The notes under the pieces: model-generated
Told to the model about the DNA's origin: nothing
The model's input: only the letters and a program-made list of their open reading frames with translations
Database searches by the model: none
Program-made: the position numbers and the translations under genes
Origin: an uncultured Pseudomonadota bacterium
GTDB taxonomy: Bacteria; Pseudomonadota; Alphaproteobacteria; Rs-D84
Direction of reading: 5' to 3'
Assembly (NCBI GenBank): GCA_902781465.1
Contig: CACZJK010000001.1
Location: 221,242 to 285,241 of the forward strand
Length of the DNA stretch: 64,000 nt
Shown: piece after piece, positions 1 through 64,000 of the stretch
How positions within the stretch are numbered: position 1 is the first letter of the stretch
How the letters are laid out: every line of letters begins with the position of its first letter

Positions 1-115
1 ACAAGGTTATTCCAATATCTGAATTAGATGCTATGTTCGAAAGAATATAGGTGTTTTTTGCTTTACTTATCTTTCAAATTTTACTAGGATTCCCATATAA
101 AAAAGGAGAATTTTC

Positions 116-430
116 ATGGATCAAACTGTTGAAGTTGTAAATCAAGTGACACAAACTGTTCCTGCTGCTCAACCACAGGACGGTATGTGGGGTATGATTA
201 TTTACTGTGTTGTTATTATGGCAATATTGTATTTGTTTATGATACGTCCAAATAAAAAACGTATGGCTGAATATCAAAAAATGCTGGACAGTATAAAGGT
301 TGGTAATCGCGTGTTGGCGGCCGGTATTTATGGTACGGTTAAAAAAGTAAATGAAAAAACTATAAATATGGAAATCGCAAAAGGCGTTGTTATCGAAGTA
401 AATAAAAACGCCATCGCATCAATTGAATAA
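116..430 (+). CDS. yajC: Preprotein translocase subunit YajC
   Basis: 104 aa with a single TM segment and a YajC-like motif (RPNKKR...GNRVLAAGIYGTVKKV). AAGGAG RBS 8 nt upstream. Followed directly by secD and secF as in the canonical yajC-secDF operon. Confidence 0.8.
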   Translation: MDQTVEVVNQVTQTVPAAQPQDGMWGMIIYCVVIMAILYLFMIRPNKKRMAEYQKMLDSIKVGNRVLAAGIYGTVKKVNEKTINMEIAKGVVIEVNKNAIASIE

Positions 431-448
431 TTTCACAGGGGTATGTAA

Positions 449-2008
449 ATGTTTAGGAAATTAGCAATTATATTTATTTCTTTGTTTGGTATGTTGTTGG
501 CTGTTCCAACAATCGCGCCAAGTTTGGCACCTTATTTTCCATCTTGGATTCAACCAATTCCACTTGGTTTGGATTTAAAGGGTGGTGCGCAACTTTTATT
601 AGAGGTTGATACAGATGTTATGCTGAAAGAAAAGTCTGCGCAACTTTATGACGAAGTGCGTGGTGCATTGATTGACCGCAGTAAAGGTGTTATACGTTTT
701 TCTGATTTGCATAATAATGGCAACAGTGTCAGTTTGATTGTTCGTGAAAGCAACGAAGTTTCAAAGGCAAAAGGTCGTTTGAAAAGCGTTTTAGGTAATG
801 CGGTTGATGTTTCGTCAAATGGTAAGACTTTGACAATTTCTTATACATCAAAGGCGCGTGAAGAAATGATAAATGATGCAATGAATCGCAGTATTGAAAT
901 CGTTCGTCGTCGTATTGATGCGCTGGGGACAAAAGAACCTTCAATTCAAAGTCAGGGTGGTAAATATATCTTGGTGCAATTGCCGGGTGTTGATAATCCA
1001 GAACATATCAAAGAATTGATTGGTAAAACGGCCAAGATGACTTTCCATTTGGTAAATGAAAATATTACAAATGAACAATTGGCATCTGGTCACGCACCAA
1101 GCGGAACCATGTTCTTGGAATATATGGAAATGCCAGGACAAAAAATTCCTGTGTATTCCCGTGTAGAAGTTTCTGGTGACAGTTTGAAAAATTCAGAAGC
1201 ATCATTTGATCAAAATAATATGCCGGTTGTGACAACTGAATTTGATACATCTGGTGCACGCAGATTTGCAAAATTAACAACAGAACATGTTAACGAAAGA
1301 TTTGCGATTGTTTTGGATGACAAGGTTTTGTCCGCACCAACAATTCGTGAACCAATTCCAGGTGGTCGTGGACAGATTTCTGGTAATTTCACATTGCAAA
1401 GTGCAAAAGATTTGGCGGTGTTGTTGCGCAGTGGTGCTTTGCCTGCGCCTTTGGAAGTTATCGAAGAAAGAACAGTTGGTGCTGGTCTTGGTGCCGATAC
1501 AATCGCAACTGGTAAAATTGGTTCCGCAGTTGGTGTTTTGTTCGTCCTTGTCTTTATGGCAATGTTATATGGAATATTTGGTCTGTTCGCTGATATTGTT
1601 TTGATTGTGAATTTATTGATGATTGTCGGCGTGTCTGCTTTGTTCGGTGCAACACTTACATTGCCTGGTATTGCCGGTATCGTGTTGACACTTGGTATGG
1701 CGGTGGACGCAAACATTTTACCGTTTGAAAGAATTCGTGATGAAGTTCGCGAAGGTGTGCCAACATTACGCGCGGTTGATTATGGATTTACACGTTCAAC
1801 AAAAACTGTGTTGGACGGTGAATTGACAAACCTTATCTGTGCATTGATTTTGTTCCAATTTGGTGCAGGTCCAATTCGTGGTTTTGCGGTCACATTATCA
1901 ATCGGTGTTGCAACTACATTATTTACTTGCTTGTTGTTGACACGTGTTTTGGTTGATTATTATATGAACGGCAAAAGCAAAAAAATTGGCTATATCAGAA
2001 ATAAATAA
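449..2008 (+). CDS. secD: Protein translocase subunit SecD
   Basis: 519 aa. N-terminal TM, large periplasmic domain, and a C-terminal 6-TM bundle with the typical SecD motif GLGADTIATGKIG...LTLPGIAGIVLTLGMAVDANIL. Synteny with yajC and secF. Confidence 0.9.
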   Translation: MFRKLAIIFISLFGMLLAVPTIAPSLAPYFPSWIQPIPLGLDLKGGAQLLLEVDTDVMLKEKSAQLYDEVRGALIDRSKGVIRFSDLHNNGNSVSLIVRESNEVSKAKGRLKSVLGNAVDVSSNGKTLTISYTSKAREEMINDAMNRSIEIVRRRIDALGTKEPSIQSQGGKYILVQLPGVDNPEHIKELIGKTAKMTFHLVNENITNEQLASGHAPSGTMFLEYMEMPGQKIPVYSRVEVSGDSLKNSEASFDQNNMPVVTTEFDTSGARRFAKLTTEHVNERFAIVLDDKVLSAPTIREPIPGGRGQISGNFTLQSAKDLAVLLRSGALPAPLEVIEERTVGAGLGADTIATGKIGSAVGVLFVLVFMAMLYGIFGLFADIVLIVNLLMIVGVSALFGATLTLPGIAGIVLTLGMAVDANILPFERIRDEVREGVPTLRAVDYGFTRSTKTVLDGELTNLICALILFQFGAGPIRGFAVTLSIGVATTLFTCLLLTRVLVDYYMNGKSKKIGYIRNK

Positions 2009-2038
2009 AAAGAAAGTGCAATTAAAAGGGGTAAAGTT

Positions 2039-2902
2039 ATGAAACTGCATTTTATGAAATATCGTAAATTATCATATTGGATTTCTGCAATCTGTATTGC
2101 GCTTTCCATATTGTCAATTGTATTCAAAGGTTTTAATTATGGTATCGACTTTTCTGGCGGTATATCGATGGAAGTTGTTCCAACCAGTACCGAATATACA
2201 GTCGATAAAATGCGCCATGATTTGGCGGCTTTTAAACCTGAATTACAGGCGATTGATGGAAACGCTGTATTGTTGCGTGTTGGTTTGCCAAAAGGTTCAA
2301 CTGATGAAGAACAAAATATTCGTGTTGCTGAAATAAAAAATATTTTGGGCAATCGTGTCACTTATTCCCAGATCCAAGTGGTTGGGCCAAAAATTGGTGG
2401 CGAATTGATTCGTGGCGGTATTTTGGCTATCTTGGTATCATTTATAATGATGTCCGTCTATATTTGGATAAGATATCGTGGCGGATATGCGGTTGGTTCT
2501 TTTGTGTCGTTGGTATTCGATTTGATATTGATGTTTGGTTTCTTTTCTATCGCAGGACTGGAATTCAATCAAACAGCAATTGCAGTTATTTTGATGGGTG
2601 TTGGATATTCTGTGAACGATAAGGTTGTGAATTATGACCGTATTGACGAAAATATCAAAAAATATCATAAAATGCCAATTTCAGATATAATAGATTTGTC
2701 TGTTAATGAAATGTTATATCGAACAATTATGACATCTGTTTCTACTATTTTGGCAATGGTTGGTATTTATTTGTTTGGTGGACAAATGTTGCGCGAATTT
2801 GCGGTTGCGATGACATTCTCTATTGTAAGCGGAACTTTGACAAGTATCTATATTTCTAATGTTATCTTATACCACTTTAATCTAAGAGAAACAGACTATT
2901 AA
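2039..2902 (+). CDS. secF: Protein translocase subunit SecF
   Basis: 287 aa multi-TM protein. GIDFSGG motif near the N-terminal TM. Located immediately downstream of secD. Confidence 0.9.
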   Translation: MKLHFMKYRKLSYWISAICIALSILSIVFKGFNYGIDFSGGISMEVVPTSTEYTVDKMRHDLAAFKPELQAIDGNAVLLRVGLPKGSTDEEQNIRVAEIKNILGNRVTYSQIQVVGPKIGGELIRGGILAILVSFIMMSVYIWIRYRGGYAVGSFVSLVFDLILMFGFFSIAGLEFNQTAIAVILMGVGYSVNDKVVNYDRIDENIKKYHKMPISDIIDLSVNEMLYRTIMTSVSTILAMVGIYLFGGQMLREFAVAMTFSIVSGTLTSIYISNVILYHFNLRETDY

Positions 2903-2931
2903 AAATACATCCCGGGGGAAAGGAGAATAAA

Positions 2932-4440
2932 ATGAAAATAGCAAAATTATTTTTAATAATGAATTTAGTCTTTTGTCCCGGGGTGCTTTTTGCGTCTGAA
3001 TTATTTCATGATGATGCGAAGGTTATTGATGGCATAGATGTTCATAGTGCATCTGATGTATTCGCAGATATTTATGAAAAATTAGATGGTGTAAATTGGG
3101 CCGGTAAAAATATTGATGTTGCAATTGAAGCGCTTGAAAAAATAAATCCAAAGGCACATATTGCTTCGACTGGCGAAAGGGCGGTCTTGGTTTGGGGTGA
3201 TGAATTGATTGCTAATTACCCTTATCCAGAAAGCAAAGATTGGCAGGCCTATGGCGAAATTACAACTGCATTGGTTTTAAAGATGCGCGAAAAAGACGAA
3301 CAATTACGTTCTTTGTCTCAGTCAAGTTTATATGAAGTTGTTGTAAATGCTTTGATGTCCAGTATTGATCAAAATGGTTCGTATGTTTATTCGCGCGATG
3401 CGATAAATGATGGCGATATGCGCATTTTAACCAGTATTGGTTTTGATGGGGGACGTGATTTCAAATCTAATTTCAGAATAACAGGTGTTTATAAAGATTC
3501 ACCGGCGGATATCGCTGGAATTCATGAAGGCGACATTATTTCCGAAGTTAATGGAAAACGTGTTGCCAGTATGTCTGATGCTGATATGGGGGCTGTATTA
3601 TCAGGTTATAATTCTGGAACAGTAAAAGTTAAATTGTTAACACCATTTGGAAATCGTAATGTGACACTGCGTCGTGCGACTGTTGTATTGGCTGATGCAG
3701 ATATTATTCATCGTGGTAAAAATGAAACAACAGACGGTATTTTAGAAATTGTTGTTCATAAAATATCAGATGCTTCTGTTGATATTATAAATGAAGCATT
3801 AAATAAATATGCTGATGTTGGTGGAATAGTTTTAGATTTAAGAACAGCAAAAGGTGATGATGAAAAGGCCGCTGCGAAAATGGCTGGGCTATTTATGGGG
3901 GCGGTTCCTGTGATGCGTATAAGCGAAACAGCAGTTGATGAATTGGAAATTGTTCCAGGGGGTGACGCGATAACAAATGCGCCTGTGGTTGTGTTGATTT
4001 CTGATAATACCAGTGGAACCAGTGAAGCAATTGCATCGGCTTTTTATGAAAACAAACGCGGTATTTTAATTGGGACACCAACAGCGGGTCGTTCAAGAAT
4101 TGCTACTTTGATTGATTTGAAAAATGGTGGTGTTTTGGAATTGTTGAATAAATCTGTGAAAACTGGGCGTGGAAATATAATAGACGGCCGTGGTGTATTT
4201 CCTTTGGTTTGTTTATCTAATATCAGAAACACACAACAACGCGAAGCATTTTTCCTTAACATAATCAATGGCGAATTTAATGCGCGTGATTATAACAGTG
4301 ATAAAAATGTCGATATCAAGGCCTTGCGTAAGGCATGCCCAAATATTACCAATGGTGAAGACGAAGATAATATGGCAACCGCGGTAAGTACACAAATTTT
4401 GACTAACAAAACAATATATAAGAATTTGATGGATTTATAA
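2932..4440 (+). CDS. S41-family (C-terminal processing peptidase-like) periplasmic protein with PDZ domain
   Basis: Signal peptide. PDZ-like segment (GVYKDSPADIAGIHEGDIISEVNGKRV). S41-like core (VVLISDNTSGTSEAIASAF...GTPTAGRS). The usual TFGKG lysine appears replaced by TAGRS. Confidence 0.55.
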   Translation: MKIAKLFLIMNLVFCPGVLFASELFHDDAKVIDGIDVHSASDVFADIYEKLDGVNWAGKNIDVAIEALEKINPKAHIASTGERAVLVWGDELIANYPYPESKDWQAYGEITTALVLKMREKDEQLRSLSQSSLYEVVVNALMSSIDQNGSYVYSRDAINDGDMRILTSIGFDGGRDFKSNFRITGVYKDSPADIAGIHEGDIISEVNGKRVASMSDADMGAVLSGYNSGTVKVKLLTPFGNRNVTLRRATVVLADADIIHRGKNETTDGILEIVVHKISDASVDIINEALNKYADVGGIVLDLRTAKGDDEKAAAKMAGLFMGAVPVMRISETAVDELEIVPGGDAITNAPVVVLISDNTSGTSEAIASAFYENKRGILIGTPTAGRSRIATLIDLKNGGVLELLNKSVKTGRGNIIDGRGVFPLVCLSNIRNTQQREAFFLNIINGEFNARDYNSDKNVDIKALRKACPNITNGEDEDNMATAVSTQILTNKTIYKNLMDL

Positions 4441-4441
4441 A

Positions 4442-5119
4442 ATGTTTATTAGACACGATAATACTCTTAAATGGAAATGGATTGGTTGGGGCGCATTGAT
4501 TACATTGGCGTTGTGTGCTTTTGGTGTTTTGTTTTTTGATAAACCTTTGTTCGGTTTAATTAATAATCCGGCGTGTAATGTTAATATTCCAGATACTTCT
4601 GATAATTTATGTGTCACCGCGTTGGTGTTAAGTAAAATATTTTCATGGCAGGTATTATTAGCTTTTTCTTTGTTTGGCGTTGTTGCTTTTTACATATATA
4701 AAGCATTTACAAATGAATTTGATTTCAGATATGCTTTTGTAAAAATCAAAAACAGTTATTTCTTTTATGTTTTGTTATCAATTATTTTTGCGTGTGGCTT
4801 TACAAAGTTGTTAAAGATAATTATTGGTCGCGCGCGTCCTATTTTTTCAGATCCAACTTTATTTAATATGTTTTCAAATTCACATGAATTTCATTCTATG
4901 CCGTCTGGGCATACTGCGGTTGGTTTTGCAGCACTTGTAATGATAGGTATGTTGTTCCCTAAAATTAAATGGGCAACATGGACAATAGCGATAATAATTG
5001 GTGTATCACGTATTTATCTTGGCGCTCATTGGGCCAGTGATGTTATACTTGGCGCATTTGTAGGTATGATTTGTGCGGATTTCGCAAAGGCTTTATTAAA
5101 GAAAATCAATTCAAAATAG
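4442..5119 (+). CDS. PAP2-family phosphatase (phosphatidylglycerophosphatase B-like membrane protein)
   Basis: Membrane protein carrying the three PAP2 signature motifs KIIIGRARP, PSGH and SRIYLGAHWASD. Confidence 0.8.
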   Translation: MFIRHDNTLKWKWIGWGALITLALCAFGVLFFDKPLFGLINNPACNVNIPDTSDNLCVTALVLSKIFSWQVLLAFSLFGVVAFYIYKAFTNEFDFRYAFVKIKNSYFFYVLLSIIFACGFTKLLKIIIGRARPIFSDPTLFNMFSNSHEFHSMPSGHTAVGFAALVMIGMLFPKIKWATWTIAIIIGVSRIYLGAHWASDVILGAFVGMICADFAKALLKKINSK

Positions 5120-5123
5120 ACTT

Positions 5124-7385
5124 TTGCACTTTGTTCCAATTTATGATAAAATACCAATTATGAATAAAAAATCACGGTTTTTACCAACCAGCATTTCTGA
5201 TATGTTGCGCAAGTTATTTGTGCGTGGTGTTGGGGTGTTGTTTTGTTTGATTTCATTATGGTTTGTGTTTGCTTTGTTTTTCTATGATCCTTATTTATCA
5301 GGATTTGCGGCACATGGTACTTTTGGAAGCCAGGGTATAATTGGGAACGTTGTTGTTTTTGTTCGTTATGTTATTGGTTTTATACCGGCTTTATTTTTGT
5401 TTATGTGTTTGGGACGATTTGGTTTAAGTTTGTTTGTTGGTTGGGACGAAGAAAGGGCACCAGAATATAATTTATTACGCGGTTTTGTGACACTTTGTAT
5501 TGGTTGTGCAGCGCTTGGTTTAATGTGGCCAAATAAAAGTTATGGCGGATTGACCGGGGCGATAGTTGGTGGTGATGTCGCACCAATGTTGGGTGTTGCT
5601 TCTTTGCCAATAGGTATTGTTTTATTTGGTTTGTTTTTGATTATGTCTGCGATTTTACTACATATAAAATGGTCACATGTGAAAACTGCATTTATATCTA
5701 CGGTTAATGTTGTGAAATGGTTGTTATCAGTATTCCATTTAATAACACCAATTGAGCCAGAAGAATCAGAAGAAGAATACGAAGAAGAAGTTGAAGAAGA
5801 AAATGATGACGATGAAGAAGAAGTCGAAGAAAAACCAAAACGGCGTAAGGCCGCGCGCAAACGTGTTGTTGCAACTGTTGATGGAGAGGCCGTCGCACAC
5901 GAATATGAATTACCTGATCCTGAATTATTAGAAAAATCTGTGTTTGGTAAAAATGTTATTACGCCAGAATTTAGACAGACTGCGGTTTTATTACAAGACC
6001 ATTTTGAAGAATTTGGAATCTATGGCAAGGTTGTTGGAATTAAACCAGGACCTATTGTCACACAATATGAATTTGAACCAGAACCAGGTACCCGTATTGC
6101 AAAGATTACAGATACTGCGCGCGATATGACACGTGCTATGGCGACCGAGAAAATTCGTATTACCCCAATACCAGGGACCCAATATATTGGTATTGAAATG
6201 GTTAACGTGGACAGAAAGCCTGTGCGTTATCAGACTTTGATGTCTAATCCAATGTTTGTAAATTCTAAATATGCGATACCTTTGGCGTTGGGTGTGAATA
6301 TCAGTGGTGAACCAATGTATTATGATTTGGCAAAGATGCCACATATGTTGGTTGCAGGGCGTACTGGATCTGGAAAGTCTGTATTTGTACAATCTATTAT
6401 TACATCTATTGTTTATCATTTTACGCCTGATAAATGTAAATTGATGATTGTCGATCCAAAGGCGGTTGATTTTGCCGCATGGGATAATATACCACATCTT
6501 ATTACACCGGTTGTGACCGATGCAGCAGAGGCTGTAAATGCTTTGAAATGGTCTGTGCGTGATATGGAAGACAGGTATAAAAAATTACAGAAAATGGGTG
6601 TGCGTAATATTGGTGAATATAATGCCAAGGTTGCGTCATTGCGTGAAAGTGGCGAAGTTTTAACTGAACAAGTTGTTGTTGGTACGGATCCTGAAACTGG
6701 TGAATTCGAATTTGAAACCAAGGCGGTCGATTTATCAGATATGGCTTACCTTGTCATTATCATAGACGAGGTTGCAGATTTGATGACAATTGCGCGCAAA
6801 GATGTTGAAATGTGTGTTCAAAGATTGGCACAGAAAGCACGTGCCGCCGGTATTCATTTGGTTATGGCGACCCAGCGTCCAAGTGCAGACGTTATCACTG
6901 GTGTTATCAAGGCGAATTTCCCAACACGTATATCGTTCCAGGCGCGTTCTAATATCGATTCTATGACTACATTGGGAGAAAAAGGTGCAGAACAATTATT
7001 GCCTTGCGGTGATATGTTATTCAGTGAAGCAGGGCGTCCACCTGTTCGTGTTCATGGCGCTTTGATTGATAATGAAGAAGTCAATCGTGTTGCAGAATTT
7101 TTGCGTGAACAAGGCGAACCAGAATACGCCGAAGGCATCACAAGCGAAGAACCGATGGATGGTGGGGCAACAATCCCGGGTATGCCAATGTCAAAAGAGG
7201 CAAAATCAAACGACCTTTATGAACAGGCCAAAGAAATAGTTATTCGTGATAAAAAACCAACGATTTCTTATATTCAACGTAGACTGGGTATCGGATATAA
7301 CAAGGCTGCTACTATCATTGAACGTATGGAAACAGAAGGTGTGGTCAGTGCGCCTGATGCTGGCGGTAAAAGACATATTTTATAA
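5124..7385 (+). CDS. ftsK: DNA translocase FtsK
   Basis: N-terminal 4-TM domain, acidic linker, motor domain with Walker A (GRTGSGKS) and Walker B (IIIDEVADLM), and a C-terminal winged-helix gamma domain. The start may instead be the ATG at 5160 (MNKKSRF). Confidence 0.9.
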   Translation: MHFVPIYDKIPIMNKKSRFLPTSISDMLRKLFVRGVGVLFCLISLWFVFALFFYDPYLSGFAAHGTFGSQGIIGNVVVFVRYVIGFIPALFLFMCLGRFGLSLFVGWDEERAPEYNLLRGFVTLCIGCAALGLMWPNKSYGGLTGAIVGGDVAPMLGVASLPIGIVLFGLFLIMSAILLHIKWSHVKTAFISTVNVVKWLLSVFHLITPIEPEESEEEYEEEVEEENDDDEEEVEEKPKRRKAARKRVVATVDGEAVAHEYELPDPELLEKSVFGKNVITPEFRQTAVLLQDHFEEFGIYGKVVGIKPGPIVTQYEFEPEPGTRIAKITDTARDMTRAMATEKIRITPIPGTQYIGIEMVNVDRKPVRYQTLMSNPMFVNSKYAIPLALGVNISGEPMYYDLAKMPHMLVAGRTGSGKSVFVQSIITSIVYHFTPDKCKLMIVDPKAVDFAAWDNIPHLITPVVTDAAEAVNALKWSVRDMEDRYKKLQKMGVRNIGEYNAKVASLRESGEVLTEQVVVGTDPETGEFEFETKAVDLSDMAYLVIIIDEVADLMTIARKDVEMCVQRLAQKARAAGIHLVMATQRPSADVITGVIKANFPTRISFQARSNIDSMTTLGEKGAEQLLPCGDMLFSEAGRPPVRVHGALIDNEEVNRVAEFLREQGEPEYAEGITSEEPMDGGATIPGMPMSKEAKSNDLYEQAKEIVIRDKKPTISYIQRRLGIGYNKAATIIERMETEGVVSAPDAGGKRHIL
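5758..5832 (+). repeat. GAA/GAT-rich simple sequence encoding the acidic Glu/Asp linker of FtsK
   Basis: Directly visible run of gaagaa/gatgac codons encoding EPEESEEEYEEEVEEENDDDEEEVEE. Confidence 0.5.
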
Positions 7386-7424
7386 TTTTTATTTTTTACA
7401 TCTTTTTTGTCTTTTTTATAGGTC

Positions 7425-7440
7425 TTTTTTGTGATATAAT
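7425..7440 (+). promoter_or_regulatory. Extended -10 promoter motif TTTTTTGTGATATAAT
   Basis: TGnTATAAAT-class extended -10 (TG-A-TATAAT) 9 nt upstream of an RBS-bearing leader of the OMP gene. The same motif recurs at several other intergenic sites in this window. Confidence 0.5.
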
Positions 7441-7448
7441 AACACAAG

Positions 7449-8726
7449 ATGGAAAGGAGTTTTTTTATGAAAAAATATACGTTTGCTTTGGTTTTGGTTG
7501 CGATGTTGCCGGTGTTTTCTGCAACTGCGTATGGATATGGTCAATCGCAAAGCAAATATTATGCGACACGTCCTGTGGTTAAGACGAATACATATAAGAA
7601 GGCAAGTACAAGTCGCAGAACAGGTGGATATACTAACGTTATTACAAATAATTTTTATTATGGTGAACCATATCAATATCAATATAGTGCACCAATGGCG
7701 AATAATAAAAAGACAGGTTATTATAAAAAGCAAACTTCTGTCGAAAAGAAATCTTATGCATCACAAGAACGTAAATATTTCTTGGCACATCCTTTCTTTC
7801 AACCTTTGAAAGGCAAATTTGGATCTGTGACAGATTTTTCATATGCACACAATAATTTTAACTTTGATTTATTAAATGGAACTGTCGTTGGATTGGATGC
7901 AAATGTTCCTGCGGAATATAACCAAATTTTGAAGATCAGTGTTCCAAGAATAGGGGGCGAAGCAGAAACAACCCAATTTGCAATCAAAGAAGATATCAGT
8001 TATGGTTTAACCGATGCTTTAGCTTTGGTTTTGATGGCACAATATGATTCTACAAAGGTCGCTTTTAATGATTGGACTGGTGGTGATTTAGGTAATAAAA
8101 AAACAGATGCTGATATAAATTTATTGGGTATCGGCTTGCAAAATCGTTTCGTTGATAATAAAGATTGGATTATTATGGGCGAAGCTTTCTTCCAACATCA
8201 AAAAGATACTGCTAATACATTGATGGGTGGTGTGAAGGCTGGATATAAAATAGATAAAACAACTTTGTATGGTACTGCGCGTGTTTCTTATACTAATTTA
8301 ATAAATGGTGATACCTATGGTGCGTATGTAGATGATTCTACGGGTGATTGGTTGATTTTGACTTATCATACTAATGTTAAAGATGTTGTTCAGGTCGAAG
8401 GTGGACTTGGTGCGTTCGCTGTATTGAATAAATATTTCACATTAAACGGTGAATTGATGTACGGACATTATGATTGGCACAACCAATTAAATGTCAAAGG
8501 TGCAATCGGATGGCAGCCAAGTGATATGTTTGCTTTGAATTTGTATGCTTCCACTGTGTTGCATGATTCTGCAAAGGGAAAGATCAAGCAGTATATGAAT
8601 TATGATGTTAACCCAGAAATATCTGAATATGGTTATTCTTCTTCTGTGGTTTACACATATGGTGATTACAAGATTAACAATTACAACGAATGGAAAATCG
8701 GTGTGCAAGGAATCTTGTATTTCTAA
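7449..8726 (+). CDS. Outer-membrane beta-barrel protein (porin-like), hypothetical
   Basis: Signal peptide (MKKYTFALVLVAMLPVFSATAYG). Alternating amphipathic strands. C-terminal aromatic terminus (GILYF) typical of OMP beta-barrels. AGGAG RBS. Confidence 0.5.
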   Translation: MERSFFMKKYTFALVLVAMLPVFSATAYGYGQSQSKYYATRPVVKTNTYKKASTSRRTGGYTNVITNNFYYGEPYQYQYSAPMANNKKTGYYKKQTSVEKKSYASQERKYFLAHPFFQPLKGKFGSVTDFSYAHNNFNFDLLNGTVVGLDANVPAEYNQILKISVPRIGGEAETTQFAIKEDISYGLTDALALVLMAQYDSTKVAFNDWTGGDLGNKKTDADINLLGIGLQNRFVDNKDWIIMGEAFFQHQKDTANTLMGGVKAGYKIDKTTLYGTARVSYTNLINGDTYGAYVDDSTGDWLILTYHTNVKDVVQVEGGLGAFAVLNKYFTLNGELMYGHYDWHNQLNVKGAIGWQPSDMFALNLYASTVLHDSAKGKIKQYMNYDVNPEISEYGYSSSVVYTYGDYKINNYNEWKIGVQGILYF

Positions 8727-8755
8727 GGTCTTAATCTAATAAATTGGTGTTTGAT

Positions 8756-9592
8756 ATGAAAAAATATTTATTTTTGTTTATGGTTTTATGCGGCATAACA
8801 AATGCTTATGCAGAAGGTGTTGTTTTATCTGATACTTATTCAGATGATGAAAGTGTTGATGTTGCAACTAATGAAGAACCTTTTGTTGCGCCACAGACAA
8901 CATCAAAACAAAAAATAAAACCTGCAGCCAAGAATTTGTTGTTGACAGACAGTTCTGATCCTTTGTTTTTGATAGCAGATAACCAATTTTTAACTGATAC
9001 TTACATTTCTCATTTTGAAGATCATCTTCGTTTCGGACAATATGTTGGATATGGCGTGAACAATAATTTTGTTTTACATGCGAATATGCTTTATCAATGG
9101 GATTTGTCCGGAAAACATGAAAACGGTTTTTCAAGTACTGAATTCGGTGGAACATATCGTATGAGTCACGGTTTCAACGATAACCATATTATTTCTGATG
9201 TTTTGTTCGGATTGAAATTGTGGGGATCTTCACGTGTAAGAACACCTGAATATGCAGATTCAACTTATTATGCGGGACTTCGTTTCGGTCGTCAATATAC
9301 AGGTGTGACATTGGCGGGTACTATTAAATCTACATGGGTATTTGATGACGAACGTGGTTTGTCTTATCTTGATTTTATCCCAGAAGCATATTTCCGTTTC
9401 CCACAAGATTGGCGTGCAGGAATAGGATTTGATCTTCGTAAATCAACAAATGAACGTTTGTTGCCAAATCAAGAATGGTTGAATTTGAAACTGGTTCGTC
9501 AATATGGTAATACTCAATACGTTGGTCGATTTGATTATGAATTTGAAGATAAAGAAATTCAAGTCGGTGCAAATGTAAAAGTATTATTTTAA
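8756..9592 (+). CDS. Outer-membrane beta-barrel protein, hypothetical
   Basis: Signal peptide MKKYLFLFMVLCGITNAYA. C-terminal VKVLF. The ORF track begins at 8744; ATG 8756 fits the signal peptide better. Confidence 0.5.
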   Translation: MKKYLFLFMVLCGITNAYAEGVVLSDTYSDDESVDVATNEEPFVAPQTTSKQKIKPAAKNLLLTDSSDPLFLIADNQFLTDTYISHFEDHLRFGQYVGYGVNNNFVLHANMLYQWDLSGKHENGFSSTEFGGTYRMSHGFNDNHIISDVLFGLKLWGSSRVRTPEYADSTYYAGLRFGRQYTGVTLAGTIKSTWVFDDERGLSYLDFIPEAYFRFPQDWRAGIGFDLRKSTNERLLPNQEWLNLKLVRQYGNTQYVGRFDYEFEDKEIQVGANVKVLF

Positions 9593-9599
9593 TTAAATA

Positions 9600-10856
9600 C
9601 TATTTTTTACGAAACGAATTCCAATAATCAAAACGTTTTTTGATTTCGCGTTCAAAACCGCGTTCGACAGGTTTGTAAAAACTTACGCGTTTCATTCCGT
9701 CTGGAAAACAGTTTTGACCACTGCATCCTGTTTCGGTTTCTGGATCATAAATATAACCTTCACCATATCCAAGATTTTTCATCATCTTGGTTGGGGCATT
9801 TAAAATATTTTTAGGGGGCATCAAAGAACCAGTATCGCGTGCGACGCTATACGAAGCGATTTGTGCCTTATATGCAGAAATGCTTTTTGGCGCCGTTGAT
9901 AAATATATTACCAGTTCTGTTAATGCAATATCACCTTCGGGTGAACCCATGCGTTCGTAAATTTGCCATGCTGATAATGCGATAGACATAGCATTTGGGT
10001 CGGCCAAACCGACATCTTCCATTGCGAAACGGGTTAGGCGACGTAATATATAACGTGGATCTTGACCTGATGTAATCATACGTGCTACCCAGTAAAGTGC
10101 AGCGTCTGTATCTGATGCGCGTAAAGATTTATGGACAGCAGAAATCAAATTATAATGTTCGTCACCACTTTTGTCAGACATTGGTGCGCGTTTCTGTATG
10201 ATTTCATCCAATTCATCTGAGTTTAATTCTTGTTTGAAATTTGCGCCAATCAGATATTCAACACTGTTTAATAGAAAGCGAGCATCGCCATCAGCCATTT
10301 GGACAAGGTGAGATTTTGCATTTTCATTTAATGGTAATTTTTTATCTAAAAATTTTTCAGCGCGTTCTATTAAAATCAATAAATCCGCCGTACACAACGG
10401 TTTTAATACGCCAACATGACATCTTGAAAGCAGAGCGTTATTCAAATTAAAACTTGGGTTTTCAGTAGTCGCGCCAATAAAAGTCACTGTGCCATCTTCA
10501 AGGTATGGCAAAAGAGTGTCTTGTTGTGTTTTATTGAATCGATGAATTTCGTCTATGAATAAAAGAGTGTTTCGCCCAATATTGTGGTTTTGACGCGCGA
10601 CATCCATAACCTTTTTTATGTCTGATGTTCCAGAAAATACCGCGGACAATGGAACAAAATCCATATCAACAGAATTTGCCAATGCACGCGCAATAGTGGT
10701 TTTTCCACATCCCGGCGGACCCCATAAAATCAGATTTGACAGATTGCCACTGTTCACCATGCGGCGGACAATACCGTTTTCGCCAAGTAAATCAGTTTGA
10801 CCGACTATGTCGTCAATTGTATGTGGTCGCATTAAATCTGCCAAAGGTCTTGTCAT
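9600..10856 (-). CDS. rarA: Replication-associated recombination protein A (RarA/MgsA AAA+ ATPase)
   Basis: Walker A GPPGCGKTT, Walker B LFIDEIHRFNK, and the C-terminal MgsA helical domain. Confidence 0.85.
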   Translation of the reverse strand: MTRPLADLMRPHTIDDIVGQTDLLGENGIVRRMVNSGNLSNLILWGPPGCGKTTIARALANSVDMDFVPLSAVFSGTSDIKKVMDVARQNHNIGRNTLLFIDEIHRFNKTQQDTLLPYLEDGTVTFIGATTENPSFNLNNALLSRCHVGVLKPLCTADLLILIERAEKFLDKKLPLNENAKSHLVQMADGDARFLLNSVEYLIGANFKQELNSDELDEIIQKRAPMSDKSGDEHYNLISAVHKSLRASDTDAALYWVARMITSGQDPRYILRRLTRFAMEDVGLADPNAMSIALSAWQIYERMGSPEGDIALTELVIYLSTAPKSISAYKAQIASYSVARDTGSLMPPKNILNAPTKMMKNLGYGEGYIYDPETETGCSGQNCFPDGMKRVSFYKPVERGFEREIKKRFDYWNSFRKK

Positions 10857-10880
10857 TTTAGTTTTATTTTCTTTAATCTT

Positions 10881-10896
10881 TATTTGTGATATAATA
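10881..10896 (+). promoter_or_regulatory. Extended -10 promoter motif TATTTGTGATATAAT
   Basis: Second copy of the TTTGTGATATAAT motif, lying in the divergent region between rarA and the 10961 ORF and oriented toward the plus-strand gene. Confidence 0.45.
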
Positions 10897-10960
10897 TATC
10901 ATAGTAAAGAAACGAGGGATTATCAAGTTGCTTGATAGCAAAAAACGATAGAGGACGTAA

Positions 10961-12307
10961 ATGTCTTTTATGGATGAAATACGGGTTTTTGCCGATAAAT
11001 TAAAGTTGCGTCATGACTATTTTCACGGCGCTAAGGGCCGTTTGGAAAAACCTTATCATAAAATAAAGAATTGGCGTCCCGAAAACGATGCATATGAAAT
11101 TGGCCGGACGGTCAGTTTAATAGGGGTTGATTTGGCTTGGTTTTTATTTTGTGTTGGTAAATTTGGTTTAAAGGATACAAAAAATGCTTTGAATACAATT
11201 TTTCTGAATAATTCTTTAATTGAAAAATGGTCAAAGGCAAAGCAAGAAACAGAAGTTAAAGATACAGATTCCAAATTCAAAAAGTTCTTTGAAAATTTAC
11301 AAAAAACACATCCGTTAGCGGCGGCCAGATTAAAATTATGGATGGTATATACTTTGATGGCATTATCTTTAAGTGGCGGGGTAAAGTTGGTGCAACACAA
11401 AGAAGACATCAAAGATAAATATACTGAAATGAAACAATTTATAGAAAAAAAGATGTATAAATACAGAAAATATAATCCATCAGATGACAATTTTATCAAT
11501 AGTTTTATCAATGATAATTGGGAAGAAATAGTTATAGGTTTGTTGGAATTTGAATCGTATCATGATAAACCTGTTTTGCAATCTGGCGAAAGCCGGTATA
11601 CTTATGGACCAGGCCTTACATGGGTTTATATCAAAGGGGAACAATACCCATGTGTTGGAAAATATAAAGATATGGCAGAAAATTTTTCTGATAAAGAAAT
11701 ATGGGGCCAGGTAAGACAACATTGTTTATATAAAACAGAATGTTTGCCACGTATAAGAAAAGGGTTGGTAAAATATGGTTTTGATGATGTTTCTGTATCG
11801 CAAGCATTGGCTTTAATGTTTGCGGGTTATCAATTATCGAATCCTGTAAAAGATATAATAAGTCGTTTGAAAGCGGCCGGTAATGATGAACAAAAAATAA
11901 TAGATGCTTTTATTGCGGGAAATGAAGTAAAACAAAAATGGCGTAATGGAACTAATAAAAGACGCTGGTGGTGTGCCATGTTATATGCTGGCAAGATAAG
12001 CATAGAAGATTTTGTTAATATGGACAGGGATGCTTTTTCTAAAATAGATATTGATAAGATTTTACAGGATGGGCATTTTGTGTTTGATGAAGAAATAATC
12101 TTATATGCATTATCCCAAAAAAAACCAAGTACGGGAAATGTTCAAGATTTTATTATTTCAAAACATATTTTGGATGATGTAAACACAATATTTATTTCTA
12201 AAAAGCCGAAACCAAAAGTTATTGCTTTTAATGACGGAGTTTTAAAAATTAAAAACAGACGAACTAATAATATCGTTTATCAATTTAATGATGAATATCA
12301 AGCGTAA
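10961..12307 (+). CDS. Hypothetical cytoplasmic protein (448 aa), no recognisable domain
   Basis: Long ORF with GAGGA RBS and an upstream promoter motif. No signal peptide or TM segments. Lys-rich basic C-terminus. Confidence 0.5.
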   Translation: MSFMDEIRVFADKLKLRHDYFHGAKGRLEKPYHKIKNWRPENDAYEIGRTVSLIGVDLAWFLFCVGKFGLKDTKNALNTIFLNNSLIEKWSKAKQETEVKDTDSKFKKFFENLQKTHPLAAARLKLWMVYTLMALSLSGGVKLVQHKEDIKDKYTEMKQFIEKKMYKYRKYNPSDDNFINSFINDNWEEIVIGLLEFESYHDKPVLQSGESRYTYGPGLTWVYIKGEQYPCVGKYKDMAENFSDKEIWGQVRQHCLYKTECLPRIRKGLVKYGFDDVSVSQALALMFAGYQLSNPVKDIISRLKAAGNDEQKIIDAFIAGNEVKQKWRNGTNKRRWWCAMLYAGKISIEDFVNMDRDAFSKIDIDKILQDGHFVFDEEIILYALSQKKPSTGNVQDFIISKHILDDVNTIFISKKPKPKVIAFNDGVLKIKNRRTNNIVYQFNDEYQA

Positions 12308-12318
12308 GGAAAAATAAA

Positions 12319-14322
12319 ATGCAAGTTTATGTAAATGTTGAAAACAGACAATGGAAAAAATATAAAATAGATTTTGAAAAAATCGCAAACGCGGCTGTTT
12401 CTGCCGTATACAAAGATTCGGAAGTTTCTATAACGCTGGTTGATGATAAACAGATACATAAATTAAACAAACAATATCGTGGTATGGATAAACCAACAAA
12501 TGTCTTATCTTTTGAATTAAGGGACAAGGTTTTATTGGGGGATATTTTTATTTCACTTGATACTGTCAAACGCGAAGCAAAAGAAGCGGGGATTTCTGTT
12601 GAAGAACATACCGCGCATATGATTGTTCATGGTATGTTGCACCTGCAAGGATATGATCATATCAAAGATAAAGAAGCCAAAATAATGGAATCCAAAGAAA
12701 TACAGATATTAAAAAAACTAGGTTATAAAAATCCTTATGCCGATGAAGTGTGTGCATGTGATATGTCGTGTGGTTCTTGTAAATTAGTCAATAAATTACA
12801 ATCTATTAAAATACGCGAAAACAGTTTTTGGTGGTATTTTATTGCGTCGATTTTGGGTGTTATAACTTCTTTTGGTTTTGCTCCATTTAATTTGTGGATG
12901 TTATCTTTGTTTGGTATAGGGGAAATGTACTATTTAATAACCAAGCAAAATACAAAGGTTAGTTTTGCCAAGGCTTATTTATTATCTTTTCCGTTTGGTG
13001 CGTTTTATGGAATCGCGATGTTTTGGTGGGTGTTGAATTCTATATATGTGATTCCTGAATTGGCGGCACAATTTGCAATATGGACATTGCCGGCATTGAT
13101 TGGAATAGGTTTGTTGTGTGGTATAATTCTTTCTTTGCCATTTGCGATAATTCGCTATGTTTCAAGAAAACCATCGCAAAGAGCGATTTTATTTGCGTGT
13201 CTTTGGACATTGGTTTTATGGGGACGCGAATGGTTTTTAACAGGCTTTCCATGGAATCCAATTTCTAATATTACAATGAATATTCCGATGGTTGCGAACT
13301 CTATGTCTTTGTGGGGGGCGTTGGGGTTAAGTTTTGTAATAATCGGTTTAATCTCATCATCTGTTGAATTGTTGCGTAAAAAGCAAAAATCAAATTTGTT
13401 CGTTTTTGGATTGTTTATTGGTCTGTTTTTAATAGGGTGTGTTGCAGGATATAAAAATATGATGGTATCTGATAATATGCATAGCGCGCCGTTGATAAGA
13501 ATTGTACAGCCGGCACAATCCGCCGTATACAAGGTGCCAACATCTAAAACAGAGGCGCAAAATATAGCAAAACAAAAAATACGCGATTTGTTTATTTGGG
13601 CGACAAATGATAAAGAGGAAAATCCTGATTTAATCGTATTTCCTGAAACTGCATATCCGTATACCATGGTTGATAATTCTTTTCCTTTATCGCGCGTATT
13701 AAATACAAATGTTATTATGGGAACAAATTCTTACAGTGATGGTAATTTATATAATTCGATGGTTTTTGCGGATAAAACAGGTGTGGTTAAACATTTATAC
13801 AGTAAATCACATTTGGTTCCTTTCGGTGAATACAGACCATTTGGCGATATTGTGCCGACACCTGGACAATTAACAGCTGGTAATGGTAAAGAGTTGATAA
13901 CTATAAAAACTGGGCGTGGTGATTTTGTTTTTGCACCAGCAATTTGTTATGAAATTATATTTTCAGATTCTTTGATTCCGCGTGGCACAACGCCAAATGC
14001 TATTATAAATATAACAAATGATACTTGGTTTGGTTTGACCCCAGGTGTTTTTCAGCATCTTGATATGGTGCGCAGATATGCCATAGAATCAGGTGTGCCA
14101 ATCGTTCGTTCTAATTATTCGGGTATAAGCGCTTTTGTCGGGGCAGATGGTAATATTATATCTATGATGCCGGTTGGTGAAACGGGTTCTTTGGATGGTT
14201 TTGTTTGGGGGGCGCATAATACGCCGTACAGAACAGGTGGACGTGATTTGTGGATGGCGTTTATTTTGATGTTTTCAATAATTGCTTCAATATCCATATC
14301 CTTGTTTCAGAAGAAAGATTAG
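12319..14322 (+). CDS. Fusion protein: YbeY endoribonuclease domain (N-terminal) plus apolipoprotein N-acyltransferase Lnt (C-terminal)
   Basis: Residues about 1-140 carry the YbeY zinc motif HGMLHLQGYDH. Residues about 160-667 show the Lnt architecture of multi-TM segments, a CN-hydrolase domain with FPE and catalytic Cys in PAICYEIIF, and a terminal TM. The reading frame is single and uninterrupted in this sequence. Confidence 0.7.
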   Translation: MQVYVNVENRQWKKYKIDFEKIANAAVSAVYKDSEVSITLVDDKQIHKLNKQYRGMDKPTNVLSFELRDKVLLGDIFISLDTVKREAKEAGISVEEHTAHMIVHGMLHLQGYDHIKDKEAKIMESKEIQILKKLGYKNPYADEVCACDMSCGSCKLVNKLQSIKIRENSFWWYFIASILGVITSFGFAPFNLWMLSLFGIGEMYYLITKQNTKVSFAKAYLLSFPFGAFYGIAMFWWVLNSIYVIPELAAQFAIWTLPALIGIGLLCGIILSLPFAIIRYVSRKPSQRAILFACLWTLVLWGREWFLTGFPWNPISNITMNIPMVANSMSLWGALGLSFVIIGLISSSVELLRKKQKSNLFVFGLFIGLFLIGCVAGYKNMMVSDNMHSAPLIRIVQPAQSAVYKVPTSKTEAQNIAKQKIRDLFIWATNDKEENPDLIVFPETAYPYTMVDNSFPLSRVLNTNVIMGTNSYSDGNLYNSMVFADKTGVVKHLYSKSHLVPFGEYRPFGDIVPTPGQLTAGNGKELITIKTGRGDFVFAPAICYEIIFSDSLIPRGTTPNAIINITNDTWFGLTPGVFQHLDMVRRYAIESGVPIVRSNYSGISAFVGADGNIISMMPVGETGSLDGFVWGAHNTPYRTGGRDLWMAFILMFSIIASISISLFQKKD

Positions 14323-14474
14323 AATCAGGATTTCTTGTTTCGTCAATGTTTTTTATAATGGAAGCAATTGATATATTGCGGTCATTTGCGATTTTTTGTA
14401 GTACATCAAAGAATTCTTGTTCTATTGATATACTGGTTTGATGGCCTGATAAAGATACTGACATTTTATGCATT

Positions 14475-14924
14475 TTATATTTTCCCAACAATTAAACAAT
14501 CTGTCATTGCGCGATAAGGATCGTCATATTTACGCAAAACAGATAATGTTAAATTATCCAACATAAAGCAAGTGCCAGTGGCATCAAATGCAAACCAAAA
14601 TAAATCGTTGCGACCAAAAACTGTTTTCCCAAATAAATTTTTATTTCCATACATATCTTTGTTGATTTTTACAATAGAAGGCAGGGGGTATTTAGTTCCG
14701 CGTTCAATTTCATTTGGCCCAAAAACGCATGCAGCCCCCAATGTTATTCCAAAAGATGATGTATAAAAATCTTGTAAAAAGGCCGGCAACATTGCTGCAC
14801 GCATATCTTGTAAATTAGTGTTTGCGATATTTATACCGGTTAATTCTTTTGGTTCGTATATGACGGCACCGCGTGATTTCATCAAAGATAAAAATTCTTC
14901 TTTATTCATTTTATTCATTCCCAC
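14475..14924 (-). CDS. Hypothetical protein (149 aa)
   Basis: ORF overlapping the upstream gene by 14 nt (translational coupling). No recognisable motif. Confidence 0.4.
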   Translation of the reverse strand: MGMNKMNKEEFLSLMKSRGAVIYEPKELTGINIANTNLQDMRAAMLPAFLQDFYTSSFGITLGAACVFGPNEIERGTKYPLPSIVKINKDMYGNKNLFGKTVFGRNDLFWFAFDATGTCFMLDNLTLSVLRKYDDPYRAMTDCLIVGKI

Positions 14925-15417
14925 GTCCAGACATTGCGTTAAAAGCGGCCTGGCTTAATCTGTCTGTTGTTGCGTTGCCGCCGTCACCACCGCCGCCAGT
15001 ATGTGAAGTCACATATATTTTCTTTTTTGGATTTGGTAAGTAAATTATTTGTGCATCACTTTGTTCAATTATAAATTTATCCAAATTAAAAGAGTGCGGA
15101 AATGTCCAGCATAAAAACATGTTTGATGTATCAAGTTCACCACCCCAAAGAATAGGGATTCTGAATCTGATAGATATGTTATCTGGTAAAGACTTGCCCA
15201 TAAGTAGATTTATAAATTCATCTTGGGACAGGTTCATAAAGGTCAGTTCTTCTATTGAATCAGAAAGAGATGCAATAAATTCACGACGCAGCGCAGAATA
15301 TTTTTGGAACCAATCGGCGCTTAACGAACATTTCTGGGGTTTATATGCCATAACAGGCATATCGTCCATGCCAAGTTGAGATAATCTGTCGTGCGCCGAA
15401 TGTTCGTTTAATTGCAT
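14911..15417 (-). CDS. Hypothetical protein (168 aa), Gly-rich C-terminus (HTGGGGDGG)
   Basis: ORF in the same orientation and tightly packed between two other unknown ORFs. Confidence 0.4.
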   Translation of the reverse strand: MQLNEHSAHDRLSQLGMDDMPVMAYKPQKCSLSADWFQKYSALRREFIASLSDSIEELTFMNLSQDEFINLLMGKSLPDNISIRFRIPILWGGELDTSNMFLCWTFPHSFNLDKFIIEQSDAQIIYLPNPKKKIYVTSHTGGGGDGGNATTDRLSQAAFNAMSGRGNE

Positions 15418-15429
15418 TGTTTAACCCCG

Positions 15430-16305
15430 TTATATATTCTTGATATATTGTATTATTGTATCAATATATTCAGAATAAGAATCAAAACTTTCACGATCGT
15501 CTTCACTGATTTTGTCGGCAGGATGTTCATCAATAAATGCCTTTAATTCATCAATAGATTTAAATATATGTATATTATCATTATTATTGTATCTGCCCAT
15601 TGTATCCAATATAAATGCGTTTATATGAATTGGTATATCTTCCAATGTTTCTTTGAATACAGAATTTAATTTTTCAAGTGCATTTGTCATTTTATCTATA
15701 TCACAATCAACACCGCCAACCCAAATAATTTCGTTGTTTCCGATTGCAAACAGATTTGGCGTAAATCCTGATATAGTTGGATTAGGTTTTACGATATATC
15801 CATTGTTTGAAAACACTTCCGAGATTATTGGGTTATATGGATTTTCAGATGGTGCCAGTTTTTTTTGTCGTTCTGGTTCAGTATGTTTTTGTGCGACAAT
15901 TTGTGCCATATTGTTTGGTAAATTTAATCTCGGTGGACGAGATGCAGAAATAACAGGTTGGTTAATCGTTGTTTCTTCTTCTTTTGTTTCTTTAACAGGT
16001 TCGTTTGCGATTTTTTGTTGTGGAACAATGACAACCGCGTTTTTAGGTCTGTGTATATGTTGTATTATTATTTGACGATATATAAAATATATGCCAAATA
16101 CAAATATCAATACCGCAACAATAAATGATAAATAAAAACCGATGCTTATAGGGGTTTGAGATGCCTGTAATTTAGCAAATTCGTCCCAGTGCCCTTTGCA
16201 AAACATATTGAAATTAAATATGGTGTTCAACCAAAAGGATAAACCCAGTAATACGGATAACCCCAACAGAATAGATAACAAAATATGTTCTAATTTATTT
16301 TTCAT
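15430..16305 (-). CDS. Hypothetical membrane-anchored protein (291 aa)
   Basis: Two N-terminal TM helices followed by a Pro/Lys-rich linker and a soluble domain. First gene of an apparent three-gene minus-strand operon. Confidence 0.45.
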   Translation of the reverse strand: MKNKLEHILLSILLGLSVLLGLSFWLNTIFNFNMFCKGHWDEFAKLQASQTPISIGFYLSFIVAVLIFVFGIYFIYRQIIIQHIHRPKNAVVIVPQQKIANEPVKETKEEETTINQPVISASRPPRLNLPNNMAQIVAQKHTEPERQKKLAPSENPYNPIISEVFSNNGYIVKPNPTISGFTPNLFAIGNNEIIWVGGVDCDIDKMTNALEKLNSVFKETLEDIPIHINAFILDTMGRYNNNDNIHIFKSIDELKAFIDEHPADKISEDDRESFDSYSEYIDTIIQYIKNI

Positions 16306-16324
16306 TTCATTTCTATTCTATCAT

Positions 16325-16340
16325 ATTTTGTGATAAACTG
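16325..16340 (+). promoter_or_regulatory. Extended -10 promoter variant TTTTGTGATAAACT with near-leaderless geometry
   Basis: TG-A-TAAACT lies only 7-8 nt upstream of the ATG at 16348 and no SD is present. Confidence 0.35.
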
Positions 16341-16347
16341 GAATAAA

Positions 16348-17019
16348 ATGATTGATATAAATGAAATTTTTTCTGATTCGGATAAAAGGATTGCTTTTTG
16401 GTGCGAAAATGTGGCCGACACCAATGATTTGGCAATAATGTGTGAAAATATAATTAATAATGGTGTTGGTTTGATATCTGTGCCACGTGAAATAGTGTCT
16501 GGGGTTTGGACATATCTTGAAAAAACAGATGTTAAAATATTAACACGTTTTGATTTTAATCCTGTATCCAAGAACATAGATAGTGATATGTACAATTTAG
16601 GGGCAAATATAACAGATGTTTGCAAGCATGGCGCCAGTGGTGTTCAGATTTTTATAAAAATGCAAGATTTTGAACATTTCGTTGATGCTTTGAAAACAGT
16701 TCGTGATGATTTGTTTTTTGAACATGATTTGTCTATTGTTATGGATGTAGAAGATATTGATATAAATAGTTTGCCTTTTATATTTCAAAAGTTGCGCGAA
16801 ATAAGGGCAAATTCTTTTGGTTTAACATTAAATGAAGATATGGGGAACAGGTCTGATTTTGTCGGACGAATCTATGGTCTGTTGCAACAGTTAGATTTTG
16901 ATGGGGAATTGCATTTTATATTGGGTAATAATTTTGACAGAATTGACCAAGTAGTGCGTTTAACAGAAATCGTCTGTCCGGTGAATTCTGGGCGGTTAAA
17001 GTTTTTCCTTGATTATTAA
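16348..17019 (+). CDS. Hypothetical protein (about 223 aa)
   Basis: ORF divergent from the 14475-16305 operon. The ORF track starts at GTG 16330. The ATG at 16348 (MIDINEIF) sits directly behind the promoter motif. Confidence 0.45.
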   Translation: MIDINEIFSDSDKRIAFWCENVADTNDLAIMCENIINNGVGLISVPREIVSGVWTYLEKTDVKILTRFDFNPVSKNIDSDMYNLGANITDVCKHGASGVQIFIKMQDFEHFVDALKTVRDDLFFEHDLSIVMDVEDIDINSLPFIFQKLREIRANSFGLTLNEDMGNRSDFVGRIYGLLQQLDFDGELHFILGNNFDRIDQVVRLTEIVCPVNSGRLKFFLDY

Positions 17020-17684
17020 TCAATTGATAAAATCAGATATTTTGGTGCCGCTGTTCCGGCCTTGTTTTTAATTTGATATCTGGTTTTTATGGTATCTAAT
17101 TCGGTAGATTTTATAACAAGATTGGTTTGTTTTAATTGTTCAACAATCCAATCGTAATATTCCCAATGGTCCGTGCCAATGATTATAGAAGATTCTTTTG
17201 TCATAAATTTTGATAACAGATTCAAGAAATCGTGATTTAATAATCTGCGTTTTTCATGTCTTGCCTTTGGCCATGGATCAGGGTGCAATACCCAAATTTC
17301 ATTAAATTTAATGTTTCCAAGTTCTTTTAGCATTAAACGCACATCGTCAGGCCAAACGCGTATGTTTTTGTATTCGTCAATCAGTGTATTATCCGATTCG
17401 TTTGTGATGGCAGACATCAGGGCGGCAACGCCGTTCATAAAAGGTTCTGCACCGATAATAATTGAGTTTGGATTTTGAATTGCCAAATCACGTAAATGTT
17501 CACCGTTACCGAATCCAACCTCTAAAATTACCGGTTTTTCGGAAAAATCAGTGGTGTTTGGTGCAATGTTTGGTAATAAGTTATCCATCAACCACTGTTT
17601 TCTGTTTGATAACTTTTTCCCGTGTCTGCGCCCAAAAGTTCGCAGATTTTCGTGTTCAAAATTTTTTAATTCTTGTTTTTCCAT
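17016..17684 (-). CDS. trmB: tRNA (guanine46-N7)-methyltransferase TrmB
   Basis: SAM-binding motif LEVGFGNGEHL and the TrmB-family core. Confidence 0.8.
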   Translation of the reverse strand: MEKQELKNFEHENLRTFGRRHGKKLSNRKQWLMDNLLPNIAPNTTDFSEKPVILEVGFGNGEHLRDLAIQNPNSIIIGAEPFMNGVAALMSAITNESDNTLIDEYKNIRVWPDDVRLMLKELGNIKFNEIWVLHPDPWPKARHEKRRLLNHDFLNLLSKFMTKESSIIIGTDHWEYYDWIVEQLKQTNLVIKSTELDTIKTRYQIKNKAGTAAPKYLILSID

Positions 17685-17732
17685 ATAATTAGTATAAAAT
17701 CACTTTGATATAAAAACAAGGATGAAATAAAA

Positions 17733-19307
17733 ATGCGAAACGGATTATCAAAAGATTTAATAGCACGTGTATTGGGAAATAGCCCAAAATATACTTTGGA
17801 TGAATTAGAAGCCAAATTCCCAGCCCGTCAATTACCAGAAGGGGCTTTTGTCACACGTTTCGCACCAAGTCCAACCGGATATATGCATTTGGGCGGTTTG
17901 TATGGTTCTTTGATTGATTGTAAATTGGCATCTCAGTCAAATGGCGTTTTTATGTTGCGTATCGAAGATACAGATACCAAACGCGAAGTTAAAGATGCGG
18001 TTGATATTATTATTAAATCTTTGGAAAAGTTTGGTTTGAAATACAATGATATGCCTGAATATGGGCCTTATTACCAATCGCAACGTAAAGATATTTACCA
18101 TTCTGTTGCAGCGTATTTACTAGAAAACGGTATGGCGTATCCTTGCTTTTTAACTGCGGAAGAAATGGAAGAAATCCGCAAACAACAAACTGCGGCTGGG
18201 TTTGCAACTGGTATTTATGGCGAATGGGCAAAATATAGAAATATAAGCGAAGAAGAAATAATATCCCATCTTGATAATGGTGAAATTCCATCAATTCGTT
18301 TGTATTCAACCGGTAATCCAGAACAGAGAATTTTCTGTAAAGATGCGGTTCGTGGTTCTATATCTTTCCCAGAAAATAACGAAGATACTGTTTTAATCAA
18401 ATCTAATGACAGATTGCCAACGTATCATTTTGCACACCTTTGCGATGATCATTTTATGCGTACAACACATGTTGTTCGTGGTGAAGAATGGTTATCTTCA
18501 TTTCCTTTACATGTTCAAATGTTTCGTATGATGGGATGGATGCCACCGCTTTATATTCATACATCTACGATTGATAAGATAGATGCAGAAACAGGCAAGC
18601 AAAGAAAATTGTCAAAACGTCATGACCCAGAAGCAAATGTAGCGTTCTTTTTACAGGCGGGTTGGCCAACAGAATCCGTGATTGAATATTTGGGTAATAT
18701 AGCGGCATCTGGATACGAAGAAGCAAAAATGAAAGGTATGGTAAAATCTTTCTGGGATTATGAAATGCGTCCAAAGAAAATACCAATGTCTGGATCGTTG
18801 TTTGATATGAAAAAACTGGAATGGTGGGCCAAAGAATATATTGCCACATTGTCTGTGCCAGATTTAGTTAAATCTGTTATAGATTGGGCAAAAGAATACG
18901 GAAATGACGATAATAAAAAACAGGTTGAAAATATTGAATATTTAACATCTGTATTATCTATCGAACGCGACAATCCAAAACGTATTCGCAAAGATTTTAT
19001 TACATGGCAACAAACATTAAACGAAGTTTCTTACTTCTGGGATTTCTTGTTCAATGCAAATAAAGAATATGAATATAACAAAGATGTGTTGCGTGAATTC
19101 TTGGCGACTTTTGCCGGCGCCGATGACAAAGATACATGGTGGAATAAAATTGTCGCAGTTGCCGAAAAATGTGGTGTTAAACCGGGCGATGTCGCGATGA
19201 ATTTACGTGTCGCAATGACAGGTCGTACCAATACGCCTGATTTATATTCTTTGATGAGTGTATTGGGCAACGAACGTGTTGTCGAGAGAATAAATATGAT
19301 TTTATAA
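17733..19307 (+). CDS. gltX: Glutamate--tRNA ligase
   Basis: Class I aaRS with HIGH-type motif (PSPTGYMHLGG) and KMSKS-type motif (RKLSKR). GluRS-like anticodon-binding C-terminal extension. Confidence 0.85.
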   Translation: MRNGLSKDLIARVLGNSPKYTLDELEAKFPARQLPEGAFVTRFAPSPTGYMHLGGLYGSLIDCKLASQSNGVFMLRIEDTDTKREVKDAVDIIIKSLEKFGLKYNDMPEYGPYYQSQRKDIYHSVAAYLLENGMAYPCFLTAEEMEEIRKQQTAAGFATGIYGEWAKYRNISEEEIISHLDNGEIPSIRLYSTGNPEQRIFCKDAVRGSISFPENNEDTVLIKSNDRLPTYHFAHLCDDHFMRTTHVVRGEEWLSSFPLHVQMFRMMGWMPPLYIHTSTIDKIDAETGKQRKLSKRHDPEANVAFFLQAGWPTESVIEYLGNIAASGYEEAKMKGMVKSFWDYEMRPKKIPMSGSLFDMKKLEWWAKEYIATLSVPDLVKSVIDWAKEYGNDDNKKQVENIEYLTSVLSIERDNPKRIRKDFITWQQTLNEVSYFWDFLFNANKEYEYNKDVLREFLATFAGADDKDTWWNKIVAVAEKCGVKPGDVAMNLRVAMTGRTNTPDLYSLMSVLGNERVVERINMIL

Positions 19308-19336
19308 TTTGTTATTGAAAGGAAAGGGGAGTTTTT

Positions 19337-28117: not shown

Positions 28118-30385
28118 TTAATGCAAAGGTTCCAATATTTTTATTTCATTAGTATTTGGATTTAAAATCCTTGGGGTGCCGGCATATCCCATAATCGCAT
28201 GATGTTGTGGAATTAAAAATTCAGGTAATGGGGACGCTTCGCCCATTGATACTTTTTCAAACAATTTCTTTTGAATAGAGGTTTTGTTAAGGAAATAACG
28301 TTCTTGGTCTGCTTCGATTGGACGATGATACCAACCCTGGTAAATAACGATTTGTTTTCCTTCTTTTAATTTCATAATATCCATTTCTGTATAAAGCGGT
28401 TCTTCTTTTGGAACTTCGACTTCTTTACCATCTTTGTTTTCCGTCTTCTTAGTCATTTTAAGTCCCATCATATTTGAAAATCTTTGCGCGGTTTCTGGAT
28501 CGTTTTGACGCAATACGATTTTAGCAGCAGTTGTAGATATAATAGTTGATGCGGCGTCTTCACCATATCTTTCGCGAATCTGGTGAATATCTTGGCCAAT
28601 AATTAAATAAGATACTTTGCATCCGCGCCCAAGGTCTGGCCCCTGGATAACAGCATCCAATTTTTGCATCTTTGGCATTTCGTCCAGTACGAATAATACA
28701 GGACACGGACCAACGCGTTGACCGTCAACCAGTGTATCTGGTGTGTGCGCCAATAAATAACTGGACATCAATTCAATGAATATTGCAGTAATAGGATTAA
28801 CCGCTTGGGCATCAACAAGGTTTACTGATAAATACACAGTAACAGGTTTAATTTTGCCGTCTTTTGGGTCTTTGATTCCGCGCAAATCGGCAAAGTGGAA
28901 ATCAGAGTGCGATGTTCTGTTGCGAACGGCGGCATTACGGAATATCGCTAAACCTTCCATCATAGTTGAAAGAATAGAGCCGCGTTCTTTATCCGGAGTG
29001 TTTGCCAATTGGGTCAATTCAGATACAGCGCGATTGGCGTATGCATAACGGCGTGCTTCTTCTACTGCTTTTAATAACAAATCTTTCATTGGGTCGGACA
29101 TCATAACCATCTGGTCGCCTTGGCGTCTGCGTTCTTCCATTTGTTCGGCAATTGCAACCTGTGATGAGGTCAGCCAATCAAGAATCATTGAAAAAGATGC
29201 TTCGTGACCACGCCATGCATCTGGAATATTTGCCCATGTTCCAACGTGGACATAGTTTGTAGTGTTCAATTCACCTTTTTGTAATAATGAATATGCAGCG
29301 TATGCATTTGGATCATTCATCATTGATAAATAATAATCGCCCAATACCGCCGCATCATCATTATTAAATGTTCCATTCATAATACGCGCATAAAAGTAAT
29401 CGTCGGCCTTGGCACGTTCAACCTTGGATACTATGAAATTCACCAAACCTGATAAACCGGCGCGACCAGTGTTTGCCCAGTGTGGGTCTGCGCTGCCAGA
29501 TTTGGCATCTGGAACCAAAACCTTACAAATCGCATCAATATACAAATCGCGTTGTTCAGGATTGTATGGAATATGATCTGGGGACAATGGGTTCCAAGAT
29601 GGATAATATATTCCGCGTTCTGGATCATCCTGACCCGCCCAGTTCATAATAAACACAGGTCCAATCGTTGCACGATATGCAGATGTTTTCTGTTTTAATT
29701 CTGGTTTAGGGTCATTGATAATCATTGATACAGTGTCGCAATCAAGAATTGTTGGAATAACAACGCCCGCAGTTTTACCGGTTCCTGGAGGTGCCACGCA
29801 TAATGCAGATAAACTTTCGTCAAACATCAATGCAGTTTGTTTGCCTTTATATTTAAAGTACCCAAGCACCATCATAAAGCCATTAAACAAACCTTCTTTA
29901 TTTTTATAGTTTGTTCCCATTTGTTTAATATCATCAGCAGTAGCTTTGCGTGAAGATTTTTCATCGTATTTATCTTTGCTGTGTGGATTAAATTCAGATT
30001 TGAAAGTTGAATCTGCCAAAAAATAATATCCCAATATTGGTAATAATGGTGTAATTGATGCAATATCAGGGTGTTGCATTGTGCGGACAATCCAATATGG
30101 AACCTCTGCAATTGCAGAAAGGCCGAAAGTCAAAAATAAATTTTTACAATATAGGTAAACCCAATGTTCACTGGCCGGGCCCCAACCATAACGCCATACA
30201 TGTTCAACCGCAAAAGACAATCCAAACAAAAGTGCGCATATCAACCAAATACCAACATCCCAGCGCATTTCCCAAAATTTTCGCGCCATTGGTGTCTGTT
30301 CGTGTTCTTTGTATGCGCTGGATTCAAAGATTTTTAATCCTTTGCCAGAACCACTTGCCGATAAAATGTTGAACTTTATTGCCAT
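28118..30385 (-). CDS. virD4: Type IV secretion system coupling protein VirD4/TraG family
   Basis: N-terminal TM helices. Walker A (PPGTGKTAGVVIPT). Walker B-like (VLFVLDEMPKM). TraG/VirD4 all-alpha and nucleotide-binding domains. Start placed at ATG 30385 (MAIKFN), behind a TGATATAAT -10 motif on the minus strand. The ORF track extends to 30427. Confidence 0.8.
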   Translation of the reverse strand: MAIKFNILSASGSGKGLKIFESSAYKEHEQTPMARKFWEMRWDVGIWLICALLFGLSFAVEHVWRYGWGPASEHWVYLYCKNLFLTFGLSAIAEVPYWIVRTMQHPDIASITPLLPILGYYFLADSTFKSEFNPHSKDKYDEKSSRKATADDIKQMGTNYKNKEGLFNGFMMVLGYFKYKGKQTALMFDESLSALCVAPPGTGKTAGVVIPTILDCDTVSMIINDPKPELKQKTSAYRATIGPVFIMNWAGQDDPERGIYYPSWNPLSPDHIPYNPEQRDLYIDAICKVLVPDAKSGSADPHWANTGRAGLSGLVNFIVSKVERAKADDYFYARIMNGTFNNDDAAVLGDYYLSMMNDPNAYAAYSLLQKGELNTTNYVHVGTWANIPDAWRGHEASFSMILDWLTSSQVAIAEQMEERRRQGDQMVMMSDPMKDLLLKAVEEARRYAYANRAVSELTQLANTPDKERGSILSTMMEGLAIFRNAAVRNRTSHSDFHFADLRGIKDPKDGKIKPVTVYLSVNLVDAQAVNPITAIFIELMSSYLLAHTPDTLVDGQRVGPCPVLFVLDEMPKMQKLDAVIQGPDLGRGCKVSYLIIGQDIHQIRERYGEDAASTIISTTAAKIVLRQNDPETAQRFSNMMGLKMTKKTENKDGKEVEVPKEEPLYTEMDIMKLKEGKQIVIYQGWYHRPIEADQERYFLNKTSIQKKLFEKVSMGEASPLPEFLIPQHHAIMGYAGTPRILNPNTNEIKILEPLH

Positions 30386-30392
30386 GATTGAT

Positions 30393-30401
30393 ATTATATC
30401 A
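30393..30401 (-). promoter_or_regulatory. Extended -10 (TGATATAAT) 7 nt upstream of the virD4 ATG: leaderless-type promoter
   Basis: Read on the minus strand the sequence is tttttATGATATAATatcaatcATGGCA. It matches the window's recurring TTTTGTGATATAAT motif with one mismatch, and there is no SD. Confidence 0.4.
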
Positions 30402-30438
30402 TAAAAAGAAACCTTTTTATACACCAAAGATTAAAAAA

Positions 30439-31095
30439 ATGAAAAATATACCAAGAATATTTATAAATGAAGATATAGAATCTGGAAAATCAATATCTGT
30501 TGATAAAGATACTGTTCATTATTTGCGGCATGTAATGCGCCGGGATGATTGTTTTGTATTTAATAATGGAGATGAATATATCGCCAAATTATCTGATGAT
30601 AACAAATATATGATAATAGGGGACAAGACAGATCATATTGACCCAAGCAATGATTTAACACTTTATTTTGCCCCAATTAAAAAGATAGATGAATTGATAA
30701 ATATGGCAACCCAGATGGGGGTCGGGACCTTTGTCCCGGTTATAACCAATCGCACAGTTGCGAATCATATAAATTGGAACCGTATAAGAAAGATTATGAT
30801 AGAGGCCGCTGAACAATCAAATCGCAACAGTGTTCCAAAATTGCAAGAACCTGTAAAATTTGACGATTTAGATTTGTCTGGTTTAATTGTTGCAGATGAA
30901 AGATTTGCGCATGGCAAAGAATTAAATTCTGAAACAGTTTATGGTAAAAGATTACTGGTTGGGCCAGAGGGTGGCTTTTCTGATTCTGAATTTGAAAAAA
31001 TGGATGCGGCAGGTGTTATAGGTTTATCACTTGGTAAAACAATTTTGCGTGCAGAAACTGCTGCTGTGGTTGCTATATCAAAGGTGTTGGGATAA
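30439..31095 (+). CDS. rsmE: 16S rRNA (uracil1498-N3)-methyltransferase RsmE
   Basis: N-terminal PRIFI...HYLRHVMR PUA-like segment and a C-terminal SPOUT fold (GPEGGFSDSE). The ORF track starts at 30388, which would overlap the virD4 start; ATG 30439 (MKNIPRIF) is preferred. Confidence 0.75.
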   Translation: MKNIPRIFINEDIESGKSISVDKDTVHYLRHVMRRDDCFVFNNGDEYIAKLSDDNKYMIIGDKTDHIDPSNDLTLYFAPIKKIDELINMATQMGVGTFVPVITNRTVANHINWNRIRKIMIEAAEQSNRNSVPKLQEPVKFDDLDLSGLIVADERFAHGKELNSETVYGKRLLVGPEGGFSDSEFEKMDAAGVIGLSLGKTILRAETAAVVAISKVLG

Positions 31096-31793
31096 TGGGT
31101 ATCAGATTGGCTAAATTTATTGCTGATTGTGGTGTTGCGTCAAGACGTGCCGCCGAAGAATTGATTACACAAGGCGCTGTTTCTGTAAATGGAAAAATGA
31201 TAGATACGCCAGTATTTTTTGTGGAAGATTCTGATAAAGTTTCTGTCAATGGTTGCGAAATAAACAAAAATGAAGATATAAAAGTATATGCTTTTTACAA
31301 ACCTATAAATACAATGACAACAGCTCGCGATCCAATGGGCCGAAAAACAATTTATGATGTGTTGGACAAGAAATACAAAAATTTAAAATATATTGGTCGA
31401 TTAGATTTCAAAACTACTGGTTTATTACTGATGACTAATAATGGTGATTTTGCGCGTAAAATGTCTTTGCCACAAAATCATATTGAACGTACCTATATCG
31501 CAACTGTTGATAAATATACAAAGCAAGCGTTAGATATTGCCCGACGTGGCATTTGTGTTGATGGAATAAATTATCGCCCTATGAAAATAGAAGAAATAGA
31601 TGAACATAATTTAAGAATAACTGTTGTCGAAGGAAAAAAGAACGAAATTCGCATTGTTTTGAAATACATAGGTTCGCCAGTAAAGGCTCTGCATCGTATT
31701 TCTTATGGTCCAATTAAGATTGAAAATATGAAACCAAAAGAAATTTTAGAAATAGACAAGAAAACGATTGACCTGATGCTGAAAAATTTCTAA
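31095..31793 (+). CDS. Pseudouridine synthase, RsuA/RluB family (S4 domain + catalytic domain)
   Basis: S4 RNA-binding N-terminus (RLAKFIADCGVASRRAAEELI). Catalytic Asp motif GRLDFKTTGLLLMTNNG. Confidence 0.8.
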   Translation: MGIRLAKFIADCGVASRRAAEELITQGAVSVNGKMIDTPVFFVEDSDKVSVNGCEINKNEDIKVYAFYKPINTMTTARDPMGRKTIYDVLDKKYKNLKYIGRLDFKTTGLLLMTNNGDFARKMSLPQNHIERTYIATVDKYTKQALDIARRGICVDGINYRPMKIEEIDEHNLRITVVEGKKNEIRIVLKYIGSPVKALHRISYGPIKIENMKPKEILEIDKKTIDLMLKNF

Positions 31794-31822
31794 AATCACA
31801 TTAACAGGGAAGGGAGATTTTT

Positions 31823-32782
31823 ATGAAAAAAATAAAAAATACCAAAAAAGTAAAATCAACAAATGTTGCCAGAAAGTCTGCAGTTGCTGAAAATTGTTCA
31901 AATGTGTGGTCTTGGTCAATATATGCATATTGGTTTATAATTTTGTTCTTTATTGCTTCGACATTTTATATCTTGGGACGCAGTCATGAATTTATGCACC
32001 CACGTACAAATGTTGTTGTAACCGAAGAAGTGTTGGCTGGGCCTGATGCATATATCGAAAGCGCAAAGGCTAAATTGGTTGCTGGTGATATGGAAGCGGC
32101 AGTTGCAGATTTAAATGCCGCGATTGATGCGAATGCCGCATCAAATACATATACTTTGCGTGGCGAAGCATATATGCAAATGGGTGATTATCAAAAAGCG
32201 TTAAGTGATTTTGATTCAGCTATTGAAGTTGATGGTATGAACGCTGTTGCTTTCTATGACAGATCTTTGTTAAACACACGTCTTGAAAATTATGATGCAG
32301 CATTGACAGATATCAATAATGCCTTGGCAGCACAGTCTATGAAACCAAGTGATGTTTTGAATTTGCGTGATTTGTATGCTAAACGTGGTCAATTGAATTT
32401 ATGGTTGAAAAATTGGCAGGGTGCAATTGGTGATTATACAAATTCACTTGCCCGTAACGAAGGCAGCGTTTCCGCAAATGTTTATGCAGAACGTGCAGAA
32501 GCATACACAGCAATTGGTGAATACGAAAACGCAATTAACGATTATACGTCTGCCGTTCGTGTAATTTCTGAACAGATTCAGGCTGCACCAAGTCAAGAAA
32601 TGCGTGAATCTCAATCAAGTAACGCGATGTCTTATTTTGAAAAGTCTGCGGCCTTGAATTTGAATTTGGGTAATACAGACGCGGCCAAGACAGATTTGGA
32701 ATCTGCATTTGCGATTGCGACGGCTTTGAATGATGAAGAAAGTATGTCGCGAATCCAAAACTTGATAAATGGTTTGAATTAA
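31823..32782 (+). CDS. TPR-repeat protein with N-terminal TM anchor
   Basis: One TM helix followed by about 7 TPR-like repeats (repeated A..Y..G.Y..A...). AGGGAG RBS. Confidence 0.65.
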   Translation: MKKIKNTKKVKSTNVARKSAVAENCSNVWSWSIYAYWFIILFFIASTFYILGRSHEFMHPRTNVVVTEEVLAGPDAYIESAKAKLVAGDMEAAVADLNAAIDANAASNTYTLRGEAYMQMGDYQKALSDFDSAIEVDGMNAVAFYDRSLLNTRLENYDAALTDINNALAAQSMKPSDVLNLRDLYAKRGQLNLWLKNWQGAIGDYTNSLARNEGSVSANVYAERAEAYTAIGEYENAINDYTSAVRVISEQIQAAPSQEMRESQSSNAMSYFEKSAALNLNLGNTDAAKTDLESAFAIATALNDEESMSRIQNLINGLN

Positions 32783-32791
32783 AAAATAAAA

Positions 32792-32820
32792 AAATCCGTC
32801 GTTTCGGCGGATTTTTTTTG
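32792..32820 (+). terminator. Rho-independent terminator (atccgtcgtttcggcggatttttttt)
   Basis: GC hairpin followed by a T8 run after the TPR gene. Confidence 0.7.
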
Positions 32821-32993
32821 ACTTTTATATATAAAAGTATTAAAATAATCAACATGATTTATAAATTATTTATTTTGACATTGACTACTACAACCCCTTT
32901 GGGGGTCTAATGTTTTTATTTGCGCAAAAATATCGCGCGTATTATAATCAAGCAAGCAATTAAATAAGAATATATATAAAAAGAAGGTAAATT

Positions 32994-34727
32994 ATGTCTT
33001 ATCCAATAGAAACAGTTCGTCATTCGCTGGCTCACGTAATGGCGGCAGCAGTTCAAAAATTATATCCAGATGTTAAATTTGCAGGTGGTCCTGCTATCGA
33101 AAATGGTTTTTATTATGATTTCGATACAGAACATCGTTTCAGTGAAGAAGACTTTGCGGCAATCGAAAAAGAAATGAAATCTTTGATTAAATCAGACGGT
33201 CGTTTTGATAAACGCGAAATCTCGCTGGCCGAAGCAAAAGAAATTTTCAAAAACCAACCTTATAAAATGGAATGGTTAAACGAATACGACGCAAATGGCG
33301 AAGTGTTATCAATTTATACTTTCCGTGATTTTACAGATTTATGTCGTGGGCCGCACGTGGCCAGCAGTAAAGATTTACCGCGCGATGGTTTCAAAATTCG
33401 TAATGTTGCAGGCGCTTATTGGAAAGGCGATTCTAAGAATAAAATGTTGCAACGTATTTATGTTGATGCATTTGAAAGCGCAGAAGCATTAAGTGAATTC
33501 TTGAAAATGCAAGAAGAAGCCGCCGCACGCGATAACAGAAAACTGGGTAAAGATATGGATTTGTTCCATTTTGAACCTGAATATGCACCGGGTGCAGTAT
33601 TTTGGCACGATAAAGGTTATAAAATTTATCGTAAATTGATTGAATATATTCGCGCACGCCAAGAAAGGGCAGGTTATCAAGAAATTTCTACGCCTTCTGT
33701 AATGGACAGATGTTTATGGGAACGTTCTGGACATTGGGCTAAATATGGCGCACATAATTATTCAGGTACAACACAAGACGGTAAAGTTTTCTGTGTAAAA
33801 CCTATGTCTTGCCCTGGTGGTATGTTGGTATTTGGCAACGGTATGAAATCTTATAAAGATTTGCCATTGTATTTGGCTGAATTTGGTAAAGTAAATCGTT
33901 ACGAAGCAGCCGGTGCTTTGTCTGGTTTGATGCGTGTTCGTGAATTTACCCAAGACGATGCACATATTTTCTGCACAGAAGAACAATTGGAAGAAGAAGT
34001 TGTAAAAATCTTGCGCTTTATCAAAGATATTTATAACAAATTCGGATTTGAAAAAATCACGATGAAATTGGCAACGCGTCCTTTGTCTGAATTCCGTATT
34101 GGTTCTGACGAGGTTTGGGACAAAGCAGAAGGCGCGCTTAAAAATGCATTGGATAAAAACGGCATTGAATATGAAATTGCTGAAAATGATGCGGCATTTT
34201 ATGGCCCAAAAATCGATAATTATTTGAAAGATTCTATGGGGCGCGTATGGCAATGTGGAACTGTCCAATTGGATATGAATTTGCCAGAAAGATTTGATTT
34301 ATCTTATGTTGGCGAAGATGGTGAAAAACATCGTCCAATTATGTTGCATCGCGCTATGTTGGGGTCTATTGAAAGATTTATGGGAATCTTGTTGGAATCT
34401 ACGGGTGGTAATTTGCCATTGTGGTTGTCCCCAGAACCTGTCGTGGTTGTTCCTGTATCTGAAAAATACAAAGACTATGCGAACGCAGTTGTTGAACAAT
34501 TGCGTAATAACGGCATAATCGCACGTGCAGATTTGCGCGATGAAAAAGTAAATTACAAAGTTCGTGAATTGTCTTTATCAAAGACACCGATTATTGCGGT
34601 TGTTGGTGAAAAAGAAATGAACGACAAAACGGTTACACTGCGCCATTTGGGTAAAGAAGGACAAGAGGTTAAACCTTTGTCTGAATTTATCGAATTCATG
34701 GCAAACGCAGTTAAAATGCCGTTATAA
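32994..34727 (+). CDS. thrS: Threonine--tRNA ligase (lacking the N-terminal TGS/N1 domain)
   Basis: Second additional domain (HSLAHVMAAAVQKLYP). Class II catalytic core (motifs 1-3, FRVREFTQDDAHIF). C-terminal anticodon-binding domain. 577 aa versus about 640 for full-length forms. Confidence 0.9.
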   Translation: MSYPIETVRHSLAHVMAAAVQKLYPDVKFAGGPAIENGFYYDFDTEHRFSEEDFAAIEKEMKSLIKSDGRFDKREISLAEAKEIFKNQPYKMEWLNEYDANGEVLSIYTFRDFTDLCRGPHVASSKDLPRDGFKIRNVAGAYWKGDSKNKMLQRIYVDAFESAEALSEFLKMQEEAAARDNRKLGKDMDLFHFEPEYAPGAVFWHDKGYKIYRKLIEYIRARQERAGYQEISTPSVMDRCLWERSGHWAKYGAHNYSGTTQDGKVFCVKPMSCPGGMLVFGNGMKSYKDLPLYLAEFGKVNRYEAAGALSGLMRVREFTQDDAHIFCTEEQLEEEVVKILRFIKDIYNKFGFEKITMKLATRPLSEFRIGSDEVWDKAEGALKNALDKNGIEYEIAENDAAFYGPKIDNYLKDSMGRVWQCGTVQLDMNLPERFDLSYVGEDGEKHRPIMLHRAMLGSIERFMGILLESTGGNLPLWLSPEPVVVVPVSEKYKDYANAVVEQLRNNGIIARADLRDEKVNYKVRELSLSKTPIIAVVGEKEMNDKTVTLRHLGKEGQEVKPLSEFIEFMANAVKMPL

Positions 34728-34776
34728 AAATCAGGGGGCGAAATATTTCGCCCCCTTAAAGACAAGGAAAGAAATC

Positions 34777-34917
34777 ATGAAAAAAATCGCTATATTACTT
34801 GCACTTACATCGTTGGTTGTTTGTGTCGCTGGGTGCTGCAAATGTGAAAATGAACCTGTTATCGAAACAAATCATAAATTGATAGTTCCTCCTAATTTCG
34901 GAAATATGCCAAAATAA
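34777..34917 (+). CDS. Small predicted lipoprotein (46 aa) not in ORF track
   Basis: MKKIAILLALTSLVVCVAGCCKCENEPVIETNHKLIVPPNFGNMPK. AAGGAAAG RBS. Lipobox VAGC. Below the 60-aa cutoff of the ORF track. Confidence 0.35.
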   Translation: MKKIAILLALTSLVVCVAGCCKCENEPVIETNHKLIVPPNFGNMPK

Positions 34918-34930
34918 TTTTGGTTTGGGC

Positions 34931-34947
34931 TTTTTTTGTGATATAAT
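34931..34947 (+). promoter_or_regulatory. Extended -10 promoter motif TTTTTTTGTGATATAAT
   Basis: Third exact copy of the motif, about 30 nt upstream of the SPOR-domain gene start, with a GGGGGGA RBS in between. Confidence 0.5.
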
Positions 34948-34978
34948 ACATTTATCATGAAAAAATAGGGGGGACATT

Positions 34979-35734
34979 ATGGACCAAGATCAAGAATTAG
35001 ATTTATTAGATTTAGAAGAAGAAGCATCGGCGGTTGACACTTTGCCAGAGGCAACGCCTTTTACAACACCACGTCCAAAAAAGCCATGGCTTTTAATGGG
35101 GTTGGGTGTTGCGGTTATCGTATTGGCAACATGGATTATCGTTGCACGCGTGGGCGGTGATTCTGGGACAACTGTGAATATAGATTTAGATACACCGGTC
35201 CAAAAGGCAGATGTTGCACCACAACCTGTGGCTGATTTAAATGTTCCTGCGAAACCTGTTGAGGTTGCGCCACAACCAAAACCAGCGCCAGTGGCACAGG
35301 TTAAACCACAACCAGCACCAGCAGAAGCAAAACCTGTTGAATCAAATGGTGCACCTGTTCGTGTGGTCAGCGACAGAAAAGAAGTGACATTTAATCCGGA
35401 TAAAGAAGCGGCAAAACCTGCGGCAAAGCCTGTGATAAAACCTGCGGCGAAATCTGCACCAAAGGTGGCACCAAAGCCAGTTGCATCAACAAACGGCGGC
35501 GTTTATGTTCAATTTGGATCTTATGGAACACGTGCTGCGGCACAAAGCGCAGAACAAAAATTGCGTGCATCACACAGCAGTTTATTCAGTGGCAAACAAT
35601 TTGTTATCTTGGCGGCCCAGGTCAAAGGCCAAACAACATACAGATTGCGCGTAGCGTTCCAAAATGCAAATGATGCAAACGGATTTTGCAGAAATGCGAA
35701 ATCGGACGGCCTGGATTGCTATGTCACAAAATAA
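34979..35734 (+). CDS. SPOR-domain (septal peptidoglycan-binding) protein
   Basis: Acidic N-terminus, one TM helix, a Pro/Ala/Lys-rich low-complexity linker, and a C-terminal SPOR-like domain (GGVYVQFGSYGTRAAAQ...YRLRVAF). Confidence 0.65.
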   Translation: MDQDQELDLLDLEEEASAVDTLPEATPFTTPRPKKPWLLMGLGVAVIVLATWIIVARVGGDSGTTVNIDLDTPVQKADVAPQPVADLNVPAKPVEVAPQPKPAPVAQVKPQPAPAEAKPVESNGAPVRVVSDRKEVTFNPDKEAAKPAAKPVIKPAAKSAPKVAPKPVASTNGGVYVQFGSYGTRAAAQSAEQKLRASHSSLFSGKQFVILAAQVKGQTTYRLRVAFQNANDANGFCRNAKSDGLDCYVTK

Positions 35735-35750
35735 ACCAAAGGGGTAAAAT

Positions 35751-35936
35751 ATGCGTAGTGGTATTTGGGAAATAGTTTTAATAGTTATTTTGATTTTGAT
35801 ATTGTTTGGGTCTGCAAAAATTCCTGCGATGATGAAAAATGTTGCAAATGGAATCAAGACTTTCAAAAAAGAAGTCAAAGAAGAACCAAAGCCAGTTGCC
35901 AAGAAAAAAGCACCGGCAAAAAAGAAATCAAAATAA
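35751..35936 (+). CDS. tatA: Sec-independent protein translocase TatA/E
   Basis: 61 aa. N-terminal TM followed by an amphipathic helix (IWEIVLIVILILILFGSAKIPAMMKNVANGIKTFKKE). tatB and tatC lie elsewhere at 45.7 kb. Confidence 0.75.
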   Translation: MRSGIWEIVLIVILILILFGSAKIPAMMKNVANGIKTFKKEVKEEPKPVAKKKAPAKKKSK

Positions 35937-35961
35937 GTTATAAAATTTATTTGTAATAAAA

Positions 35962-35987
35962 ACACTGGCGGATGCCGGTGTTTTTTG
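35962..35987 (+). terminator. Rho-independent terminator (acactggcggatgccggtgttttttgtt)
   Basis: 8-bp stem with GGAT loop plus a T-run after tatA. Immediately precedes leader RNA copy B. Confidence 0.65.
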
Positions 35988-35997
35988 TTAGAATAAT

Positions 35998-36188
35998 TTT
36001 GTCAGCAAGAGTTTTGTTGATGGGGACTACAAACCTCTGAACACACAGCGTCCAAGATGACGTTAAATCTCCAACCAAGATGGTTGGAGGGTCGCGAATA
36101 TATTGAATAAGCGCGCAATTTCTGTGTGAATTGTTTGTAGCCTCCAACCGCCCTTGAATTATAAGTGCGGTTTTTTCATTGATGAAAA
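35998..36188 (+). ncRNA. Conserved structured leader RNA, copy B (candidate riboswitch/attenuator)
   Basis: TTTGTCAGCAAGAGTTTTGTTGATGGGG, then hairpin CGTCC..GACG, hairpin CTCCAACCA-AGA-TGGTTGGAG, hairpin GCGCG-AATATATTGAATAA-CGCGC, and CCTCCAACCGCC-loop-GTGCGGTTTTTTC (terminator-like), followed by TTTTCATTGATGAAAA and then GGGAGG and the ATG at 36202. Confidence 0.6.
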
Positions 36189-36201
36189 CGGGAGGAAAAA
36201 C

Positions 36202-36954
36202 ATGAAACGAATCGCGCTTTTTATATTTGGTATATTTATATGTACGATTGTACACGCAGAAAATATAAACATTGATTGGAAGGTTGATGGTAATATATAT
36301 GATACCACAATTTGTACGCCAGGAGATTCAATAACTCCCCCACATGCACCGAGTAAATATGGATATCATTTTGAAAAATGGCAGGAAGTTTTCTATCGTG
36401 GAACCTTTAAAAATTTTTATGCAATTCCGGAAGATTCATCATTATACGTATCTGACATTAATGGAAATACAGTACCACAAAACAATGATTATTTAATTAT
36501 TGATGATGCATCAGATTATGCGACAAGTTATGCAGAAATTACATATAAAAACATAACTAATTATAAAAAGGGTGGTGTAACATTTACGCATTTTGATAAT
36601 TATACTGGAGAAACCACAACTCGAACCGTTTCGTTTGGCTTGCAAGGATGGTATTCTCCAACAAGAACTGTTAATGATCCCGTCGAATTTAATGGTCGAA
36701 TCCTTTTTTACGTGACCGCTGGTAGTAATGAAATATATATTGTTCCAACAGAAACATTAATTGTTAATGGTTCGGTTTCTGCCACTGATAAATCAACAAT
36801 GATTATAAACGGTTATGCGAATGTCGGTGCTATTGGAAAGATTTTATTTGGCAATCAATTTCTGTCTGGGCGTTGGCGTTTTTCCTATGATGGCACATGG
36901 GCTGATAACGGCAAGTTGGGATGGAAAGCAGATTATCAAATAACCCAAAAGTAA
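36202..36954 (+). CDS. Secreted protein P1 (cassette copy 1), hypothetical
   Basis: Signal peptide MKRIALFIFGIFICTIVHA. GGGAGG RBS. Clear paralog of the minus-strand ORF 49671-50414 (shared blocks PxxPTKYGYxFxxWxxVFYRGTF and GW...RWxxxYxGxW). The ORF track begins upstream at 36154. Confidence 0.6.
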   Translation: MKRIALFIFGIFICTIVHAENINIDWKVDGNIYDTTICTPGDSITPPHAPSKYGYHFEKWQEVFYRGTFKNFYAIPEDSSLYVSDINGNTVPQNNDYLIIDDASDYATSYAEITYKNITNYKKGGVTFTHFDNYTGETTTRTVSFGLQGWYSPTRTVNDPVEFNGRILFYVTAGSNEIYIVPTETLIVNGSVSATDKSTMIINGYANVGAIGKILFGNQFLSGRWRFSYDGTWADNGKLGWKADYQITQK

Positions 36955-36960
36955 TAAAAA

Positions 36961-37674
36961 ATGAAAAAAATATTTTATGTTTTTATATTATGCTTTTTTT
37001 CAGTGTCTGTAAAAGCCGACACAACTATATGCGATGCTGATATAAATGAATTTATAGCGATATATAAACCGTATAAATATACATGTGCACAGGGGGAATA
37101 TTTGCCTGCGAATACATTAGGGTGTGTTGTATGTCCAACAGGTTTCAATTGTCCTGGTGGAACATATGATTTTAATCCAGTTTATTTTCAGGGAATAATG
37201 TTTGATAATATAACAACAAGCATGATAAATAATATATGTGCAATCAATTTCCCAGATGAAATTATTGCAATATATAGACCAAACATACATACTTGTATGC
37301 CAGGCTATTTTTTGCCAGCAAATGTAGATGGTTGTACAATATGTCCCCAAAATAATAAATGCGTTGGTGGAACATATACTTTTAACGAAACAACATCACA
37401 AGGCATCGAGGCATGTTCTGGCAATACGCCGTATGCACCAACTGGTTCTGCGATTTGCTATGAACATATTTTGCATATTGGGGATGATATGGTTTATCTT
37501 AAAAGCACAAAACTTACCTCGCCGTCATTAAATGTTGGATGGGACGGTAATGTGTATTACGCAAATATGACGACTGTTCCAACCCCGATGAACAGTGCAA
37601 CCGAGCATGTTCTGAAAATAGAATACGACGGAACTATTTATTATGTTTGTGATGATACGACGTACAGAGAATAA
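36961..37674 (+). CDS. Secreted Cys-rich tandem-repeat protein P2 (cassette copy 1), hypothetical
   Basis: Signal peptide. Two tandem repeats of about 65 aa with the pattern IC..[5]..IAIYKP...TC..G.YLPAN..GC..CP....C.GGTY.FN. Conserved C-terminal domain (HILHIGDD.VYLKS.KLT.PSLN...YYVCDDTT). Paralog of 48961-49668 (minus). Confidence 0.6.
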   Translation: MKKIFYVFILCFFSVSVKADTTICDADINEFIAIYKPYKYTCAQGEYLPANTLGCVVCPTGFNCPGGTYDFNPVYFQGIMFDNITTSMINNICAINFPDEIIAIYRPNIHTCMPGYFLPANVDGCTICPQNNKCVGGTYTFNETTSQGIEACSGNTPYAPTGSAICYEHILHIGDDMVYLKSTKLTSPSLNVGWDGNVYYANMTTVPTPMNSATEHVLKIEYDGTIYYVCDDTTYRE

Positions 37675-37676
37675 AA

Positions 37677-37703
37677 AACCACCCGATTGGGTGGTGGTTT
37701 TTA
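37677..37703. terminator. Bidirectional terminator (aaccacccgattgggtggtggtttttat)
   Basis: Hairpin with flanking A-run and T-run between convergent P2 and dksA-like genes. Confidence 0.7.
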
Positions 37704-38132
37704 TCTTTTCTTTTGTTCGTATTCTTCTTGTTCTTCAACGGTCATTGTTGCCAATGGACGGGCCAACATTCTTTGCAGGCCAATTTCATCGCCAGAAATT
37801 ACGCTGTATCCAAATTTGCCGTTTTCAATGCGTTCCAATGCCGCGTTGATTTTTTGCAACAAATTTGTATTACGTTCGGACATACGCAAATTCATTGTGA
37901 TTTCTTGTTCGGCTGTTGCCTGGTCCTGTTCGTCACCAACGCCCGCAGTTTCATTTTTTTCGGCCATACGAACATCGTTCAAGACCGTTTCGCGGTCGTT
38001 CATAATTTGTTCGCGTTGTGCGTTTAATAATTGATAAAAATACGCCAATTGTTCATCGCACATATATGGTTCTGATTTCTTTGGTGTGTATTTTGGATCA
38101 AGCACAATGTCTTTAAAATTCTTTCTTGCCAT
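37701..38132 (-). CDS. dksA: DksA-family RNA polymerase-binding transcription factor lacking the C4 zinc finger
   Basis: The YMCDEQLAYFYQLL and coiled-coil region align with DksA. The conserved Cys of the zinc finger are replaced (FGYSVISGDEIGLQRMLARPLATMTVEE). Confidence 0.7.
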   Translation of the reverse strand: MARKNFKDIVLDPKYTPKKSEPYMCDEQLAYFYQLLNAQREQIMNDRETVLNDVRMAEKNETAGVGDEQDQATAEQEITMNLRMSERNTNLLQKINAALERIENGKFGYSVISGDEIGLQRMLARPLATMTVEEQEEYEQKKR

Positions 38133-38138
38133 TTTTGT

Positions 38139-38456
38139 TTAACCTTTTAATTCTTCTATCCATTGGATAAGTGTTTCTTCGTCCATCAATCCTGTGCGGG
38201 CTTCCTTTAATTCACCGTTCACAAATGCCAATACGCTTGGGATACTGCGTATACCAAATTTTGCAGGTGTACGTCGGTTGACTTCATCTATTTCAAACTT
38301 TACAAAATTTACGTCTGTTTTAACATCGGATACGCTTTCGAATATTGGTCCGAACATTTGGCAAGGACCACACCAAGAAGCCCAAAAATCTACCAAAGTT
38401 AAACCGTTTTGAATCATCGAATCAAATGTTTCATCATTAGCATGTTTCAGTGCCAT
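38139..38456 (-). CDS. trxA: Thioredoxin
   Basis: 105 aa with the WCGPC active site. Confidence 0.9.
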   Translation of the reverse strand: MALKHANDETFDSMIQNGLTLVDFWASWCGPCQMFGPIFESVSDVKTDVNFVKFEIDEVNRRTPAKFGIRSIPSVLAFVNGELKEARTGLMDEETLIQWIEELKG

Positions 38457-38511
38457 CTTTTTCTCCTTATGTTATTGATATTTCGATTTAGTTTATTATA
38501 ATCATAACAAA

Positions 38512-39627
38512 ATGCAAGGGAAAAACGATATGAACAAATTCGTGTATATGGACGCCGGGGCCAGTTGGCTGAAACCTCTATCGGTGATTGAATCAGAGGC
38601 TGATTTTCTGCGTAATTCATATGCTAATGCGGGGCGTGGTATTTGTGCGCGTGCGGGGCGTGTTGATTCTTTGATTGATGAGGTGCGTGGTGCGGTTGCC
38701 AATTTCATAAATGCGGACAAGGAAAGTGTTATTTGGACATCTGGAACTACAGATGCGTTTAACAGAATCGTCAATATTTTGAAAAATACTTTTGATGGAA
38801 AAAATCTGACGGTTGCGGTTTCTGATTTGGATCATCACAGTGCGCGTTTGCCTTTTGAAATGTGGGTCAAGACTGTTGTTATGCCTTTGGATGATAATTT
38901 CAATATTGATGTAAACAGTATTCCATTTGCAGATGTTTATGTTATAACAGCAATGTCTAATGTTATGGGAATTGCGCAAGATGTCGTTCAAATTATCAAA
39001 ACAATTCGTGCCAAAAATTCAAAAGCCATTACTGTTGTCGATGCGGCGCAATTTGTTGCACATAATAAAATAGATGTTAAAAAATTCGATTGTGATTTCT
39101 TGTGCTTTTCAGGACATAAGATAGGTGCCGATACCGGTATTGGTGTAATGTATATTAAAAATCCTGATGATTGGGCGGTCGATAAATTTGGCGGCGGTAT
39201 GGTCAATCGAATCATAGATTCTGATAATATAATATTAAACAAAGCACCAGAAAAATTTGAAGCAGGCACATTACCAATTACTCAAATCATTGGTTTAAAA
39301 ACTGCAATTGAATATGTATCAAATTGGAACGGTTCGCACGATATAATAAATTATATGTATGATGAATTATCAAAAATTGAACATATAAAAATATTTACAT
39401 CGCCTGATTCGTGTATGATAAGTTTTTACCTTGATAATATGCATGTGATTGATTTTGGTGCAATGTTGGGTGCGCATGATATTTGTGTTCGTGTTGGTAA
39501 TATGTGCGCCAGTTGGATACATAAAAAATTAAATATCGACGGCAGTGTTCGTATCTCGGTTGGACCTTGGAATACGATGGATGATGCGAAGTATGTTATT
39601 GATGTAATAAAAAATTTGGTGAAGTAA
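38512..39627 (+). CDS. sufS: Cysteine desulfurase (aminotransferase class V, SufS-like)
   Basis: PLP-lysine motif FSGHKIGADTGIGVMY. Class-V fold. Followed by sufT-like and sufE-like genes. Confidence 0.75.
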   Translation: MQGKNDMNKFVYMDAGASWLKPLSVIESEADFLRNSYANAGRGICARAGRVDSLIDEVRGAVANFINADKESVIWTSGTTDAFNRIVNILKNTFDGKNLTVAVSDLDHHSARLPFEMWVKTVVMPLDDNFNIDVNSIPFADVYVITAMSNVMGIAQDVVQIIKTIRAKNSKAITVVDAAQFVAHNKIDVKKFDCDFLCFSGHKIGADTGIGVMYIKNPDDWAVDKFGGGMVNRIIDSDNIILNKAPEKFEAGTLPITQIIGLKTAIEYVSNWNGSHDIINYMYDELSKIEHIKIFTSPDSCMISFYLDNMHVIDFGAMLGAHDICVRVGNMCASWIHKKLNIDGSVRISVGPWNTMDDAKYVIDVIKNLVK

Positions 39628-39942
39628 ATGTCTGATTTGCGTGAAGATATTATAAATGAAATAAAGAAAGTTTATGATCCTGAAATCCCTGTCAATATTT
39701 GGGATTTGGGATTGATTTACGATATCGCAATAAATGATGACAGCGTTGTTATTGAAATGACTTTTACATCGCCAACGTGCCCAATGATGGAAGATATTTT
39801 AAGCCAGGTTAAATCTAATGTTGAAAGCGTAGTTAATGGCAAGACTGTTGATGTGAAATTGGTTTGGGATCCGGCCTGGGATTTATCAAGGATGAGTGAT
39901 GCTGCGCGTCTTGAACTCGATTTAACAGAGCAGGGGTGGTAA
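39628..39942 (+). CDS. Fe-S cluster assembly protein, DUF59/MIP18 (SufT-like)
   Basis: 104 aa. Conserved VYDPEIPVNIWDLGLIYDI and the TxTSPxCP motif. Confidence 0.75.
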   Translation: MSDLREDIINEIKKVYDPEIPVNIWDLGLIYDIAINDDSVVIEMTFTSPTCPMMEDILSQVKSNVESVVNGKTVDVKLVWDPAWDLSRMSDAARLELDLTEQGW

Positions 39943-40307
39943 TAATGAAATATACTGATATAAAAAATGCTTTGTCTTTGATTGATAATCCTGTTGAAAA
40001 ACTGGAAATGGTTATGGATTTGGGAAAGTCTTTACAACTTGTTCCAGAAGATGCAAAATGTAACGAGATTTTTGGCTGCTCTTCCTTTGTTCAGATTTGT
40101 GAAAAAGACGGTCGTTTTTATGGGCGTGCTGATTCGATGATGGTGCGTGGCATAGTTGCGATAATATTGGCCTTGGTCGATGGTAAAAGTGTGTCTGATA
40201 TAAAGCAAATGGATTTGGCGGGCGAATTTAGTTCGCTGAATTTGAATTTTGGCGCAGGGCGATTAAACGGTATTCAATCTATGATTAGTTTTTTTAAGAA
40301 TTTGTGA
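39936..40307 (+). CDS. sufE: SufE-like sulfur acceptor protein
   Basis: 123 aa. Conserved Cys loop FGCSSFVQ. Overlaps the upstream gene by 7 nt. Confidence 0.7.
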   Translation: MVIMKYTDIKNALSLIDNPVEKLEMVMDLGKSLQLVPEDAKCNEIFGCSSFVQICEKDGRFYGRADSMMVRGIVAIILALVDGKSVSDIKQMDLAGEFSSLNLNFGAGRLNGIQSMISFFKNL

Positions 40308-40315
40308 TACAATAT
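40303..40315 (+). promoter_or_regulatory. Extended -10 promoter variant TTTGTGATACAAT
   Basis: One mismatch from the recurring motif. Lies upstream of ftsL-like/ftsI with an AAGGAAGGA RBS in between. Confidence 0.4.
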
Positions 40316-40340
40316 ACAAAAGCGAAGGAAGGATTTATTT

Positions 40341-40631
40341 ATGCGCGATGATGAAAAAATGTTCAATATCGGAACCATTATGTTGATGGCTGTGGTGTTT
40401 TTGATTGTTTTCTTGCAAGTGTGTTATCGCGTTCAAAATTCTAATATTGAATCTGTGCGTCGTGGTATTGCTGAAACACAGCACGAATACAGTATCGCAG
40501 ATACAAAATTTTCTGCGTTAAAATCTGCGGATTCTTTGCGCGGTTCGGTGGTTGGTGTGAATCCAAAGGCTGAAACGGTATCGTTCAGCAAGACTGTTCA
40601 TATTGATACTATTCCAATGGTGGGTGAATAA
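40341..40631 (+). CDS. Cell division protein FtsL-like (single-TM)
   Basis: 96 aa bitopic protein immediately upstream of ftsI and overlapping it, matching the ftsL position. Sequence similarity itself is weak. Confidence 0.45.
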   Translation: MRDDEKMFNIGTIMLMAVVFLIVFLQVCYRVQNSNIESVRRGIAETQHEYSIADTKFSALKSADSLRGSVVGVNPKAETVSFSKTVHIDTIPMVGE

Positions 40632-42295
40632 TGCGTTTCGTTATTGGCAAAGATATTTTACCACATGAATATAAGGGCGCTGTATATAATCACGAAAGTG
40701 CATCCCGTTTGCGCTGGGTAAAAAGTGCCTTTTCTATATTGTTTGTCGTTTTTATTGCGCGGACACTGCAATTGGGACTGCAAAGTAATGATTACAGAAA
40801 ATACAATATGATTGATAATCAAATTGAAAGTCGTGCAGATATTATTGACAGAAACGGTGTTGTGTTGGCTAAAAGTGTGAAATCTGGAAATATTAAATTA
40901 TTCCCGCCACGTGTCAAAGAAAAAGACATAAATGATGTTGCAAATGTTATTCATGAAATTGCACCTGCGGATTATAGTGTAGAGGATGCATTAGCGCTGA
41001 TTCGCTCTAATCGTCGCGGTTTATACATAAAAAAGAACGCAAATGAAGAACAAATAAAGTTAATAAAAAATGCCCATAAAAAATATGATTGTTTCGAAAT
41101 AGAACAATTTACTGCGCGTCGTTATCCCCAGCGAAATGTTTTTGCCCATGTTGTTGGGTTTGCTGGCAAAGATGAAGGCTTGGAAGGCGTTGAAATGACA
41201 TACGATAAATATTTGCGTGAAAACAAGGATCCGCTGCGTTTATCTATTGATTCGCGTGTTCAAAATATCTTCCATGAACAATTGACAATTGCGATGAATA
41301 AATATAACGCCAAAGGTGCAATGGGTATGTTGATGAATTCATCTACTGGCGAAATGATAGCGATGGTTCAAATGCCAGACTTTGATCCAAATAATATAAA
41401 TTCTATACCGGTAAGTACGCGCCGTTTCAAATTGATGCGTGATAATTTTGAAATGGGGTCTATTTTCAAAATATTTAATACTGCGCTGGCATACGAAAAC
41501 GGTTTACAAAATAAATCTTATAAGATAGACGAACCTTTGATGATATATGATAAATATGGTCGTCCTGCGATGCGTAAACCGATTGATGATGTGTCTTCTT
41601 TCAAAAGAGATGTTATAAAAAAAGGTGGACACAAAACATTAAAAGCCCCGGAGATAATGTTGCATTCTTGTAATGTAGGCAGTGCACGTATTGCACTGGA
41701 TTTACCAGAAGGTGCACAAAAAGAATTCTTTGAAAGACTGAATTTTAACAAGCCTTTACAATTGGAATTCGGAAAAACAGAACGCGCGATTACTTATAAA
41801 ACATGGGGGCCTACGGAACGTGCAACGGCTGCGTTTGGTCATGGTATTGCGGTGACACCTATGCATTTATTATTGGGTGTGAACGCGATGACAAATGGTG
41901 GTATATATATTTATCCTACGATATTAAAAAGGGATATTGGTGCAGTTCGTGGTGAAAGAGTCTTGAATCCTGAAATATCGGCCCAGTTGCGTAATATAAT
42001 GTTCCATATTGCAGAAGAAACCACGGCAAAAAAGGCACGCGTTAAAGGTATTGAAGTTGGGGGAAAAACTGGAACCGCTGAAAAGCGTGGCGCTGACAGA
42101 CGTGTTGATAAAAGTAGAAATGTGACAGTGTTTACAGGAATCTTTCCTGTGTCTGCACCGCAGTATGTAATTTTAATTATGTTGGATGAACCACAGGGAA
42201 CAAAAGAATCTGGGGGTTGGAAAACAGCGGCTTGGAATGCGGTGCCAACGGCGGGTGCGATACTGGACGGAATCATGCCATTGCTATTTGAATAA
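40631..42295 (+). CDS. ftsI: Peptidoglycan D,D-transpeptidase FtsI (PBP3)
   Basis: N-terminal TM, dimerisation domain, and a transpeptidase domain with SxxK (GSIFK), SxN (SCN) and KTG(T) (GGKTGTAEK) motifs. Confidence 0.85.
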   Translation: MRFVIGKDILPHEYKGAVYNHESASRLRWVKSAFSILFVVFIARTLQLGLQSNDYRKYNMIDNQIESRADIIDRNGVVLAKSVKSGNIKLFPPRVKEKDINDVANVIHEIAPADYSVEDALALIRSNRRGLYIKKNANEEQIKLIKNAHKKYDCFEIEQFTARRYPQRNVFAHVVGFAGKDEGLEGVEMTYDKYLRENKDPLRLSIDSRVQNIFHEQLTIAMNKYNAKGAMGMLMNSSTGEMIAMVQMPDFDPNNINSIPVSTRRFKLMRDNFEMGSIFKIFNTALAYENGLQNKSYKIDEPLMIYDKYGRPAMRKPIDDVSSFKRDVIKKGGHKTLKAPEIMLHSCNVGSARIALDLPEGAQKEFFERLNFNKPLQLEFGKTERAITYKTWGPTERATAAFGHGIAVTPMHLLLGVNAMTNGGIYIYPTILKRDIGAVRGERVLNPEISAQLRNIMFHIAEETTAKKARVKGIEVGGKTGTAEKRGADRRVDKSRNVTVFTGIFPVSAPQYVILIMLDEPQGTKESGGWKTAAWNAVPTAGAILDGIMPLLFE

Positions 42296-42337
42296 TTTTG
42301 TATTATAATAATACCGACAATAAAAAAAGAGTATAGA

Positions 42338-44092
42338 GTGCGAAAGATAGTAGAAAGGTCCATGCTTGGAAAAGCCTGGACTGTGTCGGATGATTATAAT
42401 CTGAATTCAGATTTATACGATACAAAAAATTTAGTCAAAGATATTTTGGCATCACGTGGCATTATCGGTGATGATAATATTGAACGTTTTATTCATCCTT
42501 CGATCAAAGAATATATGCCAGATCCGTCTGTGTTAAAAGATATGGATGTTGCAACGCGTGTTATCGCTGATTCTATATGTAATGGTGAAAAAATAGCAAT
42601 ATATGGCGATTATGATGTTGATGGCATAACTTCTACTGCAATTTTTGTTAAATATTTACGCGCCATTGGTGTTGATGTTTCGTGGCATTTGCCGACACGC
42701 GAAGGCGAAGGATACGGATTAAATGTTGCGGCCGTTGAACAAATTGCGCAAAGCGGTGTTTCTTTGATGATTACCGTTGATTGTGGTATAAGCGGTAATG
42801 CAGAGGTTGATAAAGCCAAAGAATTAGGTTTAAAAGTTGTTATAACAGACCATCATTCGCCTGATGCTGAATTGCCAAAGGCGGACGCTGTTATTAATCC
42901 AAAGCGAACAGATGATACATCGAATCTTTCGTTTCTGGCGGGGGTAGGGGTTGCTTTTTTAACCTTGGTTTCGTTAAATCGTGAATTGAAAAACAGAAAC
43001 TTTTTTGATGAATCAAAACCACAAATCAATTTATTAAATTATATGGATTTGGTTGCGCTGGGGACTATATGCGATACGATGCCTTTGATTGATTTGAATC
43101 GTGCATTTGTTGCAACTGGATTAAAGGTCATGGGGTTGCAACAGAATCTGGGGTTGCGGACTTTGATGGATTTGGCAGGTATAAAAACACCGTCTGTTTA
43201 TGCGGCTGGTTTTGCATTGGGACCACGCCTTAATGCGGCAGGACGCCTTGATTCTGCGTCGCCTGCGCTGGAATTATTGTTGACTGATAATCCGTTGATT
43301 GCGAACGATTTGGCAAATAAATTGCATCATATGAACCAAGAAAGAATTGATATTCAAAATGCAATTATGATAGATGCGGCCGATATAGCAGATAGATGTT
43401 GCCGTGATGGTAAATGCAGTTTGTATGTTTGTGGCGATAATTGGCATGGTGGTGTAATGGGTATTATCGCAGGCCGATTAAAAGATAAATATAATTTACC
43501 AACATGTGTTGCGACACGTGCGGACGGCATTATAAATGGTTCTGGGCGTTCGATACCTGAAATAGATTTGGGAAAAATAATTCATGAAGCGTTGGCACTT
43601 GGGATTTTATCCGAAGGCGGTGGACATGCCGCAGCGGCAGGTTTTACTTTGAATATTGAACGCGAAAAAGATTTTTGTGAATTTCTTGAAAAGTCTGTCA
43701 ATGAACAATTGGGTGGTGTTAAACCAAAACCTGAAATATTGGTGGACGCCCAAATTGATGCAGGCAGTGCCGATATGAAATTGGTGGAAAAATTGTCGGA
43801 TCTTGCACCTTTTGGTCAATGTAATCCTGAACCAACCTTGGTATTAAAGGGCGCAATGTTGAAATTTGCGACTGTTATGGGAAATGGGGCGCATTTGCGT
43901 GGTGCTGTTCGTTGCAGTAATGGCAGCCAATTATCATTTGTAGGCTTTAATTTAGTCGGAACGCCTGTTGGTGATTTTTTACTGGACGATGCAAATACAA
44001 ATACTACAATAATGATGTTGGGTAAACTAAAAGAAAACGAATATAATGGCCGCGTAAGCGTACAATTTACATTGGAAGATATTGCAATATGA
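42338..44092 (+). CDS. recJ: Single-stranded-DNA-specific exonuclease RecJ
   Basis: DHH (DHH at ITDHHSP) and DHHA1 (GGGHAAAAG) motifs. OB-fold C-terminus. 584 aa. Confidence 0.9.
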   Translation: MRKIVERSMLGKAWTVSDDYNLNSDLYDTKNLVKDILASRGIIGDDNIERFIHPSIKEYMPDPSVLKDMDVATRVIADSICNGEKIAIYGDYDVDGITSTAIFVKYLRAIGVDVSWHLPTREGEGYGLNVAAVEQIAQSGVSLMITVDCGISGNAEVDKAKELGLKVVITDHHSPDAELPKADAVINPKRTDDTSNLSFLAGVGVAFLTLVSLNRELKNRNFFDESKPQINLLNYMDLVALGTICDTMPLIDLNRAFVATGLKVMGLQQNLGLRTLMDLAGIKTPSVYAAGFALGPRLNAAGRLDSASPALELLLTDNPLIANDLANKLHHMNQERIDIQNAIMIDAADIADRCCRDGKCSLYVCGDNWHGGVMGIIAGRLKDKYNLPTCVATRADGIINGSGRSIPEIDLGKIIHEALALGILSEGGGHAAAAGFTLNIEREKDFCEFLEKSVNEQLGGVKPKPEILVDAQIDAGSADMKLVEKLSDLAPFGQCNPEPTLVLKGAMLKFATVMGNGAHLRGAVRCSNGSQLSFVGFNLVGTPVGDFLLDDANTNTTIMMLGKLKENEYNGRVSVQFTLEDIAI

Positions 44093-45039
44093 TTGAAAAA
44101 ATACAGGTTTTTATAGAAAAAGTAAGAAATGCAAAATCAATTGCTATTTCGGGACATAAAAATCTTGATGGGGATGCATTGTGTTCCGCTTTGGCTTTAA
44201 TGAAGATTATCGAATTGAATTTCGGCAAAAAGGCAACAGTTATATTTGATGGAAATGTTCCACGTGATTTAGACAAGGTGCCTTTGCGTGACCAGGCTGT
44301 ATTTCACAGAAATTTACCAGAAAATGCGAAGTATGATTTGTATATTTTGGTTGATTATGGAACAAGAAAACATCTGGGCGAAATTGAAAAGTATGTAAAT
44401 GCTGCGGATTTTGTGATTGAATTTGACCATCACTTTAATGATGATTTGGTTGGTGATTTGTGTTTTGATAATGAAGAAAAGGCGGCAACTTCTCAAATAA
44501 TTTACGATATGATAAGGGTTGTTGGTTTTAATATAGATCAAGATATTGTTGATTTAATAATGCTGGCTATCATTACAGATACTGGTAATTTCAAGTTTGT
44601 TCGCAACAGTGATGTATTCAAAGATGCTGCAAAATTGGTAGATTCAGGGGCAGATATAACACACCTTATAAATATATTGAATAATAAAGAAAAAAAGACG
44701 GTGTTGGTGGAATCAAAGGCTGTATCTGAGGCAGAATTCTTTATGAAAGGGCGCCTTGCCATTGCTACAATACATAACGAAGATTATAAAAAACTAGATG
44801 GACGTGGTGAAATAATTTTGTCTTTATTGGGACAAATACATGGCGTTCAATATGTTGTATTATTAAAAGAACACAAAGAAAATTTAATTGGAATTTCGTT
44901 TCGTTCGCGCAAAACCCCAATCAATCAGATTGCCGAATCTTTTGGTGGTGGTGGGCATTTGTGTGCGGCTGGTGCGGTTGTTGAAGATACACTTCAAAGT
45001 GTGCACGATCGTGTTATAAACGCTTTCAAGGGAATGTAG
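44089..45039 (+). CDS. DHH/DHHA1 phosphoesterase NrnA-like (oligoribonuclease/pAp phosphatase)
   Basis: DHH motif (EFDHHFND) and DHHA1 GGGGH motif. 316 aa. Overlaps recJ by 4 nt. Confidence 0.7.
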   Translation: MIEKIQVFIEKVRNAKSIAISGHKNLDGDALCSALALMKIIELNFGKKATVIFDGNVPRDLDKVPLRDQAVFHRNLPENAKYDLYILVDYGTRKHLGEIEKYVNAADFVIEFDHHFNDDLVGDLCFDNEEKAATSQIIYDMIRVVGFNIDQDIVDLIMLAIITDTGNFKFVRNSDVFKDAAKLVDSGADITHLINILNNKEKKTVLVESKAVSEAEFFMKGRLAIATIHNEDYKKLDGRGEIILSLLGQIHGVQYVVLLKEHKENLIGISFRSRKTPINQIAESFGGGGHLCAAGAVVEDTLQSVHDRVINAFKGM

Positions 45040-45041
45040 AA

Positions 45042-45656
45042 ATGAAAAAAATAATAACTGTTTTGTTTTTTTTCTTTGTTTGCTGTGTTGCGAATGCGGC
45101 GGTTGATAAAAATTTAGTATTAAATGCAGAAAAATATTTGAATTCTGTGACCGGATTAAATGGCGGATTTACACAGGTGGCAAATGGAAAAACACAAACT
45201 GGTATTTTTTCGATGTTGCGTCCAGGACGCGTTCGTCTTGATTATAAAAACGCACCAATTCAATTGATTTCAGATGGTAAAGATTTGTATTTTTATGATA
45301 AATCTTTGGATCAAATAACAACGGTTCCTTTGACCAGTACGCCGGCTGGTATTTTGGTTCGTAAAAAGATAGATTTACAAAATGCAGATATCAATGTATA
45401 TGAAACAAGTTCTGATAAAAATACTTTTACTTTGAAAATGAATTTGAAAGGTCAAGAAGGTTTGGGACATATGGATGTTGTGTTTGATAAAAGTCCTGTG
45501 AAATTGAAATCTTGGTCTGTGGTTGATGCAACTTCTGCCAAGACAGATGTTGTATTTAATGATTTAAAGCCAAAGACAGATTTCGGTAAAAATTATTTTC
45601 AATTATCGCGTCATAAAACTGTATCAACAAATGATGGCGATGATTTCTATGATTAA
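45042..45656 (+). CDS. lolA: LolA-like outer-membrane lipoprotein carrier protein
   Basis: Signal peptide. Unclosed beta-barrel pattern of about 200 aa (GFTQ...GIFS...PGRVRLDY). Confidence 0.6.
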   Translation: MKKIITVLFFFFVCCVANAAVDKNLVLNAEKYLNSVTGLNGGFTQVANGKTQTGIFSMLRPGRVRLDYKNAPIQLISDGKDLYFYDKSLDQITTVPLTSTPAGILVRKKIDLQNADINVYETSSDKNTFTLKMNLKGQEGLGHMDVVFDKSPVKLKSWSVVDATSAKTDVVFNDLKPKTDFGKNYFQLSRHKTVSTNDGDDFYD

Positions 45657-45664
45657 GGTATAAT

Positions 45665-45940
45665 ATGTTTGGCATAAGTTGGACTGAGTTTTTAATAATA
45701 TTATTAGTAGCAGTTTGTGTTGTGCCGGCAAAATATTGGCCTGATGTTATGAAATTTTTGGCGCGTGTTTTCAAATATATTCGAAATATAATTTGGAAAA
45801 TAACTGATTTTTCAGAAGATTTACAACAAAGAATAGAATTAGAAAAACCAATTGATGATTTATTGGAAAATGCAACAAAAGATATCTTTGAAAAACCAAA
45901 GAAAAATAAAACAACTAAAAAACAGACACGTAAAAAATGA
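45665..45940 (+). CDS. tatB: Sec-independent translocase TatB
   Basis: N-terminal TM (MFGISWTEFLIILLVAVCVV), an amphipathic helix and a charged tail. Directly upstream of and overlapping tatC. Confidence 0.7.
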   Translation: MFGISWTEFLIILLVAVCVVPAKYWPDVMKFLARVFKYIRNIIWKITDFSEDLQQRIELEKPIDDLLENATKDIFEKPKKNKTTKKQTRKK

Positions 45941-46638
45941 AAATGACATTGATGCAACATTTTTCTGAATTGCGGCGCAGAATATTATGGACTGCGTTGG
46001 TGTTTGTTTTTTCTTTTGCTTTGGGCTGGATTCTTTCTGACAGGGTTGAATTATTTTTAAGTGCGCCATTATTGTCTGTTTGGGATAAAGCAATGCTGCT
46101 TTATACTGAAATAAGTGACGGTTTAATGATACAGTTTTCTTTGGCTACTTTAATCGCGTTGATTATAACTGTGCCGGTTGCTTTGTGGAATATATGGGCA
46201 TATATTGCGCCAGGACTGCATAAAAATGAAAAGCAGTTTTTAATTCCTATCTTTTTGTTTTCACCATTGTTATTTATAATGGGTGCAGCATTTGCTTTTT
46301 ATGTTTTGTTTCCATTTGTTTTCAAGTTCTTTATTGAAATAAATGAATCTGTATCTGTGCCAACAGTATTGTTGCCATCGATAAAGGGATATCTTGCGTT
46401 TTCGATTGGATTATTAAAAGTGTTTGGATTGGCTTTTCAATTGCCATTGATTTTGGTTGGTTTAAACAGGGCAGGTGTACTGGCCAAAGCGACAGCGGTC
46501 AAAAGTCGCAGATATGTAATAATCGGCGTTTTTGTGTTGGCGGCCATGTTGACACCGCCGGATATCTTGTCCCAGGTTTTATTGGCATTGCCTATGTTAT
46601 TATTGTTTGAAATCAGTTTGCTTTTTATGCGCGATTGA
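45937..46638 (+). CDS. tatC: Sec-independent translocase TatC
   Basis: 6-TM protein with TatC signature segments (HFSELRRR, ...PGL...E). Confidence 0.9.
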   Translation: MKMTLMQHFSELRRRILWTALVFVFSFALGWILSDRVELFLSAPLLSVWDKAMLLYTEISDGLMIQFSLATLIALIITVPVALWNIWAYIAPGLHKNEKQFLIPIFLFSPLLFIMGAAFAFYVLFPFVFKFFIEINESVSVPTVLLPSIKGYLAFSIGLLKVFGLAFQLPLILVGLNRAGVLAKATAVKSRRYVIIGVFVLAAMLTPPDILSQVLLALPMLLLFEISLLFMRD

Positions 46639-46654
46639 TATTTTATTTTATACT

Positions 46655-46670
46655 GATTTTGTGATATAAT
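46655..46670 (+). promoter_or_regulatory. Extended -10 promoter motif GATTTTGTGATATAAT (near-leaderless)
   Basis: Motif copy 13 nt upstream of ATG 46684 with no SD. Confidence 0.45.
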
Positions 46671-46683
46671 TCAAAACGTGATA

Positions 46684-47955
46684 ATGTATAAAACTTTTTT
46701 TAAAGTGTTTGCTTTGTGTGTGCTTGTTTTAAGTGCGTGTGATTTACAGCCTAAAATTGCATCTATTCCAGACAGTATCGGCATGTTTATTGAAGACAGG
46801 TATCCGGCATTGTTGGCAGATCCTGATACACAACCTGAAATTTATAATTCTGCGGTGACAGATTATGGTGTTTATGCTTCGCCTGAATTATACGGTTCTG
46901 CAAAAGTAGATGATTATGTTTTATATGCCAGCGTTGATGACTATGTCTTGGTTCCTGAAAAAGAAAAGAGGATTGAAAATAAAACTGAACAATATGATGA
47001 TTATTTGGTTGTACCAATGTATGTATCAGATGAAAAAAAACCAAATGATATGATAATTGTGGCCAAAGGCGATACAGTTTATTCATTGGCGCGTAAAAAC
47101 GGTATGACTGTTTCAGAATTCGCAGAAATCAACGATTTACAAGAACCTTATACTTTGTCTGTTGGGCAAAAGTTGACAACACGCAAGGCGGTTGTTAAAG
47201 AACATAATGTTATTGCAAAGGAACAAGCCCCTGTTAAACCAGCCTCTAAACGTATTGAATTACAAGAAATAACAGTGCAAAAGGGCGATACGTTGTATTC
47301 GCTGTCGCGTAAGTATGAAATCCCTGTTAATGATTTGGCGGTTATGAATAAAATATCCAGTCCGTTTGATTTATCGGTTGGGCAAAAAATCAAAGTTCCA
47401 AAGATGGATAATGTGAAAACTGCATCGGTATCAGAAATAAAAACAGGAACTAAAAAAGTAACGGTCGCTAAAATCACGCCGGCAAAAAATACAACAACCG
47501 GAACAGTACAAGTTGCACAAAAACAGAAAATATCTTCAAATCCACAAAAACAATTGCCAAAGGTCGCAGCGCGTTCTGCATCTAAATTCTCTTGGCCTGT
47601 GCGTGGTAAGATTTTGTCGTCCTATGGCGCAAAAAGTAATGGGCTGTTTAATGATGGTATAAATATATCTGCGCCATTGGGCAGTGCAGTCAAGGCGGCC
47701 GAAAATGGTGTTGTTGCGTATGCCGGAAACGAAGTCAAAGGTATGGGTAATTTAATCATTATTCAACACAGTGATGGTTGGATGACAATTTATGCACATT
47801 TAGATTCTATGTCTGTTAAACGCGGAACCCGTGTAGGTGTTGGAACCCAAATAGGTCGTGTTGGAAAAACAGGCAAGGTTGATCAGCCACAATTGCACTT
47901 TGAAATTCGCAAGGGAACAAAAGCATATAACCCAACACAGTATTTGAAAAAATAA
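46684..47955 (+). CDS. LysM-domain M23 peptidase (NlpD-like murein hydrolase activator/endopeptidase)
   Basis: Lipobox-like LSACD. Two LysM repeats (IVAKGDTVYSLARKNG, ITVQKGDTLYSLSRKY). C-terminal M23 domain (HxxxD...HLHFEIR). Confidence 0.8.
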   Translation: MYKTFFKVFALCVLVLSACDLQPKIASIPDSIGMFIEDRYPALLADPDTQPEIYNSAVTDYGVYASPELYGSAKVDDYVLYASVDDYVLVPEKEKRIENKTEQYDDYLVVPMYVSDEKKPNDMIIVAKGDTVYSLARKNGMTVSEFAEINDLQEPYTLSVGQKLTTRKAVVKEHNVIAKEQAPVKPASKRIELQEITVQKGDTLYSLSRKYEIPVNDLAVMNKISSPFDLSVGQKIKVPKMDNVKTASVSEIKTGTKKVTVAKITPAKNTTTGTVQVAQKQKISSNPQKQLPKVAARSASKFSWPVRGKILSSYGAKSNGLFNDGINISAPLGSAVKAAENGVVAYAGNEVKGMGNLIIIQHSDGWMTIYAHLDSMSVKRGTRVGVGTQIGRVGKTGKVDQPQLHFEIRKGTKAYNPTQYLKK

Positions 47956-47957
47956 AA

Positions 47958-47980
47958 AGGCATCATTTGATGCCTTTTTT
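47958..47980. terminator. Bidirectional terminator (aaaaaggcatcatttgatgccttttttat)
   Basis: Hairpin with A/T flanks between convergent genes. Confidence 0.7.
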
Positions 47981-47990
47981 ATAATGATGT

Positions 47991-48530
47991 TTATTTCATC
48001 GTTCCCCATGCGGCTTTATATCCACCATCGCGGGTCAGTACTAATTTAGCATTATTTAACTGAGAAGCGGCCAATCCGCGAACAATATAAGATTCTTGCA
48101 AGCGTCCCTTTGACGGAACCGTCAATTGAGGTAATTCAATTGCCATTGCTTCGGTGTCACAACAGATACTGTCATTGCAGGCGCCACATTGATATACTTG
48201 GGCTGTATAAACTTTGCCAGGGCGTAAATCAATCAAATCTACAACCATTTTCAAGCCGTCATCGGTTTCTGTGAATTTTATATATCCCATTTCAGATGTG
48301 CCACCATTGGCAGAACGAGTGTACATATTTGCTTTGATATTATGAACATCGCCAGCACCATAAGATTGTTGGAATACAACAGGTTTATCGTGTTTTTTAT
48401 GATGTTTGTATTCTTTGTATTGTTGTTCGTGACGTGGTGCATGTGTGCCAGTTGGACATTTTGTGCATCCTGCGGTCAGCAGAGAGATAGCACAAAGAGA
48501 TGTCATTATAAATAAAGTTTTAGTTTTCAT
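47991..48530 (-). CDS. Lipoprotein with degenerate Cu/Zn-superoxide-dismutase-like sequence, hypothetical
   Basis: Lipobox LLTAGC. The segment LRPGKVYTAQVYQCGAC resembles the SodC LxPGxHGFHxHxxGxC region but the metal-binding His residues are absent. Confidence 0.35.
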   Translation of the reverse strand: MKTKTLFIMTSLCAISLLTAGCTKCPTGTHAPRHEQQYKEYKHHKKHDKPVVFQQSYGAGDVHNIKANMYTRSANGGTSEMGYIKFTETDDGLKMVVDLIDLRPGKVYTAQVYQCGACNDSICCDTEAMAIELPQLTVPSKGRLQESYIVRGLAASQLNNAKLVLTRDGGYKAAWGTMK

Positions 48531-48694
48531 AAATTTTCTCCTTTGGTTATTTATGACTGCATAAATATTTTATAATAATAAATGCGATATATCGTCAGGT
48601 TTCAATGCCTAAAAGCCAGGAAACTATGCGGATTCGGCATTTTTTAGATAAAAACTTGCATTTAGTAAAAAAAGCATATACAATTCACACCACT

Positions 48695-48770
48695 GGATGC
48701 ATAGCTCAGTTGGTAGAGCAACTGACTCTTAATCAGTGGGTCCAGGGTTCGAGTCCCTGTGCGTCCACCA
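48695..48770 (+). tRNA. tRNA-Lys (anticodon CUU)
   Basis: 76 nt cloverleaf with a 7-bp acceptor stem GGATGCA/TGCGTCC (one G-U pair), anticodon loop CUCUUAA, T-arm GGTTCGAGTCC, and encoded CCA. Confidence 0.9.
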
Positions 48771-48805
48771 GAAATAAAAACCACCGCAAGGTGGTGTTTT
48801 TATTT
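48752..48805 (+). repeat. Direct repeat copy 1: tRNA-Lys 3' end (from T-arm) plus terminator, 54 nt
   Basis: agtccctgtgcgtccaccagaaataaaaaccaccgcaaggtggtgtttttatt is repeated at 48912-48965 with a single A insertion. Confidence 0.8.
48781..48805 (+). terminator. Rho-independent terminator after tRNA-Lys (ccaccgcaaggtgg + T-run)
   Basis: GNRA-loop hairpin followed by TGTTTTTATTT. Confidence 0.75.
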
Positions 48806-48911
48806 ATGTCGCACATCAGGACGAAAACCCTTGTTCGACTATGAGTAAGCGAAAACGAGAGTATCGAAGTTTGAGTGCTAACGAATGCGGCGCAGGCATT
48901 TATGCCGAGCC

Positions 48912-48965
48912 AGTCCCTGTGCGTCCACCAGAAATAAAAAACCACCGCAAGGTGGTGTTTTTATT
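48912..48965 (+). repeat. Direct repeat copy 2 (att-like duplicate of tRNA-Lys 3' end plus terminator)
   Basis: 53/54 identity to 48752-48805, 107 bp downstream of copy 1. Abuts the stop codon of the P2 paralog. Confidence 0.8.
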
Positions 48966-49668
48966 CCCCGCATGTTGTATCATCGCACACGTAATATATC
49001 GTATTGTTGAATTCCAGTTTTAAATAGTGTTCGCTGTCGCGGTTCATATATGTTGGAATTGTTGTCATATTCGCATAAAAGATACCGTCGTTCATACCGA
49101 TATTTAACGATGGCGTGGTCAGTTTATCAGATTTCAAATAAACCACATCGTCCCCAATATGTAATATGTGTGGATAACAATATGCAGTTCCGCCTGGCGC
49201 ATATGTTCCGTTTGGGCATGGTTCGATACCTTGGTCGGTTGTTTCGTTAAATGTATATGTTCCACCAATACACTTATTACCAATGGTGCATGTTGAACAA
49301 GAAACGCTGTTCATTGGTAAATAATACCCCGCATTACAAAGAATTGTTTTTGGAGTCCACATCGCGTATAATTCAGCCGGAAAATTGGTCGAACAAACAT
49401 TATTTCCGCCAGACGTTATCTTTTGTGTCCAATCTATGCCTGATGATTTTTGCTCGTTAAAAGTCAGTTCTCCACCATTGCAAGAATACCCATTTGGGCA
49501 ATTCATACAATTTATAGAATTAGCCGGCAAAAATTGATTTGCATCACAATTTATGTTTTTTGGTGAAAAGAAAGCATACATTTCACCAATCCCAGAATCG
49601 CAAACCAGGTCATCTGCGAAAGATGGCATAACAAAAACGAAAAACAACAAAGGAAATATTTTTATCAT
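48961..49668 (-). CDS. Secreted Cys-rich tandem-repeat protein P2 (cassette copy 2)
   Basis: Signal peptide MIKIFPLLFFVFVMPSFA. Same two-repeat Cys pattern (C..[5]...LPAN...C..CP....C.GG...FN) and conserved C-terminal domain as 36961-37674. Confidence 0.6.
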   Translation of the reverse strand: MIKIFPLLFFVFVMPSFADDLVCDSGIGEMYAFFSPKNINCDANQFLPANSINCMNCPNGYSCNGGELTFNEQKSSGIDWTQKITSGGNNVCSTNFPAELYAMWTPKTILCNAGYYLPMNSVSCSTCTIGNKCIGGTYTFNETTDQGIEPCPNGTYAPGGTAYCYPHILHIGDDVVYLKSDKLTTPSLNIGMNDGIFYANMTTIPTYMNRDSEHYLKLEFNNTIYYVCDDTTCGE

Positions 49669-49670
49669 GA

Positions 49671-50414
49671 TTAATCCAATTGTTTTTCAGCAATCCAACC
49701 ACCACGATTATAATCGTCCCAATTTCCGTGATATCGCAAGAGCCATTTTCCAGAATAAGGGTAATTGTTTACGATGCGTGTATAGTATGTGCCATTGGAA
49801 TTTGTTTGTTTTGCGAGAACCAAAAAAAATTGTCCAGGCTGATATTTTTTGCCAAGAAAATTTACTACAGTATCTACATTCGTCGCCCATCTTGTACCGT
49901 ACGACCATATATTATGCATGTCTGTATATATGCTATTTTCAATGGTAATTCTTGGTGTGGTTTGGCTGATGCAATCACTATAAAGATTTTTATTAATATA
50001 AACATAACAAGAAGCTCCATAAGGGGTTGCCCAGTCAGAAAAAGATCGAGTTATATTTGTTATTCGTATTTCTATTTCTTCGTCTTTGTATTCTGGGACA
50101 TCGCTGGCGTTATTAACTATTATATAATCGTTTTCACGGGGAATATTTGAACCGTTTGTATCGCCCAGGTAGTCGCCGGTGTTGGTTGGTATGTTATTCC
50201 AGGTTGCAAATGTTCCGCGATAAAATACAGGGGCCCAGCCGTCAAAATCATATCCGTATTTTGTTGGTGTTGGTGGTAAATTTACCGCGCCCCCAACAGT
50301 ACAAGTTTGTGTGGCGTATGTTTCGTTATCTATAACAAATTTTAAATCGGTTGTTTCTGGCCATGCGTCAACGCAGATAAACATTGTGCATAAAATAAAG
50401 GCGATTCGTTTCAT
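49671..50414 (-). CDS. Secreted protein P1 (cassette copy 2)
   Basis: Signal peptide MKRIAFILCTMFICVDA. Paralog of 36202-36954. GGAGAG RBS. Stop lies 2 nt before the P2 start. The ORF track extends to 50426. Confidence 0.6.
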   Translation of the reverse strand: MKRIAFILCTMFICVDAWPETTDLKFVIDNETYATQTCTVGGAVNLPPTPTKYGYDFDGWAPVFYRGTFATWNNIPTNTGDYLGDTNGSNIPRENDYIIVNNASDVPEYKDEEIEIRITNITRSFSDWATPYGASCYVYINKNLYSDCISQTTPRITIENSIYTDMHNIWSYGTRWATNVDTVVNFLGKKYQPGQFFLVLAKQTNSNGTYYTRIVNNYPYSGKWLLRYHGNWDDYNRGGWIAEKQLD

Positions 50415-50427
50415 CTGGCTCTCCATC

Positions 50428-50622
50428 TTTGATTTGAATCAAAACACCGCCAGAAAATCGGGCGGTTGGAGGTTAGATACTATTATTGTGGAATAGTGCG
50501 TTTATTCAATATATTCACGACCCTCCAACCACATGTTGGAGACATCTTTTTCGTCATCGTCTTTTTTTGACGCCACAATATCGGGTATCTACCCCCGATC
50601 AGCAAAACTCTTGCTGACAATG
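50428..50622 (-). ncRNA. Conserved structured leader RNA, copy C (candidate riboswitch/attenuator), minus strand
   Basis: The reverse complement reads TTGTCAGCAAGAGTTTTGCTGATCGGGGG, then the hairpin GCGTC..GACG, the hairpin TCTCCAAC-ATGT-GGTTGGAGG, GTGAATATATTGAATAAACGCAC, and CCTCCAACCGCC-CGATTTTCTG-GCGGTGTTTTG, followed by TTTGATTCAAATCAAA and then GGAGAG and the ATG. Confidence 0.6.
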
Positions 50623-50689
50623 TTATTATAGCAATAAAAGCTTTCTTTTTAAAGTTGAAATTTCATGATAACTTTATATCATTTAATTT

Positions 50690-51376
50690 ATGAAAATTAT
50701 AGATGCACACAGTCATATTGATTATATAACTCATAATTTACAACCTGATGTTGTTGGAACAATTTGTTGTACAACAAATGAAGCCGAATGGACTGTTTTG
50801 CAGAATCAAATATCCGGTGATAAAAATCTTTATGGTGCGTTTGGTGTTCATCCTTGGTTTGTAACTGACATAAATGGTGATTTCGAAAAACGTTTAGAGT
50901 GCATTCTTGAATCAAACGATTCGTTTATGGTGGGTGAAATCGGACTGGATAAACATAAACCAGATATGGATAAACAAATTGAACTTTTTCAAAAACAATT
51001 GGATGTTGCGATTAAATTAAAGCGTGCTGTATTTTTACATTGTGTTGGTGCGTGGGATAAAATATTACATATCTTAAAACAATATAAGAAATCTGAATTG
51101 CCAATTATTGTTGCGCATGCTTTTAATGGCAGTGATGAAATATTAAAAAAACTGATTGAAAATTATAATGTTTTATTTTCATTTGGTAAAATCGATAAAC
51201 CACAGGAAATAAACCGTATACAACAAATTCCAACAGATAAAATCTTGGTTGAATCAGATGCCAAACCAGATGTTATTTTGCTTGATACAATCAATAAAAT
51301 ATCAAATATAAAAAACAAATCAGATATTTCTGATATAATATATAATAATACATCAAAGGTATTAAATAATGGATAG
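50690..51376 (+). CDS. tatD: TatD-family metal-dependent hydrolase/DNase
   Basis: N-terminal IDAHSHID motif and TIM-barrel TatD pattern. 228 aa. Confidence 0.8.
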   Translation: MKIIDAHSHIDYITHNLQPDVVGTICCTTNEAEWTVLQNQISGDKNLYGAFGVHPWFVTDINGDFEKRLECILESNDSFMVGEIGLDKHKPDMDKQIELFQKQLDVAIKLKRAVFLHCVGAWDKILHILKQYKKSELPIIVAHAFNGSDEILKKLIENYNVLFSFGKIDKPQEINRIQQIPTDKILVESDAKPDVILLDTINKISNIKNKSDISDIIYNNTSKVLNNG

Positions 51377-52043
51377 ATTACAAAGAATTAGACTTTTGTT
51401 TGGTGAAGAATCTGTAAAAAAATTACAACAATCAACAGTAATGGTTGTTGGTTGTGGTGCGGTTGGTTCTTTTGCAATTGAATCTTTGGCGCGCAGTGGG
51501 GTGGGGCACTTGGTTTTGGTTGATTTTGATAAAGTCGAAGAATCGAATATAAATCGCCAATTGTTTGCACTGGATTCGACAATCGGAAAAAATAAAGTTG
51601 AAGTTGCCAAATCAAGAATTCTTGATATCAATCCGAATATAAAAGTGGATGTATTTAATATATTTTTTGATGATAAAACAAATTTAGATATTAAACCTGA
51701 TTTTGTAATTGATGCGATTGACAGTGTTCAATCAAAGATAGCGCTTTATAAATGGTGTTTTGATAATAATATCCCTTTTATTTCCAGTATGGGTGCTGCG
51801 CGCAAAACCGACCCATCAAAGATAAAGATAGATAAAATATCAAAAACAACGGTATGTCCATTGGCTTCTAAAATAAGACATATTGTAAAGGACGAAAGAT
51901 TAAAAGATTTTCCTGTGGTTTATTCAACCGAAGTTGCATCGCCACAACCAAATGGTGGTCGCGAATTTGGTTCAATAATAACAGTGACAGGAACGTTCGG
52001 TTTGTTGTTGTCTGATTTTGTTATTAAAAAATTGATTTCCTAA
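51369..52043 (+). CDS. tcdA: tRNA threonylcarbamoyladenosine dehydratase TcdA (ThiF/MoeB/E1-like)
   Basis: Rossmann GxGxxG (VVGCGAVGSFAIESLARSGVGHLVLVDFD) and a downstream NRQ motif. Overlaps tatD by 8 nt. Confidence 0.75.
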   Translation: MDRLQRIRLLFGEESVKKLQQSTVMVVGCGAVGSFAIESLARSGVGHLVLVDFDKVEESNINRQLFALDSTIGKNKVEVAKSRILDINPNIKVDVFNIFFDDKTNLDIKPDFVIDAIDSVQSKIALYKWCFDNNIPFISSMGAARKTDPSKIKIDKISKTTVCPLASKIRHIVKDERLKDFPVVYSTEVASPQPNGGREFGSIITVTGTFGLLLSDFVIKKLIS

Positions 52044-52171
52044 ATCTTTTGTATGCGGCGGTTTTTGTGGGTTATGAAGTGTTTCCTATGGATACATGCC
52101 TATATAAATATTGTATGTTGTCTGATAGAATACAAAGTGTTGAGATTAATCAGCAACAAAAGGAGAAACTT

Positions 52172-52774
52172 ATGAAAAAACTTATTGCCACTTCAATGGC
52201 AGTATTAATCGCCGCACCAGCATTCGCAGGTGGACGAAATTATGAACAACAAACAACCAGTTTTATGGGTTGGGATATCTTGCCTTATGTGGCATTACGT
52301 GGTGGTGCTACGTACGGTAATTTGAATTACAGTTATAATGACACCAAAGAAAGTGTATCACAAAACTTATACCAAGCACGCGCAGCATTAGGTTTGGCTT
52401 TGTATGATAAAACACGTGTTGAAATCGAAGGTTCCTTGTTTACAAAAGGAAATAAAATAAAAGGTTTTGGTGATGCACAAAATGTAAGCGTTTCTTCCAA
52501 GAATATAGAATTGATGGCAAACGCATATATGGATTTGTGGCATTTCCATTATATTAAACCTTTCGTAGGTCTTGGTGCCGGTCTTGCCTTTATGGATATA
52601 CAGGCAGATGAAGCAAGTAAAAGTAATACAAACTTTTCTGCAATGGGTACTTTGGGTTTGGCAATGCCTTTTGGCTGTTTCGATGTTGAAGTCGCGGCCC
52701 GTTATAACTATATCGATGTTGCATCTGGAATGCATAATTTCAGCGGTGATATTGGTATCCGTTATAAATTCTAA
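52172..52774 (+). CDS. Small outer-membrane beta-barrel protein (Omp25/OmpA-beta-barrel-like)
   Basis: AGGAGA RBS. Signal peptide MKKLIATSMAVLIAAPAFA. About 8 predicted strands. C-terminal GIRYKF. Start moved to ATG 52172 from the ORF-track start 52049. Confidence 0.6.
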   Translation: MKKLIATSMAVLIAAPAFAGGRNYEQQTTSFMGWDILPYVALRGGATYGNLNYSYNDTKESVSQNLYQARAALGLALYDKTRVEIEGSLFTKGNKIKGFGDAQNVSVSSKNIELMANAYMDLWHFHYIKPFVGLGAGLAFMDIQADEASKSNTNFSAMGTLGLAMPFGCFDVEVAARYNYIDVASGMHNFSGDIGIRYKF

Positions 52775-52796
52775 AAACTTTCCTCGTTTCGCTTTG

Positions 52797-52823
52797 AAAT
52801 CCCGTCTTGAACGGGATTTTTTT
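52797..52823 (+). terminator. Rho-independent terminator (aaatcccgtcttgaacgggattttttt)
   Basis: Perfect 8-bp stem plus a T7 run. Confidence 0.75.
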
Positions 52824-52845
52824 GTGTGCTATATTTTTGGATGTT

Positions 52846-54138
52846 ATGAATAAATACCTAATATCCTTTTTGTTGTTTTGTGTTTGTTTCAGCGTGCGTG
52901 CAGAGATCCCTGCTGTTTATTCTCATGGTCAAAAAATAGTGCAAATCAATAATGGCGGGACGTTCGATTTTAATGAAATTAAAAATACAGTTGCTGATAA
53001 ATATGATTTTGCTGACTCGGTTGTGATTATTGATAATTTTTCAGATTGGCAAAATTGGAACGCAAATGTAGAGTGGGGATCAGGTGTTCATTTATATGTG
53101 AATAATATGGATGTTTCTGATGATGGTGAAATAATCAATCATGTCAAAGCAACCAGTTTTAACCAACCAAATGTGACGGTCAAAGATACAGGTAATTTGT
53201 ATAAAACAGGATTGCGAGTGCAATCGTCCAGTAAAGTATTCTTGACCAGTGTTCGTGAAACTAATTATAAAAAAGTATTTAACGATTCCCGCGGAACTTT
53301 ATTGGAAAATATAAGACAGAATAATCCAAATGACAAAATGTTATCTGTGATGGACAGGGCGCGTAATATGCAAGAAATAAATTCTGTTATGAATTCTGCA
53401 TATCATTTTAAGCCGATTATTTTGATGAATCCAGTAAAGACCGTCAATCGTTCGGCCATGTTAAATTTCTTAACAGATGAAGAAGATATAGGAATCGGGG
53501 CAAATATTGATTATCTGGGGGCTGATAAATTTAATAATTTTGGTGGCCATCTTTATATCGCTGATAAGTATGATGATTCCTATATAAAGATAAGTCTTAA
53601 TTTTAATCGTTTCGATTATTCAGATGACTTTAATGATTTTGATGGCTTGTCCTATGGAATTGATTTGCGCGCTAAACAATATATAAATAAAATTTGGTTG
53701 GACGGAATTCTTGGAATAAATCAGACTGCTTTTAATGCGGATAATGTATATGATAATGGTAATATATTAAATAATCCAAAAGGAATGTCTGAATATGCAC
53801 GGTTAAGTTTCGGCTATGATTATACAAAATTTGATAGTTTAATTCTTTCACCATTTGTTGGATTTTTGCTTCAAAATACAGATATTGTTGGGAATAGGGA
53901 TGCTGATATAAATTTACATGGTGGTTTAATTGGTAAATATAAATTTATAATGGATGGCATAAGATACGAATACGGTGCGTTCGCGGCAACTGATGAAAAG
54001 GCAAATTGGAATGCTGGTGCAAATATAGGCTTTATGTCTTTGGCCGATTATGCAGGTGCAAATTTTGGAATAAATATGTTCAAGGACGAATTTGGCATTA
54101 ATTACAAATTCACCATAAAAGCAAAATTATCTTTCTAA
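52846..54138 (+). CDS. Outer-membrane protein with C-terminal beta-barrel (autotransporter-beta-domain-like), hypothetical
   Basis: Signal peptide MNKYLISFLLFCVCFSVRA. Asn/Gly/Tyr-rich strands. C-terminal KAKLSF. Confidence 0.45.
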   Translation: MNKYLISFLLFCVCFSVRAEIPAVYSHGQKIVQINNGGTFDFNEIKNTVADKYDFADSVVIIDNFSDWQNWNANVEWGSGVHLYVNNMDVSDDGEIINHVKATSFNQPNVTVKDTGNLYKTGLRVQSSSKVFLTSVRETNYKKVFNDSRGTLLENIRQNNPNDKMLSVMDRARNMQEINSVMNSAYHFKPIILMNPVKTVNRSAMLNFLTDEEDIGIGANIDYLGADKFNNFGGHLYIADKYDDSYIKISLNFNRFDYSDDFNDFDGLSYGIDLRAKQYINKIWLDGILGINQTAFNADNVYDNGNILNNPKGMSEYARLSFGYDYTKFDSLILSPFVGFLLQNTDIVGNRDADINLHGGLIGKYKFIMDGIRYEYGAFAATDEKANWNAGANIGFMSLADYAGANFGINMFKDEFGINYKFTIKAKLSF

Positions 54139-54140
54139 GA

Positions 54141-55442
54141 TTATTTAATTATTTCACCGCGCAGGCATGATTTATTCGCATCTGTTATTTTTATTTTTTG
54201 TAAAGGTGTGATTTCTCCATCTGGTTTTTCAACAATACATTGTTGCATATAAGGCGTACGGAATACCAAATGACGGCCAGTTTTATCAACACTTTCATAT
54301 AAACAAATCATTTCTTGACCAATACAAGACATATTAAATTCGCGTTGGTTTTCATTTAATTGTGAATCAAGTCTTTGCAGGCGAACAGATTTTATTTGTT
54401 CGCTGATTTGATTAGGCATCAATGCAGCGCCTGTATGAGGGCGCGGTGAATATTTGAAAGAATAAGAATTGATGTATTTTATATCGCGTGCTATCTGTAA
54501 AGTTTGTTCAAAATCTTCATCACTTTCATCTGGGAATCCAACGATAAAGTCAGAAGATATTTGAATATCCGGACGAACGTTTTTTAATTTTTTTACAATT
54601 GTTTTATATGCTTCTATATCATCTGGTCTGTTCATACGTTTAAGAACACGTGGAGAGCCACTTTGAATTGGCATATTCAAAAATGGTAATAATTTTGGTT
54701 CAATTCCAAACATTTCTATAAGGTCATCTGACATTTCTGTTGGATAACTGGAAGTAAAGCGTATACGGTGGATTTCGGGCAGTTTAGCCGTTTCACGAAT
54801 TAAATCAGACAGTTTATAAAGTTTGCCATTTTCATCTGTATATTTATATCCATTTACATTTTGTCCAAGGAAACATATTTCAATTGCGCCTGTTTTTGCG
54901 GCGTTTATTGTGTCCGCAATAACATCGTTAAACGGACGTGATAATTCGCGACCGCGAGTATAAGGAACAATACAATATGTACAACAATGATTACATCCTT
55001 CCTGAATTGGAATATATGCGACAAGTGGGGTCTTGGTCATTTGTGGTAATTCATCAAATTTTTCAAGTCCGCCCAAATCAATATTTAATAATTTGGTATC
55101 AGGGTTCTTTATAATTTCTGGTAATTTATGATAACTTTGTGGGCCAAGTACAAAATTTAATTCAGGAATGCGTTTGAAAGCATCGGCCCCAGATTCGCGC
55201 GCAACACATCCAACAATTCCAAATATAGCAGATTCTTTTTTTGCAGCGCGTATACGACCCAGTGCAGAATAAACTTTATTGGTTGCCTTTTCACGAACAG
55301 AGCAGGTGTTCAAAATAATTATGTCGGCATCAGATACGTCTTCTGTCTGTGTTAAACCGTGTTTTTCCAGCATGGCGGCGATTCTTTGACCGTCATACAC
55401 ATTCATTTGGCAACCAAAAGTTTGTATAAAAAATTTCTGCAT
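54141..55442 (-). CDS. miaB: tRNA-2-methylthio-N6-dimethylallyladenosine synthase MiaB
   Basis: MTTase N-terminal domain (IQTFGCQMNVYD). Radical-SAM CNHCCTYC. C-terminal TRAM domain. Confidence 0.8.
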   Translation of the reverse strand: MQKFFIQTFGCQMNVYDGQRIAAMLEKHGLTQTEDVSDADIIILNTCSVREKATNKVYSALGRIRAAKKESAIFGIVGCVARESGADAFKRIPELNFVLGPQSYHKLPEIIKNPDTKLLNIDLGGLEKFDELPQMTKTPLVAYIPIQEGCNHCCTYCIVPYTRGRELSRPFNDVIADTINAAKTGAIEICFLGQNVNGYKYTDENGKLYKLSDLIRETAKLPEIHRIRFTSSYPTEMSDDLIEMFGIEPKLLPFLNMPIQSGSPRVLKRMNRPDDIEAYKTIVKKLKNVRPDIQISSDFIVGFPDESDEDFEQTLQIARDIKYINSYSFKYSPRPHTGAALMPNQISEQIKSVRLQRLDSQLNENQREFNMSCIGQEMICLYESVDKTGRHLVFRTPYMQQCIVEKPDGEITPLQKIKITDANKSCLRGEIIK

Positions 55443-55453
55443 TTTTTAATTCT

Positions 55454-55909
55454 TTATTTTTGATACTGTTCCCAGGCAGATTTTATTTGCTGTTGTTTTA
55501 AGATGTGTTCTTCGTGTTGCAGACGAAGTTCATGCGATTTAGCCATCGCTTCATTTATAACTTCTCTGTCTTCTGGCAGAATAAATTTGCGAAGACGTTT
55601 GTTTGCCTGTTTTTTCAAAAGTTTTTTATAATGTGCTTCGGCATCAGATTTTGCAACAGGACTTTTAATTTGATATAAAACTCTTATTTCTATCGCGTTG
55701 GCAATAGGTATCAAATTTGCTGTTTTTTTAGATTTTTTATAAGTGTTTGAACGAATATTTGATTGTTTTGTTTTTGTTGTTTTATTTACAGAAACTTTTT
55801 TATTTGTTGCTTTTTTGTATGGAACAGTTTTTACTGTTGTGCCAATTTCAACAGTACCGTAAACAATACCTGTCACATGATTGTTTTCAATAATTGTTAT
55901 TGCTTTCAT
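55454..55909 (-). CDS. Hypothetical Lys-rich protein (151 aa)
   Basis: ORF between gatB and miaB on the same strand. Highly basic, low-complexity middle region. Confidence 0.35.
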   Translation of the reverse strand: MKAITIIENNHVTGIVYGTVEIGTTVKTVPYKKATNKKVSVNKTTKTKQSNIRSNTYKKSKKTANLIPIANAIEIRVLYQIKSPVAKSDAEAHYKKLLKKQANKRLRKFILPEDREVINEAMAKSHELRLQHEEHILKQQQIKSAWEQYQK

Positions 55910-56111
55910 TTTTTTATATCTCTTTCTACTTGTGTCTTGTTCTTTTTATTGTTCGCATTTGTTGATATTGTCTGGCACGTGCTTTGGTATAAGAATCGTG
56001 AAAAGATTTATATTGCCGGTTCTTTTGTGAACTATCAATCTTTGCGAGTGCTGCTAAATTTAGCATTTCACGATTTATCAACGCAAAAACATGAACCATA
56101 TCTTTCATAAA

Positions 56112-64000: not shown

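Follow-up and report, generated by a model that had tools for sequence, protein, structure and literature searches.

An apparently undescribed double-pseudoknot leader RNA family, a candidate transcription attenuator, in genomes of uncultured Alphaproteobacteria

The leader RNA shown above is a member of a widespread and real family of cis-regulatory RNAs that is apparently undescribed: it fits no family on record, although the principle by which it works, transcription attenuation, is a known one. Its core is a sensor domain built from two pseudoknots, followed by three strands that compete for one another, and the whole is located between a promoter box and the start of a gene. Each copy is probably a self-contained cis-acting attenuation leader in which an effector would set the outcome of the strand competition, a reading that we hold with reasonable confidence. 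Three copies, termed A, B and C, are present in the window (the whole stretch of DNA that was analysed, 64,000 nt in length), and copy B is the one presented here. The positions of all their parts are collected in Table 1.

All three copies were found where the initial annotation had placed them, each comprising ~180 nt and scoring 133–143 bits with a covariance model of the family. The next-best match in the 64-kb window, on the reverse strand of copy B, scores 18.7 bits, with the noise at ≤19 bits. The copies lie within 25 kb of the window, and when aligned with MAFFT they have a mean column identity of 74%. The window contains three exact matches to CCTCCAACCGCC, and six matches if up to two mismatches are allowed, compared with 1.4 expected by chance. 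In each case the SD and ATG of a signal-peptide gene follow 25–45 nt past the U-tract. The protein downstream of copy A matched no Pfam family. The flanking proteins had been described as ~35–65% identical; those of B and C are in fact 28% identical, and that of A is unrelated to that of B. The leaders are far more alike than the proteins encoded downstream of them.

Table 1. Positions of the leader parts and adjacent genes for the three copies in the window (copies A and B, + strand; copy C, − strand)
Feature	Copy A (+)	Copy B (+)	Copy C (−)	Sequence, basis or product
Promoter element	25620..25649	35986..35994	50625..50653	A, promoter-like site TTTACT-18-TAAAAT with TG (scanner); B, extended −10 box TGtTAGAAT (sequence; TGnTAnAAT aligned in three copies); C, promoter-like site TTTAAA-17-TATAAT with TG (scanner)
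Leader, whole	25656..25845	36001..36176	50441..50618	Covariance model match; A, 133.6 bits; C, 137.3 bits
P1 hairpin, 5′ end	25656-76	36001..36021	50618-598	B, GUCAGCAA / UUGUUGAU; covariation
P2 hairpin (A and C, P2/L2)	25677-92	36022..36037	50597-82	B, S1 GGGG (36022-25) : S2 CCUC (36034-37), 3-4 bp
L2 (P2 loop)		36027-34		CUACAAA(C), CUACAAAC; partner X
P3 5′ strand		36042..36048		CACACAG; pairs with P7 loop (36122-36128)
P4 hairpin	25704-17	36049..36062	50572-52	B, CGUC/GACG; covariation
Strand 1 (P5 5′ half)	25726-32	36069..36076	50541-35	B, CUCCAACC; 97.5% paired
Strand 2	25743-52	36081..36090	50531-22	B, UGGUUGGAGG; P5 3′ half or antiterminator 5′ half
P6 hairpin	25753-84	36091..36114	50521-498	B, short stem closing GAAUAUAUUGAAUAA loop; covariation
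P7 hairpin	25786-805	36116..36133	50496-80	B, CAAUU/AAUUG; covariation
P7 loop		36121-28		UCUGUGUG; P3 3′ strand
X	25806-12	36134..36140 (36133-40 with G36133)	50479-73	B, UUUGUAG + G36133, GUUUGUAG; partner L2 (PK1)
Strand 3	25813-21	36141..36149	50472-64	B, CCUCCAACC; antiterminator 3′ half
Intrinsic terminator (predicted)	25818-45	36146..36176	50467-41	B, AACCGC-(15-nt loop)-GCGGUU then UUUUUU; covariation
U-tract/A-tract hairpin, SD and ATG		36171..36204		UUUUCA..UGAAAA; SD GGGAGG (36190-95)
First downstream gene	25869..26258	ATG 36202	ATG 50414	Signal-peptide proteins: A, 129 aa, Cys-rich; B, 250 aa, weak Flg_new repeat; C, 247 aa, Flg_new repeat
Operon, two genes		36202..37674	48961..50414	Second gene: B, 36961-37674, 237 aa; C, 49668-48961, 235 aa

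The sensor domain folds as two reciprocal loop–strand pseudoknots and not as a row of simple hairpins. Reading from the 5′ end, the RNA forms the P1 hairpin, of whose 8 pairs 7 have changes on both sides (96.7% paired in 113 copies), and then the G-run of P2, so that the conserved 5′ block TTGTCAG..TGAT.GGGG is accounted for by these two elements. P2 is 91.2% paired with GC/GU/AU exchange, though absent from the covariance model, and its variant pairs are GAGG/CCUC, CAGG/CCUG, GGAG/CUCC, GAAG/CUUC and AAGG/CCUU. The loop of P2 (L2) pairs with strand X, located directly 5′ of CCUCCAACC, to form PK1. In 101 of 102 copies this helix runs for 7–8 bp without interruption, and it is made of dozens of differing sequences; its three central pairs occur as four pair types apiece, with zero unpaired cells. 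Right after S2 the chain continues as the 5′ strand of P3, which is 5–8 nt long, is always directly 5′ of P4, and takes up essentially the entire loop of P7. P3 has a mean of 5.7 contiguous bp, compared with 3.9 when the loops are swapped among copies, and is represented by 92 distinct duplexes. Each hairpin loop (P2 and P7) is thus paired with a strand 3′ of the other hairpin, and P4 (where present), P5 and P6 are enclosed by the PK1 and P3 contacts.

The enclosed hairpins are largely as originally proposed. P4, the hairpin with the GUC..GAC core, is 97.9% paired where present and is optional across the family, while P5 (CUCCAAC-loop-GGUUGGAG) is 97.5% paired. The hairpin around GAAUAUAUUGAAUAA (P6) has a covarying stem that is 94.5% paired, one of its pairs being UA 38, CG 36 and GC 12 times; its loop, GA(A/U)AUA...AAUAA, is nearly invariant, and in some copies P6 holds an inserted extra hairpin. 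P7 is 95.9% paired, with a swap between UA (79) and AU (34). The L2:X and P3:P7-loop pairings, together with the local P2 stem, had been missed in the initial annotation.

That the helices are kept by compensatory changes, as was claimed from the three window copies, holds for the family as a whole. In the model alignment of 113 copies 94.6% of the cells of the whole fold are paired, compared with 78.8% after shuffling, and none of 500 shuffles reached the observed value; there are 804 double-change cells, compared with 196 in shuffles. When the 3′ partners were slid by 1–3 columns only 37–48% were paired. An alignment made with a covariance model is biased towards the modelled helices; P2 and P3 are outside the model, and their support is therefore independent of the model fit. 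P6, P7 and the antiterminator (see below) are found independently by a plain MAFFT alignment with RNAalifold, and the MFE of copy B as a single sequence has a z-score of −4.2. With the three window copies only, RNAalifold merged P2 and strand 3 into one long nested helix; this was rejected, as it is contradicted by the 102–113 copies, in which the local P2 stem and PK1 are formed. A kissing contact of the P1 loop with that of the terminator has marginal support (4.58 versus 4.25 bp, with ≥6 bp in 24% versus 13%), and the other loop–loop combinations tested gave no signal.

The 3′ part of the leader is based upon a competition for strand 2. The sequence GGUUGGAGG had been proposed to have two mutually exclusive partners, one of them overlapping an intrinsic terminator, and this is borne out. 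In copy B strand 2 has its perfect complement in strand 3, CCUCCAACC(G) (36141-50), with the last four bases of CCUCCAACC doubling as the start of the terminator stem, and across the family the duplex of strands 2 and 3 comprises 9–11 contiguous bp in 113/113 copies. In one alignment of the copies this antiterminator is 99.1% paired yet almost invariant. The search pattern fixes strands 2 and 3, and therefore the informative cases are the copies found by the model alone. Compensated variants found in this way, without the pattern, are GGUCAGGAGG/CCUCCUGACC, GGUCGGGAGG/CCUCCUGACC, GGCAGGAGA/UCUCCUGCC, GUCGGGGAG/CUCCCCGAC and UGGUUGGAGA/UCUCCAACCA, and a divergent subfamily (22–37 bits) has GGUCGGGGUG/CACCCUGACC and G(G)U(C/U)GGGGAG/CUCCCCGAC(C). 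In each variant strand 1 changes along with strands 2 and 3; since all three strands are altered together, both alternative helices are under selection. The covariation of the antiterminator rests on ~15 such variant copies, and judged by these the element is a real 1:2 / 2:3 / 3:4 attenuator. Conservation is highest in strands 2 and 3, and not in the sensor core alone.

The terminator of the form AACCGC(C)-loop-(G)GCGGUU with a U-tract was confirmed in all three copies, and is 92.7% paired in 113 copies. A G+C-rich stem stands directly before U4–7, as is characteristic of intrinsic terminators, and transcription is predicted to end there. It was not flagged by a simple scanner because its loops are 9–15 nt, compared with the 3–8 nt that the scanner admits. 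The pairing of the U-tract with the A-rich tract that had been noted before the SD is present too (mean stem 7.3 bp, compared with 5.0 bp in shuffled sequences), as a weak A/U-rich helix. In the MFE fold of copy B the CCUCC is paired with the SD, and in the terminated fold it adjoins the terminator stem. The CCUCC:SD and U-tract:A-tract pairings would fit a second, translational lock, for which neither is strong evidence. The suggested mimicry of the SD/anti-SD pair applies to typical copies; it does not extend to the divergent ones, which use GGGGUG/CACCC or GGGGAG/CUCCCC. When the terminator and antiterminator states are compared by constrained nested MFE, they differ by a mean ΔΔG of +9.4 kcal/mol, but this figure carries no information, since a nested model has no place for an antiterminator that crosses PK1 and P3.

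At the other end of the leader, TGnTAnAAT sits ~7 nt 5′ of the first paired base of P1 in copies A, B and C, and TATAAT is the consensus for the position of the −10 box in 102 copies. Transcription of copy B is predicted to start at ~36000-36002, at the foot of P1. A full −35/−10 pair for copy B was not found by the promoter scanner, which did return a promoter-like site for each of copies A and C. The −10 box had been overlooked previously; in copy B it overlaps the T-run of the tatA terminator.

The family is large. An exact-pattern scan for TGGTTGGAGG-N45-75-CCTCCAACCGCC gave at least 105 loci with one genome taken per species and at least 120 loci in metagenome contigs, of which 104 model matches were recovered. 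Among the matches listed, further model matches number 113 for genome loci and 104 for metagenome loci, scoring 64–151 bits, and after removal of duplicates the pattern scans and covariance model together give at least 205 distinct elements. Sampling of the metagenome collection anchored on the HTH proteins (see below) gave 188 pattern matches, none confirmed by tblastn. Nearly all loci among the matches listed are in MAGs of uncultured Alphaproteobacteria, many labelled Candidatus Enterousia, from the gut or rumen of human, mouse, horse, chicken, sheep, goat, deer, buffalo and cattle, and from termite gut. Several genomes have at least 5–8 copies, and in four contigs there are tandem complete leaders 43–49 nt apart. 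Three pattern matches, in one MAG each of Verrucomicrobiales, Acidimicrobiia and Akkermansia, were discarded as chance, the model finding none there. True copies are present in three bins labelled Bacteroidales, Muribaculaceae and B. fragilis, which may be mis-binned contigs.

Ca. Enterousia has been placed in the order Rs-D84, which is made up of fermentative bacteria that are highly dependent and have genomes below ~1 Mb; these bacteria have neither a TCA cycle nor respiratory chains, and they lack the standard transporters for uptake (PMC12306168). The organism of the window is present in a cattle-rumen assembly. Its housekeeping DNA is ~75% identical to that of the nearest genome among those compared, in which a leader syntenic with copy A is found. 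One IMG/VR phage contig, which also encodes a large terminase and a ParB-methyltransferase, contains a 129-bit copy preceding an operon that encodes a protein without assigned function, a lipoprotein and an ADP-ribosylglycohydrolase; phages of Rs-D84 appear to borrow the leader switch.

In most copies the SD and ATG are found 31–62 nt past CCTCCAACCGCC. Among the matches listed, the genes downstream of the 205 elements comprise 87 encoding signal-peptide proteins, 71 encoding small proteins (≤125 aa) and 12 others, and for the remaining 35/205 elements the contig is cut off or there is no ORF downstream. HTH_31 (XRE-type) is matched by 42 of 55 small proteins, and the HTH gene is monocistronic in both loci examined (n = 2). 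Most of the secreted proteins have no Pfam match; a few have Flg_new repeats, an OMP beta-barrel or Cys-rich ephrin-receptor-like modules. The other genes include family-2 glycosyltransferase-like and P-loop proteins, assigned from N-terminal sequence only. The leaders of the two main gene classes differ in that P4 is present in 39/39 of those before signal-peptide genes and in 18/55 of those before small HTH genes. The elements had been taken to control a secreted-protein regulon. Signal-peptide genes do lie downstream, but small HTH regulators of the XRE type form a class just as large, and a regulon of secreted proteins only is also contradicted by the few other genes, the ORF-less downstream regions and the phage operon.

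The original suggestion that the family is undescribed stands against each search made. With Rfam 15 (4227 covariance models) at gathering thresholds the whole window gave two tRNAs only, and 12 related loci spanning all the leader subtypes gave one tRNA only; at E ≤ 10 around copy B nothing scored above 17 bits on the element. No description was found in the literature by organism, by motif vocabulary or by the literal strand sequences. Nor does the motif occur in the structured-RNA catalogue of Fremin & Bhatt, as far as this was covered (200 of its 408 supplementary files). That catalogue consists of unnamed candidates from human microbiomes, whose neighbours are noted there to be frequently HTH-XRE genes; the family may stand unnamed in such a catalogue.

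We propose the following mechanism, based upon the fold and the three-way competition. A sigma-70-type promoter would fire ~7 nt 5′ of P1, and the first ~140 nt would fold into a compact sensor domain with the two reciprocal pseudoknots enclosing the P4–P5–P6 junction. The outcome would be decided by strand 2. With strand 2 held in P5 by strand 1, strand 3 would be free, so that its AACC together with GCC could complete the terminator and the transcript would end at the U-tract; strand 1 would thus act as an anti-antiterminator. The CCUCC of a free strand 3 may also cover the SD of the gene in any read-through RNA. Were strand 3 to capture strand 2, the 9–11 bp antiterminator would be formed beside PK1, the terminator would not form and the SD would be open. 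Binding of an effector to the folded domain would lock P5 and turn the genes off, and with the domain folded, P5 locked and the terminator formed the arrangement would be an OFF switch. The opposite polarity is conceivable, since direct stacking on PK1 would be open to the antiterminator. The effector might be a small molecule or, equally, a protein or an RNA; among small molecules a signalling nucleotide is the most attractive choice because the regulon consists of regulators and surface proteins.

The principal alternative retains the attenuator and has it run by a trans-acting macromolecule, which could be an RNA-binding antiterminator or terminator protein, a 30S subunit on the SD-like GGAGG of strand 2, or another RNA paired with CCUCCAACC/GGUUGGAGG. 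Riboswitch expression platforms are not typically conserved to the extent seen here in the switching strands, and such a partner could be the reason: strands 2 and 3 hardly vary between genomes with an identity of only ~75% elsewhere, and they resemble the SD and anti-SD. Moreover, the associated genes are non-metabolic and suggest no obvious metabolite. However, three- to four-way pairing could by itself freeze strands 2 and 3, divergent copies lose the GGAGG/CCUCC and keep the pairing, and there is no match to RAT, ANTAR, PyrR or T-box models. A double pseudoknot and conserved unpaired bases like those of P6 are also more typical of ligand-binding RNAs. We consider control by a trans-acting macromolecule unlikely, though deserving of serious consideration. 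The sequence GCGGUUGGAGG, which is complementary to strand 3 and the terminator 5′ strand taken together, resembles the 3′ end of E. coli 16S (GCGGUUGGAUCACCUCC), probably by coincidence.

A second alternative would give the element a function in trans, the ~180-nt terminated transcript being a multi-copy sRNA with a CCUCC seed directed against SDs, or a protein sponge, and expression of the adjacent gene a matter of incidental read-through. The predicted promoter and terminator of its own, the high copy number, the copies without a downstream ORF and the position of the CCUCC adjoining the terminator stem in the terminated fold would all suit an sRNA. On the other hand, a conserved and compensated antiterminator makes sense only with regulated read-through, and most copies keep a strict position and orientation 25–60 nt 5′ of the SD/ATG. 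Tandem leaders exist, and the systematic difference in P4 between the leaders of the two gene classes likewise argues against an sRNA, which we regard as improbable.

The presence of several copies per genome, with three in 25 kb of the window, could also suggest a dispersed repeat of the MITE or REP kind, or the 5′ UTR of a gene family without regulatory structure. Copies that share a genome have diverged from one another, each helix showing compensatory changes, the downstream genes are unrelated, the leader is always co-oriented with its gene, and a locus is kept in a genome only ~75% identical; neither the terminal inverted repeats nor the target duplications of a MITE were found. This explanation was rejected on the grounds of the covariation and the unrelated downstream genes, and is very improbable. 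Least probable of all is a leader-peptide attenuator, the pairing being decided by a ribosome that translates a short ORF across strand 1: despite the trp-leader-like 1:2 / 2:3 / 3:4 logic and the GGAGG inside strand 2, an AUG or GUG after P1 or the GGAGG occurs in some copies only and in differing frames, the region covaries as RNA helices, and the idea was rejected because the leader alignments have no conserved start codon, short ORF or reading frame over strand 1.

Returning to the cis-acting attenuation leader with an effector, a transcription-terminating riboswitch is recognized by a covarying structured domain in the 5′ UTR, by mutually exclusive terminator and antiterminator pairings that use a strand of the sensor, and by direct, protein-free binding of a small molecule that shifts the fold. 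The first two of these features were found, and the leader is a strong candidate for a control system of a new, riboswitch-like kind. It is possible, and we suggest this tentatively, that it is a new double-pseudoknot riboswitch class responding to a signalling or host/partner small molecule, and a master switch for the surface and secreted proteins and XRE regulators of Rs-D84. The divergent copies, with GGGGAG/CUCCCC strands and a different P6, might be a sister class for a second signal in the same genomes. With at least 8 copies in some Rs-D84 genomes, placed before XRE regulators and secreted or outer-membrane proteins, the family points to a single RNA-based signal for surface presentation, and its occurrence on a phage contig suggests that this switch is exploited by phages as well. 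Should a small molecule prove to be the effector, the family would constitute a new class of riboswitch, unusual in its fold, and would offer a route to the signals sensed by these unculturable cells. With the covariance model the regulon can be mapped immediately in any Rs-D84 genome.

Parts of this arrangement are familiar from other systems. The trp leader (RF00513) also has three overlapping alternative helices ending in an intrinsic terminator; it differs in that the present leader has no conserved leader peptide and places a ~140-nt structured domain before the switch, and the Trp_leader model scores 14.8 bits, compared with a gathering score of 41. T-box, RAT/BglG, ANTAR and PyrR systems likewise have a multi-copy regulon with a shared leader in which a trans-acting factor sets the choice between terminator and antiterminator. 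No T-box sequence, specifier loop, two-hairpin ANTAR motif or RAT is present in the leader, with no T-box match in Rfam, and while the T-box antiterminator is bulged the one here is an uninterrupted helix of 9–11 bp. The PyrR model scores 16.5 bits (gathering 54), and its match is on the neighbouring tatA terminator region and not on the element.

There are parallels in construction with the terminator riboswitches such as SAM-I, FMN and purine, which share a complex, conserved and pseudoknotted 5′ leader domain, an aptamer-helix strand that doubles as antiterminator, a terminator directly 5′ of the SD, and occasional tandems. The present leader differs from these in having no Rfam match, in having switching strands that are its most conserved part, and in preceding regulators and secreted proteins, not enzymes and transporters. 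In the last respect it is similar to the c-di-GMP-I and c-di-GMP-II riboswitches (RF01051 and RF01786). Neither of these two families matched the leader in the Rfam scans, even at E ≤ 10, and its architecture is different from theirs. The c-di-GMP riboswitches occur in many copies per genome before adhesins, secreted proteins and regulators, and c-di-GMP-II is also pseudoknotted; the mixture of regulators and surface proteins found here recalls the regulons of second-messenger riboswitches.

A divergent sister class of the leader (a pseudoknotted attenuator RNA, and a candidate cis-regulatory family) scores 22–37 bits to the model, and co-occurs with typical copies in the same genomes. The class retains P2 with PK1 (P2 loop paired with X), the pairing of P3 with the P7 loop, and the 1:2 / 2:3 / 3:4 logic of the switching strands; changes are found in P6 (here UUGGU...ACCAA), the stem that closes the conserved loop in typical copies, and in the switching strands themselves (GGGGAG/CUCCCC). 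The specificity of the sister class may differ from that of typical leaders. Coordinates are itemized in the table.

The host's switch appears to be used by a phage of these bacteria. Locus L106 is an IMG/VR viral contig encoding a large terminase, a ParB-methyltransferase and a helicase-like protein. Its leader is followed by an operon for an unknown 171-aa protein, a lipoprotein and an ADP-ribosylglycohydrolase, with leader and operon on the opposite strand from the terminase and ParB-methyltransferase genes. Three true leader copies lie on contigs binned outside Alphaproteobacteria, for which mis-binning seems more likely than a real occurrence beyond that group.

At four loci two complete leaders stand in tandem, with a spacing of 43–49 nt. 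In L068, the only tandem read, the second leader has its own −10-like box and stands where a gene start would be. In MAGs from termite gut labelled 'Rickettsiales bacterium', and in a further MAG, a long hairpin, GGGG(C)...UCUCUCC...(G)CCCC, takes the place of an ORF 3′ of the leader, and is itself followed by unusual TAGT/ACTA-rich inverted repeats (for example TAGTCATTAGTCTATAGTC). These hairpin and inverted-repeat regions have no match in Rfam, and may be a non-coding RNA under leader control.

The loop of the 5′ hairpin P1 (GUGAU, UGAUUA) has a complement of 4–6 nt within the terminator loop (CUUCAUCAC, CAUAAUCAC) in many leaders of HTH genes (small XRE-type regulators). Across the whole family this pairing is marginal (4.58 vs 4.25 bp), and the two loops may form a kissing contact.

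Features of the leader loci (L, fetched loci, coordinates within each; A6, leader alignment)
Feature	Location	Strand	Remark
Sister-class copy	L089 806-1009	-	
Sister-class copy	L082 5464-5671	-	
Sister-class copy	L058 2256-2421	-	
Sister-class copy	L077 2474-2710	+	
Sister-class copy	L034 6535-6739	-	
Leader copy	L106 9521-9707	-	covariance model, 129 bits, full-scoring
Three-gene operon after leader	L106 8990-9505, 8549-8980, 7735-8538	-	
True leader copy	L015 3531-3715	-	binned as Muribaculaceae
True leader copy	L038 5520-5710	-	binned as Bacteroides fragilis
True leader copy	L093 831-1017	+	binned as Bacteroidales
Tandem leaders	L068 1646-1823, 1867-2075	+	
Tandem leaders	L110 395-572, 616-824	+	
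Tandem leaders	L125 2507-2678, 2306-2457	-	
Tandem leaders	L142 634-805, 409-588	-	
Hairpin region without ORF	L002 2293-2700	+	
Hairpin region without ORF	L075 520-760	+	
Hairpin region without ORF	L083 1732-2100	+	
Hairpin region without ORF	L084 ~650-1064	-	
Hairpin region without ORF	L068 2075-2300	+	
P1-loop/terminator-loop complementarity	A6 columns 13-34 vs 288-338		e.g. copies in L069, L021, L060
tatA-like gene	window 35751-35935	+	ends just 5′ of copy B
Terminator of tatA-like gene	window 35960-35992	+	CACUGGC-GGAU-GCCGGUG, then T-run

The promoter box of leader copy B in the window is overlapped by the T-run of the terminator of the tatA-like gene. Among the leaders of HTH genes, one subgroup (L017, L022, L024 and L025) has promoters with the inverted repeat TCGCGTATGATGCGA, located upstream of the −10 box of the leader and overlapping the −35/−10 spacer. 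One possibility is that the repeat serves as an operator through which the XRE protein regulates its own gene; promoter-level control would then come on top of the attenuator.

Follow-up and report, generated by a model that had tools for sequence, protein, structure and literature searches.

We consider it probable that the P1-P2 gene pairs of the window (the whole stretch of 64,000 nucleotides that was analysed) are independent units of an exported, recombining, surface-type protein family, each standing behind a switchable leader RNA. Judged from the sequences, P1-P2 is a lineage-specific, multi-copy, fast-recombining exported family of Rs-D84 / Candidatus Enterousia. The leader of ~180 nt is a conserved and apparently undescribed RNA, and it looks like a transcription on/off switch.

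An earlier note on this DNA had described paralogous pairs of coupled genes for exported proteins, each with a structured leader and a terminator, and this description was supported. As it had reported, both P1-P2 pairs were present, all four ORFs were intact and none was pseudogenised. P1 precedes P2 in both copies, which lie on opposite strands with intergenic gaps of 6 and 2 nt, and a terminator-like hairpin was found 3' of both P2 genes, in agreement with the strong downstream terminators that had been claimed. The features of the units and of a third leader copy were located as follows.

35989-36176, + strand: leader A (class I), with the -10 box TAGAAT at 35989-35994 and RNA from ~36001; elements from 5' to 3': hairpin P0, pseudoknot S1/S2, variable helix c:c', P3, P4, P5, P6, A2 and the terminator
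36069-36076 and 36082-36090, + strand: A and A' of leader A, paired in P4
36141-36149, + strand: A2 of leader A
36146-36172, + strand: intrinsic terminator of leader A, with the U-tract to 36176
36202-36954, + strand: P1a, 250 aa, with signal peptide, InlB-type B-repeat (residues ~20-65) and type II beta-sandwich C-terminal domain
36961-37674, + strand: P2a, 237 aa, with signal peptide, two Cys-rich repeats and C-terminal domain (CTD, residues ~150-237)
37678-37695: bidirectional terminator hairpin common to P2a and the convergent dksA
50441-50630, - strand: leader B (class I), with the -10 box TATAAT at 50630-50625 and P0 from 50618; A at ~50541-50534, A' at 50530-50522, A2 at 50472-50464, terminator and U-tract to ~50441
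49671-50414, - strand: P1b, 247 aa, with signal peptide, B-repeat and type II beta-sandwich domain
48961-49668, - strand: P2b, 235 aa, with signal peptide, two Cys-rich repeats and CTD
48941-48956, - strand: terminator hairpin of P2b, within a duplicated copy of the tRNA-Lys 3' end and terminator
25644-25848, + strand: leader C, the third class I copy in the window, with the -10 box TAAAAT at 25644-25649 and A2 at 25813-25821, followed by the terminator
25869-26258, + strand: 129-aa Cys-rich ORF with signal peptide behind leader C, with a terminator at ~26263-26285

BLASTP aligned P1a with P1b at E 5e-29 (28% identity across the local alignment) and P2a with P2b at E 8e-84 (51% identity). The regional identities agreed with those given in the earlier note (42% for the N-terminal 105 aa of P1 and 63% for the C-terminal 87 aa of P2), while the remaining regions were 31% (C-terminal part of P1) and 39-45% (N-terminal part of P2) identical. 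Since synonymous sites are saturated at 28-52% amino-acid identity, dN/dS between the paralogues is uninformative. The ATG at 36202, with GGGAGG 7 nt upstream, was preferred as the start of P1a, and the TTG at 36154 that would give a longer ORF was less likely; for P1b the ATG at 50414 was preferred to the ATG at 50426, which would likewise lengthen the ORF. No clear Shine-Dalgarno sequence was found ahead of P2a or P2b. The signal peptides noticed earlier were recognized in all four N-termini as a K/R-rich n-region, a hydrophobic core and an AxA-like site, by heuristic reading only. A lipoprotein signal was rejected because family members do not conserve the Cys at position 14 and the residue at -1 is atypical, and cleavage of the exported proteins at an SPase I site appears more likely than at a lipoprotein site.

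The two pairs had been taken for an old duplication that was maintained. The paralogy stood, but a private duplication did not, as the pairs are two members of a multi-copy Enterousia / Rs-D84 family; the mosaic proteins, and the relatives in which the leader and a different cargo lie between the same flanking genes, also speak against it. The P2 family comprised 239 word-index matches and 1179 representative clusters. P1a alone retrieved only itself as a word-index query, and a three-sequence profile was required to reach the P1 relatives. All of the P1-P2 genome loci (n = 52) were from Enterousia or uncultured alphaproteobacterial MAGs, and one MAG had at least 13 contigs carrying loci. Of the 66 cases that could be evaluated, 47 had P1 immediately 5' of P2, most often with a gap of -8 to +6 nt, and a 619-aa fusion protein joins a type I P1 domain, Cys repeats, the CTD and a second type I domain. 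From the gene coupling and this one fusion protein we infer that P1 and P2 may form a complex. P2b and its homologue P0076 were 20-45% identical in the N-terminal half and 90-95% identical in the C-terminal half, and the P2 proteins are thus mosaic.

The structured leader reported earlier was confirmed, though that description was incomplete, since the leaders form a conserved RNA family that shows covariation and is built like a switch. A total of 143 leader matches were obtained by nhmmer. In the leader alignment, 93.3% of the cells pair compared with 83.1% in shuffles, and the covariation score was 0.371 compared with 0.171 after shuffling, a value attained by none of 500 shuffles; slid controls gave 0.05-0.11. 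Both-sided changes occurred in 28 of the 47 leader base pairs. The pseudoknot helix was 98.6% paired with covariation in 5 of its 6 pairs, and the terminator stem, next to which the U-tract lies, was 92-98% paired. Helix c:c' had a mean length of 7.97 bp versus 4.5 bp for mismatched partners, and hairpin P6, which is incompatible with c:c', also covaries (AU to UA in 19 of 96). Helices c:c' and S2 are hypervariable and different in every copy. The single-sequence fold z-scores were -4.7 for leader A and -5.5 for leader B. Between the first hairpin and the terminator, leaders A and B shared 71% nucleotide identity (P1 CDS, 54%; P2 CDS, 65%), and the possibility that this likeness is a mere trace of recent duplication was ruled out by the covariation among 96 non-redundant copies. 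No match to the class I leaders of the window was found in Rfam 15 at E <= 10, and the leader fold, a pseudoknot with a four-way junction, matched no Rfam family. A signal-peptide-like N-terminus was present in 88 of 113 ORFs downstream of the leader, which also precedes genes for unrelated secreted proteins. The 129-aa ORF behind leader C would belong to the same regulon as P1-P2; it is of a different protein family.

Three elements of 8-9 nt, CUCCAACC, GGUUGGAGG and CCUCCAACC, constitute a candidate anti-antiterminator, antiterminator and terminator switch. The metagenome leader set (at least 120 metagenome stretches) was picked by a pattern that fixes A, A' and A2; the same elements were invariant in 15 leaders reached via protein homology, independently of the DNA pattern. 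Class II leaders have other sequences with the same three-way complementarity and terminator overlap, so that A, A' and A2 covary between the classes, and hybrid class I/II versions also occur. Because the three elements are invariant within class I, the evidence for the A':A2 pairing comes from the between-class comparison only. A2 overlaps the 5' arm of the terminator in both leader classes, and the isolated segment from A' to A2 folds into a 9-bp helix and two hairpins. By calculation, the terminator conformer is favoured over the forced antiterminator conformer by 12-19 kcal/mol, and before the 3' arm of the terminator exists it is still favoured by 2.6-13 kcal/mol. Read-through would therefore need a factor.

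Like known terminator/antiterminator leaders (riboswitches, T-box, trp and pyr attenuators), the leader has a structured 5' domain backed by covariation and a terminator just upstream of the first gene, with a mutually exclusive antiterminator; one segment has two possible partners, one of which overlaps the terminator. Unlike them, it would regulate secreted or surface genes and not metabolic or transport genes. No ligand, tRNA-binding signature, leader peptide or known protein site was found in the leader. Attenuation by a leader peptide was rejected, as there is no conserved short ORF. The sole candidate, a UUG that follows GGAGG in both leaders A and B, is AAG, CG or AUA in many other copies, and a conserved leader peptide is ruled out by the variability of the helices. 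An invertible DNA switch acting through the 9-bp inverted repeats GGTTGGAGG/CCTCCAACC was also rejected, since their spacing of ~50 bp is too short, and the conservation of GGTTGGAGG/CCTCCAACC is explained by the RNA-level covariation of the adjoining helices. Bacteroides UpxY/NusG-like factors, RfaH/ops and LoaP carry out locus-specific antitermination of surface-structure operons. These systems are similar, by analogy only, in the long 5' leader common to many surface operons that gates elongation. They differ in that neither a NusG paralogue nor an ops-like element was identified in the present case, where the RNA appears to refold around an intrinsic terminator.

The class II leaders scored 32.8-45.3 bits with Rfam RF02221 (sRNA-Xcc1), below the gathering threshold of 53, and matched the whole 87-nt model, with an outer helix corresponding to A':A2 and two inner hairpins. 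sRNA-Xcc1, a Xanthomonas integron-cassette RNA, has reportedly been published as an 88-nt trans-acting sRNA. Like the Enterousia leaders, it precedes a protein gene, symE or an ORF6N gene, in the same orientation. In contrast, the Enterousia leaders add a 5' domain of ~90 nt complementary to three parts of the module, and a terminator.

The earlier note had seen no homology to characterised families. This held for the P2 CTD, which had no match, but not for the B-repeat of P1 (PF09479) or the repeats of P2 (DUF7631). With Pfam Flg_new (PF09479), P1b scored 27.3 bits, a marginal pass of the cut-off of 27, and P1a scored 18.6 bits, under the threshold; P1 relatives scored 35.6 (a type II relative), 27.9 and 27.1 bits. 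The type II P1 family profile matched InlB PDB chains (2y5p) at E 5.9e-6 to 4e-4, and one P1 homologue is named 'InlB B-repeat-containing protein' by NCBI. In the AF2 model of P1b (pLDDT 83.7), the B-repeat has strands at 21-28, 31-39 and 65-71 with pLDDT 68-85. P1 combines a conserved InlB-type B-repeat with a variable beta-sandwich head. As in InlB, the repeat is found in an exported protein beside other binding modules; unlike InlB, P1 has a single repeat right after the signal peptide, and its host is a diderm alphaproteobacterium. The NCBIfam PorU-N score of P1a (21.7 versus 40 bits) was sub-threshold and was taken as noise.

P2 consists of variable Cys-rich repeats, which are presumably disulfide-bonded, and a conserved C-terminal domain. 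The repeat consensus is C..G.YLPAN..C..CP....C.GGTY.FN...QG, and its CxxCP...C.GG motif is shared with DUF7631, Ephrin_rec_like (PF07699) and furin/TNFR-like repeats. DUF7631 (PF24634) is a family without known function, for which P2a (16 bits) and P2b (24 bits) were both under the threshold of 27; longer P2 homologues cleared it (P0002, 32 bits; P0003, 43.5 bits), and precomputed PF24634 matches are found on many longer members of the P2 family. The AF2 model of P2a had pLDDT 85-92 in the Cys-rich repeats and <50 in the CTD. A fold search of P2a against the PDB gave nothing significant, the best matches (E ~3) being an Entamoeba lectin and R-spondin Cys-rich repeats. The CTD had no match in Pfam, in PDB sequences or in the fold search, for which its model was poor. 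It also forms the extreme C-terminus of proteins of 996-5452 aa, many of which contain LRR and B-repeats; as its model has pLDDT <50, a role for the CTD is a guess from its position.

Three other explanations were weighed. The leader might be an independent, multi-copy, trans-acting sRNA that stops at its own terminator, as proposed for sRNA-Xcc1, and whose adjacency to secreted-protein genes is incidental or reflects co-mobilisation. In favour are the presence of a -10 box and a strong terminator in the leader itself, the far greater stability of the terminator conformer, and the full-length, sub-threshold matches of the class II cores to sRNA-Xcc1, which is described as trans-acting. However, in 120 of the 128 evaluable copies an ORF on the same strand follows, with its start at a median distance of 12.5 nt past the model end, and the ~25 nt between the terminator and the P1a start leave no room for a separate promoter. 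The antiterminator element overlaps the terminator arm with three-way covariation, which an sRNA would not need, and even sRNA-Xcc1 keeps its position ahead of a co-oriented gene. We regard the sRNA explanation as unlikely.

It is less probable still, and very unlikely in our judgement, that P1-P2 are what is left of phage receptor-binding or tail-fibre modules or of some other mobile element, with a leader that regulates this element and has no part in host physiology. The mosaic proteins with cargo swapped among relatives, the duplicated tRNA-Lys 3' end adjoining cassette B and the tail-fibre-like repeats in some leader-driven ORFs fit such an origin, and the leader pattern was found on two IMG/VR contigs; against these two viral contigs stand the at least 120 metagenome stretches. 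Moreover, no PHROG match was obtained at E <= 0.01 and no structural match in BFVD (best E 0.07), and all three leader-bearing units in the window are surrounded by housekeeping genes, with no integrase and no phage genes. An anti-phage defence system was rejected, as PADLOC gave no match for the cassette proteins. P1 and P2 could instead be periplasmic or envelope housekeeping proteins, such as binding or structural ones, without contact to other cells, whose diversity is neutral drift in a fast-evolving reduced genome. Sec signal peptides are the only evident export signal, P1 and P2 showed no known outer-membrane anchor or secretion-system motif, and the fold searches were without match. 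Yet the modules that occur with the CTD and the leader (B-repeat, LRR/DUF285 and Cys-rich repeats) are characteristic of surface proteins, many paralogues are kept in a genome of <1 Mb, and the mosaicism and cargo replacement resemble diversifying exchange and not drift. The housekeeping explanation is improbable to about the same degree as that of an sRNA.

We therefore return to switchable, surface-type units as the preferred reading. Each cassette would be its own transcription unit, with promoter, ~180-nt leader RNA, P1, P2 and terminator, and the two genes would be co-translated and their products Sec-exported. By default, the leader would adopt the terminator conformer, consisting of the 5' hairpin, an H-type pseudoknot, a four-way junction with the hairpin CUCCAACC:GGUUGGAG and the intrinsic terminator, and transcription would halt ahead of P1. 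In the alternative conformer, GGUUGGAGG would pair with CCUCCAACC, which overlaps the 5' arm of the terminator; a three-way junction (the outer helix, P5 and P6) would form, the terminator would be blocked and P1-P2 would be transcribed. A small ligand, a protein or an RNA factor may tip the balance between the conformers and so co-regulate the secreted-protein genes that bear the leader. A new RNA-switch class, in which the three-way junction distantly related to sRNA-Xcc1 binds a specific small molecule or protein and activates a genome-wide regulon of variable secreted and surface proteins in an obligately dependent bacterium of the gut, is a tentative and rather doubtful possibility. On that reading, the sRNA-Xcc1 RNAs of integron cassettes and phages would by extension act in cis as an antiterminator module and not in trans as an sRNA. 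More speculatively, the variability of c:c' and S2 could let single cassettes be addressed, giving selective expression of surface variants. P1 and P2 may together form a binding complex of the cell envelope or a secreted one, with the variable parts touching a host or partner surface, and the best guess for their role is surface or host/partner interaction.

Rs-D84 / Candidatus Enterousia are uncultured gut and rumen Alphaproteobacteria that occur widely in the guts of humans, ruminants, horses and chickens, with genomes of <1 Mb that lack most biosynthesis and make them dependent on other organisms (PMC12306168). Since most biosynthesis is missing, they must live off partners. The modular exported proteins, with B-repeat, Cys-rich repeats, LRR and a common CTD, would be a dedicated tool kit that recombines and is swapped at fixed sites. 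A single RNA device before the tool-kit genes would offer a testable regulatory handle, with enough natural variation to guide mutagenesis. If found, the ligand or factor would reveal the signal by which this lineage deploys its surface proteins, and the mobile sRNA-Xcc1 family might then be read differently as well.

Both gene pairs of the secreted two-gene cassette described in the earlier note were recovered at the positions listed here, and their four open reading frames are all intact. A class I leader RNA lies upstream of each pair, and a third one was found in the window.
25644-25848 (+), leader C
25869-26258 (+), cysteine-rich secreted ORF of 129 aa, unrelated to P1 and P2
35989-36176 (+), leader A
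36202-36954 (+), P1a
36961-37674 (+), P2a
48961-49668 (-), P2b
49671-50414 (-), P1b
50441-50630 (-), leader B

P1a is paralogous to P1b (BLASTP E 5e-29) and P2a to P2b (E 8e-84), and the earlier estimates of regional identity were borne out (here P1, 42% in the N-terminal 105 aa and 31% in the remainder; P2, 39-45% in the N-terminal part and 63% in the C-terminal 87 aa). The P1-P2 spacing of 6 and 2 nt also holds, SPase I-like N-termini could be recognized by inspection on all four proteins, and a terminator-like hairpin lies 3' of each P2 gene. GGGAGG precedes ATG 36202 of P1a, the corresponding start of P1b is ATG 50414, and no obvious Shine-Dalgarno sequence stands ahead of P2 in either cassette. 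The tight juxtaposition and the missing ribosome-binding site of P2 suggest that translation is coupled.

P1 begins with a signal peptide followed by an InlB-type B-repeat. Against the Pfam Flg_new model, P1b reached 27.3 bits (cut-off 27) and a close type II relative 35.6, with P1a at 18.6; the InlB B-repeat (PDB 2y5p, E 5.9e-6) was matched by a profile built from 16 type II proteins. Beyond the B-repeat P1 has at least two unrelated forms. The proteins of the window are type II, with the motifs FYRGTF, DYIIVxDASD and SGxWxxxYxGxW, while type I, the commoner form, has EYLESTGTQYIDTG close to the start and FYYNAGTGxFIAGP at the end. The AF2 model of P1b is all-beta (pLDDT 83.7, pTM 0.68).

P2 consists of two Cys-rich repeats and a conserved C-terminal domain (CTD) of about 85 aa, and its predicted model is confident for the repeats (pLDDT 85-92) and poor for the CTD (<50). 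Longer P2 homologues pass the threshold of Pfam DUF7631, P2a and P2b fall below it, and searches of PDB with P2 by sequence and by fold gave no match. Using the P2 profile against 1.84 billion representatives, 1179 matches were obtained. Many large proteins, from 996 to 5452 aa, end in the last Cys repeat and the CTD, with DUF285/LRR arrays or B-repeats ahead of them, so the CTD is a shared terminal module and P2 its minimal carrier. Giant proteins of 2,700-6,200 aa in the representative library (P0148, P0153, P0160, P0204, P0207, P0244 and P0287) match the P2-repeat profile up to 27 times, and several of these seven end in the CTD.

P1 was located directly upstream in 47 of the 77 P2-like ORFs of the fetched loci (32 of type I and 15 of type II), in most cases at a distance of -8 to +6 nt. 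Eleven others lie at contig ends, and the remainder have other architectures, mainly fusions. One fusion protein of 619 aa (locus L110, - strand, downstream of a leader at ~2253) has Cys repeats and then the CTD between two type I domains, which hints that the separate P1 and P2 work together; the CTD is internal there, not terminal.

The proteins of the family are mosaic. Identity between P2b and P0076 is 90-95% over the C-terminal half, against 20-45% over the N-terminal half, and P2a and P0023 have two 20-aa windows in common at 100% identity, with the windows on either side at 15-60%. At both chromosomal sites used in the window, relatives have the leader with other cargo: in L129 a 278-aa B-repeat protein comes after SPOR, tatA and the leader, in L157 dksA is adjoined by a leader and a 180-aa secreted protein, and in L057 the lipoprotein gene is adjoined by a leader and a single 272-aa B-repeat protein. 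Since the proteins are mosaic and the same sites hold other cargo, the earlier reading as an old duplication that has been maintained should give way to that of a family exchanged at fixed sites equipped with the leader, of which the window has two members.

These sites lie among housekeeping genes, with SPOR, tatA, dksA, trx and suf on one side and tatD, thiF, tRNA-Lys, the lipoprotein gene, M23, tatBC and lolA on the other. An ENA rumen-metagenome scaffold is identical to the window. The P2 profile found 52 loci in genomes. Every one belongs to a MAG with the label Candidatus Enterousia, uncultured proteobacterium or Alphaproteobacteria, and the sources are rumen and the guts of sheep, humans and others. 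The uncultured order Rs-D84 includes Enterousia, whose genomes are mostly <1 Mb and without amino-acid, nucleotide and fatty-acid pathways, TCA cycle and respiration (PMC12306168). This very small genome also encodes, at 28118-30427 (-), a coupling protein of type IV secretion of the VirD4/TraG type (Pfam T4SS-DNA_transf, TrwB_AAD_bind and TraG-D_C in the matching scaffold). GC skew is positive across most of the window (1-64000) and flat or reversed after ~54 kb; its cumulative maximum near 54-56 kb may mark a strand-bias change point. The last ~19 nt of the tRNA-Lys(CTT) gene (48695-48770) and its terminator hairpin are directly repeated ~160 nt downstream, and the second copy acts as the P2b terminator. 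Only ~105 nt remain between the copies, and the repeat resembles an att-type scar left by integration at the tRNA gene.
48752-48805, first copy of the tRNA-Lys 3' end and terminator
48911-48965, second copy, direct repeat

From the first hairpin to the terminator, leaders A and B are 71% identical, compared with 54% for the P1 coding DNA. Leader C stands ahead of the 129-aa ORF, which has a signal peptide, is flanked by lpoB and the gene of a PQQ_2 beta-propeller lipoprotein, and had no match in Pfam, PHROG or PADLOC. The first 15 leaders were gathered from loci found by P2 protein homology; a later scan used a pattern built on three invariant elements, A, A' and A2, and detected at least 120 stretches in metagenomes and only 2 in viral contigs. 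By nhmmer, 143 copies were confirmed. A same-strand ORF follows in 120 of 128 evaluable cases (start at a median of 12.5 nt past the model end), and 88 of 113 downstream ORFs have a signal-peptide-like N-terminus. They include P1-like, Cys-rich and DUF285/LRR proteins, a trypsin-like protease and small HTH_31 regulators. Class I leaders truncated at the 5' end (from about model position 35-78) precede small HTH_31/XRE-type regulator genes (metagenome loci L075:8614-8766, L065, L107, L072, L163/L164), possibly regulators tied to the same system.

The class I leader comprises, in order, a nearly invariant -10 box, the hairpins P0 and S1, P3, P4, P5, the invariant CCUCCAACC and a terminator with U-tract. 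In 96 non-redundant class I leaders, 93.3% of cells pair (83.1% in shuffles), and the covariation score was 0.371 versus 0.171 in shuffles (reached by 0/500) and 0.05-0.11 in slid controls. The loop of the short hairpin S1 pairs with six nt ~170 nt downstream (S2), generating an H-type pseudoknot; the S2 helix is 98.6% paired and 5 of its 6 pairs show covariation, involving as many as four pair types. P4 is formed by the invariant CUCCAACC and the invariant GGUUGGAG. In the hypervariable helix c:c', the strand after S1 pairs with the segment between CAAUUU and AAUUG (mean 7.97 bp, versus 4.5 bp with partners swapped between sequences), closing a four-way junction around P3, P4 and P5. Single-sequence folding gave z-scores of -4.7 and -5.5 for leaders A and B.

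A' (GGUUGGAGG) can pair either with the upstream A (CUCCAACC) or with the downstream A2 (CCUCCAACC), and the terminator stem begins with the last four bases of A2, as in an anti-antiterminator/antiterminator/terminator switch. The invariance of all three throughout class I is expected, since one strand must fit two partners, and by itself is no proof of a switch; the test is the comparison with class II. Class II leaders (24 copies, none in the window) precede P1 genes in other Enterousia MAGs; they are ~250 nt long and lie ~250 nt upstream of P1 (L008, L023, L028, L033, L037, L041, L048 and others). Their elements differ in sequence (A UCCCUGAC, A' GUCGGGGAG, A2 CUCCCCGAC) and retain the three-way complementarity and the A2-terminator overlap (GACCGUCA...). 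Intermediates exist, e.g. A' GGUUGGGGAG with matching A and A2 (L038 among them), and L049 and L038 look like class I/class II hybrids.

In isolation the A'..A2 segment folds to a 9-bp helix around two hairpins, P5 and P6, and P6 (CAAUU/AAUUG) covaries, with AU to UA in 19 of 96 leaders. P6 is incompatible with c:c' because no linker would be left; P6 is therefore assigned to the antiterminator conformer, and c:c', S2 and P4 to the terminator conformer. Thus, three distinct segments of the 3' module each have a complement in the leader's 5' half. The calculated energy favours the terminator conformer by 12-19 kcal/mol, and still by 2.6-13 kcal/mol before the terminator 3' arm exists. By these calculations termination would be the default state, and read-through would require a stabilising or sequestering factor. 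Leader-peptide control was rejected, as the aligned leaders have no conserved leader peptide.

Against Rfam 15, the leaders of the window gave no match at gathering thresholds nor at E <= 10. The class II A'..A2 module matched RF02221 (sRNA-Xcc1) over the full length at sub-threshold 32.8, 35.3, 35.7 and 45.3 bits (threshold 53), the outer helix of RF02221 corresponding to A':A2. sRNA-Xcc1 is an 88-nt sRNA described from Xanthomonas (PMC2996969); in integron cassettes it precedes symE in the same orientation (bioRxiv 10.1101/2025.06.18.660453), and in APSE phages an ORF6N gene is downstream of it (PMC7313666). A link between the leader and sRNA-Xcc1 is possible, and we regard shared ancestry of the module as a lead, not as family membership.

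Beside the observed operon structure, domain content, family size and distribution, mosaicism and cargo replacement, we propose that P1 and P2 would form a complex; being conserved, the B-repeat of P1 and the CTD of P2 are the obvious candidates for the contact. The proteins would reach the cell surface or the medium, where the variable modules may bind host or partner structures. For the leader, whose conservation, covariation, terminator and alternative pairing were observed, a putative factor would flip it to read-through, co-regulating every leader-bearing gene. A trans-acting sRNA, a remnant of a phage or mobile element, and a purely periplasmic role of P1 and P2 all fit less well than this cis-acting switch of surface or secreted proteins, given the immediately adjacent ORFs on the same strand, the types of domain and the housekeeping surroundings.

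In conclusion, the finding is real and goes beyond the earlier note, chiefly through the leader. P1 and P2 are a new protein family built partly from known surface-protein modules, and the leader is a new structured RNA whose type of regulation is familiar and whose regulon is unusual.
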